Assembly: GCA_964035545.1 (NCBI GenBank)
Contig: OZ037770.1
Span: 14,002,642 to 14,066,641 of the forward strand
Length of the DNA stretch: 64,000 bases
DNA from: Bugula neritina
Taxonomy: Eukaryota > Animalia > Bryozoa
Reading direction: 5' to 3'
The notes under the pieces were generated by a model. That model saw nothing but the letters and a program-made list of their open reading frames with translations. It made no database searches and was not told where the DNA came from. Position numbers and translations under genes: made by a program. Of the stretch, positions 1 through 64,000 are shown piece after piece; the stretch's first letter is position 1, and every line of letters starts with the position of its first letter.

Positions 1-318
1 AGTATTTGCATTGTTTGCAGACGACTTTAATTTATTGGATAGTTTTGCAATATTGCATTGATAATGAGACACTTTCAAGCAATTAGCTTTTGAAATTTAT
101 CTTTTGCAACTTTTAATTATCAGAGTTTTTTCCTCTTAACTTTGCAAAAAATAATAAATACACATACAGTTGACTAAGTTGATTTTATTTCACATTCAGT
201 AGGTTTACTATTTTAGATTTACTAATTAATCACAAAATATTTTGTTTTACTATATCAGCACAAGAGTTCTCTTCAACATAGTACATAGCTGCCTTGAGTT
301 GAACTGTGAGAAGTTTGA

Positions 319-2121
319 TTATGGTACAATTCTGGGAGGTACTCTGTAAAATATAAAAATAAACTCAGTCTTCAACTTTAAACTCAACTTTAATTTATAT
401 GTTTAGATTAAAAAAAAATTCAATCAAGTTAAAAATATGTTGTAAAACAAAAATTGTTCGTTGTAATATGTATTTGAAAACTCAAACCGTTAACTGTAAG
501 CTTTCAGCAAACTTTTGATTAATTATAAGTAGCTTGAAAAAAATGTTGGCAATACCTATATTTATTATTTAACTAACTGTTTATTTATATGCTTAAACCT
601 ACTCATTTACTTATTTCTAAGATATTCATTGCATACAACGTCAATCTTATATATCTAAAATTTTGAAAACACTCTGTAGTATGAAAAATAAAATCTATAA
701 TGCAACACGTAAATATTCTACAGTAATAATATTAATTCGTAATATCTTAAATTCATATCTCTCTGACGCAGCTACATGCAGGCTTCAAAGAATAGCATAA
801 AATAAAATTTGCATGTAGCAAAACTGTAGGAAATTCTTATTATAAAAAAATGTAAGACATCTATATATAGCTGTTTATTTATAACTAAGTGGGTATACAC
901 TCACTGTATGCCTGTAACGCAGTACTTGGTGGTAGAATAGGGAGAAGTACAGCAGACGTCAGGTGCAGCACAATCAGCTTTACTTTCACAACCTGGGTTA
1001 TACTTAGGTCCAAATGGTTCCTGAGAGTTGGGGCATCTTCTGGTAAGTCTCACTCCGTTAGTCACTGTGTTCAGTATAATAAGTAGAATTAGGCTAATGA
1101 TATTACTTCTTCGTTTTTTAGTAGTTTTGGTACAGCTATACGTTTTGAGTTTTTATTTTTTTAGTCAATTAGTTAAATACTTTCACCATATGTTCAAAAA
1201 TTGTTTTATATTCATCCAGTATACAGTGTTTTTAATTTACAATAGTATGAACTGCCTCCCCAATTTTGTTTTATATTTGTTGAGTATAATATATACTATG
1301 TTGATAACAATAGTTGCAATATTAGGAGTTGTCTTCTCAATAATAATTATGTGTTTATAAACTATAACTCACCACAGAGGGAGGTGACAGGGCAGCCCCC
1401 ACTAGTTCTATATCCATCCTTACAGAACTTAGTGAAGTCTGCTGTTGGACAATCGACTAAAAAGATATGCATTACTCAAGTATTAAAGAATTTCAGTTGA
1501 GTATATAATATTATATAATGAAATGTGATTTTTATTTATTGATCTATTTAAGTTTTATATTTTTATTGTGTTTTTTTATATTTACTCGACGCTTTTAGTG
1601 ATATTTTTATTAAAACTAAACCAGTTTATAGTCAACTTACCACACTGGCAGTCCTGTTTCTCACAGCCACATGAATCCTTGACATAGCCTTTGGGACAAG
1701 AGTAAGGTGTGTCTCCAGGAAAGTAGGATCCACATTGGCTAGTAGGACATGGGTGGGGGCAGTGGGGGAGAGATGCTGATAAAAAATATTACAGCTACTG
1801 TATATTGTAATCTAAAGCTTCAAAGCTTGAAAAAACTTTGTTGGGAAAAGTGAGTATAGGGTTTTATTCTAATATAACACAGATCACAACAAAAAAATGT
1901 ACAATAAAATTTGTATATATAAAGTTAGGCTCTAAATAATACAAAACTGAGCTAATGGTAGTTGTGTTTATGTAAAATAATTCAATTTTTATGAATTATC
2001 ATGTAGATACCAAAAACGGCAGCCATTTTGATCACTCATAATAAAAATGAAATATTTTATTTTGCTACTCACCTGAACAAACAGCCAGAACTGCAAAGAA
2101 AGTAATGATGAGAGTATTCAT
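319..2121 (-). CDS. Paralogue A1: secreted Cys-rich protein (signal peptide, two antistasin-like modules, WAP-like module), 150 aa, 5 exons
   Basis: Exons (minus) 2121-2073, 1775-1641, 1456-1373, 1064-905, 343-319; all GT-AG, intron phases 1,1,1,2; 453 nt open. MNTLIITFFAVLAVCSASLPHCPHPCPTSQCGSYFPGDTPYSCPKGYVKDSCGCEKQDCQCVDCPTADFTKFCKDGYRTSGGCPVTSLCVTNGVRLTRRCPNSQEPFGPKYNPGCESKADCAAPDVCCTSPYSTTKYCVTGIQVPPRIVP*. Domain names are inferred from Cys spacing. Confidence 0.9.
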
Positions 2122-2180
2122 TCTTCTTATTCTTGTTTTATGACAAAACTGGTTATGAAAAATAAATGAAAACCACCTCC

Positions 2181-2204
2181 TTTTATACCAAAAAATTCAA
2201 GGAA
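2181..2204 (-). promoter_or_regulatory. A1 core promoter: TATAAAA plus TTCCTTGAA
   Basis: TATAAAA at 2187-2181, about 60 bp upstream of the ATG; TTCCTTGAA at 2204-2196; same layout in paralogues. Confidence 0.65.
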
Positions 2205-4071
2205 ATGTTGTTTAAATCATTTGTTGTGAAATTCAATATTTTTATTTTTAGTCAACAAAACTCATGCAGTGTTTCCAGGAACGCAGATATGATATAATTA
2301 TAACTAGCTGCACTGCCAACAAATATATTCAGGTGTCTTTATAATTTCCTGAACTCCAATATTCTGGTACCACACCATAATTATAGTACTCAATAATTGT
2401 TTAAATTAACATGCATTAAAGTTTGACTCAGCAAATTTAAATTGCGTAAAATAAAAGTGTTTAATTATAAGCCTAACAGTGTTACATATATCTTGCAACA
2501 TATAATAATAATATGACTTTATGGAGTTTTTGGACTAAATCAAAGCATATATTTAAAACTCAGAATTTGAATTTATATTCTTTGTTGTCCATCAAATGTA
2601 TTCATAAAGAGAACTTACATTAAAAAAGCTTCTATATTTGTAAAATAGTTTGACACGGCATTTGTGCTTTTGATGGTTTGTTATTTTAGTTACATTAGAC
2701 ATGCAACTATAGGAATAATTCGCAAAAAAGGCCTTTATAAATTTGATTTTCTGGCTAATAATAGCTTTGCATTTAAAAAAGTGTAGTGATTTTCACTTGA
2801 ATTGTCATAAGTAAAATCTGATCAAAAAAACATGCAGTTTGAAAGCAAAATTGTTTCTCCAATTTCTGCGATAAGCTTTGGCATTGGAATATATTGATGT
2901 AAAATAATTGCTATTTTAATATATTATCATTATAACTTTAGTTTGTTAGTACACATTTTCTGATAATGATGCTGTCAGCAGCATTATTATAAATGACGAG
3001 TTATTTCATCTCACAGGTTTAATAAGGTAGTGATACTTTCCTGTTTTACATAGCTGATTAAAGTTAAATTTGTTCAAATGTTATTTCAAGCTTCCAATTA
3101 TTATGGCTTACAATTAGTTCAGTTATTATAAAATCAAAGATGTCACTAATTCAAAAATTGTAACAAATGGATACATTTTTATAAAATATTGGGGCAAATA
3201 AGTTTATATATGCTATGTTTGCTTAAAAATATGTTGCAAGTCTATACTGGATGTGTATTATACAGCTCTATAAAAAACAGCATCATAGTTTATATTTTAT
3301 AATTTCTTGTTTTAAAACATAATTATAATGATGACATTCATCATGTTTGATTTTTACTTGAAATACATTTGTTTTTGGCCATTCCTCATATGTGTTCATA
3401 TCTTCAGTATAATGATGAAGCATCGCTACTGACAATGTTGTCCCAAATCCTGTACGTGGAAAGGCACATCCTTGTATACTCATATATAATATTAAAATAT
3501 CACATGTTTTCAATAGCCAATCAAGTGTAAAAAGTTCTAAATTGCATGATTTCTATACCGCATTATTTCTCTAATTTTAGCGTACAGAGTGGTATGCATA
3601 TGTGCACAGCATAAATAATTAGTATGGCATTTTTGCATTTGTTTTTGAAAAATATAAATGTTTCATAACTGTGAATATAAAGCTATTTTGTTGTGCAATG
3701 AGTTTTGTAACCAACATACAGTAGAACATTTTGAACATCTTGAAAAAAGAAAATATGTGTGTGTGTTGCTAAGAAATAAGATGATTTAACCTTTGACCCT
3801 GAAATGTGTGATTAGGCTACAATAGTGCTTTTTTATTATTATGAAATAAATAAATTATTAAGTAAATATTATTGAATTAAAAAAATATTGCAAGGAATGC
3901 AGAACGAGTTTGCAACTGGAACTATAAACTAACAATTCATTCGTCTATTGAAATGCATATTGTAAAAAATTGACTTTTCTTAAGTTTATAAGCTATGCAG
4001 AAAGCATGCAAGTTATATATACTTGCTTAATAAATAAAATCCACTAAAACAGCCTTATCAACATAACAAAA

Positions 4072-4240
4072 TACACACACATACACACACACACAAACAC
4101 ACACACACACACACCACACCACACCACACCACACCACATGCATGCACCACACCACACCACACCACACCACACCACACGCACACGCACACGCACACGCACA
4201 CGCACACGCACACGCGCACACACACACACACACACACACA
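4072..4240. repeat. Compound microsatellite (CA)n/(CACAC)n/(CACGCA)n
   Basis: Directly visible; explains the spurious ORFs at 4027-4392. Confidence 0.95.
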
Positions 4241-5913
4241 AATACGCATGCATTTATACACACATGTATGTATATATAATACTTAATATAATCTACATGT
4301 CCACACTCCATGTTTTGCAATGTGTCAACTTTTTTCACAACAGTGACATGTCAATATGTAAAACTCATGTTTTTTGGCAAGTTGTCACTTGAAGGCATGT
4401 AATCATACCAGGTGTCACATAGATCAATGTTATACCAACCTAGAATGTTGTAATGGTACTAGATTATGGCACTACACACAGAGTGATTGCAATACATAAA
4501 CAACAATAACATATACAGTATCCTCATAGCTGTATCTTTACGTAACTGTACCCGAATCTTGACATGTTTATGAAAGTTCCTCAATCAATTCGAGACAAGT
4601 CCAGCTTGTTTTGAAAGTAATTTTACAATATTATTGAAAATTTAGAATAACAAATTATCTATTAGCTATTCATAACCTTGTATGCATTATATTTCAATAA
4701 ACCAAACCTATAATACTCATGATACAATAATCTCTATAAATAAAAACTGAATATATCATTAATATGAGATGTCAAAAACATTATATAGTATTCAATTGCA
4801 TAAACTTATATAAGCATTTATAAAATTTATTTCATTTTATAAAATCTTCGGTTTGAAACTATTGTTCAACATTCTATTATAAATACAGTCAGTTAATAAT
4901 AATTAAACAAATATCATTAAATTATTATGTATCAAATAAATTCAACAATATTTTTCTAATATAAGCTATATGTTTAGTATAGCTGTGAACATAAAATGTG
5001 AAAATATAGAATACCCACTATATCATTCTAAAAGTACAATTCTATTATTATACTTTTCAGTTCGATGAATGACTAGTTTTATTGAACTCAAGCTAGTGCT
5101 AAGCATTCTCACTCAGGTGTTATTATTATATGAGACTAATTTAGACTAGTTTTTAACTATGCAGGCTTAATTTATATATAGTGGCAAAACAAATCTATAA
5201 CATAAACTATATTACGCTATATATTACGCTTTATTAGTTAAAAGCATATAGATATGAGCTACTATAATGATATATATAACCTTGTTCTTTGGCTAGCGAG
5301 GGGACAATTCCTAAAGCAGTGCATATATCTTATACGTAGCTGCTAAATCATACTAAAAAAGTATTGTGTCATATTGAGCAGGTACCCAACACAGTTGCAA
5401 ATATACAGAAATTATCATAATTATTTTAAGCTGTTATTATTTTGCAAAATTTGTAATTCACTGCATAGACTTGAACTATACTTGCATACCTTTTAAATCT
5501 ATAGTAGCAATATTTCTATTACAAAACTTCGAGTTGTGTCACTAGGTCTTGCAAAAATGAAAAGGCAAAACATTTGATGTTAGATGTCTACATGATTTTA
5601 TATTTGCCAACTTAAAAAGATTTGCACATATCTTAGTGTCACTATAAAACTATATAATATATACTCTTTTAATTTACTGATGCCTATAAACTAACACCAG
5701 GATTACGATTATTGTACTAATTATTAAACAATATACAGTATATAACAAGAGAGTCATGTTAAACAAGAGCTTACCAAAATATTTAAATATATTTGTTGGC
5801 AATATGCAGCGAATATGTTACTGCAGTGTTCCTGGTATTTTTAGTATATTGCCTGATTTTGTTTCACTGAAAATCAAATCATGGAATTTCACAACAAAAA
5901 ATTTAAACAACAT

Positions 5914-5937
5914 TTCCTTGAATTTTTTGGTATAAAA
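5914..5937 (+). promoter_or_regulatory. A2 core promoter: TTCCTTGAA plus TATAAAA
   Basis: TTCCTTGAA 5914-5922, TATAAAA 5931-5937, ATG at 5997. Confidence 0.65.
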
Positions 5938-5996
5938 GGAGGTGGTTTTCAGATATTTTTCATAACCAGTTTTGTCGTAAAACAAGAATAAGAAGA

Positions 5997-8457
5997 ATGA
6001 ATACTCTCATCATCACTTTCTTTGCAGTTCTGGCTGTTTGTTCAGGTGAGTAGCAAAATAAAATATTCCATTTTTATTATGGGTGATCAAAATGGCTGCT
6101 ATCTTTGGTAGCTACATGATAATTCATAAAAATTGAATTACTTTACATAAACACAACTACCATTATCTCAGTTTTGCATTATTAAAAGCCTAGCTTTGTT
6201 ATATATAAGAGTTTTATAGTACATTTCTTTGTTGTGATCTGTGTTATATTAGAATAAAACTATAATAATACTCACTTTTCCCAACAAAGGTTTTTCAAGC
6301 TTTGAAGCTTTAGATTACAACATAAAGAAGCTCTAATATTTTTTATCAGCATCTCTCCCCCACTGCCCCCACCCATGTCCTACTAGCCAATGTGGATCCT
6401 ACTTCCCTGGAAACACACCATACTCTTGTCCATGCGGCTATGTCAAGGATGCATGTGGCTGTGAGAAACAGGACTGCCAGTGTGGTAAGTTGACTATAAA
6501 CTAGTCTAACTTGTGTATATTCAAATTGCTTGATTGATTGCAACGAAATGGCAACTGTGAAACAGATTTGTAAGGTTACGAGTTTACAGGAAAGCTTCAA
6601 AGTAATGTGCCCTTCTGAGTTTGCTTTTTAAATTTATTGCCGGACATTTGAGTATTTTCTTACGGCTTTTCTACTGAATTTATTTACGTATAGTTATAAA
6701 ACTGCTAAGTTGGTGAAGTCAATTCATTTACTTATCTAGGTATATGATCTTTTAATGATTAGTTATTATACAAAACAGGAATCAGCTTTAAGTTTTTGTT
6801 TATAAATATTATCTGATTTATATTAGACTTTTTCATAAAAGCTCATGAAAAATTATAAAAACTGAACATAATTACGTTTTATTAATTGATAACTATATTA
6901 TGTAATCATGCAACATAAAAGTAGCTATAATTAAAACAATATTTCATATTTTCTATTGAATGCCAAATTTACCAACCTATTGTTTTACCAAAGCATCGAT
7001 ATAAATTTACAAAACATTTCAGGAAATACATAACAGTATAATATGTACAACGTATAAAGCAATGGATAAACATCAAATTTAAATATAATATAATACATGC
7101 GTGTAATATTATATACTCAACTGAAAATCTTTAATAATTGAGTAATGTATTTCTTTTTAGTCGATTGTCCAGCAGCAGACTTCACTAAGTTCTGTAAGGA
7201 TGGATATAGAACTAGTGGGGGCTGTCCCGTCACCTCCCTCTGTGGTGAGTTATAGTTTATAAACACATATTTAATATTGGGGAGATAATTAATAATATTG
7301 TGACTATATTAGTATCAACATACATTATATATACAGAACAAATATAAAGACAATATATTGTACAATTATTAAAAGGTAAACTAAATGATTAGAGCTAAAT
7401 ATTCAAACATGCTAATTTTTTTTCTGAATAACTTAAACCGGCAGATTTTTTAGTTTGAATTCAGAAGATGACACATGATGGTGTGACTTTCATATTGTCA
7501 AAGTATTTATGATGAGCAAATGTAGAACAAATATTGTACCATCATTAAAAAGAAAACTAAACGTTTAGAATTACTCGTAAATATTCAAAACATGTATATA
7601 TAGTTGTATCAAAATTATTAAGAAAGCATAAAGTGTAATAATTAGTCTAATTCTACTTATCATATTGAACACAGTGAGTAATGGGGTGAGACTTACCAGA
7701 AGATGCCCCAACTCTCAGGAACCATTTGGACCTAAGTATAACCCAGGTTGTAGAAGTAAAGCTGATTGTGCTGCACCTGATGTTTGTTGTACTTCACCCT
7801 ATTCTACCACCAAGTACTGCGTTAAAGGAGAAGTGTAAGTATTTAAAGCAAAAATAAAAAAGTAACCCTATATAAAAAAGATTTTCTTACAACATTTTCG
7901 CTTAGATATTATTATAATAACTGCTTTTTATATAAATTCTCTTTAAGGCCTATGCATGTATAGCTATTATAAGTATATTATAAGCAACACTGTCACCAGC
8001 AAGTAAATGGTTTATGTTACAGCGTATCTCTTATATAATATCATCTCTTATATAATATCGTCAAGCTTTTCAAATTTTGAATATATAACATTTTAATTGA
8101 CTTTGCAATGAAGGTTTTAAAAATAAGTAAGCTAATAAGTGTACATGTACTCAAGTGTAAATGAACAGGTGACAAATTAATAATAATTGGGTAATATGTC
8201 GCACAAATTTGAACGCATTTTATTTCAATATAACTGATAAATTACAATCTGCCTATTATAGATGTAACAGCTAGACGTTTACAATTACTGCTACAGTAGT
8301 ATAATCTGTTTGTTATATTTGACAATTTTTTAGCTTGAAAGCGTCTTTTGAAATTTAAACAAATATAATGAATTATAGTTGAGTTTTCAATAAATATCCT
8401 ACAAACTAATTCATTTGTATTTTTTACAGAGTACCTCCACTAAACCCACACTACTAG
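5997..8457 (+). CDS. Paralogue A2: secreted Cys-rich protein, 151 aa, 5 exons, with an extra Cys (CPCG)
   Basis: Exons 5997-6045, 6350-6484, 7161-7244, 7675-7834, 8430-8457; GT-AG; 456 nt open. MNTLIITFFAVLAVCSASLPHCPHPCPTSQCGSYFPGNTPYSCPCGYVKDACGCEKQDCQCVDCPAADFTKFCKDGYRTSGGCPVTSLCVSNGVRLTRRCPNSQEPFGPKYNPGCRSKADCAAPDVCCTSPYSTTKYCVKGEVVPPLNPHY*. Confidence 0.9.
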
Positions 8458-11190
8458 AACTTCTGGTAACCCAACTCAAGGCAGCTATACGTTGAAGGAC
8501 TTCTATTTTATTGATGATAATAATAAATTACTTATGTTATAATTACAACCACAATAATAAAGAATACATAATACTAAAACTGAAACAAATTCAATTTACA
8601 ATTACACAATACCATGCAATTGTTATAATCGTAATTCAATTATATATGAGGGTGTGCATGGGTGTATTTTTATATTTAATCAATTCACTCAAATTTTTCA
8701 TCATAACATTATTCTCTATAGTGTGGAACGCTCCAAAACACAAAAGCTGCACCTTCAAGTTCAGTATTAATTTGAGCTTAATTTTAAATTAAAGTTTAAG
8801 TTCACATTGTTAACTGATCTTCTTTTATAAGCCTTTAGACTTATTACTGAGCTGTTTCTAATAACAAAATTTACAATCTATAATGTACCTCTGGTTAAGT
8901 TAGAAACAAAATTTACACAAAATTACAATTAATAGTTTTGTGATCAAGTAATAAAACTTGCAAGTTCCGCAAACACTAAAATAAAATAGTTATTGCAATA
9001 TCTCAACTGCAAAAAGAAGACAATCGCCACAATATTATATTTATTAGCCAAGCCTTACTATACTTCATACACATAACCAAAAAAATCACCTGGAAAATAA
9101 TTTTTAAAATTTGTGCAACTTCTGCAGGTTGACAAAACGATTGTAAAAATTATAATTCAATGTATATATTGTAAAAATTATAATTCAATTTGAAGACTTA
9201 AAACAAATGTATATAACCAATGAAACATTGTATACTGACTAGAGTCATGAGTCTATAACAAAATATGCTATGCTTATCTATAATTAGAAATTATGTAACT
9301 GATAGCCATTATCATAGAACTGAAAGGAGGTGCAAGCTAAACAAAACATTTGCTTACTTTTGCTTATGAAACAAACTGTGCATATATAAACTAAGGAAGA
9401 CACCAGCTCCTACTATATTGTTGGGCCTTTCTGAATGTTTGATGTAATCTTCTAAAATAATTACCAAAACAAATTATTTTCTGTATACTTGTTAAAATTT
9501 TGCACCACCATTTCAAATAGTAAAAAAAATAATATTTTATCAACACAGACAGCTTTCACGACTAATTTCAACCTTTTTCTTTTAATAATAATACTATTTA
9601 CATTATTTAATGCATATATAAAAGAAAAATCTCAAGTGATTTTTACTTGAATTCTGATAAGCAAGATCCGATTGACAATGTCACTATTTCAAACATTGTC
9701 ACACAGGTATATTTTGTCCAAAATATTGTAGCAACTTAGCTTTTACTCTGTTTGCAATATACAGCTTATATAATGCTTAAAAGTAATATATAACCTTACA
9801 TTAGATGGATTATGTTATAGCAATACTTGATATGACAATAGGTCTAGGATAGCTATTCATTATAGCAAAAAACTAGACTTACCTTGATTTCTAAGTGACA
9901 TTTTGAACTTTTGAAAAAAATTGTTTGACTACATGGAGATTCCTGCACATGCAGTGATTGAAGTGCAAAGGAGAGATGTTTAAGTTTAAATATTTTCAAA
10001 ACTTTTTGGTGACACACAATTTGACAATAATCTACCAAATAAATGAAAATTTTGTTTGAAGCTGATTTGTGAAACTAACAGCTAAATTATAACGTAGCAA
10101 GTAAGTAAATGAATCTAAACTTCCAATGCATAATATTTTTTTTCTGAGAAGAAAAACGGTATCAGCGTCTATGTTTTTTTTATTTTTAGAGCACAACTTG
10201 TTGGGAAACTCATCGCAGGTGTATTTTCTACATATAAAACACACTTGTTTTTGGCCATTCCTCATATGTGTCCATGTCTACATATGCAGTGATGATGCAG
10301 CATTGCTAATAGCATTAATGTTGTCCAAAATCCTGTATATATGTGGAAAAGCACATTCTCATAATGCACTCATGTTGATATCACATGTTTTCAATAGCCA
10401 ACCAAGTGTAAAAAACTCTAATTTGCATGAATTTTACAATAATATTAGTTCTTCTAATTACAGCGTACAGATTAATATGCGTAAGTCTATGTGCACAGCA
10501 TAAATAATTAGTATAGTATATGCGTTTGTTCTTGAAGGATGGAGTTTGTGGCTGTGAATATAAAATTATTTCATTGGGCAATTAATTTTGTAACCAACAT
10601 ACAACGGCTAGTACACATTGTGCTGCCTAAAAACCAACAGATGTGTATATATAGCAACAATACAAAAACACAAAGATGACTTCAATTATGACTTTGAAAT
10701 TTATAATTTAAATGTAACCTGCCCTATTTTATTACCATGGATTGATAAAAAGAGTTCATATTACTGTTGAAGTGAACAAATATTGTTAAAAATACAGAAA
10801 GAGCATGATTATAAGCATTAAGTCAAATTTTCATAACTTTCATTTTTATTGGAGGAACAAACTCTGTTCATCCAATAGATATGCATGTTATGAAAAATTG
10901 ACAGTTTTGTGTTCTGCAAAAATTGTGCAAGTATTTGCTCAGTAAATCAAATAGACTATAACAACTGTGTAAACATGTCAACATAGCATTATATTCTTTT
11001 GAATCATTGGACCGGAACTTTATAAATATACAAGATAAGTTCATGTATGCATAAGATAGGGTTTAGTAATTGATACTAAAGAAGCAAAAGTTTCAAAGAT
11101 AATTACAAAACTACACCAAAATATAGTATCCAAAATGTTAGGCTAATTACCACATTAAACCTTAAGTATAGCATTAACCTGCTGTTTAAG

Positions 11191-11192
<2 letters not shown>

Positions 11193-11250
<58 letters not shown>

Positions 11251-11650
11251 ATGTATGTATGTATGTATGTATGTATGTATGTATGTATGTATGTATGTAT
11301 GTATGTATGTCTGTATGTATGTATGTATGTATGTACGTGTGCATGTTTGCATGTGTCCATCTGCCCATGTGTGCATATGTGCATGTGTGCATATGTGTAT
11401 AATAATGTATGTATGTATGTGTGTATGTATGTATGTACATATGTATGTATATATATGTATGTACATATGCATGTATGTATATATTATATGTGTGTATGTA
11501 TGTATGTCTGTATGTATGTATTTGTGTATGTATGTATGTACATATATGTACAAACATACATATATGTACATATATGTATGTTTGTACAATATCTGTGCAG
11601 TATGTGCATGTACAGCATGTGTGTATGCATACTTGATGTATATATACACA
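11193..11650. repeat. Compound microsatellite (TA)n/(TATG)n with degenerate tail
   Basis: Directly visible; explains the spurious ORFs at 11103-11746. Confidence 0.95.
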
Positions 11651-13326
11651 CTTTTGTATAATATGTTTTGCAATGTGTCTACTTTGCTTACAACAGTGAC
11701 ATGTAAATATATAAAACTCATCTTTGTTGGCAAGTTGTCATTCTAAGGCTTGTAATCATACTACATGTCACGTAGCTCAATGTCATACCAACCTAGAATG
11801 TTGTAATGGTACTAGATTATGGCACTCACTACACACAGAGTGATTGCAATACACAAACAACAATAACACATACAGTATCCTCATAGCTGTGTCTTTACGT
11901 AACTGTACCTGAATCTTGACATGCTTATGAAAGTTCCTCAATCAATTTGAGACAAGTCCAGCTTGTTTTGAAAGTAATTTTACAATATTATTAAAAATTT
12001 AGAATAACAAATTATCTATTAGCTATTCATAACTTTGTATGCATTATATTTCAATAAACCAAACCTATAATACTCATGATACAATAATCTCTATAAATAT
12101 AAACTGAATATATCATTAATATGAAATGTCAAAAACATTATATAGTATTCAATTGCATAAACTTATATAAGCATTTATAAAATTTATTTCATTTTATAAA
12201 ACCTTCGGTTTGAAACTGTTGTTCAACATTCTATTATAAATACAGTTATCTAATAATAATTAAACAAATATCATTAAATTATTATGTATCAAATAAATTC
12301 AACAATATTTTTCTAATATAAACTATATGTTTAGTAAAGCCGTGAACATAAAATGTAAAAATATAGAATACCCACTTTATCATTCTAAAAGTACACTTCT
12401 ATTATTATATATTTCAGTTTGATGACTGACTAGTTTTATTGAACTCAAGCTAATGCTAAGCATACTCACCCAGGTCTTATTATTATATGGGACTAATTTA
12501 GACTAGTTTTTAACCATGCCTAATTTATACATAGTGGCAAAACAGATCTATATAACATAAACTTTATGAAAATATCTAATATCTAATATCTAATTATTGT
12601 TAATATATTATGCTTTATTAGTTAAAAGCATGTTGCTCTTTCAGCGCATACATAGATATATGAGCTACTGTAATGATATATATATATATATATATAACTT
12701 TGTTCTGAGCTAGCGAGGGGACAATTCCTAAAGCAGTGCATATATATTATATGTAGCTGCCAACTAATACTAAAAAAGTATTGTGTCATTGAGCAGGTAC
12801 CCAACATACATACAACTATACAGAAATTATCATATTTTAAGCTGTTATTATTTTGCAAAATTTGTAACTCACTGCATGGGCTTGAACTACTTGCATACCT
12901 TTTAAATCTATATAGTAGCAATATTTCAATTACAAAACTGTGAGTCATGTCACTAGGTCTTGCAAAAATGAAAAGGCAATACATTTTATCTTAGATGACT
13001 GCATGATATATATTTGCCAACTTAAAAAGATTCGCACATATCTTAGTGTCACTATAAAACTATATAATATATACTCTTTCAATTTACTGATGCCTATAAA
13101 CTAGCTAGCACCAGGTTATGATTATTGTACTAATTATTAAGTAATATACAGTATATAACAAGAGGGTCATGCTAAACAAGAGCTTACCAAAATATTTAAA
13201 TATTTTTGTTGGCAATATGCAGAAAATTTGCTACTGTAGTGTTCCTGGTATTTTTAGTATATTGCCTGATTTTGTTTCACTGAAAATGAAATCATGGAAT
13301 TTTACAACAAATTATTTAAACAACAT

Positions 13327-13350
13327 TTCCTTGAATTTTTGGGTATAAAA
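13327..13350 (+). promoter_or_regulatory. A3 core promoter: TTCCTTGAA plus TATAAAA
   Basis: TTCCTTGAA 13327-13335, TATAAAA 13344-13350. Confidence 0.65.
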
Positions 13351-13409
13351 GGAGGCGGTTTTCAGATGTTTTTCATAACCAGTTTTGTCGTAAAACAAGA
13401 ATAAGAAGA

Positions 13410-15849
13410 ATGAATACTCTCATCATTACTTTCTTTGCAGTTCTGGCTGTTTGTTCAGGTGAGTAACAAAATAAAATATTCCATTTTAATTATGGGTGAT
13501 CAAAATGGCTACCATTTTTGATAGCTATGAATAATTAATAAAAATTGAATTATTTTACGAAAACACCACTGCCATTAGCTCAGTTTTGCATTATTAAAAG
13601 CCTAGCTTTATATATATAAGAGCTTAATAGCATACATTTCTTTGTTGTAATCTGTGCTATATATTAGAATAAAACCAAAATTTCCCCCCTTAAAAAAAAA
13701 AAAGGTTTTTCAAGCTTTGAAGCTTTAGATTATAATATACAGTAGCTCTAATATTTTTTATCAGCATCTCTCCCCCACTGCCCCCACCCATGTCCTACTA
13801 GCCAATGTGGATCCTACTTCCCTGGAAACACACCTTACTCTTGTCCATGCGGCTATGTCAAGGATGACTGTGGCTGTGAGAAACAGGACTGTCAGTGTGG
13901 TAAGTTGACTATAAACTAGTCTAACTTGTGCATATTCAAATTGCTTGATTGATTTCAACAAAATGGCAACTGTGAGACAGATTTGTGAGCTTTCGAGCTT
14001 ACAGAAAAGTTTTAACGTGGTTTTCTGAGTTTGCTTTCTAAATTTATTGCTCAACATTTAAGTATTGTCTTTAGGGTTTTCTATATACTGAATTTATTTA
14101 TGTAGTTACAAAACTGCTAAACTTGGTGAAGTCAATTTATTTACTTATCTATAGGTATATGATTTTTTAATAATTAGTTATTATACAAAAACAGGATCGG
14201 TCAGCTTCAAGTTTTTGTTTATAAATATTATCTGCAAGTTATATTAGACTTTTCCATAAAAGCTCATAAAAAATTATAAAAACTGAACATAATAATTTTT
14301 TATTAATTGATAACTATATTATGTAATCATGCAACATAAAAGTAGCATAGCACAATATTTCATATTTTCTATTGAATGCCAAATTTACCAACCTATTGTT
14401 TTATCAAAGCATCAATATAAATTTACAAAAAATTTCGGGGAAATACATAACAGTATAATATGTACAACGTATAAAGCAATGGATAAACATCAAATTTAAA
14501 TATAATATAATACATGCATATAATATTATATAATCAACTGAAAGTCTTTGATACTTGAGTAATGTATATCTTTCTAGTCGATTGTCCAGCAGCAGACTTC
14601 ACTAAGTTCTGTAAGGATGGATATAGAACTAGTGGGGGCTGTCCCGTCACCTCTCTCTGTGGTGAGTTATAGTTTATAAACACATAATTAATTTTGGGAA
14701 GACAATTAATAATATTGTGACTATCAGTGTCAACACACATTATATATACAGAACAAATATAAAGACAATATATTGTACAACTATTAAAAGGTAAACTAAA
14801 TGATTAGAGCTAAATATTCAAAACATGCTAATTTTTTTCTGAATAACTTAAACTGACAATTTTTTTAGTTTGAATTCGGAAGATGACACATGATGGTGTG
14901 ACTTTCATTGTCAAAGTATTTATGATGAGCAAATGTAGAACAAATATTGTACCATCATTAAAAAGAAAACTAAATATTTAGAATTACTTGTAAATATTCA
15001 AAACATGTATATAGTTGTATCAAAATTATTAAGAAAGCATAAAGTGTAATAATTAGTCTAATTCTACTTATCATATTGAACACAGTGAGTAACGGAGTGA
15101 GACTCACTAGGAGATGCCCCAACTCTCAGGAACCATTTGGACCTAAGTATAACCCAGGTTGTAGAAGTAAAGCTGATTGTGCTGCACCTGATGTGTGCTG
15201 TACTTCACCCTATTCTACCACCAAGTACTGCGTTAAAGGAGAAGTGTAAGTATTTAAAGCAAAAATAAAAGAGTAACCAAGATAAAAACAATTTTCTTAC
15301 AACTTTGTTAATTGCTTGGATATTATCATAATAACTGCTTTTTATATAAATTCTCTTTAAGGCCTATGCATGTATAGCTATTATAAGTATAATTATTATT
15401 AGCAACACTGTTACCAGCAAGTAAATGATTTATGTTACAGCATATCTCTTATATAATATGGTAAAGCTTTTCAAATTTTAAATATATAACATTTCAATTG
15501 ACTTTGCACTGAATATTTTAAAAATAAGTAAGCTAATAAGTGTACATGTACTCAAGTGTAAATGAACAGGTGACAAAATAATAATTGGGCAATATGTCGC
15601 ACAAATTTGAACGCATTTTATTTCAATATAACTTTGATAAATTACAATCTGCCTATAGATGTAACTGCTAGACATTTACAATTACTGCTGCAGTAGTACA
15701 ATCAGTTTGTTATATTTGACAATCTTTTAACTCGAAAGGGTCTTTTGAAATTAAACAAATAAATTATAGTTGAGTTTTCAATGAATATCTTACAAACTAA
15801 TTCCATTTGTGTATTTTACAGAGTACCTCCACTAAACCCACACTACTAG
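13410..15849 (+). CDS. Paralogue A3: secreted Cys-rich protein, 151 aa, 5 exons, with an extra Cys (CPCG)
   Basis: Exons 13410-13458, 13765-13899, 14578-14661, 15086-15245, 15822-15849; GT-AG; protein as A2 except KDDC in place of KDAC. Confidence 0.9.
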
Positions 15850-18109
15850 AACCTCCGGTAACCCAACTCAAGGCAGCTATATACGTTGAAGGACTTCTAT
15901 TTTATTGATGATAATAATAAATTACTTATGTTATAATTACAAACACAATAAAAATATATTTTGCTGAAACTAAAACAAAGTCAACTTCATTCAGTTATAC
16001 ATGAGCTAGGTGTGCATGGATGTATTTTTATATTTAATCATTTTACTCAATTTCTTCGTCATAACATTATGCTATATAGTGTGGAATGCTCCAATAAAAC
16101 ACAAAAGCTGCATCTTCAAATTCAGTTTTAATTTGAGCTTAATTTTAAATTCAAATTCAAGTTCACAATGTTAACTGATTTTCTTTCATATGCCCTTAGA
16201 CTTACTACTGAGCTGTTTCTAATAACAAGATTTACAATCTATAATATATATGTACCTTTGGTTAAGTTAAAAACTAAACTTACACAAAATCAGAAATAAT
16301 AGTTTTGTGATCAAGTAATAAAACTTGCAAGTACCTCAAACACTAAAATAAAATGGTTATTGCAATATCTAATCAACTATACATAAGGAGACCATCGTCA
16401 TAATATTATATTTATAAGCCAAGCCTTAATATACTTAACATAGACATAACTAAGAAAATTACCTTTAAAACAAATTCTAAAATAAATTTTAAAACATGCT
16501 ATGCTAATCTTTAATTAGAAATTATGTAACTGATAGCCATAACTAGAGAACTGAAAAGAGGTGCAAGCTAAACAAAACATTTGCTTAGAGTGTGTAGCCA
16601 AACAAACCGCATCACACTATAAATTAACTAAGGGAGACACCAGCTCTTACTATATTGCTGAGCTCTCCTGAATGTTTGATGTATTCTTCTAAAATAATTA
16701 CCAAAACAAATTATCTTCTGTGTACTTGTTGACATTGTACACCACCATCTCAAAAAGCAAAAAATTTTAATATTCAATCAACACCATCAGCTATCACGGA
16801 CTAATTTCAATCTGTTTTTTTAATTAATACTATTTGCATTCATTAATGCATATAAGGACAAAATCTCTAGTTGTTTTTACTTGCATTGTGATAAAAAAAT
16901 CTGACTAAAAAATTTATTTTGAAAGTGAAATTATTTTCACAATTTCTTGGATAAAATTTAGTTTTAGAATAATGATTCAATATTATTGCAATTTTAACAT
17001 ACTTTATAACTTTAGTTTATTATAGAATGCATTTTTCTGACAATGATGCTGCCAACAGCATTATTATAAGTGATGAGTCCTTATAACGCACAGCTTTGAT
17101 TATTTAGTAACTGGTTATAAGTTAATAAAGTAAACTTAAATCCAATATTACCCCAAGCTATTGAAAATTATGGTTTATCATTAGCTTGGTTTTTAAATTC
17201 AAACGTCACTATATATTCCAAAAATTGTCCTACAGGTATAGTTCTTTCCAAGGTTTTGTGGCAAATTAGCCAAGTGTACCTTGTTTACAATATAGTATTA
17301 TAGGCTTATAAGTAATATATATAACTTTATATTAAATGAATTATGTTATAGCTATTTGATATAGCAATATATAGGTCTAGGATAGCTATATTCAATAGCA
17401 AAAAATAAACTTACCTGGAGTTCTAAGCAACATTTTAAACTTTTGAGAAAGAAATTATCAGACTACATGGATATTCTTGTACACAGTGACTGAAGTGCAA
17501 AAGAGACATTTTTAAGTTTTAATATTTTCAATATTTTTTGGGCTGCAAATAATTTGACAATAATTTACGAAATGATTGAACATTTTGTTTGAAGCTTTGT
17601 TGTGAAATTAACAGCTAAATTAAATTGTACAGCAAGTATAAGGTATATAAATGAATCTAAACTTCCAATGCAAATGTCCTTTATGAGAAGAAAACAGTAT
17701 CAGAGTTGATAGTTTTTTTATTTTTAAAGCATAACTATAGTAAAGAAATTCACCGAGTGTATCTTTTTACATAAAACACACTTGTTTTTGGCCATTCCTC
17801 ATATGAGTGATGATGAAGCATTGCTAATGGCAACATATTGTCTCAAATCCTGGAAAAAAACATTCTCATAATGCACTCATGTTGACATCACATGTTTTCA
17901 ATAGCTAATCAAGTGTAAATTTGCACGATTTTTACCATATTATTTTTTCTAATTATAGTGTACATAATGATATGCATATGTATATGTGCACAGCATAAAT
18001 AATTAGTATGGCATATACATTTGTTTTTGAAGGAGGAAGCGTTGTGACTGTGAATATATAAAGTTATTTCACTAGGCAATGAATTTTGTAACATATTATA
18101 CACACACTT

Positions 18110-18345
18110 GTGTATAATATGTTTTGCAATGTGTCTACTTTGCTTACAACAGTGACATGTAAATATATAAAACTCATCTTTGTTGGCAAGTTGTCACTTG
18201 CAATTGAAGACATGTAATCATACCACGTGTCACGTAGCTCAATGTCATACCAACCTGGAATGTTGTAATGGTACTGGATTATGGCACTACACACAGAGTG
18301 ATTGCAATACACAAACAACAATAACTTATACAGGATCCTCATGGA
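18110..18345 (-). pseudogene. Possible relic coding exon of an unrelated gene carried in each A spacer (copies at ~4270-4530 and ~11640-11890)
   Basis: Reads MRILYKLLLFVYCNHSVCSAIIQYHYNIPGWYDIELRDTWYDYM...; open here, TAG-interrupted in the other two copies; no family recognised. Confidence 0.3.
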
Positions 18346-20048
18346 TATACCTTTATGTAACTGTACCTGAATCTTGACATGCTTATATGGAGGTTCCTCA
18401 ATCAATTTGAGACAAGTCAAGCTTGTTTCGAAAGTTATTTTAAAATTATTCAAAATGTAAAATGGCAAATCATTTGTGAAAATACAGTCATAACTTTTTA
18501 CATTTATATTTGGAACAAATAACAAGCACACACTATATCTGGCTTAATCCGTCTTTTAAATTTGTGCTTTTGAAAAGTAGCTTTACAATTATTCAAATTC
18601 TGGAATAGTATACCTTGTATGAAATAGTCATTAGCTTTTTACTTTGATTAAAAAAGACTTTTGCAGCTAACATGGCTGTAAGAATAGTTTTGGGATTTTT
18701 GCTCTTGCTTATATGTTAAGCTGAAACCAATCTATTAGCTATAATGTTCGTAAACACTAATGTAACATTTTAACAAACCAAACCTAGCTATGCCCACAAT
18801 ACAATATATATTATCTATATACTTCAACTATGGAATATCATATATTGATATGAAATGTCAAAACATTCTAATTCAATTACATGAACTTATATAAGGTTAT
18901 ATTCATAGAATTTGTTTCAATTTATAAAATCATCAGTTTGAAACTAATGTTCACCATTTTATTATAAATGCGGTCATCTAATGATAATTAGACAAAAACA
19001 ACCAATAAATTACTATAATGTATATCAAATAAATTAAACAATGTTTATCTGATACAAACCTATGTATTATATAGTTTTACAGCTAACATAAAATGTCAAA
19101 GTATAGAATAGCCACTATATCATTCTAGAAGTACAATTATATTATTATACTTTTCAGTTTGATGACTGACTGGTTTTATTAAACTCAAGCTAGTGCTGAT
19201 CATTCTCACCCAGGTGTTATTATTATATGAGACTAATTTAAACTATTTTTAACCAGGCTTAATTTATATAAACTGCATAAAAATATATAATTCTAATTAT
19301 CTAATAATTTTTAATGTATTATGCTTTAATAGTTAAACCATATTATAGCTCCTTTAGATACATAGATATGAGCTACCATATATAACTTTGTTCTGGGCTA
19401 GCGAGGAAACAAAAGCAACAAGTGCATGTATATTATACGTAGCTGCCAACTCATACTAATAAGTATTGTGTCATTGAGCGAATACTAAACACACATGCGC
19501 ACACAAACATACAAACGCTATTATACTCTAAGTTATTAGCATTATACAAAACTTGTAACTCATTGCATGGGCTTGAACTACTTGCATACCTTTTAAATCT
19601 ATAGTAGCAATATTTTAATTACAAAACTGTGAGTCATGTTACTAAGTCTTGCAAAAATGAAAAAGCAAAACATTTCATGTCAGATGTCTGCATGATTTAT
19701 ATTTGCCAGTATTCTAATTAAAATAAAAAAAAGTCGCACACATACTACATTCTTAGTGTCACTATAAAAATATATAATATAATATATTAAATTCTTTTAA
19801 TTTACTAATGCCTAAACTATCACCAGGTTATGATTATTGTACTAATTATTGAGTAATATACAGTATAAAAAAGAGTCATGCTAAAAAAGAGCTCACCAAA
19901 ATATTTAAATATATTTGTTGGCAGTGCAGCCAATATATTACTTCAGTGTTCCTGGTATTTCTAGTATTGCATGATTTTGGTGCACTGAAAATGAAATCAT
20001 GGAATTTCACAACTGGCTTTTTGAGTAAGGTTTCCTCAAGCTTTTTAG

Positions 20049-20055
20049 TATAAAA
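20049..20055 (+). promoter_or_regulatory. A4 TATA box
   Basis: TATAAAA at the same distance from the ATG as in A2/A3; the upstream element is degenerate (TTCCTCAAG). Confidence 0.6.
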
Positions 20056-20114
20056 GGAGGTGGTTTTTATCTATTTTTCATAACAAGTTTTGTCGTAAAA
20101 CAAGAATAAGAAGA

Positions 20115-22333
20115 ATGAATACTCTCATCATTACTTTCTTTGCAGTTCTAGCTGTTTGTTCAGGTGAGTAGCAAAAGGAATTACAAAAGTCTTTTTTTAT
20201 TATGAGAATGACCGCTAATTTTGATAACTAAAGCTCATAAATATAAAATTATTTTATTAGAGCACAACTACTATAAGCTCAATTTTGTATTATGTTATTA
20301 CAATCTTAAGTTAACTAAATTTCATAATTAATGCCTTTATTTGTTTTGATATGCATTATATTAAAATACAACCAATTATATATTTATTATTTGCCACAAT
20401 GGCTTTTTACATTTGTAAAATTTAGATTATAAGATTGTACAAATTGTCATTTTTTATCAGCATCTCTCCCTCACTGCCCCCACCCATGTCCTACTAGTCA
20501 ATGTGGATCCTACTTCCCTGGTAACACACCATACTCTTGTCCCAAAGGCTATGTCAAGGATGACTGTGGCTGTGAGAAACAGGATTGTCAGTGTGGTAAG
20601 TTGGCTGAAAACTATAGTCTAACATGTGTATATAATATTCAAATTGTTTGATTGCAACGATAAATGGCAGCTGTGAAATCAATTGATCAGCTTACCCTCA
20701 CAGAAAATTTTCAACATACCTGTTTGAGTTTAGTTTCTAAATTAATTGTTTTACATTTAAGTAATGCCTTAAACTGTATTGCTGTAGCAAGTGTTTTATA
20801 TAACTACAACATAAAACTTCTAAAATTATTTCAGGCATCCAATTTACTTAATTATTAATATATAAAATTACTTTAAATTCTTAAAATATGGAAAAGCACC
20901 TAAAACTTACAAAGCGATGAATTATAAGTATGCATCAAATTTAGTTATTATGATATATGCAAAAGAAAAGTATTTATTATTGAGTATTTAATCTTTCTTC
21001 AGTCGATTGTCCAACAGCAGACTTCACTAAGTTCTGTAAGGATGGATATAGAACTAGTGGGGGCTGTCCCGTCACTTCCCTCTGTGGTGAGTAGTTTATT
21101 ACCTATTGGGAAGACAACTTACAGTATTGCGATTATCCTTTTCAAAAGTTTATATACTCAAAAAAAAATTGCAGAATTATTAAAACGTAAACTAAACAAT
21201 TAGAATTAAATATACATGAGGTTGTATCAAAATTGATACAAAAACATGAAGTACACTAAATAGCCTAATTCTACTTATCATGCATTATTGAACATAGTGA
21301 GTAATGGAGTGAGACTCACTAGAAGATGCCCCAACTCTCAGGAACCATTTGGACCTAAGTATAACCCAGGTTGTAGAAGTAAAGCTGATTGTGCTGCACC
21401 TGATGTGTGCTGTGCTGCCCCCTATTCTACTACAATGTACTGCGTTAAAGGAGAAGTGTAAGTATACTTACTACTGTATATATACAGTAAATATAAAATG
21501 TAGTTCTATATAAAAAAAATACAACTTTTCATCTTTTATATTATTATCATAATAATTGTTTTTATATATTTTTTATAATGCCTACATGTAGCTGTTAGGG
21601 AGGTGTAAATAAGGTCCTGTATTAAATTGGCAATGCTGTCATCAGCAAGGAAATTTGGTATATATGTTACAGCCTATATTTTATATTATATATATAGTAA
21701 AACTTACTCATGATGCATGTTTATATAGTCACCATCCCGGTGAGAAACCCCTGATGGAAAGGGTTTTTGTTAAGGAGGGCTAAGGACTTATTTAAATAAG
21801 GCACAAGAGCCTGGATGCTCTTCCTAACAATCACCAAATGGCCTTTGTTCGGGTTCGCACCCATGACCCTGTGATTACTAGGCAAACGCTCTAACTCCTA
21901 GACCCCAGCTGATCTCTTTATATATTATAGTAACGATTTTCAAAACTTATGTATATATATTATTTTAATTGACTTTGCAATGAATATCTTAGAAATACAA
22001 GTAAATAAATGAGTGTACATATGTTCAGGTAGAAATTAACAGCAAATAAAGTAATAATTAGACAATATGTTGCACAAATTTGAATGCAATTTAGTTTAAA
22101 AAAACCTTATTTATTGGATCATACTTTCATTTTGTCTATTATAGCTGCTGCTTTCAAATATTTACAATTATCGCTGCAGTTGCACAATCAAGTGTTTGAT
22201 AACTCTCATCAATTATATGTGCTTCTCAAATTTAAACCTATGACTTATTATATTTAACTTTGGAATGAATCTTCTACAAATTAATTTCATTCGTGTATTT
22301 TACAGAGTACCCCCGCTAAACCCACACTACTAG
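20115..22333 (+). CDS. Paralogue A4: secreted Cys-rich protein, 151 aa, 5 exons
   Basis: Exons 20115-20163, 20461-20595, 21003-21086, 21298-21457, 22306-22333; GT-AG; variants CPKGYVKDDC and DVCCAAPYSTTMYC; ends VVPPLNPHY*. Confidence 0.9.
21701..21916 (-). mobile_element. tRNA-derived SINE in intron 4 of A4
   Basis: Reverse complement aligns over ~200 bp with the copy at 30988-31199; A-box-like GGGGTCTAGGAG and B-box-like GGTGCGAACCC; absent from the homologous intron of A2/A3. Confidence 0.85.
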
Positions 22334-23689
22334 AACAACTCTCATAACCCAACTCAATTAGGCAGCTATACATTGAAGGACTTCATTTTATTGATAATAT
22401 CAAAAAATTTCTTATGCTATAATTATAAGAATATTAAAATATAATTCATTGAAACTAAAATAAAATCCACTTTATTCAATTACATTTTTGCTATTAAACT
22501 TGGAGCACACTAGCTTCACTTATAGTTGCATATTATTAGCGCGGCGTGCTATTAGTGTTTATAATTACCATTCTGAAACAGAAAAAAACTAACTCACATT
22601 AGAGTTCAAGCTGAATGCACCTTAGATTTCAGTTTTAACTTGAATGTAATTCAAAGTTCAAGTTTTAGTCAACAATGTCAATTTATCTGCTTCAAACCTT
22701 TAGGCTCTTTACACTGAGATATTTCTATATTTATATTTCTATTTCTATAAAGATATTTGTTATCTAAATTGCACCATTTGGTAAATTACGGAACAAAATT
22801 TGAGAAGAATAATCTGACTCGTTCTAATTTATCTCCTGTAATTAAGGTAGCAAAGAACTAATTAGACATCAGTATAGATTTGTGTTGTACCAATTCACCA
22901 GAAAAAAATCATTTACGTTTGTGAATTATTAGCAAAAATAACTATAACTAAAGCGTACTATCTGAAACTGTTATTTATAATTTCAAGTATGCAAAACTAT
23001 AGAAATATAATAATATTGATAGTCAAAATATTATTGTATTTTATTTTGATAATGATGTTTTATACTTTTGAGTTATAGCATTATATCTTGTCAAAGCTGA
23101 ATAACTAGCAAAAGAGGAGAACTAGAAAAAAAATAACAAACTGTTTTGCTTACTAAAACCTTATTGCCTAAATCTGAACATGAGCAACCTCTTTCTTTGT
23201 CTATCTAATAAATTAAAAAGTAGTTCAACACACAACAATGATTATGTTGTTTCATTGTTGAAACTTTTCTTGTCTTTTAGTTTGTAGATATTACATGCAA
23301 TGCAACCATATTATAAATCAACATTTGTGCAGCACTTGTTTGAAGTTATGTATATATATGTAAGTTTTCCCAATATTTTTAAAACAGCGTTAGTTTATAT
23401 ACTTCTGCATAATAAAGCGATTTACAATTGCAATTATAAGTCATCAGTTTGGAATTTTAATGAAAGTTTTATTATATATTATACTTAAAATAAAATACTA
23501 TTTTGTAGCTAATTGATCGTAAAAGTGAACTGTTGAAAGTTATGTAACTTGAAAAGATTATTGAAAATCAATATAGCTGTTAGTGTATATTATAATAAAA
23601 TAGTGAGGAATAATAAATTGTTTCTTAGAATATAGTTGGTTTTGTTAGGGGAAGCTTGTGTTTAATCAACTGACAGTTACGGCAAATCT

Positions 23690-25257
23690 TTAATGAGCTC
23701 TACAAATATGAACAAATTTATTATAAATATATAAAAAAAATTGATGAAGCATGCAATAGCACTTGTCAGAAACCCGTAGTGTTTAATTTTAACTTGTGTG
23801 TTGATAAAGTTATATTCACCTGACTTCAATGCCATCAACACATCTCATGCCACTCTTGCCGTATACTTTACAGCAATTTCTTCCTGCAGGACCACACTGC
23901 CTGTCATTTGTGCACGTGTAAGAGCTTGGGTTATTGGCTGGCTCATTCAGGTTTGGGCATCTGTACTGAATCTCTACACCACTTGTTACTGGAAAGTCAT
24001 ATAAATATGCAAAGTGAAATGGCAGATGAAAATATGACGGCATTATACAGTATTATTAAATATACAACTAATATACTAGCTATAACATATTGGTAACTCT
24101 AGTATATATTTTAATATATTACTTACCACAAAAGTATGCATTTGGACAACCACCCTGTGTTCTATATCCATCTCTACAAAATCTCGTGTAGTCAGTTGGG
24201 GGACATCCAACTAAAATCATACAGAAAATACAATATTTTAAATGGAAAGATTAAAATGTTACATTGTAAAGTAAGGGTTTATGCACCATATTATCTTACA
24301 GCTATAATTTGGTAATATAACTATTACAATGACTATATAGACTGCAGTCAACTTACAACACTGGCAGTCCTGTTTCTCGCAGCCACATGAATCCTTGACA
24401 TAGCCGTTGGGGCAGGAGTAAGGTGTGTTACCAGGGAAGTAGGATCCACATCTACTGGTAGGACATGGGTGAGGACAGTGAGGGCGAGATGCTAAAACAA
24501 AACAAGCTTCCTAAAATACATCACCTTAAAATATAATTTTTCTTGTTAAACTGGTGACTATTATTCTTTTTAAAACATATTTCCCCTGACATTTTCAAAA
24601 TAGTGTATATGTTTAAAGTATTTAAACAAGACACAGACACTTGAGTTGACAGCTGCTCAAATTCTCAAATAAACACCTCATGAAATTTTATGATTCAAAA
24701 CTATAAATTGTACCTTTTTGGTATTTTCTAAGTGTGAAAAATGTTTTTTCTACTACTAATTGTCAATAGAAGACAATTACCATGTGTAACTTAAAGCTTT
24801 ATAACTAAAAGTGTGTTTAAATAGTTGTTACTGTGCCAGCACGGATGCTGAATGGCACAGTTGCAATTCACTTGATGAAGGGTGAATGGATGGAGGACAC
24901 AACTCAACCTTTTGCCTAATACGCCAACATTTTATATATTTCTCACAAAACTGTGAGAATTGTTTGAACAATAAAGTTTAAGTTGCCTGCATCTTTAACA
25001 AGAAGAAAATTAAGCTCTACTGACTCATCAAACAAAAGCTACCAGCAAAAAGCTATTGCTAAAGCTTTCACAAAAAGCTTTCATCAAACAATATTTTACT
25101 TGAATTGCTATATAGATCAAAAAGTTCCTGCAAAAAAGATTAATTATAAAACCCAGACTTTATTTCATAAACAAAATTTGTTATATATATACTTACCTTC
25201 AGTGAGGACTGCGAAAGCAGCTAGAAAAGCAAAAGCTGTGATAGCGAAGGTGTTCAT
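23690..25257 (-). CDS. Paralogue B1: secreted Cys-rich protein, 152 aa, 5 exons
   Basis: Exons (minus) 25257-25197, 24491-24357, 24210-24127, 23988-23820, 23699-23690; GT-AG; 459 nt open. MNTFAITAFAFLAAFAVLTEASRPHCPHPCPTSRCGSYFPGNTPYSCPNGYVKDSCGCEKQDCQCFGCPPTDYTRFCRDGYRTQGGCPNAYFCVTSGVEIQYRCPNLNEPANNPSSYTCTNDRQCGPAGRNCCKVYGKSGMRCVDGIEVRAH*. The tiny exon 5 is inferred from B2/B3. Confidence 0.88.
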
Positions 25258-25334
25258 TGTTGATTTACTCGGTTATAAGAGTATTGAATCTGATCTGATG
25301 TTGAATGTTGTGATGTGGTAGAGAAACTTCAGCC

Positions 25335-25383
25335 TTTATATACTAAACATTCAAAGAAATGCTAATTTTTGTTTCCTAGCAAC
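25335..25383 (-). promoter_or_regulatory. B1 promoter: X-box-like GTTGCTAGGAAAC, TTCTTTGAA and TATATAAA
   Basis: X-box 25383-25371, TTCN3GAA 25358-25350, TATA 25342-25335. Confidence 0.6.
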
Positions 25384-28300
25384 CATTTGTTTATTAATAA
25401 AATGCATATAACGTTAACGCTTTTATATAGTCTTAAAAATTTAAATATCTATTTTTCCTTAAACTGTTGGCAAGATGTTGCCCTGCTGCAATTTATTAGG
25501 TACTGTAGGGTAAAATAATTAAATGATTAAGCATTTTTTAATGTTTAGTTATTCAGTTATACATGCTTTTTAAAAACGCATTCAATTTCCTTTATAATAT
25601 CTGTGGTTAAAGAATTGCGCTTGCTTTAATTATTTTATATTAAAAAAATTACATGGCATCATTAATAAAATTTAAAAGGTTGTGTCTTCATTTTTAGACC
25701 CGAAGTTGCTTATAGCAAGTTAGAACAAAAGGTCATTTTGTATTCAATTTTTTTATTTGTATAACACATTTACTGAAACACCATTCAACCACTATAAATA
25801 TTTCACACAATCTCACACTATTGTTGTTTAGTAAAACTACCAGTTTTAGGTCTATGTTGTAATACGCATATTATTCTTTACAATTTTGCATTGTCAAAAT
25901 AACAATTTCTCTATCTTTTGAATCTTCTCTTAGTTATAGACTCATTTTTTATTTTTATCAATCTCTAATTTATTTTTGAACTTATAAATTGCACCTTTGT
26001 TGAGCCTTACCTTAGCTATTCAATTCTCTTTTGCAGTATTTGCTTATGGTTGTATATTTTCTAGTACCAAATATAGATAAGCCTAACTACTGTGAGTGAA
26101 TGCCAAACAAAATAGAAGTTTAAATAAACTGCTACACATTTTAGACAAAAGGAATTCCCAGCAAATATAATACATGGCCATTCAAGTCTCGCTCTAGCTA
26201 GCAACATCTTGTCTGTATATAGCAGGTAATAAGTGCTACAGCCAAACGTTAAATAAGGTTTCACACATGAAATTTAGCTCCATGTAGCCTGAACATGATT
26301 TATAAATGCATATCTTTTCTATTGGCAACTATTTTTTATTTTTATTCATTTATGAACTTTTTATGCTTTTATCCCAGTGTGATGTAACAGCAATTATAGT
26401 AGTGATTTCAATTTACTAAATTACAAAGTTTCAATATAATTTGTTTTTCAAGAATATTATAGATTGTATATTAATTTGTGTAACTCTTATAAAAGCTTGA
26501 ACAATTAATTTTTACATGTTTGCAATTAATTCTCTCTTTTTGTATTTCATAGCAACTTTGAAACTAAAGCATCTTGGTCTTGTTGTCTTTTAAACACAAA
26601 TTGTTCAACACTCAACACTTTTACAGGTAAAGATTAATCACCTTCCTTGTTAATATCCTTGTAAATAATTAATGACCTTCCTTAAAATATAACCAGTTGG
26701 GCATGTGTACCAATTTCAGTTGCAGATTATAGCTGTGCTAACGACTGTGTTTATTGAAGTATTTATAAAACTCATCCATACCTGGTACCTGTATTGATAA
26801 ATCATCAATATATCCTTGAATTCATAACTTTAATTTCCTTAATGCTACGCCTACTGCATATTCACATATTATTTTGATATTATGATATTAGTAACTGAAC
26901 CATAACCGTACATAAATATGTGCTTAATGGTTTCCTCATGATTTAGCTATTTTATTTTTAAAATTTAAGAAAATTTACAAAAAATTGCAAAGTCATTAAA
27001 ATGCAAACTATTAGTAAAATTTATTGTTTAAGTAGAACGTATTATATAATGTTATATTTTACAGATTTACATCTATGAATTAACAAAATAAATAGATAAA
27101 ATGTGTTCTGAATCAGTCAAAAATCTTTTAAACAAAAAAATAATCAACTAAATTATAAAATAAAACAATTTTTTTGTTAAAAACAAGTTTTAAAATATTT
27201 TTAATTCCCAGAAGAGGATATGTTCATGTTACTCTTGAAATCGAAAAATTGCTAATAGCTTAAGTAATGTATATATAACATTAGTCTATCTAAACTCTAT
27301 GTATGAGCTTAAAGGCTTTTGAATTATTCTACTTTTGTTTATTTGCATTCATTCCTACTATATAGGTATATAATATATTGCAATATAAAACTATAATCTT
27401 TTCTTGCAATGAATAACTGTAATATATATAACTATCTTTTTCAGCAAACATTTACTGCATGCATGGTAAAAATAAAATGCCGTATAATTTAAATTTCTGC
27501 TGCATGTATATTTTGAAAATAACTGTATTTTTAATAACACTTAATATATATAATTTATATATATGTAACAATGAAATAACTTATAGATATGGACACTATT
27601 GAAAAATAACAACAGATGTCCAACTTTTTATAGATTAATCATGCTGAAACCAAATTACAAATATGTTTTTATATTTTACTTTTGCAATGCTTCATATAAT
27701 TCCTACATATTTATGATGAAATATTTATAAAGTCCAAGCTGCAATTAATTGCCAACATTTTAATGAACCCATAGCTATGTATGATTTGATTATTGCAATT
27801 GAAATCACTATTTTAAATGTGTTCAAATCAAAGTTAAGAGGTACTGCATGCATGGTACGTGGTACCTAATGATATATTCTTTAGACTTTAACTACTATGA
27901 CTATATGTTATGAAACATGCTTTTATAACCTGCTTGCTTGCACTTGATGTGAAGATATAATATTCAATATAATTTGTATTTCTATAGTATTATTCACAAA
28001 TGGCAATGTCCATCAAGGTTTCAGCTTATTATAGATCTAAATGTAGTTTTACTAATTTGCATATTTTCCTCACATCAAAGCAAATCATAATGAGTAATAA
28101 CTTGTTACCATGGTTACATATTACATTAATATAATAATTGTAAAAGAGCAACTGCTAAAGTTTACTTGCATGATACATTATACGATTATTCACAATATTA
28201 TGTTATTGAATTTAATATATTCTTGCCAAACAGCTGGTGTCAGCTTGTGTTTTAGAGTTGAACTATAAATAGATGCTAGCTTAACTCAGTGGCTTGTTTA

Positions 28301-30332
28301 TACAGTAACTTTTCATGCAAGTCTGTCATGCGGCAAGGTAGATCTACATATTGTGAAACATACTTTCGACACCTCCTTTAAAAATGAAATGGAATGATAG
28401 CAGGACTATATGAAGGACTGCTAGTGTTATTTTATTTCATTATTATATTTCGCAAAAAGCCTTTTACAATAATTAGTTTTTGCAAAGATGAGAGACTATA
28501 AATATAACATAGCAGGCTGTTGTAAATTCATGTACTATTGCTATTTGTAACTCAAACATTATTAGAAAACACGCTATTACTTAAGCATGCTTACAGTGTA
28601 AAATTAAGCAACAGTAGAAAAGAAGCTTTGTGATGTAATACAGGGAATGTTCAAATTGCATCACTCATAACTAAACAACATTTCATGCAAAAGTCAATTA
28701 AAAACTATGTATTCCTTTAGGTCAATATTTTCTAATGTACAAAATTTAAATATTTAACTATTAATTAATGCTTCGTTTATATTAAACTGCTGTAAATTAA
28801 GAACGGCCGACGTTTAGTGATTATAGCGCTGCTCTAGATTAAGTTTATTATAGTTCATGAGTTCAAATCTTTCAGGCGCATTATGGTATTTTCAAAACCC
28901 CCCCCCTCAACCGCTAAACAGCATACAGAGTTCTGAAGCTCGAAAATTCATCACATATTTTTGCAAAACTTTTAAGGCATGTTAGCATTTTTGTATAGAT
29001 TCACAAAAGTAATCAGATTCACATTTGTCTAATATATGAAAGATTTGAGATTAAAACTGATTACACAATAAGTTCTGTGTATTAAATACAGTGTCAACAT
29101 ATATGCGTGGGTGTTTGTATATTACCAGCCGTTAATTGCTGTGACATAAAAATAAACATTGGGAAATGCAACTAATGCCAATAGCTTTTAGTAGCACATA
29201 CAATTCAAAATGCATAATATTTATTAAAAATAATGTAAATTTAATAAATGTCATTTACAGTATAAAATTGTTTATATGATATTATTTATGAAAAATAGGA
29301 TACTTTCACGTGTATATAACATACGTGTCAATTGAGAGTGTGAAATCATTCTAATAGTTTCCTTGTAGTTTTCCCATTTACACTGACTCAGCATATATAA
29401 CAAGTCAATAATTAAATTTATTTATACTCTGTGCCAATACTTTATGCTGTAAACAAAATATGAAAATTGAAAGTTGGCATTATGCAGTTTTATGACACTT
29501 TCAAAGTCAGAAAAACAAAATTTTCAAAACTAAATGGCAAACTATAATTATATAAGTATAAAATAGACAACAAGCTGATATATAATAAGTGGCACATACT
29601 GCGATGAAAATTTGGTTATCATTTTACTTTTTCTGCCAAAAGTAGAAAATATAAACAATTACATAGAATGCAGAATAATTTTAGAAGTAAAAATAGATTT
29701 TTGTTATTATAGCTATATAACAATTAAATTGAAATAACATCATTTTAGCTAAAATAGTTAATCGGCAACTATAATTGTTAAATAGTTGCTAAATTGTTAG
29801 ACCGGAGCTCTTAAAATAAAAAATTTTATGCTGATTTACTAATCTACCCGGAAAATTTTCATTTGTATACCAATTTTAAAATTTAGTGCTGTTAAGTGTT
29901 TAAATGCGCAATCTTTTGAAGCTAGGGTATAATGAAAGAAGATGGAAAGTTGCAATATATGATTATATTCTATAGAATTATTATTATATAAAGGTTTTTC
30001 TGCACATATATATAATAATGTTATATATAATATTTTCTCATTAAGTATATGAAACAATCTATATTTGCAATGCACAAAACTCATGAATTAAGTATGAGTA
30101 TATAATAGCAATACCTTAAGCTAAAAAAATCTTCAATTTACTTATTGTAGCAATTATGCAAACTTTAAAAAAATTCTTTGGCTTGAGTCCAAGTAGTTTT
30201 TTAAAAACAACATAATAAAATAAATTTTTAACAGGTAAGTTGTGTAACTCAAGGAACAAACACGTCAGCTTGTGCCATGACTATTTATAACCCATATTGA
30301 TATATTACTATACAGCAATTAGATGGTTAGCT

Positions 30333-30382
30333 GTTGTCATGGAAACTGATAGGCTTAGTTTCCTTGAGCTTATAGTATATAA
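30333..30382 (+). promoter_or_regulatory. B2 promoter: X-box-like GTTGTCATGGAAAC, TTCCTTGAG and TATATAA
   Basis: X-box 30333-30346, TTCCTTGAG 30360-30368, TATA 30376-30382. Confidence 0.6.
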
Positions 30383-30452
30383 GGGCCAGTGTTTTACAAA
30401 CTCATCACAACATTCTGCAACAGAATAAACTCAACATCTAAACTGAGTGCTA

Positions 30453-32198
30453 ATGATGAATACTTTTGCTTTGACAGCTTTTACTTTTCTAGCTGCTTGT
30501 GCAGCTTACACAGAGGGTGAGTGAATATTTATTTTCTTTATTTTTATTAGAAATAAAATCACTATGGAAACTTATTTTACTGTTTAACACATGAGCTATT
30601 TTTTCTTGTAGGCAGTAATCTTGATATTATATAATTATATAAATAATATTTCATTATATTAAAAAATAATTTTTTATTATATACAAGAAATATGTTACTA
30701 TGATATACAATTTTATTTAAATTTAATGTTTTCATTTGTCATACTGTTTCAATGATTGATCCAACCTCACTAAAAATTCATTTGAGTTGAAATTATTGTT
30801 AATTTTTACTGATGCCTATATATATTCCATTGAACTTATAAGTACTTTCACATGTCCATTAAATCTGTTATAGCTATTTTTGTAAATTATTGAAAATATT
30901 TTTTTAATCTTGCAAGTTTTGATCTGTTATAAATTCTATTAAAAATATTAGTAAACTAATTACGAAATATTTCATAAGAATTGAATAGGGAGCAGCCGTG
31001 GTCTAGGGGTTAGAGCGTTTGCCTAGTAAACACGAAGGTCATTGGTTCGAGCACAGAAAAGGCCATTGGTGATGTTAGGAAGAGCATCCAGTCATAATTG
31101 CTCCTGTGACTCATTTAAATAAGTCCTTAGCCCGCTTTAACAAAAACCCTTTCTATCAGGGGTTCTCACAGAGATAGTGACTATAAAATTGCGAGAGTTT
31201 ATTTCATAAGCATTAAATACACTGCTTGAAGAAACATATAAACTAGTTTTACAAAAAATATTTTTGTGTATGCACACAACAATTAATCAGAAGAAATCTT
31301 ATATTTCATGATAATGCATGCCTATATATATATAGCTAATTGGTTTTAGCATCTCGCCCTCATTGCCCTCACCCATGTCCCACCAGTAGATGTGGATCTT
31401 ACTTCCCTGGTAACACACCTTACTCTTGCCCCAACGGCTATGTCAAGGATTCATGTGGCTGCGAGAAACAGGACTGCCAGTGTTGTAAGTTGGTTATTAA
31501 TTTGTCTCTATTTGTTGATTAAAGCTGTATGATAAAATGATTAAAGTGTGTAAATCCTGTGACAATTTATATATCTAAAAATCTATAAACATACAGGTAT
31601 ATAAGAAATATATGAGACACTTTCTATATCTAAATTACTGTATTTTCTGTATGATTTTAGTTGGATGTCCCCCAACTGACTACACGAGATTTTGTAGAGA
31701 TGGATATAGGACACAGGGAGGCTGTCCAAATGCATACTTTTGCGGTTAGTAATATACTCAAATATACTAGATTTACCAATATATTATAGCTTGTAGTTGT
31801 ATTTAAGAATTATTACTGTATATATTATGCAGTCATATTTTCATCTGCTGTATATCACTCTGCATATTTACATGGTTTTCCAGTAACAAATGGTGTAGAG
31901 ATTCAGTACAGATGCCCAAACCTGAATGAGCCAGCCAATAACCCAAGTTCTTACACGTGCACAAATGACAGGCAGTGTGGTCCTGCAGGAAGAAATTGCT
32001 GTAAAGTATACGGCAAGAGTGGCATGAGATGTGTTGATGGCATTGAGATCAGGTGAGCAGCTATAGATGGATATAGATACATGCAAAAGTAAAAAATTAA
32101 TTACAATATATCTGTATATAGCAGACTTTTATAGATGTTGTCACTTTCTATTGTCTATTATTAGAAAATAAATTGATGTTTATTGTAGGACTCACTAA
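30453..32198 (+). CDS. Paralogue B2: secreted Cys-rich protein, 153 aa, 5 exons
   Basis: Exons 30453-30516, 31350-31484, 31661-31744, 31884-32052, 32189-32198; GT-AG; MMNTFALTAFTFLAACAAYTEASRPHCPHPC...CTNDRQCGPAGRNCCKVYGKSGMRCVDGIEIRTH*. Confidence 0.9.
30988..31199 (+). mobile_element. tRNA-derived SINE in intron 1 of B2, with a ~20-bp target-site duplication
   Basis: A box TGGTCTAGGGG, B box GGTTCGAGC; flanked by tatttcataagaattgaata (30968-30987) and tatttcataagcattaaata (31200-31219); empty site in B3 intron 1 at ~60256-60275. Confidence 0.9.
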
Positions 32199-33040
32199 AA
32201 GTATATCTTTGACTGTCAACTATTTCAACACAAGCACAACCCTCTCCTTGACAAGATCCTTGAAGCCTAACAAATTGATAGCAATTTGTTTCTACTTATA
32301 GTTGCTGATCAATGTTATTTTTCATAATTTTCTCTTGATTTTTCTAACTTCAAACAGTTTATTCTAAAGATGTTTTAAAATTCCTAAATAATTAAAATAA
32401 AATAAAACTTTACCAAGTTTCTAAACCTGCTTGTATTTGCATTCGGTAAGATGCATGTTGCATATTGCTAATCATAAAAGACCACAGCGTGGTTACAAGT
32501 TTTGCAAAAAAGCAACTGTTTTGCTTCTAACCTAAGCAATGCTAAAATATGGTCATTCTAAGTTGTTATACATATGACATCGATCCATGTTGAAAACTTG
32601 CGCATGCATATTAAATAGAAAAAAAAGGAAACTATTGATCAAGCTGCTAAGTCTGAGTACTGTGTAAAAAAACACAAACAATGGCTGCAATCAAAAGAAA
32701 AATATCTAATCATATTTTGAATGTGTGAATATACCTGACAAAACAGTTATGAACTGTAGAGGTTGAATCACTTTAAAAATATATCAATAAAATGGTTTCT
32801 TTTAGTTTTGAATAAATACTCAAAAAAGTTGGTCGATGGATGAAGTTAGTTAAATATATAGTTTATCCAAATTTTATTTGCAAAATTATTTCTTTTTTGT
32901 GGGTTGGAATTGAGAAAATTAAATTTAATTTATTCACTCAGAATAACAACAACTATAGTAGTACTTGCGCAAGCAACTTTTACAAACTTGAAATGCAAGT
33001 TGGAAAGTTTTATATTACATCAAAATAAAAAATGGCGTCC

Positions 33041-33125
33041 GACTGGGAAGCGTCCAAGTGGGAAGCGTCCAAGTGAGAAGTGCTTAACTGGGAAATTTAG
33101 TCTAGCGTCTTACTGGGAAGCGTCT
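33041..33125. repeat. 15-bp minisatellite (gggaagcgtccaagt-like, ~5 degenerate units)
   Basis: actgggaagcgtccaagtgggaagcgtccaagtgagaagtgcttaactgggaa...actgggaagcgtct; lies at the duplication junction. Confidence 0.8.
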
Positions 33126-33470
33126 ATAATAAACCTCTGGTTAAATCAAAGGCACAGTTTGAGAAGAATAATCTGACACGTTTTAATTCTTTTTTTGTAA
33201 GCAAGCAAAGAAACAATATCCCATTGCTTCTTTGTTGTACCAAAAATAAAACCAATGTATATAGGCTTGTGAATGATTATATGTAATTAGAACAGTAGTT
33301 ACAACAAGAACGTATACTATCTATGCTCTAAAGTCTAAAAATTGTTATTTATAACCCAAGGCATGCAAAACTATTGAAATTATTACATCAATAAAAACAG
33401 TATATTAATTGTATATCATTTTGATCGTGATGCTGTGCACAAATTAGAGTTATCTCTCTATAAACTTTTA

Positions 33471-33541
33471 ACCCAACTGGGATTCAAACCCAAGACCTCC
33501 GGCTTGCAAGCAAGCGTGCTAACCACTATACCACAGGGGCC
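33471..33541 (-). pseudogene. tRNA-like pseudogene or SINE head of a second family
   Basis: Reverse complement GGCCCCTGTGGTATAGTGGTTAGCACGCTTGCTTGCAAGCCGGAGGTCTTGGGTTTGAATCCCAGTTGGGT has an A box, B box and T-arm, but poor acceptor and anticodon stems. Confidence 0.65.
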
Positions 33542-34288
33542 ACTGGGTAAACTCAACACTACACTCACTATTATTGTATCATGTTAAATTTGACTTAATA
33601 TAGACAGCTTGGCATTTTATTGAGTTTTATTATTATATTATTTATAGTATCAAATAACATAATACATTGCAACTTAATTGTAATAATGAATTGCATGTTG
33701 AAAGTTATTCAAATTGAAAAGATTATTCTAAATCAAAGCGTCATTAATAAGATTTAAAAGTTTGTGCCATTATATTATTCTCAATAGGTTGCTTTTCAAA
33801 TTAGAATAAAAGTGCATTTTGTATTCAAACTTTTTCATTTGTTTTAACACACATTTACTGAAACACTATTCAACCGCTGTAAATATTCTACACGGGGTCT
33901 TACACTCTTGTTGTTTAGCAAAACTACTAATTTTAAGTCAATGTTGTAATATGCACATTATTAATTCTTCACAATCTTGCATTTTGAAAAAATAGTTTCT
34001 TTATCTTTTGAAACCTCTTTCATTTATAGACCCATTTTTTATTTTTATAAGTATCTAGTTTATTTTTTGACTTGCACTTTTCTTGAGCCTCACCTCAGCT
34101 AATAAAATTCTCTTTTACAATATTTGCTTAATAAGGTAATATATTTTTACGTACCAAATAGGTAAGCATAACTGCTCATGTGAGTGGATGCCAAACAAAA
34201 TAAAGAGTTTAAATACATTTCTACACATTTTAGACAAAGAGAAAGGCAGCTATAAAGTGTCAACTATGCTATAAAACACAGTTAGTGT

Positions 34289-34408
34289 TGTGTCAGCAAA
34301 TAATTGTTACTGTGTCAGCAAATAATTGTTACTGTGTCAGCGAATAATTGTTAATGTGTCAGCGAATAATTGTTAATGTGTCAGCGAATAATTGTTACTG
34401 TGTCAGCA
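34289..34408. repeat. 22-bp minisatellite, ~5.5 copies (tgtgtcagc(a/g)aataattgtta(c/a))
   Basis: Units start at 34289, 34311, 34333, 34355, 34377 and 34399. Confidence 0.95.
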
Positions 34409-36463
34409 TGGATGCCTATATGTGTAGCCCGGATGTTGTATGCTAGTTGCACTGCAGATGCACAGATGCAGGCCAGAACTCTACTTTTTGTCTGATGCCA
34501 ACAGTTTATTTCTCTCACAAAACTCAAATTGTAACAATTATTTAGACAATAAAGTTTAAGTTGCCTGCATTTTTACCACGAAGAAAATTGAGCTAAACTG
34601 ACTCAAAAACTGCTACTAAAAAGATATTGCAAAAGCTTTCACAAACAGCTTTCATCACACAATACTTTTTTCAAATCTATAACAAAAAGCTCCTGCAACA
34701 AGTGTGTTATTATTAAATAAGAAATTAGAAGTGCCATTTAACTTTTTTCTAATTTTAAATTTAGACTTTTATTATGAATTTTTTTTGGGTAGTAACTTGA
34801 AACTCTAAAATAAATGCACCACAATAGAATTTGAAAGTACATTATATCTAATTAGGAAATGCCGGTCATGCATAGATGAAACGAACTTAAATTATATACT
34901 CCACACAAAAACTTTGCATGTGCATATTTTATGTGATGAATAGTAGCTATATATAACTGCATATTTAGGTGTTCGGTTTTTGTTAATGTCAGTTTTAAAT
35001 TTATTTTTTATTCTTCATGAATTGTTGAGAGTATAGAGAGTGAAATGCTCAAAGGAAAGAATTATATAATAACATTTGGCAGTAAAGTCCTGTTGGCAAA
35101 TGCAATTGCATAGTCATTCAGTTTCACTCTAGCTAGCAAAGTCTTGTTTGCATGTATATAGCAGGTAATACTACAGCAAACCTTTACAAGGTTTTTCACA
35201 TGAAATTTAGCTTCAATATGTGGGCCTGAACATAAGTTTTAATATTATATATCTGTTCTATTGACAACTCTCTTTTTAATCAGTGTGATATATATAATAA
35301 CAGCAATTAGTATATAGTTATTTCAATTAATTACTAACCTACGAAGTGTCAATTTAATTTGTTTTTCAAGAATATTTGAATGTATCAATTGGTGTAACTT
35401 TTATAAAAGTGCACATTTTTTACAAATTTGCAATAAATTTTCTCTTTTTGTATTTTATGGCAACTTTGAAACCAAAGCATCTTGCTCAAATTTGTTGTCT
35501 TTTAAACACAAATTGTCCAACACTCAACACTTTTACAGGTAAAGATTAATCACCTTCCTTGTTAATATCCTTGTAAATAATTAATGACCTTCCTTAAAAT
35601 AAAACCAGTTGGACATGTGTACCAATTTCAGTTGCAGATAGCTGCACTAATGACTTTGTTTATCAAAGTATTTTGAAAAGTCATCCATACTTGGTACCTG
35701 TATTGATAAATCATCAATATCCTTAAATTCATAACTTTAATTTCCTTAATGCTATCGCCTACTTCATATTCACATATTATTTTGATATTATGATATTAGT
35801 AACTGAACCATAACCGTACATGAATATGCGCTTAATTCTAGTTTCCTTATGATTTAGCTATTTTATTTATAAACTTAAAAAAAGTTGTCAACTCAGTGGC
35901 ATTGAAATGAAATCATTTTGTTTCTATCTAAAATTTACCTTTTAAATAAAATATATAATAACATGAAAGTATTTTACAGATTTGCATCCATAAATTAACA
36001 AAATAAATAAATAAAATATGTTTTGAATCAACCAAAAGTCAGCCAAATAGAAAAAAATACTCAAATACATTATAATAAAGAGAAATAAAATTTTGGGTTA
36101 AGAACAAGTTTTAAAATGATGAATTCCCAAAAGCCAATTTGTTCATGTTATTCTTGAAATTGAAAAACTGCTAATTAGTTACTTGTATTGTATATGATAT
36201 ATATAAGTCTATCTAAAATTTATGTATATATGGGCTTAAAAACTTTTTAATTATAATCCCACCATTGTTTACATGCATCCATTCTCATATCTAGTCTTAA
36301 AATAGGTATTGCATAATACCCTTGTTTCTCACAATAATAACTACTATACTCTTATTAACTTTTTAGCAAACATTTATTGCATGGTAAAAATAAAACTTTT
36401 TATAATTTAAATTACTGTTGCATGTACATTTTAATAATAATTGCATTTTTATAAATACTATAA

Positions 36464-36467
<4 letters not shown>

Positions 36468-36558
<91 letters not shown>

Positions 36559-36563
36559 TATAT
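36468..36563. repeat. (TA)n microsatellite at the left flank of the large insertion
   Basis: Directly visible; the tract resumes at 56913. Confidence 0.95.
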
Positions 36564-39500
36564 CAGTATATATTTTCCTAGAATGTTGTTTAGAGACATA
36601 AAAAAACTGCCTATGCGCAACATACTTTGCATCTGTTTAGTATCTCGTAATTAGACATAAAAAAAATCAAAGCCAATTATAAGGCAAAAGACCATAATAC
36701 TGTACTATCATTGGATAGTTCTTCATCAATAAACAGGTAGTCGCCAGTGGTGGATATGAACCCCTCCTAGATTTTTCTCGTACTTCTTCCTCAAAAAACA
36801 TTTTCATTAAGCCAAAAAGAAATAACAATACACCTTTTTAGTTGACACTTTTTAATTTCTGACTGATATTTCACCTTATTTCCAATTATAATTAACTTTT
36901 AACCGGCACTTTTCTTTGTAGTAATTCCTACCCTTTAGACTGTGTACTTTGAAATGAGTCTGTTTTACTCGTTACATAAAGTATAGTTGCACTGGCTACA
37001 GGTTGACACAAAAGCAAGCCTATCTTGATAAAATCATGCGCAAATGTAGAAACTACCGAGGAGTTTGTTCCTCATAATTAGAAATTGACAAATTATTTTT
37101 AATCCGTTTAAAAGCATCTGGTTAGGGAAGCATATGCCGTGTTCAATTTGTTATTCTAGCATTAACAATAACAGAATGCAATAATTATAAGTTTATGAAA
37201 GTAATTTGTTTTCTTTCTAATTACAAATATAATATTTTAGTATATATTGTAAATTTATAAGGCTTGCATTAGGAATAACGCAGCTAAAACATCATTTTCC
37301 TTAAAGTCTTAAAAATATATAAGTATAACATAATACACTATGCCAATAAACTTATTAAAGTACCAAGCAAGCTTAGCTAGTTTAAGAAAAATTACACTAG
37401 GTAAATTCCCATTATTTATAGAATGCTTGCTGATATTAGCTTTTGATGTAATTAAAGTAAATTATTATTTATCTTTCTAGCTAAGGATTTCTTGCCGTAA
37501 GTTTTGCTTTTATGCACGGAGAAATGTCGTAACAAACGAGTTAAATTTTTATAGCACATAAAAATGTAATCTATAAGTCGAAGGTATTTAAACTTAGCCA
37601 TTAACTCATTTTAATTAGCAATGTAGCCTAAATCTAATACAATACAAAATATATACCAGTATATATAATATATTTTTACCATATGCTGTTAATTACAGTA
37701 TTTGTAAAACAAATTTTATGTTCATTAATTAAATAATACTAATAATGTTGAATAAATAAATTTAATAATTCCTTTTCTATTTAAATGGCTGCATAATTTC
37801 TTGCAAGGTTGTATAAAGGAGTTGTGGCCTACAACTTATTATGTGTTCAATTGCCACATATGTCTTAGGAAGAAGAAAACTCCCCAAAAATTCTTAGTTT
37901 GAAAATTCTAGTATAATTAAAATCACTTAATATATGTCTTTGAAATGCATTTTGCCACTCTGCAAAATTGCAGGAACAAATATATCATGAAGTAATAAAT
38001 GATTTATGAAGTAATTAACAAACCAATGTAAAAACTGTTGTTGTATATAGAACACAACATATTGATTTTCTTCAATTTCCACATCAAATCTATATATATT
38101 CAATTATATCTAACCAATGCTAATAAACTAAACATGCATGCATACAAATATTTGCATCATATGCAAGTAATATTAGCTAATTAGCAACTATAGCATTTTT
38201 TCATTATCTTTATTGCTTGCATATGTCTAAGTATTATTAAAATAAGGTTTTTATTTGCAACTTTGCACCACAAATTACATAAAATCTAAAAACTTGAGTT
38301 GTGACATGCATTAGGGCTACTTATACACAAATAGACCTTCATAAAACTCTCAATGATTTTTTTCAACTCATGTATGCAAAAGTTTTGCATTAAAACAATT
38401 CTTCTAAATCACCCTAGAGCAGGAAATTATTACAAAAACAGCTTCTCATATATAATCTTTCTCCAGATTAATTTTTTTTCATGTATTTAAACTAACTTAG
38501 CAAGTGAAGATTGTGATATCACTCAGGTAATCACATATATATTATTCATAGCTGTAATACTTTAGCAATGAATAGATCATGTTTAATTTCCACTCTACCT
38601 AGCAGTTTTTCAGAATTATAGAGCTATGTATATCGTGAAATTGGAATAGCCTAATAGTTTTACATGTGTTTATAGCTAGACAAATTAACTTAAAAAGCTT
38701 ACAATAATTAGATGATATTTGCATTCTTTTGAAGGTTATGGTGAAGCTACTGCAAAACTGGCCATTAGTTTAGCATAATATGCAATGCCACGCAAAAGCA
38801 TGCCAAACAAGCAATGTTTATTTACCTTACCAGTGCAATTTTATCACCTTAAACACAAAAGCAAGTATAAAATACACATCCATATTAGATTAACTGTCAA
38901 GTTAAAAAAAGACAACATATATTCATGAGCTGGTTCTGTTTGCACAAGTACAATTTAGACCAGCTTATTATTTAGATTGCCATAAAAATATGACGTAAAA
39001 TATGTCTTTAATCATTATTTTGATATTCACTGGTTGAAGATATTTTTTATATCCTAATATGTAAATATTGTACATAAATCTTAAAAATTAACTAGGTGAA
39101 TAAGGAAAACTGCTAACTTTATGAAACTGTTATGTTAATAAAAGACAATGGCTATCAACAAATCCCACCAGACCACAAACTAATTGTAAATACTAAAGCA
39201 ATAATTATATAGTGCTATGTGTTGATCTAGCCTAGTCAATACACCACAAAGATGTATTATGACATACCACATTTTAGGTACTGGGTTACCATTTATTCTA
39301 ATGGGTATTTGTTTAAACTGTTATACACAGCTTTTTGCACTACCAATATACAAGCCAGTTGTTATTCTGTCACTTTTTATCTACATCTCTTTTTAATGCC
39401 AGTTACTTGTTAGCTTCAGTACAAACAGCTAAACATTCTACTCTACAGCCAATCTTACTGTTAACTCTTGTTTAACAATATTACAAGAATCTAAAAATTT

Positions 39501-41607
39501 GAGTGTGTTTTAAGTATAATATTCTATCATTATAACTTTTAAATGAAACAATAATATGATAAATGCATTATAACTTTCTGAAAAGTTTTTTTGCAAAGTA
39601 TATGTTTTTGGAAAATAGTTTTACAACATTTGCTAGGAGCATTATATTTATTCCTATCTAAAATAATTTTGTTTGAACTGCTATGTTTGTAATCATGTAA
39701 TCAGAAGTAAAGCATCAGTAAAATGAGTATAAGTAGAAGCTTGACAGCTACATTAGGCATTGCTACATAGTACATAAATATATGGCCGTATTAAATACTT
39801 AGCTGCATTCACAGATAAATGCATGGCTTGGAATTACAATACCATGAATACATTATTTAGCTGGGTAACTATACAATTATGCCAAAGTGAAAAGCCTTTG
39901 GTTATTAATGCCTGAAATGTCTAACAATCTACTTGGGAGACCACCTTGTTGTTACAGAGTGAATGAGTTATTTGTTTGGCATTTGGATGATGGCACAAAG
40001 AAAGGCTATTTGGTTTGTTACTTGAGACTAGTAGCAAACTGCTACAGTCATAGCATCTTAGAAGATTTTGCATCACTTGCTAGAATTGTACATTATTTTA
40101 ATGTAGCTATTGAAATTAATATCGCACTGAAAACACAGTATTGCAAAATCTTAAGCTGTACATAATTATATTATGCATCAAAAAGTACTTCTGCTATTCG
40201 ACTATCCCAGGTTTATTTTAAACTAGCACTGCCAAAGTGCCTTGACTCTATTACAGTGTTTACTAGCTAATTTTGTTCTTCTCAATAGTGAAATAGATCT
40301 ATTGCAAGAAATTAATGACTAGATATAACAATAATGATTTTTAGGCAAGACTTTCGCATCTATATTGCTCATCTGCTAGCTTGAAATACCCCTCTCCTTG
40401 GACTAATCTCAGGCTTTTCATTGTTGTTTAAACAGTTTTTAAACTCCTATTTCAATAAATCATTACCAACACTGCCTGCATGTATTAATATTCATTAGTG
40501 CCATCAATGCACTGTGGAGACAGCACCTGATGTTCTGTATATTACATTATAGTACAGAGATACTAAATCCAAAACATCTAAAATAATTGATGCTTCTACC
40601 AGATTTTTAGCACACCTATAATATGTATTCCTGTAGTAAATATTAATAAGGTGTTTTAACTGATAGTTTTTATGCCATTATAATAGTTTGATACTATAAC
40701 TACAACTTGAAACTCTTTAACCAGCACATTGGTTAGTAATATTGCTTCTTGATATTTAATTGCTGGTTCACAAACTATCAATAATAGGGATGCATATCAA
40801 AACTTGACTGCATTCATAATATGATTTTAATGCTAGGTAATGACTAAGCATGTCTGGCTGATATGAGGTGACTATTTTGTACACTGTTTAACAACATCAG
40901 CTTTTTGGGTTCATTTAAAGCATCTGCAAATCTGTATTATACATAATTACTGTTAGGGCCAATTAATTAAATTGTTAACCTTGAAATGCTTTTTACACTG
41001 TAATACTAAGTAGTAAAAGATATGTATATATATATAAACTGATTGTAATTTATACATAACATTGTACATTTAAAAAAAATCACAAAATACATAATTTATT
41101 AGCTAAATTTCAAGGCGTTTTGTAGGTAGTGGGTTAATGTCAATAAAGTAGAATCCGGGAAGTTGAGTAGCTTTATCCAAGAGGAAGGCTCTCCAACAGT
41201 TCTACCAAAGCCTAAATAACATGTATAAAATAAAGGTTATATGCACAATTGTTTTTCCAAAACAGCCTGCAACTGTTTTGCTATTGCATATGCCCTATGC
41301 CATTCATCAAGTAGAACAATTTTAACCAGGATATCTAGAAAAGTTGACACAAGGGCTTTATAAACTATGTAACAGTAAAACTGTGAGTAGAAATTAATTG
41401 ACACTAATGAATAATGCTTTAGGTGCTGGCAACAACCATAAAAGAAAAGTTATATAACAAACAAATAGAAAAAGCACTAAACAAATCAACAGCATTATAT
41501 ACAATTGGGGCACATACATGAAAACAGCAGCTAGTGTCATTTTCTTAAGACAGCACTATTTTAGGTATAAATTTAAGAAGTATTAGAAAATGCAGAAATT
41601 TACTGCA

Positions 41608-42010
41608 ATTGGTTCATTTTATTTAAGTTAGTACATACTGAAGATCTCAAGTTTTTGCTAATGAACATGAGTTTTGGCCCGAAACTAAAAAAATATCAAT
41701 AAATACACCTAAATAATCAAGGCTCTTTTTAATTTTCTTTGATTTCCTATGCTTTTTTTCTAATTACAGCAACTTCTGACTGGGGATCGCCACGGTTAGT
41801 TTGTAACAGTAGGCAATCCAAATGGAATGAATAAATAGGAAAAAACATGAGAAATCATGCAAAATTAAGAAGAACCTTGATTATTTAGGTGTATTTCTTG
41901 ATGTCTCACTAATTTTAAGCAAAAAGCATTGTTCATTAGCAGCTAAAATGTAAAAATGGCTAAAAACTGCAGATTTCCAGTGTGTACTAAATTAAATAAA
42001 AGGACTCAAT
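41608..42010. mobile_element. MITE-like foldback element (~400 bp)
   Basis: Inverted arms: aaatacacctaaataatcaagg / ccttgattatttaggtgtattt; gctaatgaaca / tgttcattagc; ttttatttaagttagtacatactg / cagtgtgtactaaattaaataaaa. Confidence 0.75.
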
Positions 42011-44075
42011 CACCTTTGCAACATAATTCAATAATTGCATGGTCAAGCAGAATAAACTACAATTAACAGCAACAACAGTGTAATAGTTGCGTAGAAAAGT
42101 TGTACTGCAAAAAACTAAAAGAATGCAAAATCTATAAATGTGTGCTACCAAGTAAATGCCGAACAGACATCATGAAATAGTGTACGAAATACAAACTATT
42201 AAACTTACCTGTTGATCTAATGCAGCCAAAACCTTAAGCTTAGAGTAGTGGAATGGTGCTGTTCGATGTTGATATGCTACAAGTATAAGCTAAGATGACT
42301 CAAATTCTTGCCTTTAGGAGTAAGAGGCCTCAGCTCAGTTTCAACAAAACTTCCAATAATCTCAACGGATGCGCTCAATTAGGAGCCACAACAAAGCACA
42401 CCCATGTCATTTTAGTAAACTCTAAAAAATGAACGGAAATAAAACTGTTAGAGAGTAAACAGAGAAACATATAATGATGGGGGAAAAACCTGTCAGCAAA
42501 GGTTATATACACTCATAGCCATAACACGAAGAAAAAGATAATGAATAACAACCTATTCAAGATGACACAAGAAACCAAACAAATTTCTTTGACTAAAAAA
42601 TATAATTAAATACTATATTACTTGGCAAAAAATATTTGTTTTGAACAACGTATTATTGGGAAGAATTGCCAGTGTCTTAAATTTTGAGATTAAAATTTCT
42701 GCCTTATAGCGGAAATAGAGAGGCAATCAATAGTGTACAAAACATGTTTTCAGTCATTGGCTGTTGACTAAATTGACAAAGTTAAAGAAAGCTTCCATAT
42801 CATTATTTATTTTGTTCTCAAGTGTGTGGTTACAGTTTCATGAGTCAGAAGTATAATTATTTGAGATATGAAATCAAATGTAGTCAAAAGAGTGTCATAC
42901 AATTTAAAATGTAGTAATAGAGCTTTGACAATAATTTCTTCTGCTAAGTAAAACAGGTACCATTATGTGCTACTTATCTTTTAGAGATGAACATCAAGGA
43001 TGTTGAAAACAAAATAGTTGTAAATTACAGCAAATACCTTTCTACTTACCTAACCAGAGAAAATAAGTGTTCAACCTTGCATGCACTCAGCTGGTTTTCA
43101 ATGTTTGGATCAGTGACATCTTTATAACTGATAGCAGCATTATGTGATAGCTTTAGGAATTGTTACCTTAAATCTAAATTATATAGAACAAGAAGTGCAA
43201 AAATATGGCATTAGTACTCATTGCACAATACACACTTGCTAGAGTAGCTAATCTAGCATCACATTAATTTAAGAAAGACAAAATTTTATTACTGTTCACA
43301 AATGATGAATATTAAAATTTGAATAATTAGACAAATTAACAATGATATTGATGTTACTTCAAACATTACCAATGGTAAACACCAAAATACTAATAGGAAT
43401 AGTCATGTTAACATCAATTAGAAAAGTAAAGATAATTTGAAAATGAGACAGTTTATAGGTCTAACTCTTATAGTTGACAAGCAATTACAGGGCAGTCATA
43501 TTGATGTAGGCTACCCTCAAAATGTAGCACTTTAAAAATATTAAAAAGACAGCACATATAAGAACATAATCTTAAAAATAGGCATATGTGACACCTATAT
43601 TTTGATTAACAAAGAAATCTTCTTTACTTTATTAATCTAGCTCATATAATGGTATTCTGTCTTAGTATGTTATTTTAATACTTGAAATCTAATCAGCTAC
43701 AGAAAAGTACTTCAATTCAAAGGCCTTCATAATTATTCTTTAGTTTGCTATTTAAATAGACAGTAAGGTTGATGAATAAAATAAAAGTTAGTAAAGTAAA
43801 AACTAAATAAATTGAGAATAATATCTCCACTCTAAGGTTATAATCCTTATAAGTTAACATTTTAATACTCCTGTTATCCTTAGGTATAGTTGTTAGCAAT
43901 TTAACTATGAGCTCGAAGCCAAATGTCAGTATCAGCATCCCCATTACATTGACTAAGACTGACTTTATAACCCTCAAGCTGTGGCACTCAATTTCTATAA
44001 GTAGTAACTAATAACAAATATAAAATTATTTATTTGCTACTGATAGTGATAATAATAATAATTAAAAATAATAAT

Positions 44076-47036
44076 ATGATCCATTAAAATAGAACTAATA
44101 AAGCCAACGACGTTAATGGTATGTCTAACTAATCATGGCATGTCTCGTCTGGCAGTGGGTATGTGGAGGGCCAGGCAACCTACGGCCGTCAACCCGTTAA
44201 TGGCACAACTAGAAGAAGATACTCAAGAGAAGACAACAAAGTCGTCATGAAATGCTGCTTCAAAAGTACACCCAAATTGAGAGGTTATAGAAAAACAATG
44301 TATGAGCTCTGTAGACCCGGATCAAAGAATTATTTAAAAAGAATGTGCAAACGCTGGAAAACAGAGGAGAGTTTAACATCAGCGAACAGAGACTAGCGGA
44401 TTAAGCAAGAACTATGAAGAAACACAAGCATTTTATGGAAGAAGAACTCCATAAGATTGAAGAAGGAACCTTGCAAGAACTAGGCACATCAATTGGTGAA
44501 GAAGATAATGAAGAGCTAAATTTGCAAATAGAGGATGTTATAGTACAACATGAGATAGCATATAAATCAGCCATGAGAATTTTAAGAGTACCTAGTTCAG
44601 AGGTAGAAAAAGTGTTAGTAGAAAAATTATAAATGAGCATAACAAACTATCTAATGATCGACCAACACTAAGAGCCCTTAGGCACATTGAGAGGGTCAAA
44701 TTACTACAGGCAGTAAAACAGATTAATGATGTGCTAAACTGTGTTGAGATTATTAATACCATTGAGCTTAATAACACCACCATGGCTTGTGCGAAAAATA
44801 GTAACAGAACAAGTGTGTAACAAAAAGGAAAAAGAAAAACTGACAATGTACAAGTATGGAAAATACGACTGCAGAAGAAATAAAAAGAAATTAGATCAGA
44901 CTTAAGTAAAATAGCAGAGTGAAAAAGTAGAGCTTACAATGATTCATTGAGAAGAATGGTTGAAGAAAAATATAGGATAAAGAACAAAGAGTGTGGTGTA
45001 GTGATTGAAAAACTGAAGCAAAACCTGAGAGCTGTAAGCCAGAAGATAAACAGATATACAGAATGAGTTGATCAATATAATCAGAACACAATGTTTACAA
45101 TGATAAGCGCTTTTATCAAGAATTACGAGGAAATGAATACGTACATCTAAAGAGGCACCTGACAAGGAAATCAAAAGCATTCTGATAAAATATATGGGGT
45201 CAGCCAACTAAAAATAATACCAATGCAGAATGACTAAATAAAGTTAGCAACAAATTGGAGCATATGTAAAGACAAGGAAATTAGATCTTAGAAACGATGC
45301 AAACAACTGGAATAGCAATTAATGTCATAAGGTTGATAAGAAAAAGCATGAAACCTGGAAAACACAACTGAAATACCTGGAAGAAAAGATAGGAGAAATA
45401 AAGATCAAACTAAGAATTTTCCAAGGAGACTCTTTATCTCTATCCCTTTTCTCCAACTACCGATTCGCATGACAGAAGCGGCTCAATGATGCAAATTTCG
45501 ACGAGACAGAAAACAAACCATCACCTATATGTGGATGACCTGAAGGTAAATAGGAAATTAAAGTGGGAACTGGAAGCTTTGGTAAACACTGCCGGGATCT
45601 TCACAAGGAATATAGAAATGAAATTTGGATTAAAAAATGTGCCACACTGGTTATGAGAAAGGGAAAGAAAATTAAGGACACAGGAATCAGTTTGCCTGAT
45701 GAACAGGTAATCAAAGATCTGAGTGAGAAGCCGTATAAATATCTAGGAGTTCTTGAGATTGATGGAATACAAATATATGAAATGAAAAATAAGATCAAGG
45801 AGTACTACAAACAAATAAGAAAAGTTCTGGATTCAAAACTGAATGGTGAGAACACAATCAAAGCAATAAACACATGGGCAGTAACAGCAGTGCATTACAC
45901 AGCTAGAATACTTGACTGAACTGTTTCATGAGCTAAAAAATATGGACTGAAAGACAAGGAAGCTAATGACAACAAACCGTGCACCCTATCCGAGAGCAGA
46001 TGTAGGCAGGCTGTATTTTAGCAGAAGGGAAGGCGGTAGAAGAATGTTGTCAACTGAAAAATGCATAAAGATTGAAAACTGCAGCATGTCAGACTACATA
46101 AATATAACATAGACTGATAGAAACACCACACTGAATACCTTCCTAAAAGACAGAACAGCGGTAGAACTAAATAATGATAAAGTGATAGAAAGAACTGATG
46201 AGTGTAAAGAAAAGCTTCCTGTGGTAAATACATCAAAATGGTGGAAGACATGAAAGCATTTTCCTGGAACTGGTTGAAGTATGGTTGGCTGAAAAAGGAA
46301 ACAGAAGGACTGCTGACAGCTGCGCAAAATCAACTATTCACTACTAGAAATTATAAAGTGGCTATGATGAGAGAACAGGGTAGCAAGAAGTGTGGAATGT
46401 GTAACGCAAGAGACAAAACTTCGATGCACGTATTGAGTGAGTTTGAGAAGGTAGCAGAAGGAGAATATAAGAAAAAACACAACCTTTTGGCATTGATAAT
46501 TTCAATAGTAGTTGTGTGAACTTGGTGAGTTTCAGAAAAGTAAGAATTGGTACGGCCATCAAGCAGAATAAGTACTGGAAAATGATAATGTGAAAACCTT
46601 GTAAGATTTTAACATACACACTGACGTAGTCATCAAAGTTAGGAGACCCGATATATTAGTAGTTGACAAGCATAATGCTGAAACAACGATAATTGATATC
46701 ACAGTCCCTGTTAACTACAGAGTAAAAGAAAAAAATTCGAAAAGTTAGGAAAATATCAGAATTTAGCACTAGAATAAACCCGCCTTTGGAAAACATCAAA
46801 AAAGTCATCCCGTTGTAACTGGAGCCTTTGGAGCTTTATACAAGATTGTAGACTGGCTGACACTACTTGGAGTAGCTGAAAACAAATGCTCATTAATTCA
46901 GCAGACACCCTTACTAGGATCAGGATAAGCTCACATCCTGAGGAAAGTTCTATCCATTTCAGCCTAGTATAACTAGGCCAATGGTAAAAGGTTACACCAG
47001 CTAAAAAACTACGGTCAATCAACAATAATAATAATA
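44076..47036 (+). mobile_element. Decayed non-LTR retrotransposon with C-terminal restriction-like endonuclease (R4/Dong-like)
   Basis: Ordered motif remnants: RGYRK and SEQRLAD (N-terminal), IFQGDSLS, HLYVDDLK, YKYLG, KAINTWAV, REGGR, ETEGLLTAAQNQ..TRN, CGMC..H (CCHC), RPDILVVDK..IIDITVP..KYQNLA (PD-(D/E)xK). Many stops and frameshifts; the early RT region appears deleted; (TAA)n runs at both flanks. Confidence 0.9.
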
Positions 47037-47039
47037 GTG

Positions 47040-50000
47040 CAGTTGGTTCTATTATAAGATTAGCATATCGATTATGACTTTTCGATTGCCACCCTGATAC
47101 TATGAGTAAAATGTACAAGCATACGTGAAAGTATAGATATGATCATAAGTATAAAAATAGGTATAAGTATAAATATAAATATAGGTACAAGTATAAAACG
47201 AATGATTATATTATTAATAATATTAGTCAGTGATACCTATAACCGTAATGGTTTTTAGACTTACAGTTATCATTAACATTAGCTGAGTAATATGATTAGT
47301 TAAAATAATGGTATTGATTATTATATCATAGTTATAAGTTATAACTCTAGTCTCTAAAGAGCAACAGCAAGTGTAATTGGGATATTCATATTAAATTTCA
47401 TATTCACATAGTGCAATGTTTATGTTATGAACTAATTTATTCCTTCAACATTTAACTATAAATATGATTAACACTAACTTTGACCAGCAGTATTACTAAA
47501 AGAAGCGTATTACAAATATAAGATAATAAAATTCTAGTAGTAGGACTAATAGTATTACTAGGTCCAGTATTATTCTTGTTATCTTATTCATCATTCATGA
47601 GTTATCAAATTTAAAATTACTACTTATTAGCATCAGCATGTAAAAAGTAAGATCATTAGGAATAATTATCATGAGGTATGATCTATGATTTGCATTATCC
47701 ATTTATAGTTTAATATCAATATGATATATTATTATTGCTGATAGTCTATGTTATAGTTAAATTTATACTTATCTTTACAGTTACCTATAGTAGCACTTAT
47801 TAGTTATTTGTGGTAGCCAAACTAATGTTTAATATTAATAAATTAAACTGAGTATCATAAAAGTGTTACTAAGAATTTTAATTATAATCGTAATGGTGAT
47901 CACATTACTTTATTATAATTATTATATTTTATCATTAATGCTAAACTGAGTTAATGTATATACTTTGAGTTTTACTATTACTCATTATATTTACACTTAT
48001 AGTAAAACTAAATATGTAAAAGTTATACTTATACTAATATTATTCGTATTTCATTAGACTTACATCTAAGATCGCAGTCCTATTACTACTACCACTGATA
48101 CTAGTACTACAACTAGTACTAGTACTGCTACTAGTACTAGTACTACTACTACTACTACTACTACTACTAATAGTACTGTTACTACTACTACTACTAGTAC
48201 TACTACTAGGTCTACTACTGTACCAGTACAACTACAAACTTTGAAAATAACTGCAAGAAAGGTATGACTTACTCTTTTTCTTAGTCTTACTGTGACTCTC
48301 AGTCGTAATGTAAAATAAAATTGTGAACTGTAAAGTTAAATCCAAGGCTGAAATTTATTTAATTAAATTTAGACAATCTGAATCATTGGCTCAATCCTTG
48401 AGTTTGACTATTACTATTATTATTAGTGTTACGATTGTGATTATCATTGGCATTATGCCATTATCATTATGATTGTAATTGTGGTAATTCTAACAATAAT
48501 TATAATCATAAATTAAAAGGTAATGATTAATGATAATTATTTTCATTTTGTAATCATAATGATAATCATAATGATGTAAATTTTGATGTAAAACCAAAAT
48601 ACTAAAACTAAAAGTAAAAGTTATAAAATTAAATGATAAAATATTATAATGATAATCATAATGATAATTATTATATTTATTATATTATTATTGAATATAT
48701 TATTTCATTAGAAAATAGGTTGCAGCTTAGCATGATTAAAATTCAGTAAAAATTAGTTTACCAACAGCAAACATGCATGCGTCTTGTCAACATTCAATTC
48801 GTAGTGTCATAGCGAAGCCAGATTACTGGTAGTACGACTACTAGAACTACTACTACTACTAGTGATGGATTACAGATCCTTGGCGATTTTAGCTGTGAGT
48901 GACCTTCACCTCACATTCTCGTCATGTGCGCGGCATTAGACTAAGTAGAGGGTATGAAGCACTGAGCTGGAAAAGAAAGAATATATTTTAATTATAGGTA
49001 ATACTAATAGTAATATAATTTATGGTAATATATAGGTAATATTATTGAGTTCATTGGTATGGAGTATAGACCTATCACTGATAGTATCAGTATCAACTAC
49101 CACTTACGTACTACTTCAACTTATAACTTACCTTCAACTCAAACTCAAACTGAAACTGCTTGGAATCATTTGTCTTTGATCATATTGGCATAGTCATTGT
49201 GATTGTAATAACTATTAATATTTTTAGTTCAACATCAATGCCGAACATATTGTAATAACTAATGAGATAATCATAAGGTTGATATATTTTGCTAATACTG
49301 ATACTAATAGTAATACTAATAGTTATAGTAATAGTTATAGTAATTCAGTGTCACTCTCACTCTGGTGGAGTGAGACTCAGACTTACTCTTAGAGTTAGAG
49401 ACAGAGTGAGTCCGAGTAAGTCTGAGTGTTGGTAATAGTAATAGTCATATAAATTTAAATTATATTTACTTATTTCTAGCAATCACAATGGCAATAGTTA
49501 TAGTAACTTTCACTTACTCTTAAATCATTGAACCTGAACTAAAAGTAAAATTAAGCATTATGATTATGATTATCATTATGATTATACCTATGATTTTATT
49601 ATGTTTAAATTAAAAATCAATATCATGATAATATCATAGTGATAGACATATTATTGATAAATGATAATATAAAAGTAATTTGATAAATTATACATTGATT
49701 TTGAATTAAGGTGATACTGATACTAGACCGGTACTGAAAGTGATAGTAATACTAATAGTAATAGTAATAGTCATATAAATTTAAGTTATATTTACTCATT
49801 ACCGGCAATCACAATGGCAATAGTAACTTAAACTGTAACAGTAATGGTGTGGGTATGTTTGAAATTGTCACTATCAGTATTGCTATGAATCAAAATATAA
49901 TGCTATCATACCAATAATTTAAAATAATATTACAAAGCTTCATTAGCAACTTTTACTTGTACCAGTTTGGAATTTTGAATTATACAAATCCTTGTAAAGT

Positions 50001-51950
50001 CTTCAAGTTTATTGTCAAAATGAACTTGAAATTAAAGACTTAGTAGTAAAAATTAAACTAAGACTGACTGTAAGTGACTAAGATTAAAAATAAGTAATTT
50101 TAAATATCGATTTAGTATTTTTCTTACTCTTTGTCTTAAAATTGACTTTTATTTTGCACCTACTCCTGGTCAATGATTCTTTTTTCTATTTATATTACTA
50201 TTGCTATTAGTATAATTGACTTAAATTTAATAATATATATGATTATATCTTTATAAATGTGATATTTGATTTTATGAATAGTAATTCGAAAACTCTTTGG
50301 TATTATTTATTTTTGATCATTGTAGTTATTATCATTATATTTGTATAATAATTATGATTATCAAATTCAATATCGATATTTGTATTGTGGTATGGATATC
50401 TGCCTCCATCCCATTTCTGTTTTGCAGTGCCTTTTTACATTCACGTCTAGGTTCACATTGCGATGGTCATACTGATAGCACTTGGGGACAGTGATGAGCA
50501 TAATGATTATCACTAATATTAGGATTATCGTTATTAGGATTTAGAATAATTTAATAAACAAGCAACTTAAAACAAATGTTTTTACTAATATACATATTAA
50601 TTACTAATATAAATATACTACTATGAATATTATAATTATTATACTTTACAATTCAAAGTAAGATAATCATAATACGAACTGGTAAAACTAAATATAAAGC
50701 AAATGTAATAATACTAATAGTAGTTATCCATTCCCCTTTGGTTTCACATACTAATAATTGGAAACCTCTGTCCTAATATTATTTCTATTAATATTGCTCA
50801 AAGTTTGATCCCTATTTAATTTTATAGTTCACTCACCAGCTACATAATTTTATTAAAATACATGTGGTATTGGTTATAGTACTAGTGAAACTTGAAGTTG
50901 AATAGCATGCTTATTACTCACTGCTCTTTGCTTACATTATTAGGGTTACTCTTTAGTCTTAGAGATACCCTAACATAAACTTGAAAGCTGGAGGTAGTAC
51001 TAGTCTAGTGCTGTGTTAATCCTACACTGTTGACTTATCAACACTGTGACTATAATTATGACTCCTAAGTCAAAGTCATTTTCATATAGTAGTAATCACT
51101 ATGACAGACTGAAAGTCAGGAAGACTAAATATAATGGTAAAGTGTGTAAGAATAAATCATACTTAATCAATTACTTTTAGTTTTGTTACCAGTGTTGGGT
51201 CAACTTTCAGAATAAAGAATAAATATAATTATAAAGATAAATGGATAAAAATTCCTATCATGGTTTAATGTGCCTATTTTAAGCTGTTAATTTAATTACT
51301 ATAATATAAGTGCTCAAAATACAACTTTTGATTTTCATAATTATGTTTTAATTTAATACAGATACCATAGTATCATATACAGTAGAATCAGTTGTATCTT
51401 ATTTAATAATGAAGTAACTTATTGGAGCTTTCACAGTTATTAATTATTTACTTGTTAGTCTTTGAACTGGGACAATGTTTGAAACTTGAAGTAGAATGAA
51501 GTTTGATTTCAGTTACCGCAATGGTATCTGCAGTCACAATAGGAATACGCATATAACTATGTTTATATTTGTGAAAAATATATAGTCAAAACTAGATAAG
51601 GTAATAGTAATTATAATTGGTTTCACTTTTAATATATTCCTATAAACTGGAAAATAGACAGAAGCATTTAATCATGAAAGTAAACCTAGTGGAAGTAAAT
51701 CAATTCACTAAGTATATATAGTAAAATATCTACTATTCAGTAAGTTTATTTACTTTAGTTAATTGTACTTGATTATTTCTGTCGGTTTTTCAGTTGATTT
51801 TTCTACCTTTTGCTATAGCATATCAAACTACCACAAAGTCATGCTTCCGTATTACAATTATAAACATAGTGTTACTGTGTAATGTTATAGTAATGTAATA
51901 GTAATATTTGGATCATTGTAAGTATTTCTGTTGTTGTACTGATTGATAAA
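47040..51950. repeat. Long low-complexity region with 3/6-nt periodicity, including (TAC/TAG)n at ~48085-48230
   Basis: Patchwork of short runs such as TATAAG, TAGTAA, ATGATT, ATAATC and AAACT(C/G); ~70-bp direct repeat at ~49433 and ~49761. Confidence 0.75.
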
Positions 51951-52769
51951 TATTTTTTAGCTTGCATGGATATTTGCAACGATCAAGATGTCATTTGAAC
52001 CTGGACTGGAATAAAGATGGCAAATCGAGAAGCTAGCTACAATTATTCTGCAGAAAGAAACTTGGTAAGCAAAAATAAGCTGCAGCATTAAGCAGTAAGC
52101 AATATGACGATGAACTTTGCTTGATTTTGATTGACCTTAAAATATCTGGTCACCTTTCACCAACGTGGTCCTGCGCGGGTGGCCGGTGACCTTAAAATGT
52201 CTGTTGCACGTAAAATAAATTTTGTGACAGTCAAAAGTATGCTGATCTTTTTCGTATTTCAGTGCATCAGTGTCTTAGCTTAAGAGCTGAACCCAACAAT
52301 TATGATCTAAAGCTGTTTTTTACTAGAAAGTGATTTTACTGTCTTTCTGATTATTCTTGGTTTTTCAGCTTGATGAATTGAATAAATGGATTTGATTTCG
52401 GGTATTATGTAATGGATGAAAGAAATTTTTCTTAAATTTGTACTGAGCAATTTTTGCTATTGCTATGATGTTTAGTGATAAAAGCATTTGTTTATGTTCA
52501 TTTTTAGGAAATTAAAATGAAGACACAACTCACCGATGCTACCTCACTGTGCCTGCATGCAGTTTATCTAAAAAGGTACTCCTATTAGCTGGCTCTTGCC
52601 CAATACCTGGTTGTCTCTGTAACTATTTTTTGCTTGCAGATGAGTTTTTGGAACTTGACATTTTATTGATTTTGAAAGTTATAGTGAGCTTTGAACTTGC
52701 TAGCATCGTTTTTAAAGACTTGCTGCAGTTATTATCAACATTTTTTAAGTCAATGGTGTTAGTTTGGAA

Positions 52770-53040
52770 GCTCTCTCACTCCTCTCTCTGTCTCTTTCTC
52801 CCACACCTTCCACTCAACCTCTCTCTCTTTCTCTCCCTCTCTCCCACCCTCCCTCTCTCCCACCCTCCCTCTCTCCCACCCTCTGTCTCTCCCACCTTCT
52901 CTCTCTCCTAACCTTTCTCTCTTCCCTTTTCCACTATCTCTCTGACTCTCTCCCTTTCTCTCTTCTACCCCATCTCTCTTCCATCCTCTCTCCTAACCTT
53001 TCTCTTCCACCCCCCCTCTCCCACTCTCGTTCTCTCTCTA
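52770..53040. repeat. Polypyrimidine (CT-rich) low-complexity tract
   Basis: About 270 bp almost entirely C/T on the + strand. Confidence 0.9.
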
Positions 53041-56000
53041 GTTTGCATGGCTTTACCCAATTTTGGTTTATTTTTTTATTTTGTTTCAGAGTATCCAAAA
53101 GGAAAGCTAAAATTTATTTAATATATATTATACCAACTTGAGCTTTACATATAATATCAAATAAATGCTGTGTTTTGTTAAAACAATGTTTGCAACTTTG
53201 TAGTATATTCAAATTCATAATTTATTTGTAGAGTCACACAACAAGACACTACTCTGACACACTCACAAGTTGCCACTGATCCAGCAGTATAGATGATTGT
53301 TTTCTCCCACTGGCTATGCTGTCACGCTTTACTGTTGTAGTGTTTGAAACAAACCAATTGTTTGCCTACGCAGATTAGGGTGAGAAATGAAAGGTGTTTT
53401 TAATACCAACTACACTTAGTTTTTATTGAATGAAAAACAAAGTGAAATCATTAGTTATCCGGTAAATGACTAAATCATTGTTTATAAAGATGAAACACAA
53501 ATAATCTTATAATATGCTAATGAAATTTGGCTTTCAAATAGCTTTTTTCTGTATATTTGTTGAGGAAGTTTATCTTCAACAAAACTCCGTAGCTGTTGAA
53601 TATGTGGAGAGTATTTTATATTGCATAAATTTATAGAGTAAAAGGTTCTCATCAAACTTTTACAACTTAGCTCATCGACGGTTTAAAAGTGTGAGTCACC
53701 CTTCACACTAGAGTTTTATAAAGTTTTAATGAATGTGCAGTATTTTATAAAATATTGTGTGTCTCGTAAATTTAGCTATTTCTACCTTTTCAGTGAGATT
53801 GGAGTAAACACACCTCAAAATTCACATCTGGTATCACATTGATTTATCGCAAGTCAAAGTACACCTACTAACTCTTCCTTGCATTAATACCTGCTTGCTT
53901 TTGCACTTCTACTCATTTCATATACCTAACATTTCTCTTGCAGATGAATTACATCTTTTAAGTTGTAAAAGCCTTAAATAGCATGAAATTAATGAGGTTT
54001 AAACCGTGGCCACACTAACTAATGATGCGTTTATTGATGGGTTAAATTACACGAAAATATTGTCTCTTTCTTTTTAGTTTCACCTAAAGTATTACATACT
54101 ATTGATGGAGGCTTTGCTGAAGTTTTTGGGTGATGATTTGTCAATAATTTTCCAGAGAAGATGATGCCACGGTGGCTGGCATCATTATGAAGTTTCCAAA
54201 TTTCTTTCGGCTTTGCTCTAGTGAAAATGTTGGAAAACAATCAACAAAAAGGTTTGTACCATAAACAAAGTTATTGTGTGCGTGTTGTCAAAGCATAAAG
54301 TGTGCTGGAAATTTTTAGGTTTCTGTTGAGATGCGTTTCAGTTAATATCACTAGCGGAGTGCCCACCTATATTTTAAATCATATTGATGCATAAGTTCTT
54401 TTTGTAATATTAAAAGTATAACTTGCTTAATTGCTATTCAATGCCCTTTGAAGTTTCCAACTGTAATTAATTAGTTGATTTGGCAGCATAGTATCGATAA
54501 TTGATGAAGGCAGCCGATATAATTATAAGCATAAATATCTATATCTACATGAAGATGTCATTCCCAATGATTGTTATTCTGAAATCAGCTGATTAAGTTA
54601 TCACAAACTAAACATTTTGACCAGCGGCTTGCAATGCAACTCGGTGAAATTTCAGACCTAGATAAATTGAATTTCTTACTGAAAATCGTGAAGGTATTAA
54701 AGTTTAAAGTGAAAGTTTAGAGGGTCATCTCTCTGCGAATTCTAATAGCATGGTGCCAATTAGACTTGAAAAAATTTCAAGGCACTATAAAGCACTAAGC
54801 CTATTCTTACAAGTAGTTTCAAAGTGCACTGGAATTTCAGTTTACTTGTCATTGTATAGAATCCTGATCTACACTATATAGCATTCACTATTGCCTGCTT
54901 CTTCTAAGCATCTATAATGTATTAACTACAGTTTGCTTTGAGAAGTGAATTTCTACTTGGTATTTTTTCCTTATCGTTCTGTTGTTTGCCAGTAGTCTTA
55001 ATTTAATGGATTTTCCCTTTTCAAAAGTGGTTGTGACAATCAAAACACATCATGCAGCCTGCAACTACACAATCAGTCAGTAATTTCTTCCATTAAAGTA
55101 GCTCTTCTGGTTACTCTTGCTCACCTAAAAGCCTGAGCCTCATTCAAATTGCAACTTTTTAGAGTTGTTAGTTTTTCATGCAGTCTTTCATTTTTTTTTG
55201 TTAGGCACAAAATTAGTATTCACTAGACCTAATCTTTCATCTGCATGTATGCCTATTGTTTGTTCATTAAAGAAAAACCTCTGCTGAATATTGAACTAAT
55301 AATGAAAATAAATTCCCTAAACTAAAAGTAGCAGTGTGATTTTGGTATTACAATTAGTTGTTAGCATAGAGTCAAGTTATTGACAGGAATTTTCAAATTG
55401 AAATGAATGAATTTCATTGTAAGTCAGCAAGATTTAGTCTAAGTAAACGTAGCATTACATCGTGTTTTATTTAGCATTTGCAGAAGGCAACATATATTTT
55501 GAGGATTATTGTAAACTTAAATGTAATTTTAAGTACTTTCCATGTTTGTTATTGTAGATGGTCTTGTTCTTTGGGATGGATGTGACAACTCCTTGTGTCA
55601 AGCTTAACTGATTGACTACTGAATCCCAATCATATGTTTTGCCAAAAAATGTGAAAATGGTGTGCATGTCTACTTTATTTGAGAAAATATTAAAAATACT
55701 TTTGAAACTTCATCTAGCCAAACAATACAACAGTTTCATTTCATTAAAAAATATCATTTGCACAAAAATGTATTATGTAATCGAACAATTTCTAGAAAAA
55801 AAAGTGCTTTCCTCCAGTTTTGCTAATGAACTACATTTTTCATTATATGCTTGTCTTTATAATTTTATTAATTGTTTTTTCTGGTGAGTCAATTAAAGTC
55901 AATTCAACCTAGAAAAGTCTGAATTTCAGACTTAATTTCAAGCTAGAATATTCACATTTTTAGGTCTGCGTTTGCAAACATTGTTGTGTTACTTTACTTT

Positions 56001-59000
56001 TTATATTTTTTGAAATAAATATCTTTTTAGCTTGTGCCTATTCATGATTAGAATAGTATAATAATATTTAACTTTTCTTCAATTTCAATAGATGAAAATG
56101 TTGATCAGTTGGAGTATTCAGTTTAGCTGAATTTTACTTGCTTCTGCGAAAACAATCTTTTGGAGTTGTCTGCCCTCTCTTTAGGTAATTTTTTGACCTA
56201 TGGTCAACGCAATAATTATAACTTTTTAAAGATGCTTGTGAACCTAACAATATAGCATAACTATCAAACCACATTATTCAATATCTGCATAAAATTTAGC
56301 CGATAAGCTGCCACCCAATGAGCTTGAAGATATTAGAATTCTAGCTCAGTGCTGCCATCAATGTAGATATTTATAATGATATAAAGCCAAAACTCATTAT
56401 TGCATGAAATTATCTAACCATTCCTGACAAAGAATCGAGATAATAACTCCAAAGTTGGTCAGTTGAAACCACAGCAATAATACTTTAATCCTTATAATTG
56501 TCAGGTTTAATTTTATACCAAGCCCCAATAAGTGCATATAACTATGACAACACAGCCTAAGCACCTCCAATGCAAGAAATTTAGTATTGTGGTGCTGCAA
56601 ATCCTCCAGTTACAAATGAGTAGAGCTTTCATGATTATTGGTCTACCATAATGTTTATTTAGTTTTAAGGACTAGCATAAATGCTATAATATGCGGGAGG
56701 TATTTGAAAAGCTTCCAACTCCATCTTCAACTACGGGCTATTATAATTATGCCGATAAACGAGATACTACACTCAGACTGCCCTGTTATAGTACTATGAT
56801 TGGCTACTGCAAAATTTTTGCCGATAGACAACATTTAATTATGATGTAATGTATCTCGTATTGATACATAAGTGTTATGTCTGAGGACGAGATACTGTGA
56901 AATTATGCCCTGATATATATATATAGCAATGAAATAACCTATAAATAAAGGACACTATTGAAAAATAACAACAGATGTCAAACTTTTTATAGATTATTCA
57001 GGCTGAAACCAGATTACAAATATGTTTTTCTATTTTACATTTGCAATGCTTCATACTCCTACATATTTATGATGAAATATTTATAGAGTACTTAAGCTGT
57101 AATTAATTGCCAATATTCTAATGAACCCATAGCAATATGTATGATTTGATTAATGCAATTGAAATCACTATCATAAATGTGTTCAAAACAAAGTTAGGGG
57201 TACGCCATGGTATGTAGTACCTCACTGATATTCTCTAGACTTTGATCACTGGCTATATAGTATGAAACATGCTTTTATACTTGCTTGCTTGCAGAACTTG
57301 ATGTTCAATAATATTCAATATAATTTGTATTTAAAGTATTATTCACAAATGGCAATGTCTATCAAGGTTTCAGCTTATAAATATATAAATGTAGTTTTAC
57401 TAATTTTGCATATTTTCCTCACATCAAAACAAATTATAATGAGTAATAATTTGTTACCATGGTTACATTATAGTGAAAATATAATAATATGCTAATTGTA
57501 AAGGAACAACTGCTAAAGTTTACTTGCATCATACGTACATTATATATGATTATTCACAATATTATGTTATTGAATTTAATATATTCTTGCCCAACCGTTG
57601 GTGTCAGTTTGTGTTTTAGAGTTGAACTAATAGATGCTAGTTTTAAGGCAATCAAACATTTAGTAGCTATTTTTATCTTAGCTCAGTCTGCTATTACTTA
57701 ACTTTAAGATCTTTCATTAGGCAAGTTATTAAATGCATATATTGGGAAGTTATACTTTCAACACTTTTTAAAAAAGAGTTGGAATAATAGCTGCCCGACT
57801 ATAAAAGACTGCTATAGTCGTATTTTAATTATTGCACTTCACAAAAAGACTTTGACAATAAGAACTTTTTGCAAAGATTAGAGACTAAATGTAACATAGC
57901 AGCTTGTTAATTGGGAGTTCATGTGTTGTTGCTTATATTTGTAACTTGAATATTATTAGAAAACACGATTCTACCTTTAAACATGCTTGCTGTAAAAGTA
58001 TGTAACGGTAGAAAAGAAACTTTGTGATGCAATACAAGGAATTTCCAGCTGCATCCCTCATATAACTAAACAGCACTTCATGCAAAAGTTAATTTAAAAC
58101 TTTGGTTAATGTTATATTATATGTCATTGTTTTCTAATGCACAGAATTTATATACTTAACTATTAATTAATGTTTTGTGTACCTTAAACTGAGAATAACT
58201 TATGCTTAGTGGCTAGAATCATGTTTTAGAATCTACTATTGCTTATAGACTCAAATCCTTCAGGCGCAATATGATATTGTCAGGAACCCCTCTTTCTGCC
58301 CAGCTCTAAAACAGACTACAAAGTTCTAAGCTTCCTTGAAGCTCCAACTGAGAGATTTACCAGACTTAAGACTAGTGAGCAGTTTAGTATTATAGATTCA
58401 TAAAACATTGAACTAAGTTTTTGTTGAATGAAGACTATAACTGCAAAGCTTTGATTAAAAGAGATTACTCAAAGAGTATATCCGATACAGTGTGAGCAGA
58501 GTGTTGTAAAGCAACCACATTATTGGCTATATATGCTATAAACAGGAATGTAATTAATAGCGCGAAAATAAATTTTCTGAACTACATGCAACTACATGTA
58601 TAATATGTAAATAGCCATAATTCGAAATTGTATTTTTGGAGTAGAAAAAATGTAAAATTAGTAAATGTCATTTACAGTATAAAATGGTTTATATGATATT
58701 CTGTATGTAAAATAGGATATTTTCACATGTATGCAACATACGTGTCAATTGAGAGTGTGAAATCATTCTAATAGTTTCCTTGTAGTTTTCACACTTATAC
58801 TGACTCAGCATATAACAAGTAGATATTTAAATTTATTTATACTCTGTGCCAAGAATTTATGCTGTAAACAAAATTAAAAAATTGAGAAAGTGTCTTATAT
58901 GTATAGCTTATAGCTGCATGTATGACATTTTCAAAATCAGAAAAACATTTTTTTTTCAAAACAAAATGGTAAACTATTGTAATACATATATAATGGACTA

Positions 59001-59634
59001 AAACAAAGTTAATATGCACCGAATAAGTGACAAATTACTGCATTGAAAATGTAGTTATCATTTTAGTTTTTTCTGTTAAAAGTCAGGAATATAAACAAAC
59101 ATACAACACAGAATAATTTTAGAAGTAAAAATATATTTTTGTTATTATATAGCTATAACACTTAAATTAAAATAACATCATTTTAGCTAAAATAGTTAAT
59201 TGGCAACTTTAATTGTTAAATAGTTGCTAAATTGTTAAATTGCTGATATAAAGAAGGAAGGTGACAGATTGCAACATGATTATTTTTAAAAAGTTTTTTC
59301 TGCACATAATAATGTCATATATTTACTCTTCAAGTACATGAAACAATCTATTTGCAATGTTTAAAAGCCATGAATTAAGTAAGAGTATAATAGCATATTG
59401 CCTTCAGCTAAAAATAAATTTTTAACTCGCAGCTTATCAACATTTAAAAAACTTTCTTGACTGAAGTCCAACTAGTTTTTAAAAAACAACATAATAAAAT
59501 CAATTTTTAACACATAAGTTGTGTAACTCAATAAGGAACAAACACGTCACCATGTGCCATGACTAAACCCATATATTTCTATATATTACTATATATACAT
59601 TAGTTATGGACACTTTAAAGCCAGAACCTTAACT

Positions 59635-59687
59635 GTTGCTATGGATACAAATATAGGTTTAATTTCCGTGAACTTCTAGTATATAAA
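59635..59687 (+). promoter_or_regulatory. B3 promoter: X-box-like GTTGCTATGGATAC, TTCCGTGAA and TATATAAA
   Basis: X-box 59635-59648, TTCN3GAA 59664-59672, TATA 59680-59687. Confidence 0.6.
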
Positions 59688-59756
59688 GGCCAGTGTTTTA
59701 CAAACTCATCACAACATTCTACAACAGAACAAGTTTAACATTTAAACTGAGTGCTA

Positions 59757-61319
<1,563 letters not shown>

Positions 61320-62038
61320 AAAAACACCTTTGACTGTCAACTATTCCAACACAAGCACAACCCTCTCCTTGACAAGACCCTTAAAGCCTAAAGAATTGAT
61401 AGCAATTTGTTTTTACTTAGTTGCTGATCAATGAATGTTATTTTCCATAATTTTCTTTTGATTTTTCTAACTTCAAACAGTTCATTCTAAAGATGTTTTA
61501 AGATATCTATAAGTAATTAAAATAAAATAAAACTTTACCAAGTTTCTAAGCTTGCTTTTATTTGCATTGGGTAGTATGCATGTTGTATGTTGCAAATCAT
61601 AAATATTACAATTATACAATTATTAAACTCAACTATATAGCCAACAATGGTGTAGAAATACTAACACTTATAGTATATACATATTACATAATTATTATAA
61701 ATGTATTCTTGACTTCAATGTGAGCAGAATTTGTAATCCCTTCCGGTGTACTTAATCTGTTTAGGCTTACTTATTCAACGAATCTTGTAAAATAGCTTGA
61801 TCAGACTTGGTACAGCTTTTTCAATGAATATTTTTTACAAAGTGCTCACTGCAGTCTGCAGTAGCATAACTCCAATCTTAGGTTCACATTAAACATTTGC
61901 TGGTCTCATAATTGGCAGCACTAGAGTTTGGAATATTTAGGTGGATACAACATAACTTGATTCAGTGAAATGGAACACTTGCAGCTACCAACTTTTCTAT
62001 TATTTTGCTAATATATAAATTGTTGAAATTATAATTTC

Positions 62039-62390
62039 GGGAGCAGCTGGAGTCTAAAGGTTTGAGGTTCAGGGCCAAAATGCATGAGTTAGATTCTGAA
62101 GTACAATAATAATTTTTGTTAATTAAACTTCCAGCCTCAGAGACTTTTTACTCCTATTTTTAAGTTATGTATGTTACACTGTTATCATTTTTAATATCAT
62201 GGGCATCGGTTTTTAACACCTTTTTTTCACAACATATATCATGTTAGTGATAGAAATAAAATCAATCAATCAATCAAGTACATGTTGACATCAGAAAGAG
62301 CATCTGATCATAACTGACCCTGTGACAAGTATATAAGCATGGTTCTTAGCCCACTTCTAATATAACTGGTTTGCACAAGAATGGAGGTAT
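62039..62390 (+). mobile_element. Old, interrupted copy of the same SINE family
   Basis: gggagcagctggagtctaaagg resembles the SINE head; gacatcagaaagagcatctgatcataactgaccctgtgac and ttcttagccc resemble the body of 30988-31199. Confidence 0.5.
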
Positions 62391-62929
62391 TAAACAAACA
62401 TGAGTTATCATTTACGTTATACAATTAATTCTTCACTATATTACTGAGGCAATTAAGATAGTATTGTTATAAATATTATATCTTGAAGTCAAACATTCGA
62501 AATATAGTCAATTATTTTTGCTTTCACCTATTAGGCAACTGTGCTTAATGCAATTGTCTTTCCTTTCACCCCAGTAATTAAAGCTTCTATCCTAAGGCTA
62601 TATGGTTATAACAATAATTATTATGTACATTGGTTGTTGCAACAAAAGTGGGACAACTTCCAATCACTTACAGCTAGAAAGTTATCATTTGATTCTACTG
62701 TTAAATAATTTTTGTGGTTATTTATATGTGTAAGGTTTCTTATTTTTATTAAAATTCTTGAAATTATTATAAATTATTGTAGTTAATGAGATTTTTATTT
62801 CCAAAACATATTGAGACACACTTACAAAGAAAGTTTTGCTATAGTTTATTCCAATCAAACTAGCCTATCAGTAATCGGGTAAACTGTCAAACCTAATTTA
62901 AAAGTCTTTTAAAATTGAAATGAACACTT

Positions 62930-63930
62930 ACCATGTTGATTAGCCTAAAAATTTATAATAAAAAAGTATCTTCTTGAATAGAATTCAGATTGAGAGAGCA
63001 CTGAAACCTGAGTTTATAAATTAAGGTGAATAGCAATGTGCAGAAGGCAATATCTACCATAATGAAGTATCGTCTGTAAAAAGTTTCTATTGCAATTCAA
63101 AATTGATTAATAGCGAAATCAAAATTTACAGATCAATTGTATTCAAACACCGCCTTTAAAAGAATGCATTTCCATAACTGGAATTATAAACAAAAGATGT
63201 TGGAGTATTTATTTATTTAGGATATTATTGCGTTTTAATATATAGATGTATTTATTGTCACGGCTAGACTGAAATAAAAGCGCACTGAGATAAATTATAA
63301 GTGCTAAGTATTAAGTTATAATTTGCAAGTTGCAAGTGAATAAACCAGTAGATAAATAACAGAAAATGTTGGGTTTATATACTAGTCTAAAAATTTTGCT
63401 AGAATCATTGTAGAAAAGCATAATGTAGCTAACATAGCTGTGATAATACAAGTAAAGTTATAATGAATTAGAAAAAGCTTTCCAAGCCCACGTATATAAT
63501 GTCTCAACAGATATCAAGTTTAGATATGAACAAAAAAGCGCTTAAATACTATTAACCACAAGAAAAGCTTTGCTATGCAATGACATTGTGAAGTTTTAGT
63601 TTTATATCAGTACCATTGCTATAATAGTTTATAAATTAAGTGACTATATGTAATATGCATAACATAAAAGTAATAACATGGTAAAAACACAGAGAAATTT
63701 AAACGTAAGACGTACAACCAATATCAATTTATAAATTCTAGGTAAAACCAATACCAGCAAATAATGAGGAAATATGCACCACCCCAAGGAGAGTAGATGC
63801 CACATATGCAGGTAATAGGAAACTCAATGATAACAGAAGTCAAACTTGCCAACCGCAATGAGGAAAAATCGCAACAGAAATATATGCCATGTACGCAAGC
63901 CAATTTTTCTTCCAATTATATCTCAAACCT
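62930..63930 (-). pseudogene. Possible decayed exons of a multi-pass membrane protein (weakly ABCG/ABC-2 TMD-like)
   Basis: Minus frame GLRYNWKKNWLAYMAYISVAIF...*LLLSLSFLLPAYVASTLLGVVHISSLFAGIGFT*, and ttttacag|RYFIMVDIAFCTLLFTLIYKLRF near 63073; in-frame stops; the family guess is weak. Confidence 0.25.
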
Positions 63931-64000
63931 TTGTAAGACTATTATTTTATTATTTTTCACGTTGTTATTGTATTAATCAAGCCTACATTATAGTTATAAG

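Follow-up and report, generated by a model that had tools for sequence, protein, structure and literature searches.

Antistasin- and WAP-type modules with remodelled protease-binding loops in a tandem gene family of Bugula neritina

Inhibitor scaffolds that are small and rich in disulfides are a textbook example of reuse, both in evolution and in peptide engineering. Standard-mechanism inhibitors need a rigid canonical loop conformation. The six cysteines of the antistasin motif pair 1-4, 2-5 and 3-6, the WAP domain has four disulfides, including 1-6, 3-5, 4-8 and 2-7, and in elafin and SLPI the C2-C7 disulfide carries the P1 region. Here we describe a gene of the bryozoan Bugula neritina, located in a stretch of 64,000 nucleotides (the 64-kb window, to which all plain coordinates refer), whose product combines modules resembling both of these folds. 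A preliminary description of this DNA had claimed that the protease-binding loop is remodelled in all three inhibitor-like modules of the protein, and our alignments place the changes on the C2-C3 loop of the first module, the C2 and C5 columns of the second and the C2 and C7 columns of the third; the canonical loop is thus altered in all three.

Gene structure and transcription

The gene spans 5997-7838 on the plus strand and contains four exons, separated by introns that are all GT..AG and in phase 1. Exon 1 (5997-6045, +) provides the start codon and a 16-17-residue signal peptide (MNTLIITFFAVLAVCS), ends in phase 1 and is identical in sequence in four paralogues. The three Cys-rich modules follow, one module per exon: an antistasin-type module with six motif cysteines and an 11-residue C2-C3 loop in exon 2 (6350-6484, +), a reduced antistasin-type module with four cysteines (C1, C3, C4 and C6) in exon 3 (7161-7244, +), and a WAP-type module with six cysteines in exon 4 (7675-7838, +), which ends with the stop codon at 7836-7838. 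RNA-seq contigs (run X1) were restricted to these four exons, and the splice joins 6045|6350, 6484|7161 and 7244|7675 were read from the loose ends and joints of these contigs, the join of exon 1 to exon 2 being represented by a contig with a loose end at 6346. The locus is a real, spliced and transcribed animal gene, and its predicted product is a small secreted protein in which a WAP-type module follows two modules of the antistasin type. The depth of the RNA contigs was high for this gene, which is a weak measure, as contig depth is no gauge of expression.

Cysteine patterns of the three modules and their homology to antistasin and WAP domains

Database searches and folding were run exon by exon. 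Exon 2 has the cysteine pattern C-x3-C-x4-C-x11-C-x8-C-x-C-x4-C-x-C and holds six of the six antistasin cysteines plus two or three extra ones. When exon 2 was aligned by MAFFT with 17 canonical antistasin domains from the Bugula genome, 8 residues appeared as an insertion between C2 and C3; of the two extra cysteines, one precedes C1 and the other lies two residues ahead of C4. The resulting C2-C3 loop has the 11-residue sequence GSYFPG[N/D]TPYS, exactly as had been claimed for it (GSYFPGNTPYS in the copy at 5997-7838), where a canonical reactive loop is 2-3 residues long and has P1 immediately following C2. In the aligned exon-2 family C2 is followed by Gly or Ala, and in this copy by Gly. 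A single additional cysteine pair had also been proposed for exon 2, and two extra cysteines are indeed present, but the copies at 5997 and 13410 have nine cysteines in all. The ninth, odd cysteine (codon 6433-6435 in the copy at 5997-7838) replaces the K/N of the CP-x-GY motif, and it is also found in exon 2 (13767-13898) of the paralogue at 13410.

Exon 3 has the pattern C-x4-F-x3-C-x9-C-x5-C and retains C1, C3, C4 and C6 of the antistasin motif, with F in the C2 column of the alignment and a non-Cys residue in the C5 column, and with C2 missing there is no short reactive loop with P1 after C2. The losses of C2 and C5 are those that the preliminary description had read from the sequence; its motif C-x4-[F/Y]-x3-C, however, is not general in the family, whose wider membership has F, Y, S, M, R, A or N in place of the lost C2. 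C2 and C5 correspond to the disulfide partners 6 and 9 in hirustasin numbering, as given in PMC6265900. Since both are lost jointly, the disulfide stapling the loop would be gone from this module.

Exon 4 has the pattern C-x14-C-x5-C-x5-CC-x9-C. Alignment with WAP domains from the Bugula genome (31 sequences) shows C1, C3, C4, C5, C6 and C8 to be invariant; C2 and C7 are lacking, in agreement with the earlier claim, and both are missing from 12 of the 12 WAP modules of the family that were examined, so that none has the full set of eight. The WAP core spacing C3-x5-C4-x(4-6)-CC is present. The loop opens with a conserved CPN[SL][QN]EP and is variable thereafter, and a loop of the elafin/SLPI type, with P1 after C2, was not found. 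As in exon 3, the missing cysteines form one disulfide pair (C2-C7 here, C2-C5 there), as had been noted, and with the joint loss of C2 and C7 the loop-stapling disulfide would be gone from the WAP-type module as well.

To what extent do these patterns reflect descent? When the modules were compared with 24,736 Pfam families (E up to 10), all modules of the copy at 5997-7838 fell below the gathering cut-offs, which are 21.2 bits for Antistasin (PF02822 / MEROPS I15) and 20.8 bits for WAP (PF00095). Antistasin was the sole match to exon 2 and a weak one (8.4-10.2 bits in three paralogues); neither exon 2 of the copy at 5997-7838 nor exon 3 matched it, and a genome-wide Antistasin scan included no module of the window among its matches. 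WAP was the sole family listed for exon 4, with 15.1 bits for the copy at 5997-7838 and 20.2 bits for copies of the B type. A search for the Hirudin family gave no match in the genome, but none in the control genomes either, and so carries little weight. Profile-profile comparison with hhalign gave 95.1-95.7% for the exon-2 family against canonical antistasin (E 1e-8 to 3e-8), 95.7-96.7% over the full length for the exon-3 family, and 80.6-83.6% for the exon-4 family against WAP; E-values for the antistasin-type modules as a whole ranged from 3e-8 to 4e-10. The cross-controls stayed at 0.3-2.4% (antistasin-type modules against WAP, 0.5-2.4%).

Structures were predicted for exon 2 and exon 4. 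The AlphaFold2 model of exon 4 had a pLDDT of 82.9, with a bias to the WAP fold since the folding alignment contained canonical WAP domains, and VIA-align placed SLPI (Z 4.1), then nawaprin and omwaprin, among the four best matches in 48,161 chains (Z 3.6-4.1). The model of exon 2, with a pLDDT of 65.7, was poor; Foldseek matched it to guamerin alone, at E = 7, and VIA-align to nothing at Z >= 2. Foldseek was non-specific for the exon-4 model (knottins, Dkk4 and SLPI, all with E > 1). Searches of the ESM Atlas gave no usable match for exon 2 and, for exon 4, WAP clusters only, below the level of trust. When the three exon alignments were used for sequence-profile searches of the PDB, no antistasin or WAP chain was found, and the matches to P2X4, a zinc-finger protein and iNOS were judged to be chance.

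The Pfam scores below threshold, the PDB searches without an antistasin or WAP chain, the knottins listed beside SLPI for exon 4 and the low confidence of the exon-2 model would suit a convergent spacing of cysteines in modules that belong to other small disulfide-rich folds. We regard such convergence as very improbable. The profile-profile scores are specific, in that no cross-control reaches 3%, and WAP structures top the VIA-align ranking. The modules also have non-Cys motifs in common with the canonical domains, namely CP-x-G-[FY]-x-x-D-x-x-G-C and, with a CC doublet, C-x-x-D-x-C. The exon structure (phase 1-1, with a boundary just past the last cysteine) is that of canonical antistasin exons, and mosaic genes such as L043 (C2:5.727 Mb) combine remodelled and canonical modules. 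Overall, these results support the homology of exons 2, 3 and 4 to antistasin, antistasin and WAP domains, respectively, as judged from profiles, motifs and gene structure.

Paralogues, selection and the conserved exon-2 loop

Seven paralogues lie in the window, and the genome as a whole has at least 15 (15 matches at three loci). The copy A1 (904-2121, -) has the same four exons, and its exon 2 encodes eight cysteines and a loop with GDTPYS. A3 (13410-15249, +) has nine cysteines in exon 2, and the protein encoded by its exon 4 is identical to that of the gene at 5997-7838 despite 7 synonymous differences. A4 (20115-21461, +) is a further copy, and B1 (23819-25257, -) belongs to a divergent B type, which also includes B2 (30456-32053, +) and B3 (59760-61182, +). 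Between B1 and A2 the protein identity is about 91% in exon 2, 59% in exon 3 and about 30% in exon 4. The family was detected only in the Bugula genome and a few metagenome contigs, and a protein search found only three relatives among 1.84 billion representative proteins. A metagenome locus search with one query protein of the analysis gave no match, and the GC-rich metagenome contigs L029 and L030 were rejected as unrelated, sharing only a His/Pro-rich word with the query.

Within types, pN/pS was 0.16 for exon 2, 0.20 for exon 3 and 0.30 for exon 4, and between the A and B types exon 2 showed a dS of 0.5-0.9 with a dN of 0.04-0.09, which indicates purifying selection on all three modules. 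Because the cysteine patterns recur in seven paralogues of the window and at least 15 of the genome under such selection, they are not due to chance. Gene conversion was judged an unlikely source of the conservation of exon 2, since alignment of the flanking introns between the A and B types breaks down after about 10 bases, and since the copies carry many synonymous differences.

In the family, pairwise identity was 0.50 in the expanded exon-2 loop and 0.38 in the scaffold, while in the canonical antistasin domains it was 0.13 in the reactive loop and 0.32 in the scaffold. The conservation of the exon-2 loop is the reverse of that of the hypervariable canonical loops, in keeping with a departure from inhibition by the standard mechanism. 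The same conservation, under purifying selection, would also suit a single conserved target, and it is no less plausible that the loop is a reactive site aimed at one endogenous protease that is itself conserved. The proteins may still be protease inhibitors, in which the 11-residue loop of module 1 or the loosened loops of modules 2 and 3 form a new kind of reactive site directed at a conserved protease, either the animal's own or one from its microbes. The scaffold is of inhibitor descent, the canonical relatives in the same genome, with their hypervariable P1 loops, look like working inhibitors, and many WAP and antistasin proteins of invertebrate secretions are described as inhibitors in the literature. 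Against this, Gly or Ala after C2 would be a poor P1 for most serine proteases, and neither an 11-residue loop without a short flanking cystine brace nor loops without their stapling disulfide fit a rigid canonical conformation. On balance, continued inhibition strikes us as a rather unlikely alternative.

A secreted-matrix role, in which the proteins would be structural or adhesive components of cuticle, adhesive or mucus and the Tyr/Pro/Gly-rich loop would serve in cross-linking or surface binding and not in recognising microbes or enzymes, is less probable still. Antistasin-like and WAP proteins have been described repeatedly from the shell matrix of molluscs, the adhesive mucus of limpets and the footprints of sea stars; the family has many tandem copies, the RNA contig depth is high (a weak measure), and the odd ninth cysteine of two copies could form intermolecular bonds. 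However, the protein is small and globular, and is free of low-complexity repeats. Our literature search turned up no publication on antistasin or WAP proteins of bryozoans.

Proposed role and comparison with known systems

The family is a derived branch of a known inhibitor family. Its origin lies in the canonical antistasin-antistasin-WAP inhibitor genes that are plentiful in the Bugula genome, and it has expanded in tandem. Taken as a whole, the data are best explained, with a confidence only a little better than even, by a remodelled, inhibitor-derived family whose members are now putative extracellular binding proteins. The loop of module 1 was enlarged from 2-3 to 11 residues and became a conserved Gly/Pro/Tyr-rich motif accompanied by two extra cysteines, and modules 2 and 3 would have lost the loop-stapling disulfide (C2-C5 in the antistasin-type module, C2-C7 in the WAP-type module). 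The altered loops would no longer be the rigid, substrate-like reactive sites of standard-mechanism inhibitors; instead, the protein may act as an extracellular binding protein, with the conserved exon-2 loop as a constant contact surface and the fast-diverging, mildly cationic WAP-like module as a variable one. We speculate that the role is a surface- or microbe-directed defence, or the protection of a secreted matrix. More tentatively, and with a probability well short of even, the family may represent a new functional class on inhibitor scaffolds, defined by the expanded module-1 loop and the disulfide-depleted modules 2 and 3 and restricted to bryozoans and close relatives, of putative secreted recognition or defence proteins directed not at a protease active site but at targets such as microbial surfaces, chitin or matrix, in which exon 2 would be the constant epitope and the WAP-like module the diversifying part.

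Within one gene, the canonical reactive loop has been dismantled in three ways: by an insertion and, in two folds that have no relation to each other, by loss of the disulfide that staples it. The scaffold is kept under purifying selection; the unaltered canonical relatives in the same genome are internal controls. Should the proteins turn out to lack inhibitory activity, they would amount to a natural experiment, and a clean one, in the passage from standard-mechanism inhibitors to binding proteins, and would give a first function-level handle on secreted proteins in a phylum that has received little study. If they are still inhibitory, the 11-residue loop would be a new design of reactive site.

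Compared with described systems, modules 1 and 2 have the framework C-x4-C ... C-P-x-G-[FY]-x-x-D-x-x-G-C-x-x-C-x-C in common with hirustasin, guamerin and antistasin. They differ from the antistasin-type inhibitors in that the loop of module 1 has 11 residues rather than 2-3, is conserved and is accompanied by two extra cysteines, and in that module 2 lacks the C2-C5 disulfide; moreover, the N-terminal four-Cys subdomain of the leech antistasin-type proteins is not present in the window family. Exon 4 resembles WAP domains (elafin, SLPI domain 2, nawaprin and omwaprin) in the spacing C1-x14-C3-x5-C4-x5-C5C6 and in its CP start, but lacks C2 and C7 and has a C6-C8 segment of 9 residues, compared with about 7. 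The canonical antistasin-antistasin-WAP genes of the same genome (C3:29485370-29487107 and C3:28753726-28755516) have the same order of modules and one phase-1 exon per module, but differ in their full set of cysteines and their short, hypervariable reactive loops.

WAP domains without C2 and C7 are common in the Bugula genome, occur in other genes too and pass the Pfam WAP threshold, so that this loss is less special than the preliminary description had held. Its structural reading of the modules is supported by the alignments and profiles; its functional reading, that the scaffolds were repurposed, has indirect support from the conservation of the exon-2 loop, in contrast to the hypervariable canonical loops, and from the Gly or Ala after C2. 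The other six-Cys WAP domains lack C2 and C7 as exon 4 does. Those of the C9:1.93 Mb cluster and at C6:0.24 Mb adjoin eight-Cys WAP domains and not remodelled antistasin modules; the exception is that at C2:5.727 Mb, which in the mosaic gene L043 lies beside remodelled antistasin modules. Crustins and waprins are, like the window family, small and secreted, with a C-terminal WAP-type module after other Cys-rich modules, and they provide a precedent for an antimicrobial, non-inhibitory use of the WAP scaffold (PMC9680087); crustins keep all eight WAP cysteines, whereas the window family keeps six.

The gene, its transcription and its paralogues

The DNA of the window is eukaryotic and AT-rich (G+C about 29%). 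The gene under study (5997-7838, + strand) has four exons: exon 1 (5997-6045) encodes a hydrophobic signal peptide, and exon 2 (6350-6484), exon 3 (7161-7244, 27 residues) and exon 4 (7675-7838, with the stop codon at 7836-7838) encode the first, second and third cysteine-rich modules, respectively; the introns are all GT..AG and all of phase 1. Contigs from the RNA-seq run X1 were found on all four exons and almost never in the introns. Moreover, the three splice joins were reproduced by the loose ends and joints of these contigs, in which the end of exon 1 is followed by 6350, 6484 runs directly into 7161 (with two mismatches of paralogue type), and 7244 is followed by exon-4-like sequence; this confirms the gene model, its splicing and its transcription. 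Since X1 is listed as a metagenomic RNA library and stored as contigs, its depths say little on the level of expression. At 7834, after the last codons, two X1 contigs diverge from the gene before its stop codon; they probably derive from a paralogue or allele whose C-terminus differs.

The window contains seven intact paralogues whose splice sites are conserved, comprising four A-type copies (904-2121, - strand; the studied gene, copy A2; 13410-15249; and 20115-21461) and three B-type copies (23819-25257, - strand; 30456-32053; and 59760-61182). The window also carries, at about 45560-46520, ORFs resembling a degraded reverse-transcriptase (retroelement) remnant, with higher G+C and a strong AT skew. 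Searched across the whole genome, the exon-2 profile gave 15 matches, nine of them on the window's contig (two just past the window end), five on contig C2 at 3.60-3.645 Mb and one at C2:5.725 Mb. An apparent five-module relative at C2:3616553-3619672 (- strand), composed entirely of phase-1 exons within about 2 kb, encodes 8-Cys antistasin-like, 4-Cys, 8-Cys, 4-Cys and 6-Cys WAP-like modules in that order; its first 4-Cys module reaches the Pfam Antistasin cut-off (24.5 bits), and the second is not the Pfam match. In the C2 cluster, some genes end with an additional exon for a second 6-Cys WAP-like module (locus L045, 4417-4548 and 9182-9313), which starts with C-G-L-P-P-P. Long (TG/CA)n microsatellites were seen near canonical and family clusters (locus L027, 1350-1670; locus L046, 6374-6955). 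The gene at C2:5723500-5729500 is a mosaic and a possible evolutionary intermediate: besides a remodelled module 1 (10-residue loop), a 4-Cys module and a further 6-Cys module, it encodes an antistasin domain detected by Pfam and a WAP domain with six cysteines.

When 1.84 billion representative proteins were searched with the exon-2 profile, only three true relatives were found, each an ORF of exon size on a metagenome contig; at E <= 0.001 the search recovered no canonical antistasin protein. One relative, P0006, and the JGI metagenome contigs L003/L004 carry a copy that hardly differs from the C2 paralogue of the studied genome, indicating the same or a sister species; they are thus host DNA and not independent evidence from another lineage. 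With only three relatives, the module-1 design looks restricted to a narrow lineage, in a database where the phylum is thinly represented. A literature search found no paper on bryozoan antistasin or WAP proteins.

Relationship to antistasin and WAP domains

Searches and folds were run on single exons. Against Pfam, exon 2 matched only Antistasin (8-10 bits; cut-off 21.2), exon 3 had no match, and exon 4 matched only WAP (15.1 bits in the studied gene and 20.2 in the B-type copies; cut-off 20.8). The canonical domains of the same genome were used as the yardstick for the modules; at least 21 Antistasin and at least 54 WAP matches lie above the Pfam cut-offs, many of them together in antistasin-antistasin-WAP genes (e.g. 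contig C3:29485370-29487107). By hhalign, canonical antistasin was matched by the exon-2 family (95.1-95.7%, E 3e-8 to 1e-8) and, over the whole module, by the exon-3 family (95.7-96.7%, E 1e-8 to 4e-10), and canonical WAP by the exon-4 family (80.6-83.6%, E about 1e-5), while crossed controls gave 0.3-2.4%. The canonical antistasin exons are of phase 1-1, as in the family, with the donor site right after the last cysteine, which points to descent of the family modules by exon duplication. Canonical antistasin/WAP genes (locus L028, about 4164-4349 and 3259-3558, - strand; L027, 4469-4609) also contain a second six-Cys module, C-x6-C-x4-C-x14-C-x2-C-x-C, with a Thr/Pro-rich loop; the genome-wide Pfam scan did not pick up this module as Antistasin.

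Structure models covered exons 2 and 4, from alignments that included canonical domains and so are biased towards those folds. The kinship with known folds that the preliminary description had proposed was supported for exon 4 (pLDDT 82.9), whose four best neighbours among 48,161 chains include SLPI domain 2 (Z 4.1, rmsd 2.0 Å over 37 residues), nawaprin and omwaprin; for exon 2, the model, built from the 8-Cys copy at 1642-1773, was poor (pLDDT 65.7), and its sole Foldseek match, the antistasin-type inhibitor guamerin, was not significant.

Cysteine patterns and lost disulfides

Translation of the studied gene reproduced the cysteine patterns first described, namely C-x3-C-x4-C-x11-C-x8-C-x-C-x4-C-x-C with the loop GSYFPGNTPYS in exon 2, C-x4-F-x3-C-x9-C-x5-C in exon 3 and C-x14-C-x5-C-x5-CC-x9-C in exon 4. 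In MAFFT alignments with canonical antistasin, exon 2 keeps C1-C6 and the CP-x-G-[FY]-x-x-D-x-x-G-C motif, with insertions of 8 residues between C2 and C3 and 2 residues between C4 and C5, and has extra cysteines before C1 and two residues before C4. A ninth cysteine lies in the CP-x-GY motif of the studied gene (codon 6433-6435) and of the copy at 13767-13898 (codon 13848-13850). At this position the other five window copies carry Lys or Asn, so the family pattern is eight cysteines, to which the studied gene adds an odd one. The ninth, unpaired cysteine of these copies (A2 and A3) could form an intermolecular disulfide.

WAP domains such as elafin and SLPI pair their cysteines 1-6, 2-7, 3-5 and 4-8, with P1 following C2. 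Across exon 4 and 24 further WAP domains of the genome, six cysteine columns are invariant (MAFFT); exon 4 is without C2 and C7, exactly one disulfide pair, as had been claimed. Other genes of this genome also encode WAP domains that are without C2 and C7 and score above the Pfam threshold; the change is therefore a recurrent variant here. Exon 3 keeps C1, C3, C4 and C6, the C2 and C5 columns being non-Cys (MAFFT); in antistasin-type inhibitors the disulfides are 5-8, 6-9 and 7-10 (PMC6265900), equivalent to 1-4, 2-5 and 3-6 in the six-Cys motif, so that C2 and C5 are partners and one pair is again missing. The [F/Y] reported for module 2 in place of C2 is confined to the window copies, whereas S, M, R, A or N is found elsewhere in the family. 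The homology tests and alignments bear out inhibitor-like modules with remodelled binding loops, the canonical loop being altered in every module.

Selection on the modules and possible function

Among copies of one type (A or B), the pN/pS ratio was lowest in exon 2 (0.16), followed by exon 3 (0.20) and exon 4 (0.30); the exon-4 peptides of the studied gene and its neighbour at 15088 are identical despite seven synonymous differences. Between types, protein identity to the studied copy was 89-91% in exon 2, 59% in exon 3 and 30-34% in exon 4. For exon 2, dS was 0.5-0.9 and dN 0.04-0.09, and the flanking introns could not be aligned between A and B, indicating that conservation is confined to the exon and arguing against a recent gene-conversion tract. 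The expanded loop, with the consensus G-x-[FLY]-x-P-G-x-T-P-Y-x and Gly or Ala after C2, had a pairwise identity of 0.50 compared to 0.38 in the rest of the module (cysteines excluded; nine non-redundant family members), whereas in 16 canonical antistasin domains of the same genome variability peaks in the C2-C3 reactive loop (0.13 compared to 0.32). Overall, the family forms a derived branch of the antistasin/WAP inhibitor genes that is expressed and maintained by selection.

Judged from sequence, the proposed repurposing away from canonical protease inhibition is plausible. Alternatively, the proteins may still be inhibitors that target a conserved protease with a novel type of reactive site; this is the chief competing reading. 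We favour an extracellular binding protein, in which module 1 would provide the constant surface and the WAP-like module, with a counted net charge of about +4 in the A-type copies, the diverging part; a role in defence or matrix protection is a guess. This preference follows from the loops, which would have ceased to act as rigid, substrate-like reactive sites, since standard-mechanism inhibition needs a short loop braced by flanking disulfides and since selection acts on the module-1 loop in the opposite way to canonical reactive loops.
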